A stretch of DNA of 64,000 nucleotides from Phycisphaerae bacterium (GTDB taxonomy: Bacteria; Planctomycetota; Phycisphaerae; UBA1845; Fen-1342), in the NCBI GenBank assembly GCA_963675745.2, contig CAXXWX010000015.1:352001-416000 (forward strand), written 5' to 3'. Positions 1 through 64,000 of the stretch are shown here, piece by piece. A model generated the notes under the pieces. It was not told the DNA's origin. It worked only from the letters and a program-made list of their open reading frames with translations, and searched no databases. The translations under genes were made by a program, and so were the position numbers. Every line of letters begins with the position of its first letter. The first letter of the stretch is position 1.

Positions 1-1053
<1,053 letters not shown>

Positions 1054-1067
<14 letters not shown>

Positions 1068-1740
1068 GGCCGAACTCCTCTTGCGCGGCGGCGAAGACCG
1101 TGTCGGCATCGCGCGCCGCGTCGATCACCACCACCGGTGACGGATATGCGTTCGGTAATTCCAGAAAACCCTGCCGCACACGGCGATGAAACTCCAGCGG
1201 CCGCCGTTCCATCGCGTCCGGCGCGCTACCTTCAAACAGTGGGATTTGACCGGGTGAGTGCTTGCGTTTTCGACGCCGGTTTTGCGCCGGGCCGCGTCCG
1301 GTCCGCTCCAACCCGACTTCGGGCGGCACGTCGAACACCAGCGTCAGATCTGGCCAGGTGCCCGCAACCGCCAGGCGACCGAGCTCGATCACTTCTTCGT
1401 ACGGAAAGCCCGCCGCCCCTTGATATGCATACGTCGCCGAGATGAACCGGTCGCACAGCACGACCTGGCCGGCGTCCAGCGCGGGCCGGATCTTCTCAGC
1501 GACCAACTGCGCGCGCGACGCCATAAACAGCAGCGTCTCACATCGCGCGCTCATCTTGGCCAGATCGAAGTCCAGCAAGACATGCCGAATTCGATCGCCT
1601 ATTTCAGTCCCGCCCGGGTCGCGCACACGCCGCAATGGTGTGCCGGACTTCTTGATCCACGCCGCCAAACGCTCGAGCTGCGTGCCTTTGCCCGATCCGT
1701 CAGGGCCGTCCACCACGATGAATTTCCCGGCTAGATTCAT
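1054..1740 (-). CDS. tmk: Thymidylate kinase (dTMP kinase)
   Basis: P-loop FIVVDGPDGSGKGTQ, RDPGGT, LLFMASRAQ, VLCDRFISATYAYQG. Start reassigned to ATG 1740. Confidence 0.95.
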
Positions 1741-1914
1741 GTCCCGGACATTAGTGCATTGGGTCCGCCGCGGCAACCGAGCTTGACCGGCGCGTGAGCG
1801 GTGCCTACCGTTGCAGCTCGGCGACCGGGGAGCGGACTTCAGCGTCCAGACGTCGTACCCGCCCCCCGGCGATGGGCCTCAATCACGCTCACGGCAAACT
1901 CCGCGGAGCGACCT

Positions 1915-2475
1915 GTGGACTGGCTGGTATACATCTTTATCGAATCTACGCTGACGCTCGGAGTCCTGCTGGCCCTGGTGTGCTTCTGTCTACTGGTGTA
2001 TTGGCGCAGGGAGGGACGGCCTCGACCGCTGCTGATCGGACTGGCGGTCTCCGCCCTGCTGCTGATCGTCCAAACCGCCGTGACCACCCAGCGCGAACAT
2101 GCCTGGCGGATTCTGGCCCGGATCGAGCGCGACGTGCTCGCCGGCGAAACCGATCGTCTGGCGGCTTCGCTGAGCGACGATTTCAGCGCCGCCCGCTACG
2201 ACAAGCCCCGCTTCATCGAGCTTGTCGACGGACGTTACGACGTGGTCAGTGTCATCTGGCTGCGGCGCTTGTCCTGCACGATCGTCGAGTCCACTGCTGA
2301 CAGCTTCACCGCCGAGGTTGGCTATCTCGGCGAGGTGCGCGCCTCTGAGTACATGACCGCGATCGACAGCAAGTGGCGGATCAAGTTCATCCGCCGCGAG
2401 CGCGATTGGAAAATCCAGACCGTCAAACCGCTGTCCCCGTTCACATCCTGGGACCAGGTTGCCGGCTACCGCTAG
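1915..2475 (+). CDS. Hypothetical membrane protein (two N-terminal TM helices; C-terminal domain possibly NTF2/SnoaL-like)
   Basis: In frame with ORF 1801-2475. GTG 1915 follows GGAG. Two hydrophobic segments, then a soluble domain ending WRIKFIRRERDWKIQTV. Confidence 0.6.
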   Translation: MDWLVYIFIESTLTLGVLLALVCFCLLVYWRREGRPRPLLIGLAVSALLLIVQTAVTTQREHAWRILARIERDVLAGETDRLAASLSDDFSAARYDKPRFIELVDGRYDVVSVIWLRRLSCTIVESTADSFTAEVGYLGEVRASEYMTAIDSKWRIKFIRRERDWKIQTVKPLSPFTSWDQVAGYR

Positions 2476-2553
2476 CATGGCAACCACGCCCCGGCCGGCC
2501 GGTGCGGCACCACCCGTGGGCACGCGGCCGGAGAGTGAGTAAACTGTGCCGTC

Positions 2554-5500
2554 ATGACGCAACGCCAGCGACGTGCGAACCGTGCTGCCATCCTGGTGGG
2601 ACTGGCGGCAACGGTGCTTGTGCTCACCGCATACGTGCTCGGTGTGCTTGATTGGCTCGAGCTGCGCACCCTCGACTATCGCTTTCGCTGGGCCAATTCG
2701 ATCAAACAGTCCGGCGATATCGTCTGCATTGACATCGACGACGGGTCACTCGAGCTCGCCGGCCGCTGGCCCTGGCCGCGACATGAACAGGCCGCGCTAA
2801 TCGCGGTCCCGATCGAGCTGGGCGCCAAGGCAATCCTTGTCGATCTGACCTGGATCGAACCCCAGGCCGCGGCGCTTGACCTGCCGCGCTACACCGACCT
2901 GGACACTGACGTCCTCAACTATGCCCCAATCGAAGACGATGTCAGATTGCCCGACCTCGAGCTCCAAGCGGCCATCGCCAAGGGCGGCAACGTCTACCTG
3001 GGCTTCCTCTTCAAAGAGCACGACATTGTCCACAGCCCCCGTTTTGGCGGGTCCGGCGGCGCCGTGGCCGCCCTTGCCGATAAGCGGCCGGACGATGCCC
3101 GATCCCTGGCCGAGGCGCTCGATACGGCCCAAAGGACCGACCTGCTGAAGCGCGGCGTGCGCCCCGAGGACATCGCCGAGTCGCTGCCAGCCTTTGACTT
3201 GGCGCGCATGGTGATTGAGATCGAGGGCGAGTTGGAGATATCGCCGGCGGCTCTGGCGGCGCGCCTCAAACTCTCGTCAGACGATGTGGAGCGGCATTTC
3301 GAAGACTGCCGGCAATTGGTGCTGCGCCAGCAGATCGGCAAGCGCCTCGCCGATGAGCCGGAGTTGGCGACATTGTCCGTCGATGCCTTGTTCGGGCGGA
3401 TTTACGCCGGCTATTCCGACCGCCCGCTCGTAGATGACACGCCGCTCAAGGCCGCCGTTGCCGCCGCCCTCCAGGAAACGCTGGGGTACCTGGCAACGAC
3501 GCGCTCGCGATTGGCCGGCGCTGATGTGCTGCAACACGCCCCCGTTGATGTCGATCGCATTCTACCCGTGTACTTCTTGCACGCCCGCGCCGCCAAACGC
3601 TGTGGCACCACCGTGTTCGAGCCGGACGATGACGGCGTAACACGCCATCTGCCGCTGATGATTCGTCATGGCGACAACGTGTTGCCGCAACTCGCCTTCG
3701 GGTTGGCCTGCGATCTCGTCGGTCAGCGGCCCGTCGAGGTAATCCCCTCGCGCGGTGCGCGCCGCGCCAGCCACGTCGCCCTGGGCGCTGTGCGCATTCA
3801 GATCGACGAGCGCGGACGCGCGCTGGTGCCCTGGGTACCCCAGCCCGATTGGCAAAAGCAGTACACCGCCTCGGGCCCGGATGGATCGCGGGCTGACGAG
3901 ATGGGACGCGTGCCCGCCGATGCGTTGTGGGAGATTCACAACCTGCGCGCCCACATGACGCGAAACGCGCGCAACGCACGCCTGATGCGCGCTCAACTCT
4001 ACACGAGCAACCTGTTTGCGAAGGAAGCGCGTGCGACCTACGAAAAGGCCTACGTCGCCATCGAGCAACTCCGGCGCCGCAGCGAGCAAGCCCGCCTGAG
4101 CGCTCGTTTTGATAACGCCCGGATACTCCGCGAACAGATTGCCCGCGAATCCACAGCGCTCGCCGCGCTGGAGCGCAGTATGGCTGCGGCGGACACCGAC
4201 GACTGGGTGCGGGAGCAGATCACCGCCGTCGACAAGCAGACCGCCGCGATCAGCGTGATCAATGACGACCTGCAAAAGCGCGTCGATCAGTCACTCACAC
4301 GCCTGCGGCCGGCTTTCAAGGACCGCATCTGCGTCATCGGCTACACCGCATCCGCCCTGGCCGACATGACACCCATTCCCACGCACAAACGCGCCCCCGG
4401 CGTGCTGGCACACGCCAACCTGCTCAACGGCCTGCTCACCGGCCAGACGGTTTCGTGGGCTCCGCGCTGGGCGAATCTGATGCTGGCCGGGCTGCTGGGT
4501 TTGCTGGCCACATTGCTCAGCTATTCACGCCCGCCGCGCGACACGCTTCTGCTCATCGCGCTGGTGGCCTTCCTGTTCCTGGCGCTGGCGGGCTGGTGGG
4601 CGTTCTACCTGTGGCACTATTGGATCGCTCTCGTGCCGGCCATGACCGCCCTGGCGCTGAGCTACTTCGCGATCGCGACTTACCGCTACATCTTCGTCGA
4701 CATCGAACGACGCAAGCTATCCACGGCCCTCGGGCAGTACACCTCGCGCGAGATCGCCCAACAGGTGGCCGACGACACCGAGCTGTGCCGGCGAGCGGAG
4801 ATGCGCGAAGTCACCACAATGTTCACCGACCTCAAGGGCTTTACCACCATCTCCGAGCGAATCGGCGCCGAACGCACACAGCACGTGCTCAATCTCTGCC
4901 TGGGCAGATTCACCCAGGTAATGTTGCACCATGAGGGGATGGTCAACAAATTCCTCGGCGACGGCATTTTCGCCTTCTGGAACCCCGTGATCTATCCGCA
5001 AGCCGACCACGCTTTGCGGGCATCGCTGACCGCCGTTGATCTGCTCGCAGCGCTCGATGATCTCAAACGCGAGCAACGCGCCGCCGGCGGCGATGACGTC
5101 TTCGAAGAGCTGCTGATGCGCGTCGGCGTCGCCACCGGCAACGCCGTCGTCGGCCCCTGCGGTTCCGAGCAGAAGTTCGACTACACCTGCATCGGCGACT
5201 CGGTTAACGTCGCCGCCCGGCTCGAATCGGCCAACAAGTTCTACGGCACACAGATTCTCATCAACGACGCCACGCGCAACGTGCTCGAAGATGCGTTTGT
5301 CTGTCGCGACCTGGGCGCCGTGCAGGTAAAGGGCAAGCGTCAGGGTGTGCGCATCTATGAGCTCATCGGCGCCGTCGACGATGTGCCGCAGGCCGTGGTC
5401 GCCCACGCCGTCGAATTCGCCAAGGCCGTCGCCCACTTCCAGAATCGCCGGTGGGAGGCCGCCGCCGCCATCTTCGGCGTCTGCATCCAGCAGCGCCCGG

Positions 5501-5601
5501 ACGACCTGGCCGCCATGCGCTACGCCGAGCTATGCGCCAAATACCTCAACAATCCCCCCGACGAAGACTGGAACGGATCGATCGAGCTGATGGAGAAATA
5601 G
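2554..5601 (+). CDS. CHASE2-domain class III adenylate cyclase with C-terminal TPR-like helices
   Basis: CHASE2 motifs LELRTLDYRF, IVCIDIDD, GRWPWPR, DDDGVTRH, PGVLAHAN; three TM helices; cyclase motifs MFTDLKGFT, KFLGDG (Lys implies ATP specificity), YTCIGDSVNVAARLE, VKGK. Confidence 0.92.
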   Translation: MTQRQRRANRAAILVGLAATVLVLTAYVLGVLDWLELRTLDYRFRWANSIKQSGDIVCIDIDDGSLELAGRWPWPRHEQAALIAVPIELGAKAILVDLTWIEPQAAALDLPRYTDLDTDVLNYAPIEDDVRLPDLELQAAIAKGGNVYLGFLFKEHDIVHSPRFGGSGGAVAALADKRPDDARSLAEALDTAQRTDLLKRGVRPEDIAESLPAFDLARMVIEIEGELEISPAALAARLKLSSDDVERHFEDCRQLVLRQQIGKRLADEPELATLSVDALFGRIYAGYSDRPLVDDTPLKAAVAAALQETLGYLATTRSRLAGADVLQHAPVDVDRILPVYFLHARAAKRCGTTVFEPDDDGVTRHLPLMIRHGDNVLPQLAFGLACDLVGQRPVEVIPSRGARRASHVALGAVRIQIDERGRALVPWVPQPDWQKQYTASGPDGSRADEMGRVPADALWEIHNLRAHMTRNARNARLMRAQLYTSNLFAKEARATYEKAYVAIEQLRRRSEQARLSARFDNARILREQIARESTALAALERSMAAADTDDWVREQITAVDKQTAAISVINDDLQKRVDQSLTRLRPAFKDRICVIGYTASALADMTPIPTHKRAPGVLAHANLLNGLLTGQTVSWAPRWANLMLAGLLGLLATLLSYSRPPRDTLLLIALVAFLFLALAGWWAFYLWHYWIALVPAMTALALSYFAIATYRYIFVDIERRKLSTALGQYTSREIAQQVADDTELCRRAEMREVTTMFTDLKGFTTISERIGAERTQHVLNLCLGRFTQVMLHHEGMVNKFLGDGIFAFWNPVIYPQADHALRASLTAVDLLAALDDLKREQRAAGGDDVFEELLMRVGVATGNAVVGPCGSEQKFDYTCIGDSVNVAARLESANKFYGTQILINDATRNVLEDAFVCRDLGAVQVKGKRQGVRIYELIGAVDDVPQAVVAHAVEFAKAVAHFQNRRWEAAAAIFGVCIQQRPDDLAAMRYAELCAKYLNNPPDEDWNGSIELMEK

Positions 5602-5737
5602 TCGGCTGTGCCAACTCCGTGCCGGCTGCTCACGGCATCGTCGTGTGCGGATGTTGCGTGGGCATCCGCTCCCGCCTGTGGTATCCTCCCAATCTTGATT
5701 CTCTCGGGACCGCAACGTGATCAGGGAGGAGCCGCAC

Positions 5738-7150
5738 ATGCCGGACCCCATGATTCAGCTCGAATACCACAACGTCCTCGACCGCACCATCGGCAAGGCC
5801 CACGGCCTCACGCTCGGAGAGATCAAACGGGCTGAGGCCGACGTCAAGACCGTCGTCGCACGCGTCGAACGTGAACGCAAAGACGGCCTCCACCGCTACC
5901 GTGAACTGCCGCGCGACGCCGAGATGCTCAAAACCATCAAGGCCGCCGTGCGGAAATTCAGGCCCGGCGTGGAAAACCTCGTCGTGCTGGGCATCGGCGG
6001 GTCGGCACTGGGCAACGTCGCGCTCCAGACCGCTCTGAACGACCCGTATTACCAGCTACACGCCAACAAGGACCGCCGCGGGCCGCGTTTGTTCGTCATG
6101 GACAACGTAGACCCGGTGCAGATCGCCGGCCTCATCGAGCTGCTCGGCCCGGCCCTGCGAAAAACGCTGTTTAACGTGATCAGCAAGTCCGGCGAAACCG
6201 CCGAGACCGCCGCACAGTATCTGCTGTTTCGCGACATGGTCGCCAAAAAGCTCGGACGCAAATCGCTGGCCCGGAATATCATCGTCACCACCGACCCCGA
6301 GCAGGGCACGCTGCGCTCGATGGTCGAACAGGATGGCTATTACGCGCTACCCGTGCCACCGGGCGTTGGTGGCCGCTTCTCCGTACTGTCGTCAGTCGGG
6401 CTGTTCTCGGCTGCCATGTGTGGGATCAAGATCGACAAGCTGCTGGCCGGGGCGGCGGACATGGGTGAGCGCGTCGCTCTCCGATCGGTGCGCAAGAACC
6501 CGGCCGCGATGCTCGCGCTGATCCTGCACGCCTACTACGTCCGCGGCAAACGCCTGCACGTTATGATGCCCTACAGCTTCCAGCTCAAGGACCTCGCCGA
6601 CTGGTATCGGCAACTGTGGGCCGAGAGCCTCGGCAAGCAACATGACGCCGAGGGACGGCCGCAAATCATCGGCCCCACGCCGATCAAGGCACTCGGCGCC
6701 ACCGACCAGCACTCCCAGGTGCAGCTCTATCGCGAAGGCCCCAACGACAAGGTCTTCATCTTTCTCGAGGTCGACAAATTCGCCAAGACGGTGAAAGTCC
6801 CCCGCCAGGCCGGCATCCCCGCGCCGTTGCAGTATCTACCCGGCGCGTCGTTCGGCACACTGCTCAACTCGGAGAAGCTGGCCACCGAGCACGCCCTGGC
6901 CGCCAGCCAGCGCCCGTGCCTGACCATCCGCTTCCCGCGCGTCAGCGAGGCCACCATCGGCCAGTTCATCATGCTCTGGGAGGCGGCGACGACAATCACC
7001 GGCCAACTCCTCAACCTGAACCCCTACGACCAGCCCGCGGTGCAAATGGGCAAGGATTTCACATATGCTCTGATGGGCAAGGCGGGATACAAACGGCAAG
7101 CGCGCGAACTGGCCAAGGCCGCCACCAACCGCGGAAAGTATGTCGTGTGA
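5738..7150 (+). CDS. pgi: Glucose-6-phosphate isomerase
   Basis: VLGIGGSALG, ISKSGETAET, VGGRFSVLS, QLWAESLGK, DQHSQVQLY, NPYDQPAV; ATG 5738 after GGAGG. Confidence 0.95.
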   Translation: MPDPMIQLEYHNVLDRTIGKAHGLTLGEIKRAEADVKTVVARVERERKDGLHRYRELPRDAEMLKTIKAAVRKFRPGVENLVVLGIGGSALGNVALQTALNDPYYQLHANKDRRGPRLFVMDNVDPVQIAGLIELLGPALRKTLFNVISKSGETAETAAQYLLFRDMVAKKLGRKSLARNIIVTTDPEQGTLRSMVEQDGYYALPVPPGVGGRFSVLSSVGLFSAAMCGIKIDKLLAGAADMGERVALRSVRKNPAAMLALILHAYYVRGKRLHVMMPYSFQLKDLADWYRQLWAESLGKQHDAEGRPQIIGPTPIKALGATDQHSQVQLYREGPNDKVFIFLEVDKFAKTVKVPRQAGIPAPLQYLPGASFGTLLNSEKLATEHALAASQRPCLTIRFPRVSEATIGQFIMLWEAATTITGQLLNLNPYDQPAVQMGKDFTYALMGKAGYKRQARELAKAATNRGKYVV

Positions 7151-7250
7151 GAATGCAGAATGAAGAATGATGAATGCAGAAAAACATAGTCGCGGCGGCG
7201 TCAACGCGGTGATACCGCCTTCTGCATTCTTCATTCCGCATTCTTCATTC
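7151..7250. repeat. Inverted arrays of heptamer repeats (GAATGCA/GAATGAA type) forming an intergenic hairpin
   Basis: Left arm gaatgca gaatgaa gaatgat gaatgca gaa; right arm ttc tgcattc ttcattc cgcattc ttcattc. Confidence 0.85.
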
Positions 7251-7261
7251 AGGAGTAGCTC

Positions 7262-8320
7262 ATGCATCATGCTGTCATCATGGCCGGCGGGTCCGGCACG
7301 CGGCTCTGGCCGCTCAGCCGCCAGGATCGTCCGAAGCAACTGCTACGCCTCTTCGACGGGCAGTCACTGCTGCAAATCGCGCGCCGACGGCTCACCGGCC
7401 TGTTCGAGCCCCGGAATATCTGGGTAATCACCTCGGCCCGATACATCGACCTCGTCGCGAGCGAATTGCCCGACATCCCACGCGAGAACCTCATCGGCGA
7501 ACCCGTCGGCCGCGATACGGCGAACGCCATCGGCCTGGCGGCGGCCCTGCTGGCGCGGCGCGATCCCGACGCGACCATGGCCGTATTCACCGCCGACCAC
7601 ATCATCACGCCACAGCAGCGCTTCGCTGCCTCGATCAGCGCCGGGCTGGCCGCGGCCGATGACAACACTGATTCACTGGTAACTTTTGGCATCAAACCCA
7701 TGTCCCCGCACACCGGATACGGATACGTGCGCCGCGGCGAGACGCTTGGCGATGGCGTGTTCCGCGTGCGCGAGTTCAAAGAGAAGCCGGACCAGAAACT
7801 GGCCGAGCAGTACCTGGCCTCGGGCGAGTATTACTGGAACAGCGGCATGTTCGTGTGGCGGGTGTCAGCGATCCAGGCCGAACTCGAGCGCAACCTTCCA
7901 GACAACGCCGCCGCTCTCGCGCGGATCGCCGCCGACTGGGGGACCGACAATGCGGGCGCCGCGTTCGCGGAGCTACACAAGACGTCAATCGATTTCGGCG
8001 TGATGGAACACGCCCGCAGTGTGTTGATTGTCGAGATGCCCTGCGACTGGCTCGATCTGGGCTCGTGGAGCGCCATCGCCAACACACGCACACCGGACAA
8101 GGCCGGCAACACCTGCGTGGCCGCCAATGCAGCTGTCGTCAACGGACGCAACAACATCCTCGTCACCGAAGGCGATCATCTCATCGTGGCACTCGGCGTG
8201 GAAGACTTGGTCGTCGTGCATTGTGACGATGCAACGCTCGTGTGTCACCGCGATCACGAACAGGCCATCCGCGATCTGGCCACGCAGAGGCAGGAGCGCT
8301 TCGGCCGGCGCTACGAGTGA
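7262..8320 (+). CDS. manC: Mannose-1-phosphate guanylyltransferase
   Basis: AVIMAGGSGTRLWPLSR, PKQLL, EPVGRDTA, GYGYV, FKEKP, YWNSGMF, SIDFGVME, WLDLGSW; RBS AGGAG. Confidence 0.93.
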   Translation: MHHAVIMAGGSGTRLWPLSRQDRPKQLLRLFDGQSLLQIARRRLTGLFEPRNIWVITSARYIDLVASELPDIPRENLIGEPVGRDTANAIGLAAALLARRDPDATMAVFTADHIITPQQRFAASISAGLAAADDNTDSLVTFGIKPMSPHTGYGYVRRGETLGDGVFRVREFKEKPDQKLAEQYLASGEYYWNSGMFVWRVSAIQAELERNLPDNAAALARIAADWGTDNAGAAFAELHKTSIDFGVMEHARSVLIVEMPCDWLDLGSWSAIANTRTPDKAGNTCVAANAAVVNGRNNILVTEGDHLIVALGVEDLVVVHCDDATLVCHRDHEQAIRDLATQRQERFGRRYE

Positions 8321-8325
8321 CTATC

Positions 8326-9378
8326 TCATTCAAACTCGGGGAGGTGGTGCAGCGGCCTGGCCTGCGCGGGTTGAGTTGCTTCCGATTCCGCCACGAACAC
8401 CGACCAGTCATATCGCAGCATGCACAAGCGGTCCTGCCACCCGTCAAAGGCGATCGTCGGAGTCTGCCCGCGCAGCTCCTGGATCAGCCAGCCGGGAATG
8501 TCCGCGCCGGCGGCAATCGCCAGCGGCATCCCGCCACCAACGCGCGGATTGATCTCGATAAAGCGAATCCGGCGGTCGGCGGTAACGATGCATTGGAGCG
8601 TCACCACGCCACGCTGTGACGGGCCCAACACGTCGACGACGCGCTTGCCCACCTGCATGATCTCGTCATCCTTGACCGTCATGCCCTTGGATACCTCGCC
8701 GCCACGAACCTGCAACCGGCGCCGCGGCACCACACAGCGCGCCTCTCCGGTCAGCCCCACATACACATCCAGCGTGTGCTCGACGCCGTCCACGAACTCC
8801 TGGACGATCGGATCGGGCACGTGTGCCAGGTGATATTCGAGCTCGCCGGCGTCGGCGATCTTGTGCACATGGTGGCTCGCGCTTCCGGTACGGGGTTTCA
8901 CGAGCAGCGGGTATTCCAGCGTGCGTTTGCGCTTGACCTGAGCGGGCGTGTATGTCACCGGCGTATCGATGCCCTGCCCGGCCAGGAAATCATGAGTCAG
9001 CGTTTTGTCACGACACGTCCGAATGACATCCGGCTTGGCGATCAACGCGGTGCAGCCGGCCGCCTCGAAGTCGTCGCGCGCAGCGCTGAGTTTCGGCAGA
9101 TCGGTGTCCGTCGTCGGAATGAGCGCATCGACCGCATGTTGCTTGATGAGTTCCAGCAGTTGCGGGATGTAGTCCGCATGATCGACCGCCGGCACCAGGA
9201 TCGGCGAGTCCGCCACGTATAACGCCGGCGCGGTCTGCTCGCTGTCGACGGCGATAATGCGCAGCTTCACGCCCAGCCGCCGCGCCGCCGCACTGAACGC
9301 GCGCAGGAGCTCGACCCGGCGTCCCGCACAGGTAACCAGCAGCGTGAGCGCGTCAGATTGGCTCTTTCCAGTCGCCAT
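8326..9378 (-). CDS. ATP-grasp domain protein (short carbamoyl-phosphate-synthase-like family)
   Basis: LLVTCAGRRVEL, CRDKTLT, PLLVKPRTGSAS, IVQEFVDG, FIEINPRVGGG. Confidence 0.85.
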   Translation of the reverse strand: MATGKSQSDALTLLVTCAGRRVELLRAFSAAARRLGVKLRIIAVDSEQTAPALYVADSPILVPAVDHADYIPQLLELIKQHAVDALIPTTDTDLPKLSAARDDFEAAGCTALIAKPDVIRTCRDKTLTHDFLAGQGIDTPVTYTPAQVKRKRTLEYPLLVKPRTGSASHHVHKIADAGELEYHLAHVPDPIVQEFVDGVEHTLDVYVGLTGEARCVVPRRRLQVRGGEVSKGMTVKDDEIMQVGKRVVDVLGPSQRGVVTLQCIVTADRRIRFIEINPRVGGGMPLAIAAGADIPGWLIQELRGQTPTIAFDGWQDRLCMLRYDWSVFVAESEATQPAQARPLHHLPEFE

Positions 9379-9560
9379 GAAACTACACTGTCCCGCACGA
9401 AGCCATCGGCGCCAAGAGCTTGGCGCGACTCGATCGCGTATATCCGGCCGATAAATCTACCGGTGGCGCCCCGTCAACCGCGTGACGCCGACGTCAGACC
9501 TACAACCTGTGCTGATCATCGGCGCGAATCAGCACCCGGGCGACAGAAATGGCCGGCAAT

Positions 9561-10080
9561 TTACAGGTATATCGGCCCGGAGTAATAAACCACCGCGCCG
9601 CGTGCGGCTCCCCAATACACGGTCGACGACGAGCCATCGATCAGCCGGGCCGACGCGACGCCGTTGCTATCGGTTCGCCACAACGTAATGGCTGTTCGAA
9701 TCCACGGTTTCGACCACCGTCCCCCACGTCCCAGATGATCGTGTCTACCGCGCCCGACGGAGCGACCGCCGTAGTTATCCGCGATCCACACGCGCAAAAG
9801 CGATCTGCTCGGGACGTTCGTGCGAAACGTGGTGGCCTTGGCGCCGACGGCGTCGGATGTGGAGATCTTCAGCGACGTGGCGACGTCGGGCGCCAGGGCT
9901 TCGGCCAGCGTGCGGATGAACTCGGCGTGCGCGATGATCTCGTCATCGTCGCGTTTCAGCGGGACGCGGAGTTGAGCGAGGGCCGTCGCGATTTGCACTA
10001 CGCTCGTTTCGAGGCGCGACGAGGGAAAACGGCCCACGAGCCAGATCGGGGCCAAAAAACTCGGTGTGGCGTTCGTTCAT
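9561..10080 (-). pseudogene. Hypothetical gene with several apparent frameshifts (decay or sequencing indels)
   Basis: RBS AAGGAG then ATG 10080 (MNERHTEFFGPDLARGPFSLVAPRNE). Protein-like sequence continues in another frame (SVVQIATALAQLRVPLKRDDDEII...), then in shifted frames (GAVDTIIWDVG / TVVETVDSNSHYVVA / TDSNGVASARL...YYSGPIYL*). Confidence 0.5.
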
Positions 10081-10277
10081 GCGAAGCTCCTTGCGCAGTC
10101 GGGGCCGGGTGCGTCTGTTCCTGGGAATACTAGCACTGGCGCGCGCCCGGCCGGGGCGCAAAGCACCGCTCTGGCGCAAAATGGTGGGTTTTGGCGTGGT
10201 TCCGGCAGAGAGCAATGCCGGATGCAGATGCTAAGCCGGCTTAAATCACAGATTTAAAACCTGCGGCCCTGGACTGG

Positions 10278-11632
10278 CTACAGCTCGCGGAAGCGCGCCG
10301 TGAAATGCCGCAGCGTCGGCGGAGCCTCGATAATCTCCAGCCCGCGCAGCTTGTCACGCCCTTTGTACAGCTCCAGCAACCCTTCGATGACGTAGTCAAT
10401 GTGACTTTGCGTGTACACACGCCGCGGAATCGCCAGGCGCACCAGCTCCATGGGCGGCGGCGTGCCGCTCCCGCCGAACATCACACTGCCGATCTCAACC
10501 GCGCGAATGCCCGCCTCACGGTAGAGCCCCACAACCAGCGCCTGCCCCGGAAACTGCGCCGGCGCGATGTGCGGGCAGAATGCCTGGGCATCGATGTAGA
10601 TTGCGTGCCCACCGGCGGCTCGACTATCTGAATGCCGGCGGCGCTGAGCTTCTCACCGAGATACAGCGTGCTGCGAATGCGATATTGCAGGTAATCCTCG
10701 TGTACGACTTCCTCGAAGCCCTGCGCCATGGCCTCTAGGTCGCGTCCGGCCATCCCGCCATAGGTCAGATAGCCTTCCGTCAATATCAGGAGCTCGTCGG
10801 CACGCCGAATCAGCGTGGGATCGCGCAGCAATAGCAGGCCGCCGATGTTGACGATGCCGTCCTTTTTCGCGCTGATCGTGGCCCCGTCAGCCAGGTCGAA
10901 CATCTCACGCACGATGTCGCGCACGGCGCGCTTCTCCTGCCCGGGCTCGCGCTGCTTGATGAAATAGGCATTCTCGGCAAAGCGGCAGGCGTCGAGAAAC
11001 AGCGGCAGATTATGGCGATCGCAAACGGCCCGCACCGCCCTCAGATTCTCCAGGCTTACCGGCTGCCCGCCGCCGCTGTTGTTCGTCACTGTCACCATGA
11101 CCACCGGAATCCGCTCGGGGCCTTCGGCTTCCACCAGAGCCTCCAGAGCGGCGATATCCATATTGCCCTTGAACGGATGCCGCGTCTGGGGCTGTCTGCC
11201 CTCCGGGATAACCAGATCAACGGCCCGCGCGCCGGAGTGCTCGACGTTGGCCCGCGTTGTGTCGAAGTGGCTGTTGTTCGGCACGACTTTGCCGGGCCCG
11301 CCAACCAGCTCAAACAGGATACGTTCGCTGGCCCGCCCCTGGTGCGTCGGCAGGATGTGCTCAAAACCCATCAGTTCGCGCACCTTGTCGCGCAACACAA
11401 ACCAACTGCGCGCACCGGCGTATGACTCGTCACCGCGCATAATCCCCGCCCACTGCCGGCTGCTCATCGCCCCCGTACCGCTGTCGGTCAGCAGGTCGAT
11501 CAGCACATCGTCAGCCTTGATCAGAAACGCGTTGTAGGCCGCCTCGCGGAGAATCTGTTCGCGCTCCGCACGAGTCGTCATGCGGATCGGCTCGACAACT
11601 TTGATGCGAAACGGCTCAATGATCGTCTTCAT
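10278..11632 (-). pseudogene. tnaA: Tryptophanase (tryptophan indole-lyase) with a one-base frameshift near 10614
   Basis: EPFRIKVVE, DLLTDSGT, THQGRASE, PLP lysine SAKKD. After VEPP the expected GGHAIYIDA...PGQAL...RLAIPRRVYT...LRHFTARF lies in the -1 frame. LRHFT (His) favours TnaA over tyrosine phenol-lyase (LRFFT). Confidence 0.85.
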
Positions 11633-11687
11633 GGCGTGAACCTCTCGTTCGTGTGCCCCGCCACCGCGTTGCCGGCGGGGCGCGGAA

Positions 11688-13136
11688 TCAATCAATGTCC
11701 CAGATGCGCAAGGCCGCGAGCCACCGCTCGGCCTCGGGGCCGGCGACAGCCGCCACTTCATCGTCCATCGCCGCACGCCGCGCCGTCTCCCAATCGGCCC
11801 GCGCGTCGTCGGCCATCCTGGCTGCACCGCCCCAGGACATGCCGATCAGCAGCCACAGAACTGTCGTCGCCGCGCCGGCGCGAGCCAGCCACCCGCGGCG
11901 TCCCAGGGGCGCGCGGTGGGCCAGGCCGACGATTAGCGCCCACCCCGCGCCGACGCACGCGCCCAGCAGGACCGTGCGATACCAGGTCGTGGGCATGCCC
12001 CATTCAAAAACGCGGCGCAGGTCCGACTGGAAGTGGCTGTCACCCGTTGACCACCCGAGAAACACGAGCAGCACAACGGCCACGACAGCCAGCACGCTTT
12101 TGCCCACAGGCGGCCAGCGTGTCTCCCGATCGACAATCCAGCACCACGCCACCAGCAATGTTAATAGTCCGACCCCCAACGACACGCCGGTAAGCCAGGT
12201 GCACAGCTTAAGCCAGATCAAGACGCGCGCGTACTCATCTGGGCATAACACGGGTTGCGCTTCCCAACCGAGGTAGTCGTCGGCGCGCCCTTGCGCCGCC
12301 TCTCGATACGCCGCCCGCCACGCGCGCAGGTCGCCGGCAAGCCGAGCCGACTCGGACGCCGCATCCACCGCACCGTCCCGCTCGAGCGTGTCGGCCAACA
12401 GATCGGCCGCCAGCAGGCGTAGTCCCGGCGGGGCCGGTTCCAGCACCCATTGACGCAGCAGTCGTAGCCGCGTGCGCCGGCAGGAGCGTGCCGCGCCCGT
12501 GTCGCCGCTGTTCCGGCACGCATCTTCAACGCGCTCAAGCCGCGCGGCCGTGTATTGCAGCAGCGCGTTGTGGGGAAAACCGACGAATCGATAACGGCCC
12601 GCCTCGCGCGCCGTTGCCGGCGAAACTCCCAGTGACGCGTACAGCCCCTCCCAGTAGTCGATGTAAGCCCGGCTGTGATGGGCCAGCGACGCGCCCTCAA
12701 TCCCGGTTATGTACGGCGACAGCCTTGACCACCATTCGTCGGGCGCCACACCGCCGCGCTCCAATTCGAGCATCAGCATGGCCGCCCGGTAAATGCGCGG
12801 CAGGAATGTGCTCCGCACGCTCGCCAGCTCAGCCAGTTCGCGCTCGGTTGGGATTGGTGCGCGCGCCGGGTCGACCAGCGATTCCTCAAACCTCCTGGCG
12901 CAGCTCGCCAGAACGGCGGCATCACGCACGATCGGCGGCGCCTTCCCGCGCATCATTTCGAGTCTGGCGGTCACCTGGCTTTCGGTCACGCGCGTTATCT
13001 GGGCACGGGGCAAGCGACGCCACACATCCATGGCCCAAACCGCGCCACCAATGTTGACCGTCACCGTCACCATGAAGATAGCAGTCGGCACCAGAACGTC
13101 GCTGATCGTCATCGGCCGATTCGGAGACTTCCGCAT
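11688..13136 (-). CDS. Hypothetical multi-pass membrane protein
   Basis: 482-aa ORF with an N-terminal TM helix and about four C-terminal hydrophobic helices; no family recognised. Confidence 0.65.
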   Translation of the reverse strand: MRKSPNRPMTISDVLVPTAIFMVTVTVNIGGAVWAMDVWRRLPRAQITRVTESQVTARLEMMRGKAPPIVRDAAVLASCARRFEESLVDPARAPIPTERELAELASVRSTFLPRIYRAAMLMLELERGGVAPDEWWSRLSPYITGIEGASLAHHSRAYIDYWEGLYASLGVSPATAREAGRYRFVGFPHNALLQYTAARLERVEDACRNSGDTGAARSCRRTRLRLLRQWVLEPAPPGLRLLAADLLADTLERDGAVDAASESARLAGDLRAWRAAYREAAQGRADDYLGWEAQPVLCPDEYARVLIWLKLCTWLTGVSLGVGLLTLLVAWCWIVDRETRWPPVGKSVLAVVAVVLLVFLGWSTGDSHFQSDLRRVFEWGMPTTWYRTVLLGACVGAGWALIVGLAHRAPLGRRGWLARAGAATTVLWLLIGMSWGGAARMADDARADWETARRAAMDDEVAAVAGPEAERWLAALRIWDID

Positions 13137-13187
13137 GGCGTCAAGCTAAACGGAGTGGGAATAGAGCACAACCGGGGAAAGGGGGGT

Positions 13188-13231
13188 GGAGCAGGGAGCA
13201 GGGAACAGGGAACAGGGAACGGGGAACGGGG
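13188..13231. repeat. Short tandem heptamer repeat (GGAGCAG/GGAACAG/GGAACGG, six units)
   Basis: ggagcag ggagcag ggaacag ggaacag ggaacgg ggaacgg in the intergenic space downstream of speB. Confidence 0.85.
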
Positions 13232-13301
13232 CTGGCCGGCCTTGTGCGGCCGCTCTTGGGCAGTGCGGAGTCCCGCGGGCTATCGTTACTGTCGGCGTGT
13301 G

Positions 13302-14171
13302 CTAGCGCGTGACCAGGCCGATCAGGCGATAGACCAGCTTGGCCGCTAGGAATTCGGTCACCGTGCTTGGCGACTGGGGGCTCACTTCGACCACGTCAGC
13401 GGCAACGATCTCCCGCGCGCCGGCTACGGCCGCCAGCAGGCCGGTCACCTGGTGCCAATCCAGCCCGCCGGGCTCGGGCGTGCCGGTGCCGGGCGCACAG
13501 GCCGGGTCGAAGCCGTCAATATCTATCGTCACATACACCTGGTCGGTCAGGTGCGTCAGCACCTCCTCGATCCAGCGATCAGACGAGCGGCAATCACTCG
13601 CGTGTACGATTGGTATACGCTGGCGCTTTATGAACCGCGCTTCTTCGCTCGAATAGCTGCGCACGCCCACACCCACAATCGGAACGTGCAGATCCCAGAT
13701 CCGCCGCATCACGCACGCGTGACTGTGGCGCGAGCCCTGATAGCTATCGCGCAGGTCGGCGTGGGCATCGATCTGAAGAACCGAGAGCCGCTTGTGCCGC
13801 GAGCGCACGGCGCGAACCAGCGCGGCGCTGATGCTATGCTCGCCGCCGATGCCGATGAGAAACTTCCCGTCGCGCACAACCTTGGCGGCGGTTTTGTACA
13901 CGCGTGCCAGCGTCGGCTCGGGACCGCGCGCGTCGGGTTCAAGCGGGTCCAGAGTGGCCACCCCGCCGCGCCACGACTCGCGCCCCAGAGACGCGTCAAA
14001 CAGCTCCACCTGTTGCGAAGCGGTGATGATCGCGCGCGGGCCATGTCGCGTCCCCCCACCATAGCTGGTCGTCGCTTCGTACGGAATCGGCAAGACCGCA
14101 AACCGCGCCCCGGCGTAGGCACCGGCCGCGGAGCCTAACCCCAGGAAATTGTCGGGAATCGAAGCTGCCAT
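13302..14171 (-). CDS. speB: Agmatinase
   Basis: PYEATTSY, GGEHSIS, QIDAHADLR, TIDIDGFDP, APGTGTPEPGG; directly downstream of an arginine decarboxylase. Confidence 0.93.
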   Translation of the reverse strand: MAASIPDNFLGLGSAAGAYAGARFAVLPIPYEATTSYGGGTRHGPRAIITASQQVELFDASLGRESWRGGVATLDPLEPDARGPEPTLARVYKTAAKVVRDGKFLIGIGGEHSISAALVRAVRSRHKRLSVLQIDAHADLRDSYQGSRHSHACVMRRIWDLHVPIVGVGVRSYSSEEARFIKRQRIPIVHASDCRSSDRWIEEVLTHLTDQVYVTIDIDGFDPACAPGTGTPEPGGLDWHQVTGLLAAVAGAREIVAADVVEVSPQSPSTVTEFLAAKLVYRLIGLVTR

Positions 14172-14270
14172 GCGCCTGACCTTGTGCCACTGCTCTTGAG
14201 CAGTGCGGCTCTGGCGAAGCGGGCGTCAGAACCACTCGTCAATTGACGTGCGACGGAACGCTAGCCCCGG

Positions 14271-14885
14271 TTATTTCGCGATGCCGCTTGCTGCGGCCAT
14301 CTCGGCGGCCAGGCGCTTCACGTTCGAGGCATGATCAAAAATCATCACCGCCGCGGCCACCACGCTCGTCCACAACCCCTTCTTGTGGCCCTCGGCCGTC
14401 TGAACCACCGCGCGGGTCTTCACAATCTTGCCGCTCATGCGGTATATCTCGCGGCGGGCATCGTAGTCTGCATCCAGGTCAAACTCGACACCCTGCGTCG
14501 AGGCTAGCATGCTCGCCGCCATGTCTTCCACAAAGTCGGCGGTCCTGCGTTCAGTCATGCCATAGCCATGGTGCTCGGAGATGTACCCGAAGTGATCGCC
14601 GTCAGCCGGCACAGCGAGCCCGATGCCCGCGGACACCAGCCGACTCGGTTCGTTGGTTCGGGCTTCGGCGAGCACGACATACGTGATCTGGCCGGGACTC
14701 AACTTCGCCAGGCCCACGCGCCGCGAGACAATCTTGCACATCGGCGGGAAAATGCTGGAGACCTTGACGAGGTTCAAGTGCGCAATACCGGCATTGCGCA
14801 ATGCTGCTTCGAATGACTCGAGATTGTGCCGGTGCCGGCCAACACCCCGCGTGAAGAACATCTCGGTTGCTACGGGAAAGATCAT
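14271..14885 (-). CDS. pdaD: Pyruvoyl-dependent arginine decarboxylase
   Basis: FFTRGVG, SFEAALRNAGIAHLNLVKVSSIFPP (Ser-Ser autocleavage site), GYISEHHGYG; RBS AGGAGG before ATG 14885. Confidence 0.9.
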   Translation of the reverse strand: MIFPVATEMFFTRGVGRHRHNLESFEAALRNAGIAHLNLVKVSSIFPPMCKIVSRRVGLAKLSPGQITYVVLAEARTNEPSRLVSAGIGLAVPADGDHFGYISEHHGYGMTERRTADFVEDMAASMLASTQGVEFDLDADYDARREIYRMSGKIVKTRAVVQTAEGHKKGLWTSVVAAAVMIFDHASNVKRLAAEMAAASGIAK

Positions 14886-14962
14886 CGCGAGCGTCCTCCT
14901 GCCCCCGGGACCCGCCACAGCCCTTTGGGGTGCTTCCACCCCGGATTCTGTCAAACGCGGCG

Positions 14963-14970
14963 AATTATAG
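14963..14970 (-). promoter_or_regulatory. Candidate sigma70 -10 box (TATAAT) for the pdaD-speB operon
   Basis: Minus strand reads gtgcTATAATtcg about 80 nt upstream of the pdaD start. Confidence 0.5.
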
Positions 14971-15039
14971 CACCTGCCCGCCTACGCTCAATCGGGCTGA
15001 GGCACATTGCGCCGGTTTTGAACGAGCGATTTGTGAGCG

Positions 15040-15198
15040 GCCCGAATGTTTCCCATGATTCCTGTGGATGGAGCCACGAGCACGGGCAATTGCCCGGACT
15101 TCAGAGGGAGCCACACTGAGGTGCATTCTGGATTGGGGAGAAGCACATCGTGTGTTACCGGGTCGGCGCCGATCAAACGGCGCCGACCCTTTTTATTT
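15040..15198 (+). ncRNA. Candidate small RNA or attenuator (GGA-rich, ends at the terminator)
   Basis: No credible plus-strand CDS ends at this terminator; six GGA motifs in 15066-15139 and several short hairpins. The 5' boundary is uncertain. Confidence 0.4.
15160..15198 (+). terminator. Rho-independent terminator
   Basis: Perfect 12-bp stem GGGTCGGCGCCG-atcaaa-CGGCGCCGACCC followed by TTTTTATTT. Confidence 0.9.
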
Positions 15199-15299
15199 GC
15201 GCCACCCGCCGCTAAGCTCGGCGGGCGGCGTGTCCGTACGCACAGCGCAGACCGCCCGCGGCGCCTGGCTGGCTGGAGCCGCACAGATGAGGAACGGGC

Positions 15300-16139
15300 A
15301 TGTTCTCAGCCGTCAATGCGCGATCGTTTGGGGTGGCTTCACCACTCGCTGCGCAGGTGGCGCGCGCCGCCAACGCCGGATTCGATGGGGTGGAACTCGC
15401 TCTGGAGCCACCCGCAGCCGGCCTGCCACACGCCACCGCCGCGGAGTGCCGCACCGTGGTCGCCGGCGCGCGTGACCTCGGAATTCAGATTTGTGGGCTG
15501 GCCACCAACGCCTTCTGGACCGTGAATTTCGCCTCGCCACGCATCGAAGACCGGCAGGCCGCCATCGATCTGACGCTGGCCATGCTCGACCGGGCGGCGG
15601 CCCTCAATGCCGGCGTTGTGCTGGTCGTCCCCGCCGTAATCGGCACGCCGGACAGCCCACGCCCCGGCGTGACCTATGCCGACGCCCTCCATTACACGCT
15701 GGAGGCGCTCAGCCGGCTGCGATTCGCGGCCGAGGATCGCGGCGTGGTGATCGCGCTTGAGACCGCCTGGAATCGCTTTCTTCTGTCACCAATCGAGCTG
15801 GCGGACCTCATCGACCGCGTCGGTTCACCCTCGGTCGGGGCTTGCCTCGATATTGGCCGGGTGTCCGCGTATGGCTGTGCCGAGGACTGGATTGCAACGC
15901 TCGGACATCGACTCAGGCGCCTCCACGCCAACGACTACTCGCCAACTTCCGCTGCTGGCGGCGAACTGCGGCCGATCGGCGAAGGTCACGTGGACTGGCC
16001 GGCGGTTATGGCCGCCGCGCGGGATGTCGGCTACGACGGACCGCTGACCTGCGATGTCATCGGAGACGCTTCGGATGCGCGTCGGCGAGTCACGCGTCTG
16101 ATCGCCGACTCGGCGCCGGTTCGAGGAAGACCGTCATGA
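15300..16139 (+). CDS. Sugar phosphate isomerase/epimerase (xylose isomerase-like TIM barrel)
   Basis: AGFDGVEL, VIALETAWNRFLLSP, CLDIG, RLHANDY, IGEGHVDWPAV, VGYDGPL. Confidence 0.85.
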   Translation: MFSAVNARSFGVASPLAAQVARAANAGFDGVELALEPPAAGLPHATAAECRTVVAGARDLGIQICGLATNAFWTVNFASPRIEDRQAAIDLTLAMLDRAAALNAGVVLVVPAVIGTPDSPRPGVTYADALHYTLEALSRLRFAAEDRGVVIALETAWNRFLLSPIELADLIDRVGSPSVGACLDIGRVSAYGCAEDWIATLGHRLRRLHANDYSPTSAAGGELRPIGEGHVDWPAVMAAARDVGYDGPLTCDVIGDASDARRRVTRLIADSAPVRGRPS

Positions 16140-17023
16140 GACTGGATGTCGAAACTCTACGCGGAACACTCTCGGTTGCTGATGGAGCGTGGTCCACGCA
16201 ACTGCGCATGCGGGGCCTGCCACCGGCCGCCCCGGCCGAAAACGCCAACCTGACGCACCCGCAACTGGTCACGAACCTGAGCCGTATGTACGTGGCGGCC
16301 GGCGCGCGGTTCATAACGACCAACACCTTTGCGGCCGGCAGCTACGCGCTCGAGCGTTTCCAACTGACCGATAAAGTGCATGAAATCAACCTTCGTGGGG
16401 CTCAACTCGCGCGCGATGCCGTCGGCGAGGTGGCCGTCGTGGCCGGCTCGATTGGCCCCAGCGGCAAAATCCTGGCAGTCCAGGAGATCAGCGAGGATGA
16501 GCTCGTGGCCTCTGTGAAGGCCCGGACGACCGCCCTCGTCGAGGGGGGTGTGGACGCCATCTTGCTGGAGACCTTCTCCGAGGTGGCCGAGACGCTCATC
16601 GCCCTCAAAACGGTCAAGGACGAAACCGACCTGCCGGTCATTTGCAGCATGTCGTTCGACTCCGGCCCGCAACGCACGCGGACCATGATGGGCGCCCAGG
16701 CGAGCGAATGTGCCGCCGCACTGGAAGACGGTGGCGCGGACGTCATCGGGTGCAATTGTGGCGCGGCGACAGAGCAGGCCCTGCCGGCGGTCGTTGCCCT
16801 GCGCGCCGCAACCGATCTGCCACTCTGGGTCAAGCCCAGCGCCGGTCTTCCCGAATTGCAGGACGGTCTGCCGGTGTGGACACAGACCCCCGAGGAGTTT
16901 GTGGCACACGTGCCCGCGCTCATCGAAGCTGGCGCCAACATCCTTGGCGGCTGTTGCGGCAGCGGGCCCGACCACATTCGCCGGCTGGCAGCGATTGTCG
17001 CAAGGTCGCGGCCACCCGCGTGA
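16136..17023 (+). CDS. Homocysteine S-methyltransferase family protein (stand-alone MetH Hcy-binding module)
   Basis: VADGAWST, TTNTF, AGSIGPSG, LLETF, GCNC, ILGGCCG Zn ligands; ATGA overlap with the upstream gene. Confidence 0.9.
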   Translation: MRLDVETLRGTLSVADGAWSTQLRMRGLPPAAPAENANLTHPQLVTNLSRMYVAAGARFITTNTFAAGSYALERFQLTDKVHEINLRGAQLARDAVGEVAVVAGSIGPSGKILAVQEISEDELVASVKARTTALVEGGVDAILLETFSEVAETLIALKTVKDETDLPVICSMSFDSGPQRTRTMMGAQASECAAALEDGGADVIGCNCGAATEQALPAVVALRAATDLPLWVKPSAGLPELQDGLPVWTQTPEEFVAHVPALIEAGANILGGCCGSGPDHIRRLAAIVARSRPPA

Positions 17024-17206
17024 CGAACCGGGGCAACCGGGGAGGTGCAGTTTCTGCGTGTCGGGGCCTGATGAAGGTCGTTCGCAATCTGTACGGCTCG
17101 CGCGCCGCGCGGTGAAGGCGCGATAACGCTGCATGCCCCAAGGCTGGCCAATCTCTGTAATACCTTGTGATATAAATAGTTAAAACACCTGTAGCGCGAT
17201 CAACGG

Positions 17207-17236
17207 TTGACGGGCCGGTTGGTTTCGGTTTATCCT
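17207..17236 (+). promoter_or_regulatory. Candidate sigma70 promoter for the KamA-family gene
   Basis: TTGACG-N18-TATCCT downstream of an AT-rich tract (17151-17190). Confidence 0.55.
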
Positions 17237-17449
17237 GCGCGTACTCAGGGACAGCGGCCCCCCATCACCAGCGCCCGTGCAACCACTCGGGCGACCTCTC
17301 ATCTGGGCCGCCGCCACGGGGGGCGAATGCCGCGCCGATGGGCACGGTGCGGTTCAAGACGGCGTCAGGTGGTCTAACTACCTCCGCTCGCTCCAGTGCT
17401 TAATAGCCACCTGCCTGACGCGCGCAATCTAATAGCCAGGAGGACCCTA

Positions 17450-18643
17450 ATGCACAGAGCCAATCCGCATGAGCGCGCATTGCCGGTCGCGACCCCACGG
17501 CGTGTGAAGTACGTTCGCGAACTCAGCCAGATCCCCGGCATTACCACCGGGCAGCGCGCGCGTCTGGAACCGATAGCCGGCAAATACGCCTTCCGGGCAA
17601 ACGACTACTACCTGAATCTGATCGACTGGAGCGACCCCAAAGATCCGATAAAACAGCTCATAATCCCACGAGAAGATGAGCTCAACGACTGGGGTGAGCT
17701 CGACGCCTGCAACGAGGCTGCCGTTACCGTCGCCCCGGGTCTCCAGCACAAGTACTCCGACACCGCCCTCCTGCTCTGCACCGAGGTCTGCGGCGCTTTC
17801 TGCCGCTATTGCTTCCGCAAACGCCTGTTCATGAACGAGAACGGCGAAGTCAGCAACGACGTCTCCGAGGGGATTCGCTACATCAGCCAGCATCCTGAGA
17901 TCAGCAACGTGCTGCTCACCGGCGGCGACCCCCTCCTGATGAGCACCCGCCGCATCCGCGACGTGATCGTGGCGTTGCGCCGAATCCCACACGTGCGTAT
18001 CATCCGGATCGGCTCGAAAATGCCCGCGTTCAATCCCTTCCGCATACTCAACGACCCTGAGCTTCAGGACGTGCTCCGGGAATACTCGACCGCTCGAAAC
18101 CGCATCTACCTGATGTGCCACTTTGACCACCCGCGCGAACTGACCAGGGAGGCAACCGCAGGCATCAGTTGCCTGGTCGGGGCGGGCGTTGTTTGCGCCA
18201 ATCAGTGCCCGATTATCCGGGGCGTCAACGACAACCCCGATACGCTGGCCGAGCTGTTCAACGAGCTCTCGTACGTGGGCTGCCCACCCTACTACCTCTT
18301 TCAGGGGCGCCCGACTGCGGGAAATCAGCCCTACGAGGTGCCCCTGGCCCGCGGATTTGAGGTCTTCAGCGAGGCACAACGCCGGGCCAAATCCGGGCTG
18401 GCCAGACGGGCGCGATTCGCGATGTCGCACGAGCTGGGCAAGATTGGCGTCGCCGGTATCGACGACGAACGGATCTACTTCCAATTCCAGCGCGCCAAAC
18501 ACCCGGCCCACGAAGGGCGCTTCCTGGTCTGCAAGCGCGACGACGACGCCTTCTGGCTCGATCAACTCGAACTTGCCGACGGCGGCTCGCCGCGCGATTA
18601 CCTCGAGTCTCTGGTCGACCAGCCCAGCCCGGCAAGCGCCTGA
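17450..18643 (+). CDS. KamA-family radical SAM protein (lysine 2,3-aminomutase-like)
   Basis: GLQHKYSDTALL, CGAFCRYCFRKR (CxxxCxxC), VLLTGGDPL, RIGSK, HFDHPREL, GVND; RBS AGGAGG. Confidence 0.9.
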   Translation: MHRANPHERALPVATPRRVKYVRELSQIPGITTGQRARLEPIAGKYAFRANDYYLNLIDWSDPKDPIKQLIIPREDELNDWGELDACNEAAVTVAPGLQHKYSDTALLLCTEVCGAFCRYCFRKRLFMNENGEVSNDVSEGIRYISQHPEISNVLLTGGDPLLMSTRRIRDVIVALRRIPHVRIIRIGSKMPAFNPFRILNDPELQDVLREYSTARNRIYLMCHFDHPRELTREATAGISCLVGAGVVCANQCPIIRGVNDNPDTLAELFNELSYVGCPPYYLFQGRPTAGNQPYEVPLARGFEVFSEAQRRAKSGLARRARFAMSHELGKIGVAGIDDERIYFQFQRAKHPAHEGRFLVCKRDDDAFWLDQLELADGGSPRDYLESLVDQPSPASA

Positions 18644-18766
18644 ACGCCGCCCCATCCGGCCGCGGCTTGCATGTCGCTATGGAGCACAGCACACCGCGGG
18701 CGCCGGGTACCACAACCCGACACCCGCGGTGCTCTTCGGCATTACCGGTGGTGCTGTCCAACTTGC

Positions 18767-20299
18767 CTACGCGCCGCCGGTCAGTAGCGCGACGAACGGA
18801 TCGATATCGCCGTTATTGACCCACGTGTCGCCGTTACAGTCGGCGAGCATGTGGTCACAATCGGGATAGGTAACGTAGTACAGTGCCGTGTTCTCGATCG
18901 CCAGAATGAACGCGTCGATATCGCCGTTGTTGACGACCCCGTCACAGTTCAGGTCACCGGTTGTTGGGCTGGCTGACCGAACGACAATGCGCGTGAACCG
19001 GGCCAAACCATCACCAAACAGGTGGTCACCCGTCCCGACGAGATACAGCCGGTTCAGCGCGGCATCTGGCGCGTGCGTGGTCCACTCGCGCTCACCGACC
19101 ACGGTCCAGCTATCGCCAATCATCTTGCTGAACCTGGCGTAGAGATCGGTTCCCGAGCGGCCGAAGACAACCTCGTACTCGTTGCCACCTTGAGGTTCGC
19201 CGTAGACGACGTCGGTTTCAGAGAAACCCGTTGCGTCTTGCGAGCCAGCGTTGAGCGTGACATCGTGACCAATGTGGAAGCGCGTGCGAATCCACTGGCT
19301 TCCCGCCGCATACGGATCAAGGTAGTCGAACGTCTCGTCAGCGAGACAAATGTTGATATCGTAGCCCTCTTGGTCCAGGGAGAACCGAGCCTCAACCTCG
19401 ACATCGTCACTACAGGCACCCACAGTTCTGCTCGCGGCGACAACTTCACTCACTCCGTTGCCGGGATACCCGACAAAGAAGCCCTCGCCAGGAACGTAGT
19501 AAGCGTTGTCGGTCTCACCTTCGAGCAGGAAGTTGGGATCAGTCGATGAATCCCAATCCCAGCCGCACTCTGTGATGGAATGCGCAAGCTGCTGTATTTC
19601 CGTCTCGGACAAGGCGCGGCCATACATGTACACGTCGTCGAGCAGTCCATTGAACTTGTGCGAGCCACCTTCCGCCCCTCCGACTATGAGACCCTGCGCG
19701 TTGTCGGAAATGTCGGCGATATACACGCCGGCCTCAACCGGGGCACCGTCGATGTAATAGACGTACTCATCGGTAAAGTCGATGTACGTCATGGCCAGAT
19801 GATGCCAGACATCGCGCGTCGTGGCGGTGGTGCTGATCAACTCGGTGTGCCAGGGAGTAGCGATGAAGTAGGGAAGCACATCTCCGGCAACCACCTCGAC
19901 GGTTCCCCACATCCAGCTTCCATCAGAGTTGCCGCCGTATCCATGTTTGCCGAGGATGATGTTGTACCCACTCCCGTCGTAGGTGTTGATCCAGGCCGCG
20001 AATGTGAAGTCGCCGGTTGGATCGAGCTGAACGGCGTCGGGGACCGTCACATAGCCCACGTCGTTGAACTGCCCCGAGTACGCCGACTCCGCGAACGGCG
20101 TATTTGGTGAGAACCCGAAGCCGCCCTGCCCCGTTCCATCGTGTCCGTTGCCGCTGGCGTCGCCAACGTTGACGCCGCTGCCCTCCTCGAAATCCCAGAA
20201 TGCGATCAGCCCGTCGCCAAGATCGGCGCGGACGGCACCGGAGACAACCAAACTGGCCACCGCGAGCGCGCCGATCATCTGCCATCGTGTCGATTTCAT
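18767..20299 (-). CDS. Secreted LamG/pentraxin-like domain protein with a C-terminal dockerin-like repeat
   Basis: Signal peptide; LIAFWDFEEGSG...DASGNGHDG, FTFAAWI, WHHLAMTY, FNGLLDDVYMYGRALSETEI; C-terminal GDLNCDGVVNNGDIDAF...ADCNGDTWVNNGDIDPFVALL. Confidence 0.85.
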   Translation of the reverse strand: MKSTRWQMIGALAVASLVVSGAVRADLGDGLIAFWDFEEGSGVNVGDASGNGHDGTGQGGFGFSPNTPFAESAYSGQFNDVGYVTVPDAVQLDPTGDFTFAAWINTYDGSGYNIILGKHGYGGNSDGSWMWGTVEVVAGDVLPYFIATPWHTELISTTATTRDVWHHLAMTYIDFTDEYVYYIDGAPVEAGVYIADISDNAQGLIVGGAEGGSHKFNGLLDDVYMYGRALSETEIQQLAHSITECGWDWDSSTDPNFLLEGETDNAYYVPGEGFFVGYPGNGVSEVVAASRTVGACSDDVEVEARFSLDQEGYDINICLADETFDYLDPYAAGSQWIRTRFHIGHDVTLNAGSQDATGFSETDVVYGEPQGGNEYEVVFGRSGTDLYARFSKMIGDSWTVVGEREWTTHAPDAALNRLYLVGTGDHLFGDGLARFTRIVVRSASPTTGDLNCDGVVNNGDIDAFILAIENTALYYVTYPDCDHMLADCNGDTWVNNGDIDPFVALLTGGA

Positions 20300-20575
20300 C
20301 CAATAACCCCTTTCCAAACATGGAAGCCCAAGTGCCCGCCCCACTGCGGGGCGCTATCCGCCATTGACTCGCGGGAGTGCCGTTCGATCTTTCGGCGATC
20401 TCGTTTTTTCGCGCCGCCAGCAAGAATCGCGGTTTGCGAGAAAGATCCCGGAGGCAGCCTGCGAGTGTGCAGGTGGGGAGCCGGGCACCGCATGCCGGTT
20501 CGCGGGGGGGCGGACCGGTAGCGGCCCTGCTCGCGGCGTGGTCCGGATGTCAAGGGATGGCGTACAATGGCACTG

Positions 20576-21172
20576 ATGATCCAGACAACCAGCAGCCAAC
20601 TCCTGAAGACAATGCGCGGCGGGTGCGATGAGCGCGCCTGGCGCCGGTTCTTCGCGACCTACGCCCCGATGCTGCTGGCGTTCGCTAAGCGCCTGGGCCT
20701 TTCAGATGCAGACGCGCACGACGCATTGCAGGAAACCGTGCTGGCCGTCTTTGCGGCATTTGCCAAGATGCAAGACCCGTTTGATCGCTCCAAGGGTCGT
20801 TTCAAGGCCTGGTTGCGGGGGATCGCGAAGCACAAGATCGCGGACGTGCAACGACGTCGCGTTCGCCAGGAGTTCGTCAAGGCCAGCCAAATGCAAGAGG
20901 CAACCGACCCCGCTTGTATGACCAGCGAAATGGACGAGCACTTCGAAACGGAATGGCGCCGCAACCTTCTGACGCGTGCCCTCGATCAGGTCGCGGCAAC
21001 AGTAGACCCGACGGTTTACCAGGCGTTTGAGCTGTACGTGTTGCAGGGGCACCGCCCGGACCAGGTGGCGCGTCTGCTCGGCGTCACACGGAATGCCGTC
21101 TACATCAGCAAGACGCGCGTGATGCGGCGTTTGCGCGGGATCTTCAGCGGGTTGCTGGAAGAGGAGAGTTGA
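20576..21172 (+). CDS. ECF-type RNA polymerase sigma factor
   Basis: TSSQLL, AWRRFFATYAP, DAHDALQE, KGRFKAWLRGIA, region 4 VARLLGVTRNAVYISKTRV. Start at 20576 or 20567. Confidence 0.9.
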   Translation: MIQTTSSQLLKTMRGGCDERAWRRFFATYAPMLLAFAKRLGLSDADAHDALQETVLAVFAAFAKMQDPFDRSKGRFKAWLRGIAKHKIADVQRRRVRQEFVKASQMQEATDPACMTSEMDEHFETEWRRNLLTRALDQVAATVDPTVYQAFELYVLQGHRPDQVARLLGVTRNAVYISKTRVMRRLRGIFSGLLEEES

Positions 21173-21175
21173 GCC

Positions 21176-21448
21176 GTGAGCTGTCCGGATCCGGAGATCT
21201 TGATCGCATACTCCAGCGGCAAGCTCAGCGCTGAAGCGGCCACCGAGGTTGAACGCCACGCCGAGGGTTGTCATCGCTGCGCCGCGCGACTCGCCGACAT
21301 GCCGATTGACGAACCGTTGCTGGCCGAACTGCGTGATATGCTCAAAGCGCGCGATGAGTTGCAATCGACGCTCAACGAGCTTGCGGACTCGGAGGAACGT
21401 ATCACGAGCACGCTTTTTCCGCGCAAGGATCCACGGTTGCCCGCGTGA
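21176..21448 (+). CDS. Small zinc-finger (zf-HC2/ZAS) anti-sigma-like protein
   Basis: CPDPEILIAYSSGKL...VERHAEGCHRC (HxxxCxxC); starts 3 nt after the ECF stop. Confidence 0.8.
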   Translation: MSCPDPEILIAYSSGKLSAEAATEVERHAEGCHRCAARLADMPIDEPLLAELRDMLKARDELQSTLNELADSEERITSTLFPRKDPRLPA

Positions 21449-21584
21449 GCCACCATCCGTGGGGCGCGGCCGAGATGAACAGCGCCTATTGCCAACACGA
21501 TGGCGACGCACTCGTCGGCCGGTTTGCGAACAGGCGTTCGAGAAGGTATCAGTCTATCTGAGTTGACCGCTCAGGAGGGTTGGG

Positions 21585-24029
21585 ATGGATACAACAGCCA
21601 CGCACGCGAATTCCCAACCCGCGGGCCAGTCACCGCTGACACCCCGTTCACCCGGCGAAATCCCCAATTATCGAATGCTGTACCACATTGGCGCTGGCGG
21701 GTTCGGCGACGTCTGGCTTGCACGCGAACGAGTAACCGATGTCCCGCGCGCGGTTAAGACGATCTTCAAAGACCATAGCGGCCGTGACGAGAAAGAGATC
21801 GCCGGCGTCCGTCGTTACCAGAACTGCGCCCACAACCACCCGCATCTGCTTCAGATTCTGAGCGTCGGCGAAAATGCGCGCTGCTACTACTGCGTTATGG
21901 AGACGGCAGATGACGCCGAGAGCTCAACGACACCTGAGCGTGCGTATCGCCCCATGACATTGCGCACGCTGGCAACGCGACGCGGGCGCCTACCGGCCCG
22001 CGAGACGCTGGACATCATCGCCAAGCTGGCCTCGGCTCTCGGTCGGCTTCACGATCAAGGACTTGCGCACTTCGATATCAAGCCTGAGAACATCCTGATC
22101 GTGGGCGGAGAACCCAAGATCGCCGACGTGGGCCTCGTGTCGCCATTAAGCGACGCATCCACACATGCGGGTACGCGCGCCTACATGCCGCCGGATGGGC
22201 GCCCGGATGATCTATACGCCCTCGGAAAGATCCTCTATGAGCTACTCACGGGCCGCCAAGCCACCGACTTCCCGAGCCTGCCGGCCGATTTCCTGCGCAG
22301 CGGTGACCGCCTGCTGCGGTCAGCGGTCGCCTTGGCCAACCGCGCTTGCCATCCAGATTCAACACGGCGCTACGCATCGGTAACGCAGCTCCGCAACGAT
22401 CTCAGGCGGCTTCTGCGCGCACGGCACGGCCCCATCGGGTGGTGGCGCCGGCGCTCGCGACGGACCCGAGCTATGCTCGTCAGCGGCTGTGCTTTGGTGA
22501 CGACCGTGATCGGTATCACGGCGTTCGCGGTGTATCGGCGAACGGTGCCGTTGGAATTGCGCGCGCAGCGCATCGACACACCGTTCAGTGCGGAGGGTAT
22601 CATCTTCGTCCCGGACGCCGATCAGGAAATGCAGGCCATGCTGACCGATGCGCGCGGCGAGTTGTCGACGCGCATCGACCCGGGCGCGTATGCGCTCCCG
22701 CTGGCCAAACATACGCAGTACTTCAGTCTTGAAGCCCGCCTGCGTTTCCACAGGCCGTGGGGGTTCGTGCAACTGGGCCTAGCCGGCGATGCGGCGGGAG
22801 CTAATGCTATCGCGGTCAGCCTGGAGGGCCAGCCGGGGGGCGAGGGGTTGCGCACGCGTCTGATTGCAGCCGGCGCGGTCGGCTCCGAAGTCGCAGAATC
22901 CGCGTGGATAATTGGCCACCCATTGCCTGGCGTGGAATATGTGCTGCGCCTGGCACGCTGCCGCAATGAGTATGAGCTGGCCTTGTGGCCTCTGGCTTGC
23001 GATGACCCGACGCCCCTGAAGTGCCGCACTGCGGTATTACCGACACACGGCGCGGCTACGCACCTCCGCATTACGGCGCGCTCGCCCGATCCGCTGGCCG
23101 GCGTCGAATTACTGAAGATACGTCTGGCGAGTTACACCGCGCCCTTACCCAATGCTAGCGATCCGTTGCCCGAGGCGGTGCTTGATGGGCCGGTGTGGCC
23201 GACCGTGCCCCCCGTTCAGGCTGACTTCGTGTGGCCCGTGTGCAACCTCATCCGTACTCCGCTCCACCCGGTAGGCTCCGATGCCTGGTCGGCCATCGGA
23301 AACTGGGGCTGGTGGGACGCTGGTGTGCATCGCCGGGGCGATCCCGGCGAGCTTCACTGCCGTCCCTGGAGCGATGAACGACGAAACGATATCGTCAGGG
23401 AGGGTCTCGGGCCGCTGGCGGACTGCTATCAGGGCATTCAGCTCCTGCGTTTTGACCGCGCGGAGATCGGAGACTGCGCAGTTCGTGTAAACATACGTAT
23501 GCGCGGGGAAGATCAGCCGGGCAACGACCAGGCATTCGCAACAAAATCTCACGGCGGCGCGGTTGGCGTCGTGTTGAGGCTTCAGGATCACCCCCCTGAC
23601 GATTGCGCCTGGGGAGCAGCGTATGTCGCCGCGCTCCAGGTAGAACCGGCAGAACATGTAGCCGCGGTGGCGACGCGCAACGCCGGGTATCAACTCAGAC
23701 GGACTCCGTTTGGGCACTCCGGAGACTCAAACGGGCTGCTTTTGGTCCGAGGCGTTGAGGCGCCACAGGACCCGGATCGGCCGCGATGCGTAACGCCACA
23801 CATGAGCGACGCGCAAGCCGCGCGCGTGCGCGCAGCGCTCTTTTCACCGGAGGGCGTCGATCTGGATGTAACGCTGGTCGGCGGAGACCTCACGTTGCGT
23901 TTGATGGGCGACGAAAACCCGCTTGTGGAAATGCGCGACCCGGACCCGCTCGGCCGCGGCCGCATCGCCCTTTTCTGTGCGCGGCTGCTCACAGAATTCA
24001 CCGAGGTAGAGGTCACGCCGCGCGACTAG
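21585..24029 (+). CDS. Transmembrane Hanks-type Ser/Thr protein kinase with an extracytoplasmic domain
   Basis: IGAGGFGDVW, RAVK, HFDIKPENIL, IADVGL, GTRAYMPP, DLYALG; one TM helix; own RBS AGGAGG. Confidence 0.9.
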   Translation: MDTTATHANSQPAGQSPLTPRSPGEIPNYRMLYHIGAGGFGDVWLARERVTDVPRAVKTIFKDHSGRDEKEIAGVRRYQNCAHNHPHLLQILSVGENARCYYCVMETADDAESSTTPERAYRPMTLRTLATRRGRLPARETLDIIAKLASALGRLHDQGLAHFDIKPENILIVGGEPKIADVGLVSPLSDASTHAGTRAYMPPDGRPDDLYALGKILYELLTGRQATDFPSLPADFLRSGDRLLRSAVALANRACHPDSTRRYASVTQLRNDLRRLLRARHGPIGWWRRRSRRTRAMLVSGCALVTTVIGITAFAVYRRTVPLELRAQRIDTPFSAEGIIFVPDADQEMQAMLTDARGELSTRIDPGAYALPLAKHTQYFSLEARLRFHRPWGFVQLGLAGDAAGANAIAVSLEGQPGGEGLRTRLIAAGAVGSEVAESAWIIGHPLPGVEYVLRLARCRNEYELALWPLACDDPTPLKCRTAVLPTHGAATHLRITARSPDPLAGVELLKIRLASYTAPLPNASDPLPEAVLDGPVWPTVPPVQADFVWPVCNLIRTPLHPVGSDAWSAIGNWGWWDAGVHRRGDPGELHCRPWSDERRNDIVREGLGPLADCYQGIQLLRFDRAEIGDCAVRVNIRMRGEDQPGNDQAFATKSHGGAVGVVLRLQDHPPDDCAWGAAYVAALQVEPAEHVAAVATRNAGYQLRRTPFGHSGDSNGLLLVRGVEAPQDPDRPRCVTPHMSDAQAARVRAALFSPEGVDLDVTLVGGDLTLRLMGDENPLVEMRDPDPLGRGRIALFCARLLTEFTEVEVTPRD

Positions 24030-24107
24030 CGCGACATGCGTGGATTACCCAGGTGGTGCATCACGGTGCAGGCACTGCAGCGCGAATGTGTTTCTGTAGC
24101 AGTCGGG

Positions 24108-25658
24108 CTACGCCAGATTCATCGTCATCAGGAACACCGCGTTCTTCTCGACCTTTTGCAGCCGGCCGCGCAGCAGTTCCACGCTTTCCACCGGGTTCAT
24201 GTCGCTCAGTACGCGGCGGAGCATGTAGATCTTCTCGAGCTCCTGCGGGTCGAGCAGCAACTCCTCTTTCCGCGTCCCCGAGGCCGCGATGTTGATCGCC
24301 GGCCAGATGCGCTTGTCGACCAGGCGGCGGTCGAGCGCCAACTCGGAATTGCCGGTACCCTTGAACTCCTCGAAGATGACCTCGTCCATCTTTGAGCCGG
24401 TATCGACCAGGGCCGTACCGATGATCGTCAGGCTGCCGCCCTCTTCGATATTTCGCGCGGCACCAAAGAACCGCTTGGGCTTTTGAAGCGCGTTGGCGTC
24501 AACACCGCCGGAGAGAATCTTGCCTGAGTGCGGAACCTCGGTGTTGTGAGCCCGGGCCAGACGCGTGATCGAATCCAACAGGATGACCACATCGCGGCCA
24601 TACTCCACCAGCCGACGCGCCTTCTCAATCACCATATCCGCAACCTGCACGTGGCGACTGGCCGGCTCGTCAAACGTCGAGCTAATCACCTCGGCCTTGG
24701 TCGCCCGCTGCATCTCGGTCACTTCCTCGGGCCGCTCATCAATCAGCAGAATGATGACCTTGGCCTCCGGGTGATTGGTCGTGATCGCGTTCGCCATCTT
24801 CTGTAGCAGAACCGTCTTACCGGTGCGCGGCGGCGCGACGATCAGCATGCGCTGCCCGAAGCCGATCGGCGTCACCATGTCCACGATCCGCATGTTGATT
24901 TCTTTGGGATCGGTTTCGAGCACGACGCGGCGATCCGGGTGCAACGGCGTGAGATCCTCGAAATTCGTCTTCTCCGTAACCGTCTCAGGCGCCTCGAAAT
25001 TGATCGCCTCCACACGCAGCAGCGCGAAGTAGCGCTCGGATTCCTTCGGCGGTCTGATCTGACCGGCAACGATGTGACCGTTGCGCAACCCAAACCGGCG
25101 GATCTGCGACGGGCTCACATAGATGTCGTCGGGACACGGCAGATAGTTGTATTCCGGACTCCGCAGAAAGCCGAAACCGTCCGGCAGAATCTCCAGCACA
25201 CCCTCGCCGTACAGCAGGCCGTTCTGGTTTATGCGGCGTTTGAGAATGTTGAAGATCAGATCCTGCTTGGTCAGGCCGACGTAATCTTCAATCTTCTCTT
25301 CCTTGGCGACCTCGTGAAGTTCGGTGACGGTCATCTTCTGAAGGTCGGTAATGTGCAGCTCGGAACGCTTGATGCGCTCGTACTTCTCATGCGTCTCGCG
25401 GTCGATGGCCGCCTCGGCGTTGTCTTCGGCGGGCGCTTCACGCTTCTTCTTGCCGCGCGAGCCCTTCTTGCCTGACCTGCCGGAGGACTTGGCCGGCGCG
25501 GCTGTCGCCTCTTCGCCGGCGCTCTCCTCTTCGACGAATTTTGTGTCGTCGTCGGTGTCCTCGGGCGCGGTCACCGCGTCTTCGGCGTCTTCGGGAATGC
25601 TCTCGATGACATCCTGCAAGTTCTTCTTGCTGCGCGAGCGCGTAGTCGACTTGGCCAT
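24108..25658 (-). CDS. rho: Transcription termination factor Rho
   Basis: [61 protein letters not shown]. Confidence 0.98.
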
Positions 25659-25760
25659 GCGTTGTTACTCCGCGTACAACAATAGCGACGAGCCCCAGCC
25701 AGCCGTCCTCGGGTAGGAAACGGCGGGTATTGCGTTAAGACTGGCCGCAGGGGGGAGATG

Positions 25761-26381
25761 CTACGCGAGTATCCTATCGAGGATATTCACAACCTGCCCG
25801 CGTAACTGTTCGATTGATCCCTCGTTTTCCACAACAAATCCAGACCGCTTTCGTTTTTCGTCCAACGAAAGCTGCCATCCTTCCCGTTGGGCTAGCTGAT
25901 CGGCATCCCAGCTTCGTTCCCGCCGCAACCGCGCCAACCTCTGCTGTTTGCTAGTATCGACGAAAACAAGGTGATCGCACAGGCGATCGAGGCTGCTTTC
26001 AAACAGAAGCGGGGAATCGAGAATGATGGCCTTGACCACTTGGTCCGTGTTACTGCGAGAAATAATAGCATTGCGCTCCCGCGCGATCAAGGGGTGTACG
26101 AGTGATTCCAGGCGCTGTTTCTCCCGTCCGTCCGCAAAGATAATCCGGGCTATCCGGCTCCGATCCGGCTTGCCCTCTGGAGTCATAACCTCAGGCCCCC
26201 ACCAACCTTGCAACTCGCTGAGCACCTCGGGCCGCGCTAGTATCTCGTGATTCAGACGATCCGAGTCGATTATGACGCAGCCCTCCCTGGCGAACGCGTT
26301 GGCCACGGTCGATTTCCCCGCGCCGACCCCCCCGCTCAATCCAATGATCGGTTTGTGATATCCCACGCCCTCACCCACCAC
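25761..26381 (-). CDS. coaE: Dephospho-CoA kinase
   Basis: IIGLSGGVGAGKSTV, LESLVHPLI, ILDSPLLFE; directly upstream of rho. Confidence 0.93.
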   Translation of the reverse strand: MVGEGVGYHKPIIGLSGGVGAGKSTVANAFAREGCVIIDSDRLNHEILARPEVLSELQGWWGPEVMTPEGKPDRSRIARIIFADGREKQRLESLVHPLIARERNAIISRSNTDQVVKAIILDSPLLFESSLDRLCDHLVFVDTSKQQRLARLRRERSWDADQLAQREGWQLSLDEKRKRSGFVVENEGSIEQLRGQVVNILDRILA

Positions 26382-26440
26382 CGAGCCGCCTCGTTGCCTA
26401 GCTGCCTAGTGCAGTTTCTCACGCTGTTTGCATCCTATGA

Positions 26441-26506
26441 AGGGTGGTGCGGGCGTCTCGCCCGCTTCGGAATCGGCTCCTGGCGGGCGAGACGCCCGCC
26501 CCACCC
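26441..26506. repeat. REP-like inverted repeat
   Basis: gggtggtgcgggcgtctcgcccgc ... gcgggcgagacgcccgccccaccc (near-perfect reverse complement). Confidence 0.85.
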
Positions 26507-26536
26507 ATGTTGCTGGATTGGCGAGAAGGTACACTA

Positions 26537-26577
26537 GTTGCCTTGTTGCCTTGTTGCCCTGTTGCCTCGTTGCCTGG
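26537..26577. repeat. Tandem 8-mer repeat (GTTGCCTT-like, five units)
   Basis: gttgcctt gttgcctt gttgccct gttgcctc gttgcctg; related units at about 26390-26410. Confidence 0.8.
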
Positions 26578-26702
26578 CCGCCTCTCCGCTTCCCCCCAAA
26601 TGTCCCCCCCCACCATGGGGTTGTCAATCACGTCAAGACGCTAAAATGTCGCCTTCCGTCGGCCGGCGGGTCGGCGGCCCAACCCAACCACACGGAGCTA
26701 TC

Positions 26703-27812
26703 ATGACTCGGCCCATTCGCGTTCTCATCTCCAAGATCGGCCTCGACGGGCACGACCGCGGCGCCAAACTGATCGTCCGCAACCTGCGCGACGCCGGCAT
26801 GGAGGTCATCTATACCGGCCTGTGGCAGACACCCGCCTCAACCGTCTACGCCGCCTTGCAGGAGGATGTTGACGTGCTCGGCGTCAGTCTGCTGTCGGCC
26901 GCGCATATGACGATCATGCCGGAGTTGCAGCGCCTTTGTGGCGAAGTGGGTATCGGCGACACACCCATCGTCGTGGGCGGGATCATCCCCCAGGAAGATG
27001 GCGCCGCTTTGCGCGAGATGGGAATCGCGGGGGTCTACAACCCCGGCACGCCAACTGCGGAGATCATCGAGGATCTCCGCAACCTGGCCAAGCGCCACAG
27101 ATCGCGCCGTGAGCTCGACGAGGCGATTCCGGATGTGACGACGCCGGCCGGCTTGCCCCGCGCATTGACGCAAATCGCCGCCGGCGATGTCCGCGTGCTG
27201 GATCAGCTTCCCAAGTCCAACGCGTCCGCCGCCCTGGTTGGTATCACCGGGGCGCCGGGTGTCGGCAAGAGCACGTTCATCGGCAAGCTGACAACGCGGC
27301 TGCGCGCGCGCGGCCACCGCGTGGCCGTCGTCGCGGTCGATCCCAGCAGCCCGATTACCGGAGGTGCCGTGCTAGGCGACCGTCTGCGCATGATGTCAAA
27401 AGAGCCGGACGACGGCCGCTTCGTCCGCAGCCTGGCGTCCTTGGGAGTGGCCGGCGGACTGGCGCCCCATTGCGCCGATATCGCCCGTGTGCTGGTTGCC
27501 GCCGGCTTTGAAATCGTCCTGATCGAAACAGTCGGCGCGGGACAGAACGACGTACAGGTGCGCGACCTGACACCCGACGTGCTGCTGCTGCTCATGCCCG
27601 GTGCCGGCGATGCAATCCAGTTCGCCAAGGCCGGAGTAATCGAGATTGCCACCGGCATCGTACTGAACAAAGCTGACCTCGAGGGAGCCGATACCACCTT
27701 GCGCCAGTTACGCGACATGCTCGATGATGGTCGCCCGATCTGGGAGGTCAGCTCACTGCGAACCGAAGGGCTCGAACCGGTATGTGATTGGCTGGAGTCC
27801 CGAATCGCCTGA
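26703..27812 (+). CDS. Cobalamin-binding domain fused to a MeaB/ArgK-family GTPase
   Basis: N-terminal KIGLDGHDRGAK (DxHxxG), GVSLLS, VGGIIP; C-terminal GITGAPGVGKST, AVDPSSP, GGAVLGDRLRM, ETVGAGQ, VLNKAD. ATG 26703 follows GGAG. Confidence 0.9.
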   Translation: MTRPIRVLISKIGLDGHDRGAKLIVRNLRDAGMEVIYTGLWQTPASTVYAALQEDVDVLGVSLLSAAHMTIMPELQRLCGEVGIGDTPIVVGGIIPQEDGAALREMGIAGVYNPGTPTAEIIEDLRNLAKRHRSRRELDEAIPDVTTPAGLPRALTQIAAGDVRVLDQLPKSNASAALVGITGAPGVGKSTFIGKLTTRLRARGHRVAVVAVDPSSPITGGAVLGDRLRMMSKEPDDGRFVRSLASLGVAGGLAPHCADIARVLVAAGFEIVLIETVGAGQNDVQVRDLTPDVLLLLMPGAGDAIQFAKAGVIEIATGIVLNKADLEGADTTLRQLRDMLDDGRPIWEVSSLRTEGLEPVCDWLESRIA

Positions 27813-27913
27813 GCCGGACGCTGGTCACTTCATCAATCGACAGTCCGCTGATCGAATCACGTGCCGTGCCCGCCGCTTCATCCGCATTGCGCGCGGGATC
27901 ATCGCGCGTCCGA

Positions 27914-28762
27914 TCATTCGCCGCGCGCGTCATACCAGGCCCGCCAGCGCTGCCGCGCCCGTTCGCGCGCGCTCTCCGATAACTCGCTCTCCGGCGGCGA
28001 CTTGATACCGGTGATGTGCGCGAGGGCGTTAACGGCTGCGCGCGACACGGTAATCGCGCGAGCAGTCATGGATGTCGGCACGGTCGTGGCGCCTTCACCG
28101 AGAAATTCGTCGAGCGGCGCCGCGTCGGCCGGAATCGAACGCTGATCGTCGAGCAGGCCCAGTAATGTCGGGACTGCGTCCGGATCACGCAATCCCGACA
28201 GGCTGTCAATAACCGCCGCGAGCTGTCCCGGCCGTGCGGATTCGCCGGCCAGGTCGATCAGAACCAGCGTTGCCTGTGATGTCCGCATGGTGGCCAGTGC
28301 GTTGCACGCGGCGCGCGCTGAAGCGTCATCTCCCGTCAGGAACAGGGTTTGCAGTGCGGGTAGCGCGCGAGGATCACGGCGCGCCGCCAATCCGACAGCG
28401 GCGAGCTCACGTATGCGACCATCCTCATCGTCGAGCAACGCGCCGAGTTGTGCGTCCGCCCAGCTTGTCCGCATCTGCTGAAGGACAACCACGCCGAGTT
28501 GGCGCAACTCCGCATCAGAGCTACGCATAAGTGCTGATGCGCCCCACGCCGCATCGTCGCCCAGGTTAGCCAGCGCCGCGACATACGCCACGCGTCGAAC
28601 CGGATCAGGCGTTCTGGCCAGTTGATACGCCCAGTATCGACCATACAGCTGATCTCGCAGAAACAGCGCAAGCGCGCACGCGACAATGGTCGCCAACACC
28701 ATGATCAACGGCAAACGCGACCTGCGCCGGCGTGTTTGCAACTCACCTTCCGCGGCGTTCAT
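27914..28762 (-). CDS. HEAT-repeat membrane-anchored protein
   Basis: N-terminal TM helix, then repeats such as LLDDEDGRIRELAAVGLA, DPRALPAL, DPDAVPTLLGLL. Confidence 0.75.
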   Translation of the reverse strand: MNAAEGELQTRRRRSRLPLIMVLATIVACALALFLRDQLYGRYWAYQLARTPDPVRRVAYVAALANLGDDAAWGASALMRSSDAELRQLGVVVLQQMRTSWADAQLGALLDDEDGRIRELAAVGLAARRDPRALPALQTLFLTGDDASARAACNALATMRTSQATLVLIDLAGESARPGQLAAVIDSLSGLRDPDAVPTLLGLLDDQRSIPADAAPLDEFLGEGATTVPTSMTARAITVSRAAVNALAHITGIKSPPESELSESARERARQRWRAWYDARGE

Positions 28763-28897
28763 AGCGCGGATTATACGTGTTCAGCCGCTGCCAGTCTGAT
28801 AAGCGCCGCGCGAGTTTTTTGTGATAGGTGTTTGGCTTTACTTGTGTATGATTAAGGACGTCTTGGGTAGCGCACACACCGTCGACGCGGACAGGAA

Positions 28898-29725
28898 ATG
28901 GGCACGCACAAACATCCATTCGACCAACTGATGGAACTCGATACCGCCGACATCCACTTGGATTGTGCGGCGTTGCAATTGGCGCGCGACGTATATCCTT
29001 ACATCGATCTGCGCGCATACCTGCACCGGCTCGACGCGCTGGCCGATGAGGTTGCGGCGCTGCGTCCCGGCATTGCCGCGCCGCGCCGCTACGAAGCGCT
29101 GCGCGAGGTGCTCGTCGATCGGCACGGGTTCAGCGGTCCCGAAGAAGATTACTACGACGCGCAGAACTCGTATCTGAATCGCGTGCTGGATCGCGGCGTG
29201 GGCATCCCGATCAGCCTGTCACTGGTATGGCTGGAGGTTGCGCGCCGCTTGAACTGGACGGTGTGTGGTATTGGTTTTCCAGGTCGTTTGCTGGTGCGCT
29301 TCGACGATCACGAGCGCTATGTCGTGGCCGACCCGTTTGACGAAGGCAGTTCGTTGTCGCTCGAGGACTGCCGGGCGCTGCTGTGCGCGCAGGCTGGGGC
29401 GGAGGCCGTGCTCAAGGCGGAGCACATGGCGCCGATCGACACGCGCGCCGTATTGGCGCGAGCGCTTAATCATCTGCGGACGGTTTACCTGATCAACAAC
29501 GATTGGCCGCGGCTGGCGAATGTGCTGCGCCGCCTGGCCGCCGTCGAGCCGGCCAACGGCGAGCCTCTCTGCGAGCTGGCCGCGCTGCACTGCCGTCTCG
29601 GCAACATGCGGCACGCCTACGCACACCTGGCCGTGTACCTGGAGCGCATCCCCGACGGCTCGAACACGGCGCTGGTGCGCTCGAGCCTGCGACGTATCGA
29701 AGCTGCAATCTCCGCGCTGAACTGA
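28898..29725 (+). CDS. SirB1/transglutaminase-like core protein with TPR
   Basis: DYYDAQNSYLNRVLDRGVGIPISLSLV, GIGFPGRLLVR, DPFDEG, C-terminal TPR-like helices. Confidence 0.85.
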   Translation: MGTHKHPFDQLMELDTADIHLDCAALQLARDVYPYIDLRAYLHRLDALADEVAALRPGIAAPRRYEALREVLVDRHGFSGPEEDYYDAQNSYLNRVLDRGVGIPISLSLVWLEVARRLNWTVCGIGFPGRLLVRFDDHERYVVADPFDEGSSLSLEDCRALLCAQAGAEAVLKAEHMAPIDTRAVLARALNHLRTVYLINNDWPRLANVLRRLAAVEPANGEPLCELAALHCRLGNMRHAYAHLAVYLERIPDGSNTALVRSSLRRIEAAISALN

Positions 29726-29958
29726 ATCACCGCCGCGCCAGATATGGCGTATGTCCACTGCGCGCGCTCACATCCGGGGGAATCGTACACTCGCGTCACT
29801 TGACGGCCGACCATAGAATTGCGGCGTAACGTCGCGTATGCGTTCGGTGAATAGCAGCCGCCACGGGGGCAGTTGCTGCGCGACGGCGAAAGGCGCTCCA
29901 ACCAGCCGCGCGCGCCATCTCGCCTGGCCCTGGCCAATCTGCGAGGCTCGGACAAGCG

Positions 29959-30255
29959 ATGCCTGTGGCAAACATCAATCCGGTCTTCTCCCTGGCGGTC
30001 GCGCTCCTGGCGGTGATCGCCGCCTCGATCGCCGGCTGGATTGTCGTGCGGCGTGTGCGCGCCTGGGCGAACGAGGAGATTCTGACGGAGCCGTTCACGC
30101 TCCAGGATTTGCGCATGATGCGCGACAATGGCGAGATCACGCCCGATGAGTACGAGACCATGCGCGACGCGTTGCTGAATCGCGTGAAGGCGTCGCTGGA
30201 CAACGAGTCGGATGCCGGCCAGCGGCCACCGGATTCCCCCCCAGACGCCGGATGA
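29959..30255 (+). CDS. Small membrane protein with a SHOCT-like domain
   Basis: TM helix followed by LQDLRMMRDNGEITPDEYETMRDALL. Confidence 0.75.
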   Translation: MPVANINPVFSLAVALLAVIAASIAGWIVVRRVRAWANEEILTEPFTLQDLRMMRDNGEITPDEYETMRDALLNRVKASLDNESDAGQRPPDSPPDAG

Positions 30256-30495
30256 TGACGACGCCGGCTGATCCCAAAATGTGCGGAGCCGAGCGCCAAG
30301 CCGGAACGCAGGTGCGTAACCAGTGGATATAACCGGTCGAAAACCGGTGCCCCAAAGACAATCACTCGCAGCGCTCCCCAATGTGTGCCCGGGCTGCTAG
30401 AATCGATTTAGGATCGCCGGTGAGATCGGTCGAAAACGAAGGTGAACGAGGCCGGGCATAACAACGGTAACCGGGCTCGCGAATGAGGATTTTGG

Positions 30496-31779
<1,284 letters not shown>

Positions 31780-31998
31780 GCGAACAACCGCGCCCCAGCG
31801 ATCATGCGCGGACCATTATAGGACGTACCAGAACTCACTCTAAAACCGCCCCTTGCTGCACAATACACCTGCCAACAGCGCGGCGTTCAAGCCGCAGTCA
31901 GCGTCACCCCGAAAGAATAGTCGCAATGTGTCCCGTACTGGAAGGGTTCCCGGGAGACGGTATACGCACTCCGGGCGCTCAACGCTGGGTGGTGGCAA

Positions 31999-33015
31999 AT
32001 GTCCGACGTTCTGGATCAATCCGAGATTGATGCGCTGCTGGCCGCGGTCGACCATGACAAAGACCAGTCGCAGGCGGGGGAACAACGCGCCACCCAGGCC
32101 GGCTCCTCCGAGCCCCCCTCAAAGCCGGTGGGCGGGTACGACTTCAAACGACCGGAGCGCGTGAGTAAAGACCACATCCGCGCGCTGGCCGCGATTCACG
32201 ACGGTTTTGCCCGCAACTTCGGAGCCACCTTATCCGGCTTCCTGCGCACGATCATCGATGTCCGCGTGGTGGACGTTGAGCAACTGACCTACAGCGAGTT
32301 TGTACACTCGCTTCCCAACTCCACCTGCTTCGTCATCCTCGAGGCCCCGCCACTTGAGGGCCAGATGTGCCTCGAGATCAGCCCACTGATCGTCTATCCG
32401 ATCGTCGACCGGCTGCTGGGGGGAAACAGTGGCGAGGTTTACCTCCCCCAGCGCCCCCTGACGTCAATCGAGTGGCGCCTGGTGGGACGCATCGTCGAGC
32501 GCGCACTGGAGCACCTCTCCGAGGCATGGAAGAACCTCGTCGATGCGCGGTTCGTCATGACGCAGACCGAGAGCAACCCGCAACTCGTACACATCGTCGC
32601 GCCGACCGAGGTTGTCGTATTCATCACGTATGAGATCAAGATGGGCGACTGCGCGGGCACGATGAGCATGTGCGTCCCATTCAACGTGATTGAATCGATG
32701 CTCAGCAAGCTGACCACGCAATCCTGGTTTGGCTATCGTCCCAAGGAAGCCACGCCGGAACAGCAGCAGCGCCTGTTGCGCAATCTTTCGAAGACGACCG
32801 TGGACATGGCCTGTTTCCTTGGCGCCACGCGCATAAGCCTCAACGACCTGAGCGCGATGCGGCCGGGCGACATAATCCAGCTCGAAAAGCGAACCAGCGA
32901 AGATCTGATTCTCCAGATCAAGGGACACACCAAGTTCGCCGGTCGTATCGGCGGCTATCGCGGCCGGCGCGCGTTGCGGCTGACGCGCCGCGCGGAATAC
33001 GACGAAATCCTGTAG
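31999..33015 (+). CDS. fliM: Flagellar motor switch protein FliM
   Basis: VLDQSEIDALL, YDFKRPERVSK, VEQLTYSEF, VDRLLGG, ESNPQL. Confidence 0.95.
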   Translation: MSDVLDQSEIDALLAAVDHDKDQSQAGEQRATQAGSSEPPSKPVGGYDFKRPERVSKDHIRALAAIHDGFARNFGATLSGFLRTIIDVRVVDVEQLTYSEFVHSLPNSTCFVILEAPPLEGQMCLEISPLIVYPIVDRLLGGNSGEVYLPQRPLTSIEWRLVGRIVERALEHLSEAWKNLVDARFVMTQTESNPQLVHIVAPTEVVVFITYEIKMGDCAGTMSMCVPFNVIESMLSKLTTQSWFGYRPKEATPEQQQRLLRNLSKTTVDMACFLGATRISLNDLSAMRPGDIIQLEKRTSEDLILQIKGHTKFAGRIGGYRGRRALRLTRRAEYDEIL

Positions 33016-33182
33016 CGATCACTGTTGATTCCCGGATGGGAGGTTCTCAGGAAGGGGCCGGGGCAGCACTGCGCTCGAACAGCGTAGTTCTGACGCGGAC
33101 CTCACGGCTCATAGAGCCGTGGCACACACGTGTCACACCGCGAAGTGACGAACGCGCTATTGAAGTCGATGCCGCTGCCCGT

Positions 33183-34697
33183 TCAACGCGCCTGTGTCTG
33201 GCGCGCGGCGGCGTCGTACGCTTCGCCGATCAGCCGCCAGGCTGTTTCGATGTGCTCGCGACGCGTGCGCAGATTCCCGACAGTGAGGCGCATCACCAAA
33301 CGCCCGTGGAGGCGTGTGTGCGACAGGAAAACCGGGCCGGCTTCATTGACCTGCGCCAGGATCTGCTCGTTGAGCGCGTCCAACCGGTCGGGCGGAAGGT
33401 CGGCGCGGGCGCGAAAGCAGACCGTGCTGAACGGAACCGGGGCGCATAGCTCAAACCGCGCGTCGGCCTCCACCCATGATTGGAACTCGCGGGCCAGCGC
33501 GCAGTGCAGTCGTATCCGTTGACGTATTCCATCGAGCCCGAACGCGCGCATGACCATCCACAGCTTCAACGCGCGAAAACGCCGCCCGAGCTGCACGCCG
33601 TAGTCCATCAGATTTGTGACGCCCTGTTCGGTTGTGGTCAGATAGTCGGGCACTATTGAGAACGCCTCGCGCAGATGCCGCGGATCGCGCACGAAAAGCA
33701 CGGAGCAGTCGACCGGCACGAACATCCACTTGTGCGGGTTCGTAACCAGCGAGTCCGCCATGGCCAATCCCGGCATCAGCTCACGCAGCTCGGGCACGAG
33801 TGTGGCGGTACCGGCGTAGGCCGCGTCGACGTGCAGCCAGAGTTTCTCGCGGCTTGCGATCGCTGCGATCTCCGGAACCGGGTCCACACTGGTGGTCGAG
33901 GTTGTGCCGACTGTCGCAACGACTGCAAGCGGATGATGCCCGGCACGCCGGTCGGCCTGCACGGCATCCGCCAGGGCGGCGGGGCGCATGCGAAACTCGG
34001 CATCGCTCTCTATCTTGCGCAGGTTGTCCAGCCCCAACCCCAGCGCGACACAGGCCTTGTCGATCGAAGAGTGTGCGTGCTCACTGGCGTAAACAGTCAG
34101 ACGCGGCAACTCGGGCCGCCCGCCCATGCCGCTACGGCGGATGTCGTATTCCGCGAGCCGATGGCGCGCCGCGGCGACCGCCAGCAGCGAAGCGATCGAG
34201 GCTGTGTCGTTGATGTGCCCGACAAACTCGGCGGGCAGCCCCATCGCCTGACGCAGCCAGTCGCAGACATGCTCCTCGAGTTCGGTCGCGGCCGGCCCCG
34301 TACGCCAGAGCATGGCGTTGACGTTCAGCGCGCTGGCCAGCGTCTCGGCGATGATGCCGGGGCCTGATCCAGTAATGGCGAAATACGCCAGAAACCCGGG
34401 GTGGTTCCAGTGCGTGGTGGTGGGCTCGATGATACGGCTGTAGTCGCTGAGAATACGATCGAGCGAGGCGGGCTCTGCCGGGGGAGCATCGTCGAGCTGC
34501 CCGCGAATATCACCCGGCACGACCTTGGGCATAACCGGATAGTTGCCCACTCCCTCCAGGTAATCCGCGACCATATCCGCCGCCCGGTGCATCGCCGCGC
34601 GAAATTCCTCCGCGGGGATGTCGCCGGGCGTGGCGCTATCGGCGTCATTCGCGGCCGCGGACGGCGGCGGTGTGGGTGATTGCTCGTGCTGTGTCAT
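33183..34697 (-). CDS. Group II PLP-dependent (aromatic L-amino acid) decarboxylase
   Basis: THWNHPGFLAYF, PAATELE, HSSIDKA, TVGTTSTTSVDP, WLHVDAAYAG, NPHKW, LGRRFRALKLW; start set to ATG 34697. Confidence 0.92.
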   Translation of the reverse strand: MTQHEQSPTPPPSAAANDADSATPGDIPAEEFRAAMHRAADMVADYLEGVGNYPVMPKVVPGDIRGQLDDAPPAEPASLDRILSDYSRIIEPTTTHWNHPGFLAYFAITGSGPGIIAETLASALNVNAMLWRTGPAATELEEHVCDWLRQAMGLPAEFVGHINDTASIASLLAVAAARHRLAEYDIRRSGMGGRPELPRLTVYASEHAHSSIDKACVALGLGLDNLRKIESDAEFRMRPAALADAVQADRRAGHHPLAVVATVGTTSTTSVDPVPEIAAIASREKLWLHVDAAYAGTATLVPELRELMPGLAMADSLVTNPHKWMFVPVDCSVLFVRDPRHLREAFSIVPDYLTTTEQGVTNLMDYGVQLGRRFRALKLWMVMRAFGLDGIRQRIRLHCALAREFQSWVEADARFELCAPVPFSTVCFRARADLPPDRLDALNEQILAQVNEAGPVFLSHTRLHGRLVMRLTVGNLRTRREHIETAWRLIGEAYDAAARQTQAR

Positions 34698-34963
34698 TGA
34701 ACCAGTGTCCTTCCGGCAAGTACCGCGCACCGCTGTCAGCCCAGCGCGGGAGTATTGGCAACGCTCACGAATGTAACGGCCGGCGCCCCGCCGGCCGCCG
34801 ATCACCAGCCGCGCCACTCCGCACCAACGGCCCGCGCAACGCTCAATCCACGGCCGACTCAGGAATCGCCCGCCACTCGATTGTCGCGCCGGACTACGCC
34901 GCCGCATCAGGAATATAGCCGGTTCACGCACCCGGCAACAGCGACGTGAACTGCGCCAACATC

Positions 34964-34998
34964 AGCGAACGCGCCGCACCGTCAGGCATGTGCCGGCA
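34964..34998. repeat. 35-bp direct repeat, copy 1 (duplicate of the J-domain gene 3' end; att-like)
   Basis: agcgaacgcgccgcaccgtcaggcatgtgccggca, identical to 36139-36173. Confidence 0.95.
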
Positions 34999-35235
34999 TG
35001 GGATTCGAGCGTGTCAGTGCTGACGGGAGCCGACGAGCCGCGATTGCTGTGGGTGGACACGCGCACGCGCTATGTGATAGGGTACACGCGTGAAGATCGC
35101 GGTAGGGTCGCAACAAGACCGGCCGCAACATGTGGGGTCGCCACGACCAATAGATGTCCAGCGAGACGCCAAACGCGACGATCCCGGGCGTACGAACGAA
35201 CTCGCTACAGGCAGTCGTTGACCGGGAGGAGACAA

Positions 35236-35460
35236 ATGAGCTGCGATGGTTGGGATGTGGGTGACAAATGCCAAGCGGCGCGTGTAGTCGCCGTAGAGGG
35301 GACAGGGGGACGCACGATCGAGATCGCCGCCGGAACGTACGGCGTGGTCCGTGAAGTCAATCACGCGGCGCATCGAATCGTCGTTGAGTGGACTCCAAGC
35401 CGGGTGCAGGTGCCTTTCTCGCACTCGCAGATACACGATTACCTCCGTCGTATCACGTAG
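35236..35460 (+). CDS. Small hypothetical protein (74 aa)
   Basis: RBS GGAGGAG then ATG 35236: MSCDGWDVGDKCQAARVVAVEG...GTYGVVREVNH...; the pattern suggests a small beta-barrel. Confidence 0.6.
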   Translation: MSCDGWDVGDKCQAARVVAVEGTGGRTIEIAAGTYGVVREVNHAAHRIVVEWTPSRVQVPFSHSQIHDYLRRIT

Positions 35461-35475
35461 GTGTAACGCGCAGCG

Positions 35476-35973
35476 ATGAAACGGCTACGGGAAGCTCTGC
35501 AAATGCCTTGGCACCAGCTTCGCGCCGTCGGAAACTTGAAAGTCCTGAAGGCATCATATGTCGTCTGGGCGATTGTACCGTTTGTTTCCCAGCAGCGGTG
35601 GCTCGTTGCTGCAATGGGCCTAAGTACTTGGCAGCTTGCCGAAGTGTACTTTGCCACCGTTTTCCTCGCCGTCGCAAACCTCATTTACGACCTCATGTGC
35701 CCACCCATTGTCAAGCGGTTCGCGAGCCCAAACGACCTGTACTCAAAGATGTTGGAGATGAGAGAGCTATCGGTACGCCTGTATCCTGAGGACCAGTTTG
35801 AAGCATCCCTTTCGCACTGCAGGGCCGCGTATCTAAGAAAGACGGACGCGAATCCGCTGTCGCGCTGCGTGTGTTCGATCCTCTTCCTGGCTGCTGCTGG
35901 GTTGTTTGCCGTGATTCTGCTGCATCGGTCGTTCGTCGTTTTGGGGGCGCTGTTCGCGCAGGGTGCCGCATAA
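35476..35973 (+). CDS. Hypothetical membrane protein (165 aa)
   Basis: About three hydrophobic helices; more A/T-ending codons than flanking core genes. Confidence 0.65.
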   Translation: MKRLREALQMPWHQLRAVGNLKVLKASYVVWAIVPFVSQQRWLVAAMGLSTWQLAEVYFATVFLAVANLIYDLMCPPIVKRFASPNDLYSKMLEMRELSVRLYPEDQFEASLSHCRAAYLRKTDANPLSRCVCSILFLAAAGLFAVILLHRSFVVLGALFAQGAA

Positions 35974-36136
35974 TCCGCCCCGGGCGAATTCCCGTCCGGA
36001 TGGGCCCGGCGCGACGGACCACGCGACGATCTCGCGGGCGTGCCGGTCGGCGGCGCGCTTTGCTTGTGATCCCGTGCGGTTTGGTCACGGCCGTCGCAAC
36101 ACGGCGCGCCAAACCTCCGTGGCATCGGCAGCAGGC

Positions 36137-36646
36137 TTAGCGAACGCGCCGCACCGTCAGGCATGTGCCGGCAAGTGTCAGCATTCCGGTGGCGATGGCG
36201 CCGAGGCTTAGGAGTGCGTAGTCGAGGTCGTGGGTCGTTGCGTAATTCACCGCCAGCGCAACCCCCAGAACATAGAGCACCAGCACCGCGACGTGCTTGA
36301 CGGTCTCCACGGCGTACGGCGGCAGAAACCGGCTGAGGCGCGTAAGGCCGAGCAGGCAGTCGGCGCAGCCGGGGCGGCCATCGAGACCGTCCAGCAATTC
36401 ATCATAATTACCGCAGCGCGGGCAACGACGCCGTGCCGATCCGTCGCCGAGAAGGCCCAATTCGTGCTGCAACACACGATAAGCCTTCACGACGCGCGCG
36501 AAACGCCGACCGGACTCGGGGGATCGGTTCAGATCGGGGTGGTGTTGTTTGGCCAGTCTGCGGAAGGCCATGCGCACTTCCGCCGGGCCCGCCGATCGCG
36601 GCAATTGCAGGACACGAAACGACTCGTCTGATGAGAAGCCGCGCAT
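36137..36646 (-). CDS. J-domain (DnaJ-like) protein with CxxC pairs and two C-terminal TM helices
   Basis: AFRRLAKQHHPDLN (HPD motif), CPRC...CADC, hydrophobic C-terminus. Confidence 0.85.
   Translation of the reverse strand: MRGFSSDESFRVLQLPRSAGPAEVRMAFRRLAKQHHPDLNRSPESGRRFARVVKAYRVLQHELGLLGDGSARRRCPRCGNYDELLDGLDGRPGCADCLLGLTRLSRFLPPYAVETVKHVAVLVLYVLGVALAVNYATTHDLDYALLSLGAIATGMLTLAGTCLTVRRVR
36139..36173. repeat. 35-bp direct repeat, copy 2 (within the J-domain gene 3' end)
   Basis: Identical to 34964-34998. Confidence 0.95.
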
Positions 36647-36864
36647 TGTGCTTCAGTCCCGAACGAAGGCGGTGGCCGTCAATCGACGGCACGTCATTCT
36701 AATGATACGTCGAGCGGCGAGATTCGGGCAGACGATTTTTCGGACCCGCGGCCGATAAGTTGTACAGATGCCGGTTCACGCAGTGATTGTCAGGCGCACC
36801 GTCCGCGCCCTTGCGCTCAAACCCGCGTGCGGCGGGCCCGTGGCACAATCGGCGGATGGCAGGC

Positions 36865-37052
36865 ATGCCGTCCCGCAGGGACCCAATGAACATAGCCCAG
36901 CACGCAGTGCTGGGGCAATTGTGGACACGCGAAAACCGAGTCCCGGAGGGACGGCTGAGCTTTCAGTCGTCCCTGCGGGACTTGGCAGCCAGGTACGCGA
37001 TCCCAACCCAGCACTGCGTGCTGGGCTATATTCAGATGCCCCTACGGGGCAC
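36865..37052. repeat. Composite palindromic REP/MITE-like element
   Basis: Nested inverted repeats: atagcccagcacgcagtgctggg / cccagcactgcgtgctgggctat, and agtcccggagggacggctga / tcagtcgtccctgcgggact. A further gtcccgcagggac unit lies at the left end. Confidence 0.8.
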
Positions 37053-37222
37053 ATGACTCGGAAACCACGGGCGCGGAATTCCCGCCGCAAGTGTCACGAA
37101 CCCGCGTGCGGCTGATGGTATGGCCGCGCGTTGCCGCGGTCACGCGTGTCACGTAGGATGAGTCAGGGCGGCCGGTGCCGCCGGCCACGCAGCGCCAGCG
37201 CGAATGTGAGGAAGAAGATCTG

Positions 37223-38611
37223 ATGTCGCCGATCGCGCGGAGTCTTGTCGCCGGGATGATCATCCTGGGCCTGACCGTTTGCGGTTGCGAGCGGGCGACG
37301 CCGGCAGACACGTCGGCGCGGCGTCCGAACGTGCTGCTGATCGTGATCGACACCTTGCGCGCCGATCGACTGGGCTGTTATGGCAGCGAATTGGGGGCGA
37401 CTCCGCGGATCGATGCACTGGCGGCGGAAGGCCATCGGTTTGAGCGAGCCTATGCGCATGCCCCGTGGACGCTCCCGTCATTTGCCTCGCTATTCACGTC
37501 CCAGGCACCGCCGCGCCATGGTGCCGGCGGGCAATTGCGGCAATTTCTTCCGCTCCAGGCGAGCGCGCGCACCGTGGCCGAGGTGTTCCGCGACGCCGGC
37601 TTTGCCACCAGCGCGATCATCAACGTGGATTTCATCGCCGAACGCTTCGGCATGATGCAGGGCTTTGATCACGTGGATTTCGTGTCGCACGCCAGTAATG
37701 AGAATGAGCGCACGGCGGAAGGCACGACTTCAGCCGCGGCGGCGCTGCTGGCCAGCAAGAGCGACCGCCCGTTTTTCCTGCTGGTTCACTACTTTGACCC
37801 ACACCTGATCTACGACCCGCCACCCGAATACCGCGCCAGGTACGGCGGCCCGCTGGACCGTGACAACCGCGACTGGCAGTTCGGCCAGACCGCGGATGTG
37901 ATCGCGTACCGTCACGGGAAGTTCGCGATAAGCGAGGAGACCATTCGCCGGGCGGAACTGCTGTATAACGGAGAGGTTGCTTACACGGATGCGCAGGTGG
38001 GGCGGCTGCTTGATGAGCTCATGCGTTTGGGCCTGGCCGACTCGACTATTGTCGTACTGACCGCCGATCACGGCGAGGAATTCCTCGACCACGGCGGCTT
38101 TGAGCACGGGCACACGCTGTACAACGAGTTGCTGCACGTACCGCTGATCATCCGCTATCCGCGTTGGGTGGCTACGGGCGTGAGCGAGTCAATGGTGGGC
38201 CTGATCGACGTGGCGCCGACGCTGTGTGACCTGGCGGGACTCGATGCCGACCCGGCATTTGCCGGCCATAGTCTGGCGGGGCTGATGGAGGGGGCGCCCT
38301 GGGCCCAGCACCCCATCTATCTATCGGGGAACTTCTGGGGCAAGCCGTTTCACGGCTGGATCAACGAGGAACACAAGTTGATCGCAAGTCCAAACGAGGT
38401 AATGCTCTTCAACTTGGCCGCGGACCCGCGCGAGCGGCAAAATCTCACAAACGCCAAACCCGGCCTGGCGCGCCGCATGGCCACGGATATGCAACTGGCC
38501 TTCAAGGCGATGCGCGCCACGGCGCCGGGCCGGGCTCAGCCGCTACAACTCAGCGATGCCGAGCGAAAGCGGCTCGAATCGCTTGGGTATCTGCGCTCGG
38601 AAGAGCCGTGA
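37223..38611 (+). CDS. Sulfatase-like hydrolase, probable lipoprotein
   Basis: Lipobox-like LTVCGC, PNVLLIVIDTLRAD, APWTLPSFASLFT, HYFDPH, TADHGEEF, HGHTLY, HVPLI. Confidence 0.88.
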   Translation: MSPIARSLVAGMIILGLTVCGCERATPADTSARRPNVLLIVIDTLRADRLGCYGSELGATPRIDALAAEGHRFERAYAHAPWTLPSFASLFTSQAPPRHGAGGQLRQFLPLQASARTVAEVFRDAGFATSAIINVDFIAERFGMMQGFDHVDFVSHASNENERTAEGTTSAAAALLASKSDRPFFLLVHYFDPHLIYDPPPEYRARYGGPLDRDNRDWQFGQTADVIAYRHGKFAISEETIRRAELLYNGEVAYTDAQVGRLLDELMRLGLADSTIVVLTADHGEEFLDHGGFEHGHTLYNELLHVPLIIRYPRWVATGVSESMVGLIDVAPTLCDLAGLDADPAFAGHSLAGLMEGAPWAQHPIYLSGNFWGKPFHGWINEEHKLIASPNEVMLFNLAADPRERQNLTNAKPGLARRMATDMQLAFKAMRATAPGRAQPLQLSDAERKRLESLGYLRSEEP

Positions 38612-38718
38612 CGGCCACGCCCGTGCCACGATAGCACGAATTCTCGTGCCACGCGCTTCACTTAAACGGCGAGTTCAGCGGATTGCAATCCTGCTCCCAC
38701 GGCGCGGGCGCCGAGTCG

Positions 38719-40704
38719 CTATGGCCGGCGGGCCTGATCGACAAGTTGGAGCGCCGCGCGCGGCTGGGGGAAGGTAGGATCGAGCTCGAGCGCCCGGTTG
38801 AATGAAGCCTCGGCTTCATCCAGGCGGTTCTGGGCCAGGCGCATCAGGCCGACAGCAAGGTGGAGACTTGCGTCGCGCGGCGCGAGCTCAAGTCCGCGAT
38901 CAAGGTGCTTTTGCGCCTCGTCGTAGCGCCCGAGCGCCGCCAGCGCGACCGCGATCTCCTGCATCGTGCCGGTGTCAGTCGGAAGCAGGTCGAGTGCGAT
39001 CGTATATTGATCCACGGCCGGCTCAAGCATCCGCGCCCCGGTCAGGATGCGCCCGTATGATCTTCGCACATAATAGTCACTGGGGGCCAGTTCAACGGCT
39101 TGCTCGATGATTACGAGCGCGTCCTCCACGCGGCCCTGCTCCTGCAAGGCATCGGCCAAGTCGGATCGCAGCTTGGCGACCTCCGGGAAAACCTCGATCA
39201 ACTCACGGTACAACACTTCGGCCTTGTCAAACGCGCGGAGCCCCATATACCACGAGGCCTGTGAGCGTTTGTGAATGTAGTCGACGAAATCACGCGGGTT
39301 GCGACCCTCCGGCTCAAAACGTTCGAGTTCGCTGCGGCTGTCTTCCGCGGACTGTGATCCGAGATACCCCAGTGACTCCAGCCGGGCGCGGTCCGCCGCG
39401 CCGAGCGTCACAGCGCTGACCTGCGGATCTTCCGCAACCGGCGGCGGAGCCTCAGCAATCACCTGCCGCAGGCGCTGTCGCAGCGACGCCACCAACTCCG
39501 GCCTTTCATCGGCGAGGTTGTGGTTCTCACCCGGATCGCTTGACAGTGCATAGAGCTCCGGCCTGGGGGCGTGAATGTACTTGTAGCCATCGGCCGCCAG
39601 GCTGCGCAGGTGTGAGAGCTTGAGCTCGATCTGGTTTTCAAACGTATCGGCATACGCCGTGAGCCCGAGGTCCTGCTCCTCGTCGGTGATCAGCGGGTAC
39701 AGGCTCATGCCCTGCACGTCATCCCACGCAGGCAAACCGAGCAACTCCAGCACGGTCGGGGCAATATCAATGGTGCGCACCTGCGCGGCGATCGACCGGC
39801 CCGCGGGGACGCGGCTCGGACAGTTGAAGATGAGTGGGACGTGCAGCACGGTCTCGTAAACGAAGTTGCCGTGCCGCAACTCACGATGATCGCCAAGTCC
39901 TTCGCCATGATCGGCAACCACGACTATAAGCGTCCGATCAACGACACCCATGGATTCGAGCTGGGCGATCAGCAGGCCGATCTGCTTGTCCACGTACTCG
40001 ATCTCATCCTGGTAAGCTTCCCTCGAATCGGTATCCGCGGAGTACGCTGACTCGTAGGGATGATGTGGGTCGTAGAAATGCGCCCACAGGAAGAAAGGTC
40101 GGTCGGCTACTCCGCGGAGTTGTTCGAGGACATCTTCGCGGATGTCATCACCGCGCCGTTCGGCCTTGAACGGGTTATCCGATCCGTTGGCCACAACGTC
40201 GTGGTAGACATCGAATCCCTGGCCAACTCCGAATTGCTTATTCAGCACAAACGACGCCACGGCCGCACCGGTCTGGTAGCCGGCTTCGCCAAGCGTTTCC
40301 GCCAGTGTTTGAGCGGTCTCCGCCAGACGCGTTGTGCCATTGCGGCGCGCGCCATGCACGAACGGATAAAGCCCGGTCATGATGCTGGCATGTGACGGAA
40401 GCGTGATACCGGCGCAGCTCGAGCAGCGCGTGAACAGCACGCCGTCGCGCGCGAGTTTGTCAATATTCGGCGTGTCAGCCGATTCGCGACCAAAGCACCC
40501 GAGGTAGTCGGCGCGTGTCGTGTCCAATGTGATCAGAAACAGATTCAGCCGCTCCGCGCCGTTGACGGAGTGCGGCCGGCGTCGCATGACGCCCTGTGCG
40601 GCCCAGAGGCCGGCAACGACGACGGCGACCACGACAATCCACACAAGATAGCGGTGGTCGCGCCTTGGTTTCCGGACCGCGTCGTTCTCGTGCGCTGCGC
40701 CCAT
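38719..40704 (-). CDS. Sulfatase-like hydrolase with C-terminal TPRs
   Basis: N-terminal TM helix, LITLDTTRAD, ITLPSHASIMTG, HFYDPH, ADHGEGLG, TPR repeats. Confidence 0.9.
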   Translation of the reverse strand: MGAAHENDAVRKPRRDHRYLVWIVVVAVVVAGLWAAQGVMRRRPHSVNGAERLNLFLITLDTTRADYLGCFGRESADTPNIDKLARDGVLFTRCSSCAGITLPSHASIMTGLYPFVHGARRNGTTRLAETAQTLAETLGEAGYQTGAAVASFVLNKQFGVGQGFDVYHDVVANGSDNPFKAERRGDDIREDVLEQLRGVADRPFFLWAHFYDPHHPYESAYSADTDSREAYQDEIEYVDKQIGLLIAQLESMGVVDRTLIVVVADHGEGLGDHRELRHGNFVYETVLHVPLIFNCPSRVPAGRSIAAQVRTIDIAPTVLELLGLPAWDDVQGMSLYPLITDEEQDLGLTAYADTFENQIELKLSHLRSLAADGYKYIHAPRPELYALSSDPGENHNLADERPELVASLRQRLRQVIAEAPPPVAEDPQVSAVTLGAADRARLESLGYLGSQSAEDSRSELERFEPEGRNPRDFVDYIHKRSQASWYMGLRAFDKAEVLYRELIEVFPEVAKLRSDLADALQEQGRVEDALVIIEQAVELAPSDYYVRRSYGRILTGARMLEPAVDQYTIALDLLPTDTGTMQEIAVALAALGRYDEAQKHLDRGLELAPRDASLHLAVGLMRLAQNRLDEAEASFNRALELDPTFPQPRAALQLVDQARRP

Positions 40705-40785
40705 CAGAGGCGTCCTCCAACCCGGTTACGGTCGCACCGGTCGCTCGTGCAGCCCCGCGTTCACGAACCGACCACTCGGAACCGA

Positions 40786-42762
40786 CTACTTCTCGCGGGC
40801 CTGCGCCACGTACCGCAAACCGGCTTGTGCCGGTGCAAACTGTGGATCCAACTCCAGCGCCGCGTGAAAGGCCGCCTCGGCTTCGTCCAGACGCTCCTGC
40901 TTCAGCCTGAGGACACCCAGCACTTGTCGCATCCGCGTGTCATTCGGGGCCAATTCCAGACCGCGCTGTATGTAGCTCTCGGCGGCGTCAAACCGCCCGA
41001 GTTCGACCAGTGCAATTGATATTTCGGGTAGTGTGCCCGTGTCGTCAGGCACGATGTCAAGCGTTATCGCAAACTGGTCAACGGCGTCCTGAAAGCGCTC
41101 AGCCGTAAATAGCAACTGCCCATATGTGCGCCGCACCAGGTAGTTTGCCGGGGCGATGTCGCAGGCATCATCTATCACCGCCAGTGCGTCGGCGAGCTTG
41201 CCCTGCTTGTGTAACACCTGCGCCAGCGCGGCGCGTAGCTGAGCCACGTCGGGAAACACCTTGATCAAGTCACGGTAGATTCGCTCGGCCTCGCCAAAGT
41301 CGCCCCGCGCCGCACAAGTCAGCGCGACGGTGCGCATGTTGATGTGCGTGATATGGTCCTTCGGGTCGCCGCCCTCCGGCTCGAAGTGGTCCAGCTCCGA
41401 ACCCGCATCCTCCTGCCGCGAGCCGCCGATATAGCCCAGCGACTCCAGCCGGGCCACGTCCACTGGCGACAACTCCACCGCGGCGTCTCGCGCATCCGCC
41501 GCCACGGGTGGCGGCGCCTCGGCGAGCACATGTCGTAGACGCTCGCGCATCTCGGCCGCGCGCTGTGGCTGCTTGGCAGCCAGATTGCGTAGCTCGCCGG
41601 GATCGTTACCCAGGTCATACAACTCCGGCGTCGGCGCGTGGATGTACTTGTAGCCGCCGTATACCACGCTGCGCAGTTGCGAGAGGTTCAGCTTCACCTG
41701 GTTCTCAAAGGTCTCGGCGTAGGCCAGCAAGCCCAGGTTCCGCTCCTCTCCGGCGATCAACGGAAACAGACTGACGCCCTGCATCTCGTCGCCGGCCGCG
41801 ATACCCAGCGCCTCCAGAATGGTGGGCGTGATGTCGATTGTGCGCACCTGCTCGGGTATCTCCAGCCCCGCGGGGATTACGCCGGGCAGGCGAAACATGA
41901 GCGCGACGTGCAACACCGAGTCATACAGGAAATTGCCGTGATGCAATTCGCCGTGGTCGCCCAGCCCCTCGCCATGGTCCGCGACAACGACCACAAGCGT
42001 CTTCTGCTCGAGCTCCAGTTCACCGAGCGCGTCCAGCAGCCGGCCGACCTGCCCATCCATGAATGATATCTCGTGCGCATACGCCACGGGAGAGTCACGC
42101 TCGGCCACGACCGGTGACTCATACGGATCGTGCGGATCGTAGAAATGCACCCACAGGAAGAAGTGCTGCCCGGCCACGTTGCGCAGCAGATCAAGCGCGT
42201 CATCGGCGATATCGTCGCCTTTCCGCTCCGCTTTCTGGGCGTCCTTGGCGCCGCTGATGATCACGTCGTGATATGTATCAAACCCCTGGTCAGTGCCGAA
42301 TTGCCGGTTCAGCACAAACGAGGCCACGGTCGCGGCAGTGCTGGCGCCGTTGGCCTTGAGAGTTTCCGCGAGCGTAACATTGGCGTTCGACAGCCGGGTC
42401 GTCCCGTTGCGCCGCGCGCCGTGCACGAACGGATAAACACCGGTCATGATGCTGGCGTGCGATGGCAGTGTCATACCCGAACAGGTCGTACACTGCGTGA
42501 AAAGCACGCCCTCGCGCGCGATGCGGTCGATATTGGGGGTGCGAGCGTATTTGCGCCCAAAGCAACCAAGATAGTCCGCGCGCGTCGTGTCCAGTGTGAT
42601 CATGAGCACGTTCAGTGCCTCGGGTCGCGCGCCACCCGATTGCGGCACAAGTCGCGCGACCGCCCACGCGGCGGCCACCACAAGCAGTACAACACCGAGC
42701 CACACACCCACACCGGGGCGGCTTCGTCGGAGATCCTCAGCGTCCGGAGTACCTCTGGTCAT
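40786..42762 (-). CDS. Sulfatase-like hydrolase with C-terminal TPRs (paralog of 38719-40704)
   Basis: MITLDTTRAD, MTLPSHASIMTG, HFYDPH, ADHGEGLG, TPR repeats. Confidence 0.9.
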   Translation of the reverse strand: MTRGTPDAEDLRRSRPGVGVWLGVVLLVVAAAWAVARLVPQSGGARPEALNVLMITLDTTRADYLGCFGRKYARTPNIDRIAREGVLFTQCTTCSGMTLPSHASIMTGVYPFVHGARRNGTTRLSNANVTLAETLKANGASTAATVASFVLNRQFGTDQGFDTYHDVIISGAKDAQKAERKGDDIADDALDLLRNVAGQHFFLWVHFYDPHDPYESPVVAERDSPVAYAHEISFMDGQVGRLLDALGELELEQKTLVVVVADHGEGLGDHGELHHGNFLYDSVLHVALMFRLPGVIPAGLEIPEQVRTIDITPTILEALGIAAGDEMQGVSLFPLIAGEERNLGLLAYAETFENQVKLNLSQLRSVVYGGYKYIHAPTPELYDLGNDPGELRNLAAKQPQRAAEMRERLRHVLAEAPPPVAADARDAAVELSPVDVARLESLGYIGGSRQEDAGSELDHFEPEGGDPKDHITHINMRTVALTCAARGDFGEAERIYRDLIKVFPDVAQLRAALAQVLHKQGKLADALAVIDDACDIAPANYLVRRTYGQLLFTAERFQDAVDQFAITLDIVPDDTGTLPEISIALVELGRFDAAESYIQRGLELAPNDTRMRQVLGVLRLKQERLDEAEAAFHAALELDPQFAPAQAGLRYVAQAREK

Positions 42763-44393
42763 TCACCACCATCATCGCGCGCGGCGTTTGGATCATCGCG
42801 CGTCTCGGGCTCGTCGTCGAACAGATCCTCTGTACCGCCGCCGCCGATGTACCCCACGGCACGCAGGCGACGGATTGTCTCCGGATCGAGATCGCCGACC
42901 TCGGCTGTCTGGACCGCCGCCTGGATACACTCGTCGTACCATGTCTCGGCTTCGGCGAGCATCGCCTCGACGACCGCGGGCCGTTCGGAGGCGATGTCAT
43001 TGCGCTCGTGCGGATCCCGCGCGAGATCGTAGAGCTCGAGTGAATCCAGGTTGACGTTCCATATCCCCTTGAGCTGGCCCTGCCGGATAACGACGTTGAC
43101 ATCCCCGCGTGTCAGGCGCCACGGCTTGAAATACCGCGTTGTGTTGATGCGCAGGCCGGTAATCGCGGGGTCGCCGACGTCCGGCGGGTCGCCGCCGGCG
43201 ATCAACGGCAGCAGGCTGCGCCCCCGAGCGCCCCCCGCCAGATCGGTGCGTCCGACGTAGTCCATGAGCGTCGGCAGCAGATCCACCAGGGATACCGGCG
43301 TCTTCACGCGCTGTCCGGCGAAGCGGTTGCCGGGAAAGCGCACAATCAACGGCACGCGCACGAGCTCCTCATACACCGATTGGTCGTGCAGCCAACCGCC
43401 GTGCTCACCCATTTCCTCGCCGTGGTCAGCGACGTAAATGAACAACGTGTTGTCCCACAGATCCATGGTCTTCAGGGCCGTAATCGTCGTGCCGACGCGC
43501 GAGTCCGCCAGACGCACGGCGGCATCGTACAGCTCGCTCCAATCGCTGTGCATGGCCTGCATGCTGCTCAGGTGCTGCAGCTGCGTGTCGGTCTGATCGT
43601 TCGTGCCCAGCGGCAGACGCTTGCGATAATCGTATTCGGCCGCCGCCTTGTACTCGTGAAAGTCGAGCTTGACGCGTTGCCGCACCGGGTCGGAGATATC
43701 GCGGAAACCGTCGGTATGCTTCGGCGCGTAGTGATACGGGTCATGCGGCTCCATGTTGTGGACATACATAAAGAACGGCTGCGGCGGCGATATCCCGAGC
43801 GCCGTGGCCACTCGCTTACCACCATTGCGCCCGCCCGCCTGTGGTCGCATGAAACCCTGCGACATACCGAACTGCGGACCGATGAACTCGTTACCGTAAA
43901 GCGCGTAAGTCGTATAACCGGCGCGGACCAGCCGTTCGGCGAGCGTGTCGAACGACTCGGCCAGGCGTTCGTAGCGCGTCAGCATGTTGTGTTCGCACGG
44001 GTACGTCGATGTGAACATCGAGGCGACCGATGGTATCGTCCACGGCGCGGGGGCCGTCGCGTTTTCGAATACGACGCCGGTCGCGGCCAACTCGTCGGCG
44101 CACGGCGTCGTCGGCCGGTTGTACCCGTAGGGCCCCATCCGATCAGCCCGCAGCGTGTCAATCAGGAAGATGAAGATGTTCACCGGCTGCTTGGCGCGCG
44201 CGTCGGCGACGGTGCCTTTGTCCACGTGCGTCCAGGCGCCGGACTGCGCCTCGCCGCCATCAGGCTCTGCGTCTTTGCCGCCACGAAGCATGGCCCATGC
44301 TACGGCGGCGATGAGCACAACCAGCACGGCAATCGCCCCGCCAAGCCGTCGTGGCCCCGGGCTCGGCGTGGCAGCGTGTTTCTGCTTTGACAC
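42759..44393 (-). CDS. Sulfatase-like hydrolase, membrane-anchored
   Basis: FLIDTLRAD, APWTIPSVASMFT, HNMEPHDPY, ADHGEEM, RVPLI. GTG 44393 follows GGAGG (ATG 44408 is an alternative). ATGA overlap with the next gene. Confidence 0.88.
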   Translation of the reverse strand: MSKQKHAATPSPGPRRLGGAIAVLVVLIAAVAWAMLRGGKDAEPDGGEAQSGAWTHVDKGTVADARAKQPVNIFIFLIDTLRADRMGPYGYNRPTTPCADELAATGVVFENATAPAPWTIPSVASMFTSTYPCEHNMLTRYERLAESFDTLAERLVRAGYTTYALYGNEFIGPQFGMSQGFMRPQAGGRNGGKRVATALGISPPQPFFMYVHNMEPHDPYHYAPKHTDGFRDISDPVRQRVKLDFHEYKAAAEYDYRKRLPLGTNDQTDTQLQHLSSMQAMHSDWSELYDAAVRLADSRVGTTITALKTMDLWDNTLFIYVADHGEEMGEHGGWLHDQSVYEELVRVPLIVRFPGNRFAGQRVKTPVSLVDLLPTLMDYVGRTDLAGGARGRSLLPLIAGGDPPDVGDPAITGLRINTTRYFKPWRLTRGDVNVVIRQGQLKGIWNVNLDSLELYDLARDPHERNDIASERPAVVEAMLAEAETWYDECIQAAVQTAEVGDLDPETIRRLRAVGYIGGGGTEDLFDDEPETRDDPNAARDDGGE

Positions 44394-44520
44394 AACATCC
44401 TCCAACATGCAAACCCACAGTATAAACGATCGGCACGCAGAATGGGCCCCGTCGAGTCGCTGACAGCCAGCGCGCCAAGTCGTACAATCGCGACAAGCTG
44501 ACACATTTGCGAGTGCTAAC

Positions 44521-46554
44521 GTGCTACTGAGCGCCTGGTCGATCCTCTGCGAGTCCGCACCGTTTATTCTGGCGGGGTTCTTCATCGCCGGTCTGCTCGA
44601 CGCACTGTTGTCAGCTCGGCGACTGGCCGGATGGCTGGGCGAGTCCGGGACACGCTCGGTAATCCGCGCAACGCTCGTCGGGGCGCCGCTGCCGCTGTGC
44701 TCTTGCAGTGTATTGCCGGCGGCGGTGACGATGCGCAAAAAAGGCGCCAGCCGCGGAGCCACACTCTCCTTTCTGGTGTCCACGCCGGAAACCAGCGTCA
44801 CTTCGCTGCTGCTCACTTACGCGCTGCTGGGGCCGGCGCTGGCGGTAATCAGACCGATCGCGGCACTGGTCACGGCAATCACGGCCGGACTGGTCGAGAA
44901 CTTCGTCGAAGCACGCTGCGCTGAGAAACCAGGCGCGGTTGGCGATGGCCCCGCTTCGGAGGATGGACAGTCCGACGAAGATGCTGCGGCTGCTCCCGAC
45001 GCGACACTCCCGCTGGGGGCGCGACTGCGCGCCGGCATGCACAACGCCTTCGTCAGCTTGTTTGATGACATCTTCATATGGGTGTTGCTGGGGATATTGG
45101 TGGCGGCGGGTATCCAGGCCTGGCTGCCGCCGGAGTTGCTGAATCGCATACTGGGCGGCGAACTGCGTTCCATGCTGGTGATGGTCCTGATCGCCGTGCC
45201 GCTGTACGTGTGCAATGAAGCATCGACGCCGATCGCCGCCGTCTTCATGCTCCAGGGGGTGAGCCCCGGGGCGGCGCTCGTTTTCCTCTTGTGTGGACCG
45301 GCAACCAATATCGGCTCGCTGGGTGTGTTGTATCGCCTGCTCGGCCGGCGCGCGGTGATTGTGTACCTGGCGTCAATCATCATCGTCTCGGTGCTGGGCG
45401 GCCTGGCCGTCAACATGCTGTTGAGCCGACCCGAGATCGGCCTGCAACCGCGCGTGCTCGACGAGCCGCTAACTCCCGCATGGATCAAGGTTGTCGGCGC
45501 CCTGGTGTTCCTGGCGCTGGGTGTGATGACCATCAGGCGAGCCCGATACGCCACCCGGCTGGCTGCCTGGCTCGAGGCCCGTCTGCCGGTACCGGTGTCA
45601 CCCGGCGTGGTGCACATTGCCATGTGGCTGCTGGTCATCGGCGGCTACTTCTGCTCCGGCTTCGGCATCGTGCGCGCCGGCGAGATCGGCATCCAACAGC
45701 GCTTCGGAAAGATCATCCGCGCCGATCTGTCACCCGGACTGCACTACACGCTGCCCTACCCCATCGACACGCTGGATCGCGTGGCGGTGCAACTGGTACG
45801 CCGCACGATCGTCGGGATTGAATACGACGAGAGCGGAGCCGTTGTCGACACGGACCCGCGCGAGGCATGGATCCTGATCGGTGACGAGAACATCGCGGAT
45901 ATCCAGGCCGCCATCCACTGGGGGGCCAGGGCCGATCAGCTCACTCTCTTCGAATACGGCGTGACCGACCGGGAGCAGCTTGTGCGCGACGTGGTTCAGG
46001 CGGCCATGCGCGAGGTGCTTTCCGGCGCATCGATTGAAACCCTGTTCACCGCGAGCCGGCGACAGCACGAGTCGCAGGTCGAGCAGCTCACCCAGAGTCG
46101 GCTGGATGCGTACCAGAGCGGGATCCGCGTACACGCCTTTCACATTCTGTATGCCCACTCGCCACCCGATGTTCACGAGGCTTTTCGCGATGTGGCCAGC
46201 GCTTTGGAGGACCGGGCGACACAGGTCAACCAGGCGCGGGCGCAGGAAGCGCAACTAATCCCGCTGGCGCGCGGGGAGGCCGACTGGATGTTGCGAGAAG
46301 CCGAAGCCTATGCCGCTCTGACAGTCAGCCGGGCTCGTGGCGACGCGGAGCGGTTCACGGCTTTGCAGCGTGTCTACCACGAGTGGCCGCACGTGACCGC
46401 GAAGCGTCTGGAGTACGAGACGATCGAGAAAGTCTTGCCGGACATACGAAAGTACCTCATTCCACCGCGACCGGCGTCTGATGAAATCGAGATCTGGTTC
46501 CTCGATGACGCCGCCAGGAAGCGGACGCCCTTGTGGGCACCGGAGGATCAGTGA
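44521..46554 (+). CDS. Metal permease (ArsP/DUF318, SO_0444-like) fused to an HflK-like SPFH domain
   Basis: ESAPFILAGF, PLPLCSCSVLP, FLVSTPETS, PLYVCNEASTPIA, LVFLLCGPATN; then GIQQRFGK...PGLHYTLPYPID, IGDENIAD, VHEAFRDVASA, PLARGEA, ARGDAERF. Confidence 0.85.
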   Translation: MLLSAWSILCESAPFILAGFFIAGLLDALLSARRLAGWLGESGTRSVIRATLVGAPLPLCSCSVLPAAVTMRKKGASRGATLSFLVSTPETSVTSLLLTYALLGPALAVIRPIAALVTAITAGLVENFVEARCAEKPGAVGDGPASEDGQSDEDAAAAPDATLPLGARLRAGMHNAFVSLFDDIFIWVLLGILVAAGIQAWLPPELLNRILGGELRSMLVMVLIAVPLYVCNEASTPIAAVFMLQGVSPGAALVFLLCGPATNIGSLGVLYRLLGRRAVIVYLASIIIVSVLGGLAVNMLLSRPEIGLQPRVLDEPLTPAWIKVVGALVFLALGVMTIRRARYATRLAAWLEARLPVPVSPGVVHIAMWLLVIGGYFCSGFGIVRAGEIGIQQRFGKIIRADLSPGLHYTLPYPIDTLDRVAVQLVRRTIVGIEYDESGAVVDTDPREAWILIGDENIADIQAAIHWGARADQLTLFEYGVTDREQLVRDVVQAAMREVLSGASIETLFTASRRQHESQVEQLTQSRLDAYQSGIRVHAFHILYAHSPPDVHEAFRDVASALEDRATQVNQARAQEAQLIPLARGEADWMLREAEAYAALTVSRARGDAERFTALQRVYHEWPHVTAKRLEYETIEKVLPDIRKYLIPPRPASDEIEIWFLDDAARKRTPLWAPEDQ

Positions 46555-46585
46555 GCTCCGCTGAAACGCGAAGCGGGATAACGCC

Positions 46586-47539
46586 ATGCGAACAACCGTT
46601 ACACTCCTGATTGTGGCCGCACTCCTGGCGCTGGTGTGCTCGTGCTTTTTCATCGTCGATGAAACCGAGTTTGTCATCCAGTTGCGCTTCGGCGACCCGG
46701 TGAACACGCGCACCGAGCCGGGCCTGTACGTCAAGTGGCCTTGGCCGATCGACCTGCTCGCGCGCTTCGACAACCGGCTGATGGTGCTCGAAAACCCCGC
46801 GCCCGGCGAGGCGGACAAGGAATACCTGACACAGGATGAGGAATCCGGCATCGGCAAGAACGTCGTGGTGACAACCTACACCTGCTGGAGAATCAAACCC
46901 GATCCAAACGCCGCGCTGCTCTTTCTCAAAACCATGCGCGATATCCCCAGTGCCGAGGCACGGCTTGGCGACATAGTTGTCGCGGAACTGGGCGTCGCGC
47001 TCGGTGAGCATGACTTCTCGGTGCTGGTAACCACCGACGAATCGCAGCACCGCTGGGCGCAGTTTCTCGAGGATGTGCGCGCCAAGTGCGCGGCACGCGT
47101 GAAAGACGCGTACGGTATCGAGGTGCTTGATATCAAGATCCAGCGTCTGAACTTCCCAGACCAGAATCGGCGCAACGTGTTTGATCGCATGCGCGCCGAA
47201 CGCGAGACCATCGCGACGCGCTATCGCTCCGAAGGCATGGAGCAGGCCACGCGCGTTCGGGCCCAGGCCAATCGCCAGCGCGAGGAACTGCTCGCGCAGG
47301 CCATCGAGGAGAGGGAGCGCATCCGCGGCGACGCCGACGCCGAAGCCGCCCGGACTTACGCCGAGGCGTACGGCCAAGACCCGGACTTCTACGATTTCAT
47401 GCGCACGTTGGAAGCCTACGAAACCACGCTCAAGGAGAACACCGTCGCGGTCTTGTCGGGAAGCAGTGATTTCCTGCGCCTGCTGAATAGGCCCCCGCGC
47501 TCATTGTCGCCGACGACCCAACCGTCGACCGAGGAATAG
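46586..47539 (+). CDS. hflC: HflC-like SPFH protein
   Basis: FFIVDETE, RFGDP, PGLYVKWPWP, YGIEVLDIKIQR, VFDRMRAER, IRGDADAEA, DPDFYDFMRTLEAY. Confidence 0.9.
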   Translation: MRTTVTLLIVAALLALVCSCFFIVDETEFVIQLRFGDPVNTRTEPGLYVKWPWPIDLLARFDNRLMVLENPAPGEADKEYLTQDEESGIGKNVVVTTYTCWRIKPDPNAALLFLKTMRDIPSAEARLGDIVVAELGVALGEHDFSVLVTTDESQHRWAQFLEDVRAKCAARVKDAYGIEVLDIKIQRLNFPDQNRRNVFDRMRAERETIATRYRSEGMEQATRVRAQANRQREELLAQAIEERERIRGDADAEAARTYAEAYGQDPDFYDFMRTLEAYETTLKENTVAVLSGSSDFLRLLNRPPRSLSPTTQPSTEE

Positions 47540-47546
47540 GCACACC

Positions 47547-48491
47547 ATGCCAAGGGCACGCACCTGGACCATCCTGGCGGCCGCCATCGCGCTGCTCGCC
47601 TACGCCGCCTCCGGCTTCTATTTCGTGGAGTCGAACGAGCGCGGCGTGGTGCGTTGGTTTGGGCGGGTCTACGAGTCGGGTCGCAAAGTCCAGCCGGGAC
47701 TGCACTACGCCGCGCCCTGGCCGATCTGCCAGGTCGATACACCCAAGACCACCGAGGTGCGCCGCGTGTATGTCAGCCTGCTGCCCGCGCAGCGCGAGGC
47801 GATAGCGCGCGGTGAGATTGAGTCGATCGAGGCCAGCCCGGCGAGCGACGTGCTTTCAGGAGACGTCAACATCCTGAAGGTGACCATGGTCGTGCAGTAC
47901 CAGGTGATTGAGCCGGCGGCGTACCTGTTCAATACCAAAGATCCCGACCAGTTGGTGCGCGATGCCGTGCAGGCGATTCTGATCGAGGAACTCGCCGGCA
48001 TACCCGTCGATGAGGCCCTGACCTCCGCCAAGGCCCGCCTCCAACTGATCACACAACGACGCGCGCAAGAGACGCTCGACCGCTATGGCTGTGGCGTGCA
48101 GTTGGTCGCCGCCAACCTGGAATCGATCCAGCCGCCCCGCGCGATCATCGCGGCGTTCCAGGACGTCGTCAGTGCCAAGAAGGACGGCGAAAAGTCGGTT
48201 GACAGCGCCGTGGCCGAGGCCAGTCGCGTCGTTTCGCGCGCGCGGGGTGAGGCCGCCAGAATCCACGAGGAGGCCCTCGCCTATGCCAGCACCCGGCTGA
48301 GCAGGGCGCGCGGCGAAACCGCGCGTTTTCTCAGCATTCTGGCGGAGTATCGCCGTCAACCCGAGGTGTACGAGCGGCGTCTCATGTTGCAGACGTTTGA
48401 GAGCATCCTGCCCGATATGCGGATCTACATCCTGGACCACCAGGAGGGTGATCCGCCGACCCGGGTGCGCATCGTCGATTCACCGGAATAG
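47547..48491 (+). CDS. hflK: HflK-like SPFH protein
   Basis: SGFYFVESNERGVVRWFG, PGLHYAAPWPI, LSGDVNI, AAFQDVVSA, ARGEAARI, ARGETARF. Confidence 0.88.
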   Translation: MPRARTWTILAAAIALLAYAASGFYFVESNERGVVRWFGRVYESGRKVQPGLHYAAPWPICQVDTPKTTEVRRVYVSLLPAQREAIARGEIESIEASPASDVLSGDVNILKVTMVVQYQVIEPAAYLFNTKDPDQLVRDAVQAILIEELAGIPVDEALTSAKARLQLITQRRAQETLDRYGCGVQLVAANLESIQPPRAIIAAFQDVVSAKKDGEKSVDSAVAEASRVVSRARGEAARIHEEALAYASTRLSRARGETARFLSILAEYRRQPEVYERRLMLQTFESILPDMRIYILDHQEGDPPTRVRIVDSPE

Positions 48492-48506
48492 TCCCCCCCC
48501 GCCAAT

Positions 48507-48552
48507 AGGACAAGGCACCGGCAGGAGGGTACCGGTGCCTTTTCCGTGTCCT
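48507..48552 (+). terminator. Hairpin after hflK (terminator or REP-like)
   Basis: AAGGCACCGG-N10-CCGGTGCCTT followed by TT, with outer aggaca/tgtcct complementarity. Confidence 0.5.
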
Positions 48553-48629
48553 CAATGGGCGTTGGTGCGGGATACCGACGCCCGTGTCCCGCCCGGCAGG
48601 GCACCGGGCGAAGACGTGTCATGCAAGGG

Positions 48630-48740
48630 CTACTCGATCGTTATCCGCGGCTTGCCATTCTGCCGCGGCTTGTGCAGAAGAAACCCAAAGCTGCCAATGA
48701 CCAACAGGAGGCCAACGAACCAGAAAATAGTGCTAAGCAT
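48630..48740 (-). CDS. Small single-TM protein (36 aa; possibly 41 aa from GTG 48755)
   Basis: Hand-translated MLSTIFWFVGLLLVIGSFGFLLHKPRQNGKPRITIE*; directly downstream of 48776-49858. Confidence 0.5.
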   Translation of the reverse strand: MLSTIFWFVGLLLVIGSFGFLLHKPRQNGKPRITIE

Positions 48741-48775
48741 CGCAATCCCAACCACGTCCCAGCCTCGGTTTGGCC

Positions 48776-49858
48776 TCAGTCGCCGTACCAATCGACGCCC
48801 AGCCGCACCACCGCTGGAATCCGCTCCTCAGTTTGGACAAAGAACTCGAGCCGTGCTCTTGGCTCCTCGTTATCCTGGTACACGTCAAACTGATAGAGGT
48901 GGCGGCCATTTTCTTCAGAATACCACATCTCGAAATCGGCGGATTTGAGCGTTTCGATGCTCAGTGGTGAGCCGCAGTCGATGACAAAAGTCGCCAGACC
49001 GCCGCTGGGGCCACGAATCCATGCCTCGAAATGGGGCAGTTTCACACCCTCAAGTTCCTGGAAGTATTTATCGGACCACTGATTGCTCTCGGCGGCCGGG
49101 ACTATCACCAGATCAGGAGCGCCGACCAGCCGCACCAGCACCGTGTCCGTCGATTCGTATCCCCGGTCATCCACTACGGTTAGCGTGAACTCGAGATCGA
49201 TCGGCTCCCAGAACAGGCCATAGTGCGCATCGAGATCAGTGGCGATCGTCTCCGCCATCTCCCCCTGCTCAATCGTCACTCTGGGACCATCGGTCTGCGC
49301 CCACAGGTATCGTATTCCGACACCTTCGCTCGCGTTTCCCCCCAGCACGACCTTGCCCGCTCCGGCCCAGATAACCTGATCCACGCCGGCGTCGGCACGC
49401 GGCATCGGTCGATTCGCATCATCCTCGGACTCGGGCTCGGGCTCGACCGGCTCCCGCGGGTCACCGGGATCCTCGTCTGCGAGCGGCACGTCACCCTCGG
49501 TGGTTGACCTGCCCGGGCGCCAGATACGCTCGGGGATTTCGGGTGAATCCGGGGACTCGGAAGCCGGATATGCAGCGTCAGATGAGTCATCCGGCGAGGC
49601 TGCGTGCTCAGTCGTGTTGGGTTCCGAGGATGGACGCGCTGGCGACAGCGACACGGTCGTGACACGCGGCGATCTGCGCGCCGGAAACGGGGAGCCATGC
49701 TTTACCTGGAACTCCTCACCGTCGGCAACCAGCCCGTCATTCGCTTCGGGGCCCGCCGCGGCGGGCAGCGCGCTGGCCTCGCGCGGCTCATACGCCGAGC
49801 TGAGCATCATCAGCGTAACGCCCAACGAGAAGCACAATATGAACAAAAACGGTCGCAT
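48776..49858 (-). CDS. Secreted protein with a Pro/Glu-rich linker and a PKD/K319L-like Ig domain
   Basis: Signal peptide; PRADAGVDQ, YLWAQTDGP, FTLTVVDDRGYESTDTV. Confidence 0.75.
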   Translation of the reverse strand: MRPFLFILCFSLGVTLMMLSSAYEPREASALPAAAGPEANDGLVADGEEFQVKHGSPFPARRSPRVTTVSLSPARPSSEPNTTEHAASPDDSSDAAYPASESPDSPEIPERIWRPGRSTTEGDVPLADEDPGDPREPVEPEPESEDDANRPMPRADAGVDQVIWAGAGKVVLGGNASEGVGIRYLWAQTDGPRVTIEQGEMAETIATDLDAHYGLFWEPIDLEFTLTVVDDRGYESTDTVLVRLVGAPDLVIVPAAESNQWSDKYFQELEGVKLPHFEAWIRGPSGGLATFVIDCGSPLSIETLKSADFEMWYSEENGRHLYQFDVYQDNEEPRARLEFFVQTEERIPAVVRLGVDWYGD

Positions 49859-50282
49859 GTTGCAGGTTCCCTGGTGGCAAAGCGCGCGTCAGTAAGACCG
49901 TATGTGTTTCATCAGCAATCGGGGTCGCCGACTCCAGGATGACGTGCGTTTTCCCGCTGTGATACCTGATCGGCGTGTTGGGCACGCGGTTGGGGAAAAG
50001 TGGTGGAATTGCGCCTATTCGTGCCGCCGGTCTGCCGATGGACTATGGCAGAGGCATCGCCGACAAGAATTTCGGACTCTGCATGGCGATGAAGTCTGAT
50101 AGATTCAGCCCTTCTCGCCGACCAATCGGGACTTGGTGTGGAGACCTTCGACGGAGTCGTGCTATAATATAGATGAAATCATGGCACATCTGGTGAGTTG
50201 CGACCGGCTCTGGCCGGCCGTTCGATGACGCCACATATCTGACGCCATCCGAGACAACTGGCTGACGCACTGGGAGGATGCG

Positions 50283-50495
50283 ATGTCCAATAGCGACCGT
50301 ATCGCAATGGCTGAGGACTTGGCGAGAATCAGCACAGACCTGAGCGCGTTGCTCTCACGCCGCGAGGCGATCCCACCGCCCGTTTTTCAGATCCGCTACC
50401 AGGAGTTGAGCGAAGCGCGCAAACGGCTGGAAGCCAATATCGAACTGGACTGGGAGCGCGAACTCGCCGCCGGCAGCGCCGAGATGGTCCACTGA
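50283..50495 (+). CDS. Small hypothetical protein (70 aa, helical)
   Basis: RBS GGAGGA; TATAAT at about 50163 upstream. Confidence 0.55.
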   Translation: MSNSDRIAMAEDLARISTDLSALLSRREAIPPPVFQIRYQELSEARKRLEANIELDWERELAAGSAEMVH

Positions 50496-50550
50496 CAGAA
50501 CCTTTGTGGCGCCTCATGGCGCCGACTTCTGCGCGGAGCGGACGCCGCGC

Positions 50551-51156
50551 TCATGCCCGTGTGAGCAGACGGAACGCCTCGCTCTCGAGCATCAGACGCA
50601 GCGCCTGGCCGCGATGACTAATCGCATTCTTCGTATCGGAGGATAACTCCGCGGCACAGCGCCCCAGCGCGGGTACGTAGAAGTGCGGGTCATAGCCAAA
50701 CCCGTTCACGCCGCGCGGTTCATCGACAATCAGCCCCTCAAATTTCCCGTGCGTCTCGGCCAGGACCGCTCCCCCGCGGGCCAGCACCATCACACAGTGG
50801 AAACGCGCGGTGCGGCGCTGCGGCGGAACGTCGCGCACCGCGCCGACCAGTTTGCGGTTGTTGGCGGCATAATCGCGCGGCTTGCCGGCGTAGTACGCCG
50901 AATCCACGCCCGGCAACCCACCAAGACAATCGACTTCCAAGCCCGAATCGTCCGCCAACGCCACAAGCCCGGTGGCTTCTGCATAGAAGAGGGCTTTCTT
51001 ACGCGCGTTCTCGGCAAACGTGTGCCCGTCCTCAACGGCTTCCGGTACGTGCGGGAAATCGGCCAGGCCGACCCACTCAACGTCCGTTCCCGCTGTCATC
51101 TGGCGCAGCTCGCGCAGCTTCCCGGCGTTGTTTGTCGCCAGCAGCAGGCGCGTCAC
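50551..51156 (-). CDS. rdgB: Non-canonical purine NTP pyrophosphatase (XTP/dITP)
   Basis: LATNNAGKLRE, ENARKKA, ADDSGLEV, GFGYDPHF, KNAISHRG. Confidence 0.95.
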   Translation of the reverse strand: MTRLLLATNNAGKLRELRQMTAGTDVEWVGLADFPHVPEAVEDGHTFAENARKKALFYAEATGLVALADDSGLEVDCLGGLPGVDSAYYAGKPRDYAANNRKLVGAVRDVPPQRRTARFHCVMVLARGGAVLAETHGKFEGLIVDEPRGVNGFGYDPHFYVPALGRCAAELSSDTKNAISHRGQALRLMLESEAFRLLTRA

Positions 51157-52016
51157 CGCGGTCCTCCGCTCGCCGCGTTTCGCTCGGCGCGCTGAACGCT
51201 GGGCAGCTTGACCACCACTGATGGCCGCGGAAAGCGCTCTTTCTTGCCGGTGCGCGTATCCAGTTGCAGGTCGCTGACAACGTGAAGATTCTCAAGGTTG
51301 TGGGGGTACTTGGCTTGCAGGGCGCGCAATCGTCGATCAATGATGCGGTACTCCGCCACGTGTTTGGGTTTGCCTTCCAATGTCCCCTGGCGGCGTTGTA
51401 TCGACATCATGGCTTTGCGCGGAAACGTGCCGATCAGCACCGAACTCATCGACGGCCCGTGGTAATAGTACGCATCTTCGCCTTTGGCGCGCAGCAGCCG
51501 GCAATAGTCCACCGCGGCCTGCCGCCGTCGCTGCATGGTCTCCGTGTTGTAGAACACGCCTACCTGGAGCGACCAGTATCCCTCGGCTCGACTGGCATCC
51601 CAGGCCGGGTTTCCAACAGCATCGGCCGGCACTGGCATCAGGTGTGCCGCACCAAACGGACGCGTCACCTGGTCGGCCGACAGAGATTTGATCAGCTCTA
51701 GGTCTTCGGCTGGATCCGGGTGATAAGTCGGCTGGTCGGAAAACGGGCTGTGTTGCAGCGTGTAGCTACCGTAGTACACATTGCCGAAATCTTCGTCGAA
51801 GATCACACGCACCAGGTCGGCATCCAGGGCTTCGACGTGCCGCAGTGACTCGGCGTAGTAATTCGCAATCGTGTGCTGGTCCGGGCCATCAACGGAAATG
51901 CACTTGATCGCCCACACATCCGCACCCGGCTGCGCACAGCCAACACAGAGCGCCAGCCCCGCCAACGCCAGGATCATGCCCGTTGTAAGCCGGCTCTCTC
52001 GCGGCATGCACTTCAT
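51153..52016 (-). CDS. Hypothetical lipoprotein
   Basis: Lipobox-like LALCVGC; overlaps rph and rdgB by 4 nt each. Confidence 0.7.
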   Translation of the reverse strand: MKCMPRESRLTTGMILALAGLALCVGCAQPGADVWAIKCISVDGPDQHTIANYYAESLRHVEALDADLVRVIFDEDFGNVYYGSYTLQHSPFSDQPTYHPDPAEDLELIKSLSADQVTRPFGAAHLMPVPADAVGNPAWDASRAEGYWSLQVGVFYNTETMQRRRQAAVDYCRLLRAKGEDAYYYHGPSMSSVLIGTFPRKAMMSIQRRQGTLEGKPKHVAEYRIIDRRLRALQAKYPHNLENLHVVSDLQLDTRTGKKERFPRPSVVVKLPSVQRAERNAASGGPR

Positions 52017-52753
52017 CGCAAACTCTCCGGGGCCGCCGGCACACTCTGCGCCAAGGCCGCCCGCTGAAGTTCGAACAACTGCTCGATCGCGCGGCGCCCG
52101 CCGGCCGTCATCGCGGCAAGCTGTGCCTCGCTGAAACTCCCAGCCTCACCCGTGGCCTGCACCTCGATCCACTCCCCCTTGCTCGACATGACCAGGTTGC
52201 AGTCCACCGCGGCGGCGACATCCTCCCGGTAATCCAGGTCAACCAGAATCCGTCCGTCAACGATGCCCACGCTGACGGCGGCGACCGCCACCACGTTGAC
52301 ATCCGCCCCCCACAGGTCGCGCCGCCGGCCTTCGGCGAGCGCGTCGCACAACGCCACGTATGCGCCGGTGATCGACGCGGTTCGCGTGCCCCCATCGGCC
52401 TGCAAGACGTCGCAATCCAGCGTGATCGTCCGCGGGCCGAGGCGCGCCAGATCCACCGCCTGACGCAGCGAGCGGCCGATGAGTCGCTGAATCTCCTGAC
52501 AGCGGCCGTCGACGCCGGTGCGGTTGCGCGGCCGGCGGCTGCCGGTCGAGCCGGGCAGCATGTCGTATTCAGCCGTGACCCAGCCATGGCCGCTGGCCTC
52601 GCGCCACGGCGGCACCGACTCATCGATGCACGCGGTACACAGCACGTGCGTGTCCCCCGCGCGAATCAGCACCGAGCCGGGGGCGGCGCTGGTAAACCCG
52701 CGATTGATCTCCAGCGGCCGTAATTCGTCGTCTTTTCGCTCATGAGATCGCAT
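52013..52753 (-). CDS. rph: Ribonuclease PH
   Basis: GSVLI, GWVTAEYDMLP, EIQRLIGRSLR, DVLQADGGTRTASITG, DLDYRED, IEVQATGE. Confidence 0.96.
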   Translation of the reverse strand: MRSHERKDDELRPLEINRGFTSAAPGSVLIRAGDTHVLCTACIDESVPPWREASGHGWVTAEYDMLPGSTGSRRPRNRTGVDGRCQEIQRLIGRSLRQAVDLARLGPRTITLDCDVLQADGGTRTASITGAYVALCDALAEGRRRDLWGADVNVVAVAAVSVGIVDGRILVDLDYREDVAAAVDCNLVMSSKGEWIEVQATGEAGSFSEAQLAAMTAGGRRAIEQLFELQRAALAQSVPAAPESLR

Positions 52754-53104
52754 GTGCGCATTGTTAACACAGCACCCGCCGCATGGCAACGACTTGCGAA
52801 AGAAGTACTGGCCAGAGCCCCGAGTCGGTCGTTCGAAGAAGCGTTAGTCGCCCCCCGAGCGCGGGCAACCACCTCCACCTCGGGCGTCCGTTGCCCCTTC
52901 CGCTGGCGGCGAGGCGACCGTACTACATGCACGCTTTTCTCCTGGCCCTTGATCTGCTCAGGAATCTAATCCCATTGCCCCGCGAAACGCTAAGGACGCG
53001 AACTTGCCGACGGGGATGTCGTATCGTATCTTAACGAGCGCGAGAACTACGCGCAACGACTTCTCGCTTTCTTCAGCGGATCGTTACCATGGTGGGTGCA
53101 AACA

Positions 53105-53875
53105 ATGGACACCGAAGAGAGCCTTGAATTCGCGAGTTTGCCACTCGTTGAAGTTGTGTTGCGGATGAGCTTCGAGCGGCCGATCGTAATGAGCTTTGAG
53201 CTCATCAACAGATTCTCTGCTGCCCTTGGTCCGGACTTTCCTGATATCACGGAGATCAAGAAGATCGAGGCAGCACCTGGGGTGAAGTTCGAGCTTGAAA
53301 TGGCCGAACTGCCAGGCGCTGTGTTTACGGGTGGTGAATCCGGGCTCCTGATCACGCTTCAGAAAAGCGTTGTTGCTGTGCGATGGCTGAAGCGCGCCCG
53401 CGGCCAGGGCACAGGGTACCCGCGTTTTCCAGTCCTAAAGGAAGCTCTGAGTCGGGCGCACACGGTGCTTGCTGGAATGGACGGGGTCGACGTGAAACCG
53501 TGCGTTACAAACATGGCGTACGTCAATCTCGTTCAGGAGGCGCCATCCGCGAGTTCCCTTCAGCGCTACTTGAGCGCAGGTTCGTTGATGCAGGTTGCTG
53601 CAGATACCGTGCGCATGCATGTACTCGAAGCGGCCTGGCAAGAAAGCGATGGCGTCGATGTCCGCTTCAGAGTTGATGCGCGGCCGCCAACCGTCGAGCA
53701 CCAAGCCGCAGCATTCACGCTGACAACCGTAGCAGGGCAGCGCATCACTCCACCAGCGGCACACGTTGATGCGGCGCTCGACGTTGTTCATCAGCGGCTG
53801 CAGAGCTTTTTCACGCGGCTGATCTCGGATCACGCGAAACAGGAGTGGGGTCTTGCGGAGAACACAAATGCCTGA
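53105..53875 (+). CDS. TIGR04255-like family protein
   Basis: FASLPLVEVV, LITLQ...VRW, YPRF, YVNL, C-terminal H...FTRLISDHAKQEWG, matching my recollection of the TIGR04255 pattern. Confidence 0.75.
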   Translation: MDTEESLEFASLPLVEVVLRMSFERPIVMSFELINRFSAALGPDFPDITEIKKIEAAPGVKFELEMAELPGAVFTGGESGLLITLQKSVVAVRWLKRARGQGTGYPRFPVLKEALSRAHTVLAGMDGVDVKPCVTNMAYVNLVQEAPSASSLQRYLSAGSLMQVAADTVRMHVLEAAWQESDGVDVRFRVDARPPTVEHQAAAFTLTTVAGQRITPPAAHVDAALDVVHQRLQSFFTRLISDHAKQEWGLAENTNA

Positions 53876-54452
53876 GCCCGCTACGACGCTCCTCGATGGA
53901 CAAGGTCAATCACCGGATCTGGCAGTGTTTGAAGCTCCGGCGGGCCGACGGGCTAGGCGACCGATGCACTACAACTCGGCTGACACCAGTACGAACACTA
54001 GTTTTCTCGCGTTTGCTTTATCAACTGAGATTGCTGAGTCCACCCAGCTTGCAAGCATCCCAGAGATGCTGGGATGCGCGTCCGCCGAGATTATTCGGCA
54101 GGTGGACAAGGATCTGGACGACGGGCTCCGCAGCATCGGCAACGCAGTCAATAGGGACCGCCTCGCGGCTGCGCGGCCGTCCTGCAAGTTGCTTGCTCGT
54201 GGCTTCAGCGGTCTTCTTGCGTTGAAACCGCGCGTCGCGGTCGCAGCGTTTGTGGACGAGGACGACGGTGTGTCGGTTGTCGCTCAGTCCTTCGCGACCT
54301 CCCGACGAGTGACAGTTGTTTTCGATGTGGGAGTTGATAGAGTCCATGTCGTGAAGGTCGATGAGGACCAACACGTATACCGGCTCGATCCCAACTACAG
54401 CCTTGAGAACCTTGGGGAGGAACTGGCTCGGTGGCTGATCGCGCGGCCCTGA
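53868..54452 (+). CDS. Hypothetical protein (candidate antitoxin)
   Basis: RBS GGAG; 8-nt overlap with the upstream gene; low-complexity N-terminus and C-terminal FVDEDDGVSV...RVTVVF. Confidence 0.65.
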   Translation: MPEPATTLLDGQGQSPDLAVFEAPAGRRARRPMHYNSADTSTNTSFLAFALSTEIAESTQLASIPEMLGCASAEIIRQVDKDLDDGLRSIGNAVNRDRLAAARPSCKLLARGFSGLLALKPRVAVAAFVDEDDGVSVVAQSFATSRRVTVVFDVGVDRVHVVKVDEDQHVYRLDPNYSLENLGEELARWLIARP

Positions 54453-54868
54453 TACCACCGACGAGTGGGGACTGGTTCATTCGTCGCAATCCGTATAACA
54501 ACGGCTTCAAGATCCGGCCAGCGGGAGTGATTGTCGCCCGCAAGGTTTTTCGTGAACGCCACGGCAGTATGTCGCTCACCCGACAGACGGAGGAACTCAC
54601 CACAGCGATGGCGTTGAGCGACTATCAGCTTGCCCACCAGTTGCCATCCGGTGACATTCCCGGTCTCTGCAAAGTGTCCTACAGAAACCTGGTTGAAGAC
54701 GTGCGCCCAGCGCTCCCCCCGCGCTTTGAGTTGGACCGCAACGATGACCGCTATGGCCATCTGCACTACGTCACAGAGCCTCCGACTGAGGATCAGCAAG
54801 AGGTGCTTGCCAAGCTCGCGAGCGAAAACGGCATCCTGCGTGGGTTTGTCGAGAGAACCGTAACATAA
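54431..54868 (+). CDS. Hypothetical protein (candidate ADP-ribosyltransferase-fold toxin)
   Basis: RBS GGGGAGGA, GTG start, 22-nt overlap; DWFIRR...F...SMSLT...GHLHY. Confidence 0.6.
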   Translation: MADRAALIPPTSGDWFIRRNPYNNGFKIRPAGVIVARKVFRERHGSMSLTRQTEELTTAMALSDYQLAHQLPSGDIPGLCKVSYRNLVEDVRPALPPRFELDRNDDRYGHLHYVTEPPTEDQQEVLAKLASENGILRGFVERTVT

Positions 54869-55122
54869 AACCCTGTCGAGCCGGCATCTGCCGAGCGAGG
54901 TGCGATGACCACATCTGGTTGTCGAATAACGAGTTGGTCGGCACAATGCGGTATCAGGGATTGGGATATCAAATGCGGGAAGAACAAAGGGAAAGACAGA
55001 AGTGCGAGGATGACTCATGTGGACGCCGCTCTCGCGAGCGTAAGCGATCGACCCGGCTCGGCCGTGTGTCGTTTCTTCCTCCGGCAGCGGTGAAATGACC
55101 GAATGGACGTCACAGCCATCGC

Positions 55123-55179
55123 TGAAAAATCTTTCTGACACCTTTTTTTCTTGAAAAATCTTCCTGACACCTTTTTTTC
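55123..55179. repeat. Tandem 28-bp direct repeat (two copies), REP-like
   Basis: tgaaaaatctt(t/c)ctgacacctttttttc at 55123-55150 and 55152-55179 (one mismatch). Confidence 0.9.
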
Positions 55180-55182
55180 GGG

Positions 55183-56736
55183 TCACGGTGTGCTGGTTGT
55201 TGGTGTGCTGTGGTATAGCGTCAATTCGCTGGTCCAGCGGGTTGAAAGCGCGTGCTGTTGCGTGGATTCCGCTCGCAGCCCGGCGGCATTGGCCAGACTC
55301 GTCACAAGCTCGTCCGGCGGACCGCCAGCGGGCCCTTCAAAACGCAGAATCCACGCCGTTGCCGACGGCAGTTGATCCAACACGAACACCGGCGGCACAT
55401 CGTGCTCCAACTCCAGGTAGTACCGCAGCACCTGGTCGAACTTCGGCCCCACGGGTGGCGCCGGTGCCCCTTCCTCCGGATTCACGATCGCCACGATGTC
55501 CCCCGGCGCGAACTGCGCCGTCACCGCCCGCATCGCCGAACGCTTGTACAGATCTTCCGGCGACTTGCACCTCATGATCACATCCTTGGTCATTCCAAGC
55601 AGCGCGATACCAACCAGCACCACGCCCACCAACCCGCGCGCGCAATCGCGCGCCGGCCGTAACGAGATCCACCCCGTGACCGCCGTCACTCCCACCGCCG
55701 CCACCATGCAGATCACCGGCGCGAAGTAAATCGACACACGTACGCTGCCGCCGTAGGGATATCTGTGCAGCCAGGCGGCGACGAGCGCCGGGGCGGCCAT
55801 GCCCGCGAAGAGCAGCACCAACCAGGCCCGTCGCCGGACGACGAGCACCACCGCCCCGACGGCGAAACAAGCGGTTGTGAGAATGCTGCCATACCCCGTC
55901 CCGCCGTGCGGATACGCAAACATCCGTCCGCAGTGGATCTTCGCCAGCCAGGCCAGCAACGACCCGATCCCGTTGTGCGGCGGGAATGCGTCGCGCCAGT
56001 AAGCTTCAAGCCACGACCCCGCGCTGCGACTCACGGTGTCAGCCTCAATCACCCAGAAGAAAGCGAGGAAGCTCACCATGACGAGCGCGTTGTACACCCC
56101 CCATCCCAGCCACGCCCGTGGCTTGCCCGCGCGAATAGCCGCCGGGAGCGCGGCCACGCTCACGCCAACGCACACAAACACCGCCGGATAGCTGAGCCAC
56201 AATGACGCCGCCGCAACAACCCCGCACACCAGCGGCCACTTGACACCGGGCCGCGCCTGCCGCCAGCGCATCGCGAGGTAGATCAGCAGGGTCGCGACCA
56301 GCAGATCGCCGGCATACGGCTTTGACTCACACGTGTGCCGTACGAGGTAATAGCTGCACGCAGACACACCAACGGCGATATTCGCCGCCAGCGCTTCCAT
56401 CTGCGCCCGCGCGATCCGCCACACGAGCAGAAGTGAAGCGACCCCCGCGATCAGCGACCACGCCCGTAGCGCATACTCCCCGCCGCCGAACAGGTTGAAT
56501 GCCGTCCGCTGAATCCACAGATACAGCACCGGAGCGACCTGAAAGTAGTGCAGCGGCTCCATCAGCCCGGCGTAGTCCCGCCGCAGGATGCTGATGTTGA
56601 GATACGCCTCGTCGCCCCAGAAGGGAAAACACAGCCCGTACCGCAGCACGCGCCATCCGACGCCGAGCAGCAGCAGCGCGCACAACCATCTCCGTATGGC
56701 CACCTCCTCCGGATGATCCACGTCTGATGTCGGCAT
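55183..56736 (-). CDS. GT-C superfamily (ArnT/PMT-like) membrane glycosyltransferase
   Basis: WRVLRY...FWGDEAY, QVAPVLY, GEYALR, ESKPYA, many TM helices. Confidence 0.8.
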   Translation of the reverse strand: MPTSDVDHPEEVAIRRWLCALLLLGVGWRVLRYGLCFPFWGDEAYLNISILRRDYAGLMEPLHYFQVAPVLYLWIQRTAFNLFGGGEYALRAWSLIAGVASLLLVWRIARAQMEALAANIAVGVSACSYYLVRHTCESKPYAGDLLVATLLIYLAMRWRQARPGVKWPLVCGVVAAASLWLSYPAVFVCVGVSVAALPAAIRAGKPRAWLGWGVYNALVMVSFLAFFWVIEADTVSRSAGSWLEAYWRDAFPPHNGIGSLLAWLAKIHCGRMFAYPHGGTGYGSILTTACFAVGAVVLVVRRRAWLVLLFAGMAAPALVAAWLHRYPYGGSVRVSIYFAPVICMVAAVGVTAVTGWISLRPARDCARGLVGVVLVGIALLGMTKDVIMRCKSPEDLYKRSAMRAVTAQFAPGDIVAIVNPEEGAPAPPVGPKFDQVLRYYLELEHDVPPVFVLDQLPSATAWILRFEGPAGGPPDELVTSLANAAGLRAESTQQHALSTRWTSELTLYHSTPTTSTP

Positions 56737-57024
56737 CAAAGCCCCTGGCTACGTAGAACAACAACAGGCCTGCTAGCCAACCGCCGAAATGCCGGCCCCA
56801 CACGTCAGCCCAAGCCTGCGGCCGATGCTATCGAGCGTAGGGAGCCACAACAAGCACTCCACACGCGCCCCGCGTCGCAATCCGCGACCGCCCGCAAGTC
56901 AATATGCGCCCCCCAAGATTCGACGTGCAGCGGTGAGCACCAGACGGCATGCAAAACGCCGTCATGACCCGGCCGGGTCATGACGGCGTTGGATGGTTCA
57001 CGCGCCAGGTGCGGCAGCGCTTCG

Positions 57025-57339
57025 TCAGGCGTTGATTTCGGTGATCTCCACCCGCAGCACTTGCTGGCGATGTCCGAACTTGCGCTGATAGCCCTTGCGC
57101 CGGCTGAACTTGACCCCCGTGACCTTGGGCATCTTCAACTCGCCGACCAGGCGCGCCTTGACGGTGGCACCGGCGACCCACGGCGTGCCGATCTTGGTCT
57201 CGCCCTCATCGCCGACCATCATCACGCGGTCAAAGGTCAGCTCCGACTGCTCCGGTTCGAGGTCTTGCCGCTCGACCAACAGGGCGTCGCCCCGGCTGAC
57301 CTTGTATTGCTTGCCGCCATCTTCGAATATTGCGTACAC
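57025..57339 (-). CDS. rplU: 50S ribosomal protein L21
   Basis: MYAIFEDGGKQYKV, KIGTPWV, RRKGYQRKFGHRQ. Confidence 0.97.
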   Translation of the reverse strand: MYAIFEDGGKQYKVSRGDALLVERQDLEPEQSELTFDRVMMVGDEGETKIGTPWVAGATVKARLVGELKMPKVTGVKFSRRKGYQRKFGHRQQVLRVEITEINA

Positions 57340-57527
57340 GCTGCTTACCTCGTGTCATGCGGTTCGGGTATCGCGATCAGTAGAGCCCATTATAATAAGG
57401 GCCTTGCGGGCTGGATGCAACCACCCCCAGCCGGCAAGATACGGCAACCGTGGGGTGTTTTGCGCGCCGCCGGCGCGGCGGACCGCGACGCACCAGCCAT
57501 ACGCTGACCAACGCACAGGGAACCGCG

Positions 57528-60203
57528 ATGCTTCGGCCTGACAACACCGGAATGGATCACGACCCGCTCGAAACCCAGGAATGGCTCGATTCGATCGATT
57601 CCGTCAGGCGTAGCGCCGGCGACGAGCGGGCCGGGTTTCTGCTCCAGCGGCTCCGGGAGTGGGCGGACCGTCACGGCCTGACTGTGCCGTTTTCCGCCAA
57701 CACGGCGTACGTGAACACGATTCAACCCGAGCAGCAGCCGGTTTACCCGGGCGATCGTGAGATGGAACGCCGCATCAAGAGCTATGTCCGCTGGAACGCG
57801 ATGGCGATGGTGGTGCGCGCGAACCGTGCCGCGGAGGGGATAGGCGGCCACATCTCGTCATTCGCCTCCGCAGCCACGCTTTACGAAGTCGGATTCAACC
57901 ATTTCTTCCGGGCTGCGAGCGAGGCGTACGGGGGCGATCAGGTGTTCATTCAGGGACATGCTTCGCCGGGAATCTACGCCCGCGCGTTTCTCGAGGGCCG
58001 GCTGGACGAGGGTCATTTGGAGAACTACCGGCGAGAATTGGCGACGGGCGGTGGGCTGTCGTCGTACCCGCACCCGCGTCTGATGCCTGATTTCTGGCAG
58101 TTTCCGACGGTATCTATGGGGTTGGGCCCGATAACATCGATATATCAGGCACGATTCAACCGATATCTCCAGCACCGTGGCTTGGCCGAGACCGACTCGT
58201 GCCGAGTCTGGGCCTTTCTAGGTGACGGTGAAATGGACGAGCCCGAGAGTCTGGGAGCGATCACGCTCGCCTCTCGCGAACGGCTCGACAATCTCACCTG
58301 GGTGATCAATTGCAACCTGCAACGACTCGATGGGCCTGTGCGCGGAAACGGCAACATCGTCCAGGAGCTCGAAGCCGCATTTCGTGGCGCGGGTTGGAAC
58401 GTCATCAAGGTCATATGGGGCGGCGATTGGGATGCGCTCTTCGCGCGTGATACGGGCGGCTATCTGGTCGACGCGATGCGCGACACTGTCGATGGCCAGT
58501 TCCAGCGCTATGCCATCGAGCCCGGGGCCTACGCGCGCGAGCATTTCTTCGGCCGCCGACCCGAGACGCTCAAGCTCGTTGAGCACCTGAGTGACGAGGA
58601 AATCCAGCATCTGCGTCTGGGCGGGCATGATCCGGAGAAGGTCTACGCGGCCTATGCCGCCGCCGTCGGACATCGCGGCCGCCCCACGGTCATTCTCGCG
58701 CGCACGATCAAGGGATACGGGCTCGGCGAAGCGGGCGAGGGACGCAACGTCACGCATCAGCAGAAGAAGCTCAACGAGGATGAGCTGCGTTCGTTTCGTG
58801 ACCGGTTCGACATGCCGATCACCGACGAACAAATCGCCGAGGCCCCCTTCTGCCGCTTTGAGCGTAACACGCCCGAGTACGAGTATCTGCACGCGCGCCG
58901 AGAGAAGCTCGGTGGTTTCGTGCCAAGCCGCGAGGCGCGCGCGCCGCGAATTGAGACGCCTGATGCCAACATATTCGAGGAGTTCCACGCCGGCAGCGAT
59001 GGGCGCCAGGCCGCCACAACCCAGGCGTTTGTGCGCATGCTCGGGCGTCTGTTGCGGGACCCACACCTGGGCAAGCTGATCGTACCGATCGTGCCGGACG
59101 AGGCGCGCACCTTTGGCATGGAGTCGCTGTTCCGCTCGTACGGCATCTACGCCAGCACCGGGCAGCTCTACGACCCGGTCGACTCGCACCTGCTGTTGAA
59201 ATACGAGGAACGCAAAAACGGCCAGATATTGGAAGAGGGCATTACGGAGGCCGGCGCGTTGGCGTCATTCACCGCGGCCGCGACGGCCTATGCCACGCAC
59301 GGCGTCAACACGATTCCGTTTTACGTCTTTTATTCTATGTTCGGCTTTCAGCGAGTGGGCGACTCGATCTGGGCGGCGGCGGATGCGCGTGCCCGCGGGT
59401 TCCTGGTCGGTGGCACGGCTGGCCGCACGACTCTCGCCGGCGAAGGTCTCCAGCACCAGGACGGGCACAGCCTGCTGCACGCCAGCACGGTGCCGAACGT
59501 CGTGGCATACGACGCCGCCTGGGCCTATGAGCTGGCCGTGATCCTGCTCGACGGCATCCGCCGTATGTACCAGGAGCAGGAGTCGATTTTCTACTACCTG
59601 ACGGTTTACAACGAGCCGTACGAGATGCCGCCGATGCCCGCTGGCGTGCAGGAGGGCATTCTGCGCGGAATGTACCGCTTTCGCGGCGCGGAGAAACCGG
59701 GTCGCAAGGCGCGCGTGCACCTCTTCGGCAGCGGACCACTGTTGCGCGCCGCGCTTGAAGCCCAGGAACTGTTGGCGCGCGACTTCAAGGTGGCGGCCGA
59801 CGTCTGGAGCGTAACGAGCTATAACGAACTGTATCGCGACGCGCTCGAGTGCGAGCGGCACAACCGTCTGCACCCGGAAGAGGACCCGCGCCAGCCCTGG
59901 ATTGTGCGGCAACTGGAGCAAGACCCCTGGCCGATTGTGGCGACGTCGGACTATGTCAAGGCGATCCCGCATCGGCTGGCCCCGTGGCTGCCGAACGGCT
60001 TCTGCGTGTTGGGCACCGATGGGTTTGGACGCAGTGAGACACGCGCGGTGCTGCGTGATTTCTACGAAACGGATTCGCGGCATGTTGCCTATGCGGCCCT
60101 GTACTCGCTCGCGCGGCAAGGGAAGTATGACGCGTCCAAGCTGGGAGCGGCGATCGAGCGCCTGGGGATCAATCCCGAGCGTCCAAACCCCGCCACCGCC
60201 TGA
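57528..60203 (+). CDS. aceE: Pyruvate dehydrogenase E1 component, homodimeric type
   Basis: DPLETQEWLDS, RWNAMAMV, GGHISSFAS, QGHASPG, FPTVSMGLGP, GDGEMDEPES, LQRLDGPV, GEGLQHQDG. Confidence 0.97.
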   Translation: MLRPDNTGMDHDPLETQEWLDSIDSVRRSAGDERAGFLLQRLREWADRHGLTVPFSANTAYVNTIQPEQQPVYPGDREMERRIKSYVRWNAMAMVVRANRAAEGIGGHISSFASAATLYEVGFNHFFRAASEAYGGDQVFIQGHASPGIYARAFLEGRLDEGHLENYRRELATGGGLSSYPHPRLMPDFWQFPTVSMGLGPITSIYQARFNRYLQHRGLAETDSCRVWAFLGDGEMDEPESLGAITLASRERLDNLTWVINCNLQRLDGPVRGNGNIVQELEAAFRGAGWNVIKVIWGGDWDALFARDTGGYLVDAMRDTVDGQFQRYAIEPGAYAREHFFGRRPETLKLVEHLSDEEIQHLRLGGHDPEKVYAAYAAAVGHRGRPTVILARTIKGYGLGEAGEGRNVTHQQKKLNEDELRSFRDRFDMPITDEQIAEAPFCRFERNTPEYEYLHARREKLGGFVPSREARAPRIETPDANIFEEFHAGSDGRQAATTQAFVRMLGRLLRDPHLGKLIVPIVPDEARTFGMESLFRSYGIYASTGQLYDPVDSHLLLKYEERKNGQILEEGITEAGALASFTAAATAYATHGVNTIPFYVFYSMFGFQRVGDSIWAAADARARGFLVGGTAGRTTLAGEGLQHQDGHSLLHASTVPNVVAYDAAWAYELAVILLDGIRRMYQEQESIFYYLTVYNEPYEMPPMPAGVQEGILRGMYRFRGAEKPGRKARVHLFGSGPLLRAALEAQELLARDFKVAADVWSVTSYNELYRDALECERHNRLHPEEDPRQPWIVRQLEQDPWPIVATSDYVKAIPHRLAPWLPNGFCVLGTDGFGRSETRAVLRDFYETDSRHVAYAALYSLARQGKYDASKLGAAIERLGINPERPNPATA

Positions 60204-60564
60204 CCTGCCGGTCGGGCGTTCATACGCCATTGTGAGATCGGGGGGGGCATTTCAGGTTAGAGATCATTAATTACGAGTGTACATAGTACCCCCCGGTCTG
60301 GTACGATGGTCCTACTGGCAGGGCAGCCGGCCGTGGGGCAATGAGAGTGGGTTGCAAGAGGAGCTCTCGTTTTATCGGACGGCGCCAAAGCGTGCATCCA
60401 CTCCAGAATTTTCGGGCTCGGCTATGCCGCACCTGTTATGTCTGCGCCTACGTCGCATGCACGCGCGGCCGCAACGGCTGCGCCACACTCGGCGCGGTTG
60501 GCACATGCTCATCGCAGATCAGCACGCAACAACTCGTCAGTTCAACGGGTAAGGAGATGAAGGA

Positions 60565-63500
60565 ATGAGCACAAGATCACTTGCTAACGCTGTCTCGGCG
60601 CTCGCCATCGCGGCGCTGTTTGCGGCGGGTGTCGCCGGCGGCGACGTATGGCTCGCACCCACACCGGATGGCGCACTGGGCGTCAAGGAGATGAGTGCCG
60701 CCGCACCGCCGACCGTGTCGATCCAAAGCCGGGGCACTGCCGGGTTCAGTGCTGCGCTGCGGCTGTCGGGTGTGGAAGCGTTGACCCGCCAGACCAAAGG
60801 GGGTGATTTTGTGGAGCTGAGCTGGCCGGATGCCGCATTCAACGGCGCGGTCGGCGCGCCGCGTGTGCCCGTATGGCGTGAGCTGTTCATCGCCCCGCTC
60901 GATGCGGACGTGCGCTTGTCCGTAAACACCGGCCAACCGGTGACAGGCGATGAGAAGTCGCTGGACCACAACCTGCTCGCTCTGCCGGTGCAACCGTCAA
61001 TCGTCAAGCTGCCCGGTGCGCGCGAGGCGGCGGTTTTTCAGTATGACGTCAAGGCTTACAGCGCGGATGTGGCCCTCCCCGCCCAACGCGCAACCGTCAG
61101 TGAGTTCGGGATCATCCGCGGCCAGCGGGTAATGCTGCTCGAACTCCAACCGGTGGCCTATAACCCCGCAGCCCGGGAGATCACAATCTACCCCAATCTC
61201 TCGGTCGATATTCAGTTCACCGGCGGCACCACGACGCACCAGGGCCTGACACCAATGCCCGGCCTGGAGCGCATCACGCTCAACCCGGAGCTGGTGTCCA
61301 GTGTCAAGCATCGCGGGTCGGGTAACTATCTGATCATCACCGCCGACAGCTTTGCGGCCGGCATCGCGCCGTTTGCCGCCGCGAAACAGGCGCAAGGTTT
61401 CAGCGTCATCACGCACACCGTGACCGACGGCACCGCCAACACCACGATCAAGAGCTATATCGAGGGACTGTGGGGCGGCCCGGATTCGCCGGACTATATT
61501 CTGCTCGTCGGCGACACCGAGTGGATTCCGCATTGGACTGGTGGTGGCGAGGGCAACCCGGCCACCGACCTGCAATACGGGTGCATGGACGGCGCCGGTG
61601 ATTGGGCGCCCGACATCGCGGTCGGCCGCTTCCCGGTGCGCGATACGACGCAGCTCAGCGACGTGATCGCCAAGACGCTGTACTACGAGAACGGCCCGCT
61701 GGCCGATCCGGACTATCTGAAGCGCGCGGTCTTCATGGCCTCGGTGGACAACTACCAGATCACCGAAGGCACGCACAACTACGTCATCGACACGCACATG
61801 GAGCCGAACGAGTACATCTGCGACAAGCTATACCAGGTGACATACGGCGCGGATACTCAGGATGTGCGCGACTCGTTTAACGCCGGCCGCTTCTACGGTA
61901 TATACAGCGGTCACGGCGGAACCTATTCCTGGGCCGACGGACCTCCGTTCGAGCAAAGCGACGTAAACAACCTCACCAACGCCAACATGTATTCGTTCGT
62001 CTGGTCGTTCGCCTGCATCACGGGGACGTACACGGCGAGCGAGTGCTTTATCGAGACGTGGATTCTGGCGCCCAACAAGGCCGCCGTCGCCGCGATCGGT
62101 TCGTCGGTGAACAGCTACTGGACCGAGGATGACATCCTCGAACGCGTGCTGGCCGATGCCCTCTTTGACGCGGAAGACGACGTTCCCAGCGAGGCCGGCC
62201 CGCTCTGGAACGAGGGCCGGGCGCGCTACTTCGATCACTTCGGTGATTCGGCAACGACGCGACGATACTTCGAGATGTACAACCTGATGGGTGATCCGGC
62301 ACTGGCCCTGCCGGGGTCATGCTCTGACGCCGGCACGATTTCGCTGGACGGCAACAAGTACGCCTGCGAAGACACGGCCACGATCCAAGTCGGCGATTGC
62401 GGCCTGAACCTCGACGACAACACCGTCGAGATTGTGATTGTGACCATTACGTCGGATTCAGAGGCCGGCGGCGAGAGCGTCACGCTGACGGAGACCTCGG
62501 CAAGCTCCGCCACGTTCCGCGGGCAGATTGTGCTCAGTGGGACCGACGCGGCGGGTGTTCTGCTCGTCGGCGCGGGTGACACCGTCACGGCGACGTACAT
62601 TGACGCCGATGACGGCCAGGGCGGCACTAACGTCGTCGTCGAGGCCAGCGCGACGGTCGATTGCACACCGCCGGTGATTTCCAATGTCCACGCGGCAGAC
62701 GTGCAGCCGCGCGACGCCACCATAGCCTTTGACACCGACGAGCCAACGCGTGGTACCGTGTACTATGGCATGAGTTGTGCCGTGCTTGATGGCACGGCCG
62801 TGGGTGGCGGCTACAGCGTCAATCCGACAGTCGCCATCGACACCCTCCAGGACGACACCACGTACTACTATGTTGTCGAAGCCGAGGATGAAGCCGGCAA
62901 TGCCGCCATCGATGACAACGGCGGCGCTTGCTACACGTTTACCACGCCGGAGATTCCCGACTTCTTTACCGAGTTGTTCAGCAGCGACAATGATCTGGAC
63001 AACATCAGCCTGCACTTCATCCCGGTCGGCGGATATGAGTTTTACGCCGGCTGTGTGGAGCCGATCACCGTGCTGCCGACCGATCCGGCCACCGGCACGC
63101 CGATCTCGTTGAGCGACGATTCCTACGACACGATCACGCTCACCGGCAGCCCGGTCAGCCTGTACGGCACGACTTACAGCACGTTTTACGTGGGCAGCAA
63201 CGGCTTTATCACCTTCAGCAGCGGCAGCACCAGCACCAGCGAGTCGCTCGAAAATCACTTCAGCCAGCCGCGCATTTCGGGTTTGTACGATGACCTCAAC
63301 CCGGCGTCCGGCGGCACGGTAAGCTGGGAGGAGTTTGCCGACCGCGTGGTGGTCACCTGGCTTAACGTGCTGGAATACAACACGTCGAACGCCAACACCT
63401 TCCAGATCGAGATGTACTTCGACGGGCAGATCACGATCAGCTATCTCGACATAACCATCAGTGACGGTCTGGCGGGCCTCTCGGCCGGCGGTGGCGTGCC

Positions 63501-64000
63501 GCTGGACTTCTTCGAGTCCGACCTGTCGGGTATGGGCAGTTGTGGCCCGCGTCCGCCGAGCGCGTCGAGCGCCGAAGTCAGCACGCCGTCCGACACGCCG
63601 GTGGCGATCACGCTGCAGGCCACCGACGACGGCTTGCCCGATCCGCCGGCGGCGTTGGCGTACATCATCACGGCGCTGCCGACCCACGGCACGCTGAGCG
63701 AACCGGGCGTCGGCACGATCACGTATGTTCCATGGACGCTGACCGCTTCAGTGAACATGGTCGATTACGATCCGGCCGCGTGGTATCTCGGCGGTGACAG
63801 CTTCACGTTCGTTGCCGACGACGGCGGCGTGGCTCCGGATGGCGGCGAGTCAAACACTGCAACCATCTCGATTACCGTCGGCGGCCCGCGCCTGGTTTAT
63901 GACTTCCCGATGGACAGCGACCCCGGCTGGACTACCGAGGGCGAGTGGGCCTTTGGAACGCCTACCGGCGGCGGTTCGCACAGCCTCGACCCCACCAGCG
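60565..64000 (+). CDS. Secreted C25 (gingipain-like) cysteine peptidase with propeptide and accessory beta domains; runs off the window
   Basis: Not in the ORF track (no stop in the window). Hand-translated from ATG 60565: signal peptide, GAPRVP propeptide, NYLIIT, DYILLVGD, DIAVGRFP, catalytic YSGHGG and FACITG, YNLMGDP, then FN3-like, YVGSNGFITF and Ig/cadherin-like segments. Confidence 0.88.
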   Translation, partial: MSTRSLANAVSALAIAALFAAGVAGGDVWLAPTPDGALGVKEMSAAAPPTVSIQSRGTAGFSAALRLSGVEALTRQTKGGDFVELSWPDAAFNGAVGAPRVPVWRELFIAPLDADVRLSVNTGQPVTGDEKSLDHNLLALPVQPSIVKLPGAREAAVFQYDVKAYSADVALPAQRATVSEFGIIRGQRVMLLELQPVAYNPAAREITIYPNLSVDIQFTGGTTTHQGLTPMPGLERITLNPELVSSVKHRGSGNYLIITADSFAAGIAPFAAAKQAQGFSVITHTVTDGTANTTIKSYIEGLWGGPDSPDYILLVGDTEWIPHWTGGGEGNPATDLQYGCMDGAGDWAPDIAVGRFPVRDTTQLSDVIAKTLYYENGPLADPDYLKRAVFMASVDNYQITEGTHNYVIDTHMEPNEYICDKLYQVTYGADTQDVRDSFNAGRFYGIYSGHGGTYSWADGPPFEQSDVNNLTNANMYSFVWSFACITGTYTASECFIETWILAPNKAAVAAIGSSVNSYWTEDDILERVLADALFDAEDDVPSEAGPLWNEGRARYFDHFGDSATTRRYFEMYNLMGDPALALPGSCSDAGTISLDGNKYACEDTATIQVGDCGLNLDDNTVEIVIVTITSDSEAGGESVTLTETSASSATFRGQIVLSGTDAAGVLLVGAGDTVTATYIDADDGQGGTNVVVEASATVDCTPPVISNVHAADVQPRDATIAFDTDEPTRGTVYYGMSCAVLDGTAVGGGYSVNPTVAIDTLQDDTTYYYVVEAEDEAGNAAIDDNGGACYTFTTPEIPDFFTELFSSDNDLDNISLHFIPVGGYEFYAGCVEPITVLPTDPATGTPISLSDDSYDTITLTGSPVSLYGTTYSTFYVGSNGFITFSSGSTSTSESLENHFSQPRISGLYDDLNPASGGTVSWEEFADRVVVTWLNVLEYNTSNANTFQIEMYFDGQITISYLDITISDGLAGLSAGGGVPLDFFESDLSGMGSCGPRPPSASSAEVSTPSDTPVAITLQATDDGLPDPPAALAYIITALPTHGTLSEPGVGTITYVPWTLTASVNMVDYDPAAWYLGGDSFTFVADDGGVAPDGGESNTATISITVGGPRLVYDFPMDSDPGWTTEGEWAFGTPTGGGSHSLDPTS

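What the first reader, a model, noticed from the sequence alone, without database searches (positions are those of the whole stretch)
53105..54868. Overlapping three-gene cassette (TIGR04255-like + unknown + ART-like): candidate toxin-antitoxin-chaperone or anti-phage system
Seen in the sequence: three plus-strand ORFs with their reading frames overlapping (8 nt and 22 nt), RBSs before genes 2 and 3, more A/T-ending codons than the flanking core genes, and a position between rph and a GT-C gene near REP-like repeats. Established: TIGR04255 is a sporadically distributed family of unknown function. ADP-ribosyltransferase folds have an early-strand Arg and an SxS motif. CmdTAC is a tripartite ART toxin/antitoxin/SecB-like chaperone defence system. 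Inference: gene 3 (DWFIRR...SMSLT...GHLHY) is an ART-fold toxin; gene 2 is its antitoxin, with a disordered N-terminus as a possible degron or chaperone-addiction segment; gene 1 is a chaperone or sensor. That would be a TAC-like system with a different gene order and a TIGR04255 component.
Basis: partly seen in the sequence, partly recalled or inferred. Interest (0 to 1): 0.78.

Follow-up and report, generated by a model that had tools for sequence, protein, structure and literature searches.

The report
Three-gene toxin cassette with swappable warhead
Three overlapping genes form a conserved cassette, found in at least two bacterial phyla, in which a constant first protein of unknown function sits before a second and third gene that are exchanged together, so it is likely an undescribed chaperone-controlled toxin-antitoxin system that would act against viruses.

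Summary
The cassette is real. The three ORFs, the 8- and 22-nt overlaps, two RBSs and low GC3 are confirmed, and it fills a site that is empty in two same-genus genomes. The same triplet occurs in 28 of 33 assessable close relatives; the other five carry a PIN toxin instead. Across 73 wider TIGR04255 loci, 70 have two coupled downstream genes, and the third slot varies: R-S-H family, PIN, PemK, DUF7689 and unnamed types. Gene 2's C-terminal domain changes with the toxin, while its N-terminal segment stays even when grafted onto a different tail. This is the logic of toxin-antitoxin-chaperone (TAC) systems in mirror image. Gene 1 models confidently as a two-lobed alpha/beta protein with only weak TBP-like matches. 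Gene 3 keeps invariant R18, S48 and H112, not CmdT's H-Y-E triad; an ART fold is inferred, not shown. Toxicity, binding and defence are untested. Relatives touch the PADLOC candidate PDC-M32 and possibly DS-42. This scan noted TIGR04255 triplets before on other DNA (three findings). Verdict: new variant of a known kind.

The parts
53105..53875 (+). Gene 1, 256 aa, divergent TIGR04255-family protein; constant component; putative chaperone/sensor
   Evidence: TIGR04255 E 2.1e-5, under cut-off; 106 of 117 aligned homologues match TIGR04255 at E<=0.01; AlphaFold2 pLDDT 93.7, pTM 0.90; best structural matches weak, Z 7.6 or less. Role inferred.
53857..53860 (+). RBS (GGAG) of gene 2, inside the end of gene 1
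   Evidence: Sequence
53868..54062 (+). Gene 2 N-terminal segment (residues 1-65), variable and S/T/P-rich; putative gene-1-binding, ChAD-like module
   Evidence: 42-102 aa long in 32 homologues; S+T+P 0.27 against 0.15 in the C-terminal part; column identity 0.36 against 0.51. Kept in the five PIN-swapped loci, and in L062 without the C-terminal domain. Disorder itself was not predicted with a tool.
54063..54452 (+). Gene 2 C-terminal domain (about 125 aa); putative antitoxin domain for gene 3
   Evidence: Conserved block of 120-130 aa; present in all 28 loci with a gene-3 homologue. Antitoxin role inferred.
54416..54420 (+). RBS (GGAGG) of gene 3, inside the end of gene 2
   Evidence: Sequence
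54431..54868 (+). Gene 3, 145 aa, putative toxin with R18 (54482-84), S48 (54572-74), H112 (54764-66); ART-like by motif
   Evidence: R18, S48, H112 conserved in 100%, 99%, 100% of 108 family rows; profile link to the wider R-S-H family, hhalign 86.8%, E 4.3e-6. Fold not shown.
52748..53104 (.). Divergent intergenic region between rph and gene 1; must hold the promoter of the cassette
   Evidence: No sigma-70-like site on + strand; one weak site on - strand, at chance level
55123..55179 (.). 28-nt tandem direct repeat, two copies, 96% identical, near the stop of the GT-C gene; relation to the cassette unknown

Best explanation
The three genes form a conserved, horizontally inserted cassette that likely works as a mirror-image toxin-antitoxin-chaperone system against phage. 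Shown: gene 1 is constant across the family, gene 3 is an exchangeable slot that known toxins can fill, and gene 2 is built from an N-terminal segment that stays with gene 1 plus a C-terminal part that changes with gene 3. Inferred mechanism: gene 1 binds the N-terminal segment of gene 2 as it leaves the ribosome (the genes are translationally coupled and gene 1 is made first) and keeps it soluble and stable; the gene-2 C-terminal domain binds and neutralises gene 3; a phage protein that competes for gene 1 lets gene 2 be lost, and gene 3, an NAD-using ART-fold enzyme with an R-S-H site, then arrests the infected cell. The target is unknown; a nucleic-acid or NAD-directed activity is more likely than a protein target (inference from other TA-encoded ARTs).
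For: Close family: of 38 distinct loci (44 before merging duplicates), 33 have at least 700 bp downstream; 28 carry gene 2 + gene 3 homologues, 4 gene 2 + PIN toxin, 1 a shortened gene 2 + PIN; 5 are too short. Wider family, read by eye from ORF lists: 30 of 30 and 12 of 13 planctomycete loci and 28 of 30 loci of a second phylum have two coupled downstream genes. Third-slot proteins include Pfam PIN (2 loci), DUF7689 (4), PemK (1; E 1e-18) and, on a plasmid, a zeta toxin. Gene-2 type follows gene-3 type (by eye). Natural graft: in five PIN loci gene 2 gains a common new tail while keeping the N-terminal segment; in L062 the C-terminal domain is gone and the segment (28 bits; 0 of 500 shuffles reach it) is joined to that tail. 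ChADs of TAC systems are described as modular in this way. Insertion: rplU lies 168 and 70 bp from rph in two same-genus genomes, 4277 bp here. Defence hints: relatives of genes 2 and 3 hit PADLOC candidate PDC-M32A/B (best E 2.4e-9 and 3.6e-10); 8 TIGR04255 proteins are listed as predicted novel defence genes, log-odds 4.7-9.3, in DefensePredictor Table S4.
Against: No experiment shows toxicity, neutralisation or defence. The window's own proteins hit nothing in PADLOC, and only 2 of 27 gene-3 family members touch PDC-M32B, at E 0.033. The ART fold is unproven: no Pfam or PDB sequence match, no profile match to RES, and only a marginal one to a Tse2-family protein (hhalign E 0.42; 7 of 500 shuffles reach the score). 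The window's gene 3 alone scores poorly against the wide profile (E 2.7); the link runs through its family. Gene 2's domain is only faintly linked to the wider gene-2 family (hhalign 4%, E 0.01; 0 of 32 at E<0.01). In four PIN loci the old gene-2 domain persists without gene 3. The best fold matches of gene 1 (TBP, guanidino kinases) suggest no chaperone role. Close relatives often sit behind ispG rather than in defence islands (7 of 14 long loci read by eye), and none was found in IMG/VR. One wider locus has the gene-2/gene-3 pair behind a different first gene (L095), so gene 1 is not obligatory for the pair.
Confidence: 0.5

Rival explanations
1. Gene 1 is a direct sensor of a phage molecule and gene 2 is an adaptor that passes an activating signal to an otherwise silent effector; no unstable antitoxin is involved.
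For: In PDC-M32A a gene-2-like domain is fused to a different N-terminal domain, as in sensor-adaptor fusions. DS-42 has a similar layout (238 aa, 190 aa, MBL hydrolase) and reduces plating of phage Bas1 by 1.1 log. Effectors such as DUF7689 are not known TA toxins.
Against: The swapped partners PIN, PemK and zeta are classical antitoxin-controlled toxins (established knowledge; hits), and a new tail arrives on gene 2 together with PIN. The link of DS-42A to TIGR04255 was not tested here.
Confidence: 0.2
2. Genes 2 and 3 are an ordinary two-gene toxin-antitoxin pair; gene 1 is an accessory regulator that binds DNA or RNA through a TBP-like sheet and controls expression of the operon.
For: Top Foldseek and VIA matches of gene 1 include TBP (TM about 0.3; Z 6.8, rmsd 4.7, 145 aligned). 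Most gene-2 proteins have no recognisable DNA-binding domain. The pair occurs behind other first genes.
Against: Those matches are at the level the tool calls a common arrangement (Z under 8). Some gene-2 proteins carry their own HTH yet keep gene 1 (3 loci scanned). A pure regulator does not explain why the gene-2 N-terminal segment is kept through toxin swaps.
Confidence: 0.2
3. The cassette is a selfish addiction or stress-dormancy module with no role against phage.
For: Patchy spread and several copies per genome (26 of 61 related genomes, up to 3 matches each); occurrences on plasmids; next to housekeeping genes.
Against: Few plasmid hits (3 of 72,556 records with one query); defence predictions for the family. 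Not exclusive of the best explanation.
Confidence: 0.1

Closest known systems
CmdTAC (PD-T4-9) and other TAC systems (PMC11618068; bioRxiv 10.1101/2024.02.24.581848; passages read)
   Same: Three genes; ART-type toxin in CmdTAC; antitoxin with a low-complexity tail that is modular; third protein constant while the toxin-antitoxin part is exchanged.
   Different: Order reversed (TAC order is recalled from the names); variable segment N-terminal, not C-terminal; toxin has R-S-H, not H-Y-[E,D,Q]; gene 1 is a 256-aa two-lobed protein with no Pfam match, whereas the SecB model has 141 positions and SecB acts as a tetramer.
PDC-M32 (PADLOC phage defence candidate; Payne et al., bioRxiv 10.1101/2024.01.29.577857; passages read, untested system)
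   Same: Wider relatives of gene 3 match PDC-M32B and wider relatives of gene 2 match the C-terminal third of PDC-M32A.
   Different: Two genes; the gene-2-like domain is fused to a different 250-aa domain; TIGR04255 proteins do not match it; the window's proteins score no hit.
DS-42 (PRO1) of DefensePredictor (PMC13092281; supplement tables S6-S8, S11 rows read)
   Same: Three genes of 238, 190 and 363 aa; weak but replicated anti-phage effect (1.1 log against Bas1, smaller plaques).
   Different: Effector is an MBL hydrolase; mechanism not described (DS-42 is not mentioned in the main text); homology of DS-42A to TIGR04255 comes from an earlier AI note and was not tested here.
TIGR04255 family (NCBIfam, function unknown)
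   Same: Full-length match of gene 1 and of 106 of 117 homologues; same operon layout across the family.
   Different: Gene 1 is a divergent branch under the curated cut-off; no role for the family was found in the searched papers.
Tse2-type ART-fold toxins (Pfam ADPRTs_Tse2; PDB 5ako)
   Same: Arg, Ser, His in the same order (Tse2's R-S-H triad is recalled; the Ser and His motifs are visible); the gene-3 His aligns with the Tse2-family His.
   Different: No significant profile match; different spacing; Tse2 is a secreted interbacterial effector (recalled).

Membership tests
TAC systems | SecB-like chaperone | tested here: inconclusive
   No Pfam family matched gene 1; the fold searches do not settle it (see Tried and rejected).
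TAC systems | [quoted passage not shown] | tested here: not met
   The variable, S/T/P-rich segment is N-terminal; the C-terminal 120-130 aa are the conserved domain; definition.
TAC systems | Antitoxin stability and toxin neutralisation depend on the chaperone | not testable with these tools
   Needs expression tests.
CmdTAC | H-Y-[E,D,Q] triad in the toxin | tested here: not met
   Triad; gene-3 family conserves R18, S48, T50, H112.
ADP-ribosyltransferase superfamily | Arg or His on the first strand and Ser motif on a later strand | tested here: met
   R18 100% and S48 99% of 108 rows; R and S in 30 of 30 wider members. The rule is recalled; strands were not assigned from a reliable model.
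ADP-ribosyltransferase superfamily | ART split beta-sheet fold | tested here: inconclusive
   Single-sequence model failed (pLDDT 38.5); no sequence match to solved structures.
R-S-E clade ARTs | Catalytic Glu after the Ser motif | tested here: not met
   No Glu column reaches 85% conservation; an invariant His stands late in the domain.
TIGR04255 | Score at or above 30 bits | tested here: not met
   24.5 bits, E 2.1e-5; a divergent relative, since 106 of 117 homologues match at E<=0.01.
PDC-M32 | PDC-M32A (375 aa) and PDC-M32B matches in adjacent genes | tested here: not met
   No hit for the window's proteins; 2 of 27 gene-3 members at E 0.033.
DS-42 | MBL-fold hydrolase as third gene | tested here: not met
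   Gene 3 is 145 aa with no Pfam match; DS-42C is a 363-aa MBL protein.
DS-42 | First gene homologous to DS-42A | not tested
   The record is not in the annotated collections, so no comparison was run.

The most novel reading that the evidence does not exclude
TIGR04255 proteins are the sensor-chaperones of a second, independently evolved and widespread class of chaperone-addicted immune systems: one two-lobed protein holds an N-terminal addiction tag, the tag can be grafted on any antitoxin, and at least six unrelated warheads, including a large unnamed R-S-H ADP-ribosyltransferase family, have been plugged in.
Probability: 0.35. Interest if true: 0.88.

Novelty: new variant of a known kind. 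Interest (0 to 1): 0.68.

Why it matters
If true it gives a function to a long-unexplained protein family found in 26 of 61 related genomes and 32 of 401 genomes of a second phylum, shows that chaperone addiction as a way of sensing phage arose more than once, and points to several unnamed toxin families (the R-S-H family alone gave 833 hits). It could also explain the untested candidate PDC-M32 and perhaps DS-42. The natural graft in L062 marks the module boundary, so the model can be tested with a few constructs in laboratory E. coli.

Tried and rejected
Fold of gene 1: Foldseek on PDB gave only TBP and AdoMetDC matches at TM about 0.3; VIA-align on 48,161 chains gave best Z 7.6 (4wo8, rmsd 3.8, 185 aligned), none at Z 8 or more, and no SecB chain among the 50 rows shown; this absence does not exclude a relation. 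BFVD's best hit is an unnamed 202-aa viral protein (TM 0.50/0.61). Each half of gene 1 against a 5-sequence SecB profile: E 0.36 and 0.31, a weak test because the profile is shallow. The two halves against each other: 6.9%, E 0.005, so a duplication is suggested by the order of elements only. Gene 3: single-sequence AlphaFold failed and used one of two jobs; Pfam, PHROGs, PADLOC and PDB sequence searches blank; an eIF4E match at E 0.02 was rejected as chance; ESM Atlas for a homologue gave unnamed clusters and DUF6098 at 0.93 with low recognition, a lead only; RES and Tse2 comparisons not significant. The QGD-type third genes could not be tied to PemK (E 0.64) and are left unnamed. No RNA holder was listed for the stretch. 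No relative in IMG/VR with the close-family patterns or in INPHARED phages with one TIGR04255 query. Promoter and terminator scans were at chance level. REP reading rejected. Not-in-print searches: TIGR04255 and CHP04255, IPR026349, TIGR04255, DUF6098, PF19593 gave 0 papers in main text; PDC-M32 gave 1 paper that only lists it; DS-42 with DefensePredictor gave 0; two Tse2 searches gave 0. Subscription journals are largely not covered. Unseen supplements may bear on novelty: Payne et al. tables S3-S8 (PDC-M32 annotation), the DefensePredictor supplementary PDF and Table S1, and the cut part of Table S4.

Full report
Observation. The three ORFs lie at 53105-53875, 53868-54452 and 54431-54868 on the + strand, overlapping by 8 and 22 nt, with GGAG and GGAGG before genes 2 and 3, and GC3 of 0.63-0.67 against 0.72-0.85 in eight flanking genes. 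rph and a PMT_2 glycosyltransferase gene flank them on the - strand. The only notable repeat is a 28-nt tandem pair, not a REP family. Close relatives come mostly from records titled Phycisphaerae or Planctomycetota, so the host is probably a planctomycete.

Insertion. In two of three same-genus genomes rplU is 168 and 70 bp from rph; the third shows no rplU within 1.5 kb; a same-family genome has about 850 bp. None of the eight rph or glycosyltransferase loci carries the cassette. Here the gap is 4277 bp and holds the cassette and the glycosyltransferase gene. The cassette is single-copy in the genome by BLAST, but a second, distant TIGR04255 triplet lies on contig C19.

Close family. An alignment of six gene-1 homologues fetched 30 metagenome and 16 genome loci; two with gene 1 cut at a contig end were dropped. 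The 44 left are 38 distinct loci; 5 have under 700 bp downstream. Of the other 33, 28 carry homologues of genes 2 and 3, four carry gene 2 plus a PIN toxin and one a shortened gene 2 plus PIN. The overlaps are mostly the same 8 nt and 19-25 nt.

Wider family. TIGR04255 matches occur in 26 of 61 related genomes and 32 of 401 genomes of the phylum of a gammaproteobacterial record, and in none of 14 control genomes. I read the downstream ORFs by eye for 30 of 39 matches, 13 loci, and 30 of 37 matches. Seventy of these 73 have two coupled downstream genes; two have none and one ends at a contig edge. The third gene is an R-S-H protein in 40 loci (15, 12, 13), a QGD/SCD-motif protein in 17, DUF7689 in 5 (4 by Pfam), an HLAWH-motif protein in 4, PIN in 2, PemK in 1 and one small HicA-like protein (name recalled). 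A plasmid record adds a zeta toxin. These genomes are related, so the counts are not independent events. By eye, each third-gene type has its own type of second gene.

Gene 1. It matches TIGR04255 under the cut-off, but 106 of 117 homologues match the family. AlphaFold2 with that alignment gives a confident model (pLDDT 93.7) of two alpha/beta lobes with similar order of elements. Its best structural matches are guanidino kinases, TBP and AdoMetDC at Z 7.6 or less, a level that shows no function.

Gene 2. It has a variable N-terminal segment of 42-102 aa, rich in Ser, Thr and Pro and holding 1-9 aromatic residues, and a conserved domain of 120-130 aa. In the five PIN loci it ends in one shared new tail, presumably the PIN antitoxin. 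Four keep both old parts; L062 keeps only the N-terminal segment, which still scores 28 bits against the family profile, with 0 of 500 shuffles reaching that. So the segment is retained with gene 1 while the rest follows the toxin. TAC addiction elements are described as disordered, aromatic-dependent and graftable, but C-terminal (passages). The gene-2 domain is only faintly linked to the wider gene-2 family.

Gene 3. It belongs to an unnamed family of about 120 proteins with R18, F40, S48, T50, G109 and H112 at 99-100%. A profile of 30 wider third genes has R and S in 30 of 30 and H in 29 of 30; it matches the close family at 86.8%, E 4.3e-6, and finds 72 of 108 members at E<0.01 against none of the shuffled ones, though the window's protein itself scores only E 2.7. 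Arg then Ser fits the ART pattern and a late His fits Tse2 (both recalled), but profile tests against RES and a Tse2-family protein were not significant and no usable model was obtained. I put the ART fold at about 0.7. It is not CmdT-like, which uses H-Y-[E,D,Q] (passages).

Defence. The window's proteins hit nothing in PADLOC. Wider relatives hit the untested candidate PDC-M32: 5 of 23 third genes scanned hit M32B and 3 of 10 second genes hit the C-terminal part of M32A, where that domain is fused to a different N-terminal domain. DefensePredictor's Table S4 lists 8 TIGR04255 proteins as predicted novel defence genes. Against a defence role: many close relatives lie behind ispG (7 of 14 long loci; gene name recognised by eye) and none was found in viral contigs.

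Mechanism. Most likely (0.5): gene 1 holds the N-terminal tag of gene 2 and keeps it stable, gene 2 blocks gene 3, and a phage protein that takes gene 1 away frees the toxin. The gene anatomy and the swaps are shown; binding, toxicity, trigger and target are inferred. Rivals: sensor-adaptor activation (0.2), plain TA pair with a regulator (0.2), addiction module without defence role (0.1).

Known versus new. It works like a TAC system but fails two tested features (C-terminal tag; CmdT triad), so it is not filed as one. It shares parts with PDC-M32 and perhaps layout with DS-42. No searched paper names TIGR04255 in its main text. Papers seen: PMC11618068, 10.1101/2024.02.24.581848, 10.1101/2024.01.29.577857 and PMC12429752 as passages; 10.1101/2025.01.08.631726 as passages and section 7; PMC13092281 as a term search and supplement rows; PMC13069673 as abstract and outline only. 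The scan noted TIGR04255 triplets three times before on other DNA.

Verdict: real, conserved, mobile; new variant of a known kind; interest 0.68; 0.88 if the second chaperone-sensor class is confirmed (probability 0.35).

Noticed in passing
L010 (G000:C19:48862-49584): The same genome carries a second, canonical TIGR04255 triplet with an R-S-H third gene.
   Followed up: partly
L046, L053, L057, L083, L084, L085, L086, L026, upstream of gene 1: Many close relatives lie directly behind an ispG-like gene, suggesting a long-held locus or a hotspot from which the window's copy moved (gene name by eye).
   Followed up: no
L095:910-2323: A gene-2-like and gene-3-like pair sits behind a different, 132-aa first gene with no Pfam match: a possible third type of controller.
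   Followed up: partly
L091:1498-2652, L092, L093: The PDC-M32A N-terminal domain is fused to a gene-2-like domain in one genome and to a short tail followed by a PIN-like gene in two others, so it too swaps warheads.
   Followed up: partly
L125, L126, L127, L129 (third genes): An unnamed 214-233 aa family with conserved His and Cys motifs fills the toxin slot in four loci; no Pfam match.
   Followed up: partly
L001, L003, L004, L020, L130, L139 and others (third genes): An unnamed QGD/SCD-motif family fills the toxin slot in 17 loci; weak PHROG hits only, no link to PemK shown.
   Followed up: partly
window 55123-55179: 28-nt tandem repeat with T-runs at the end of the glycosyltransferase gene; short similar stretches occur at a few other places in the genome.
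   Followed up: partly
window 55183-56739: The GT-C gene is also missing from the rplU-rph gap in relatives, where its homologues lie on other contigs; it may be a separate insertion.
   Followed up: partly
fold match A0A515MGR4 (BFVD): An unnamed 202-aa viral protein is the best structural match of gene 1 (TM 0.50/0.61); possibly a phage-borne relative or mimic.
   Followed up: no
window 50283-50495: 70-aa + strand ORF of unknown nature, no Pfam match.
   Followed up: no
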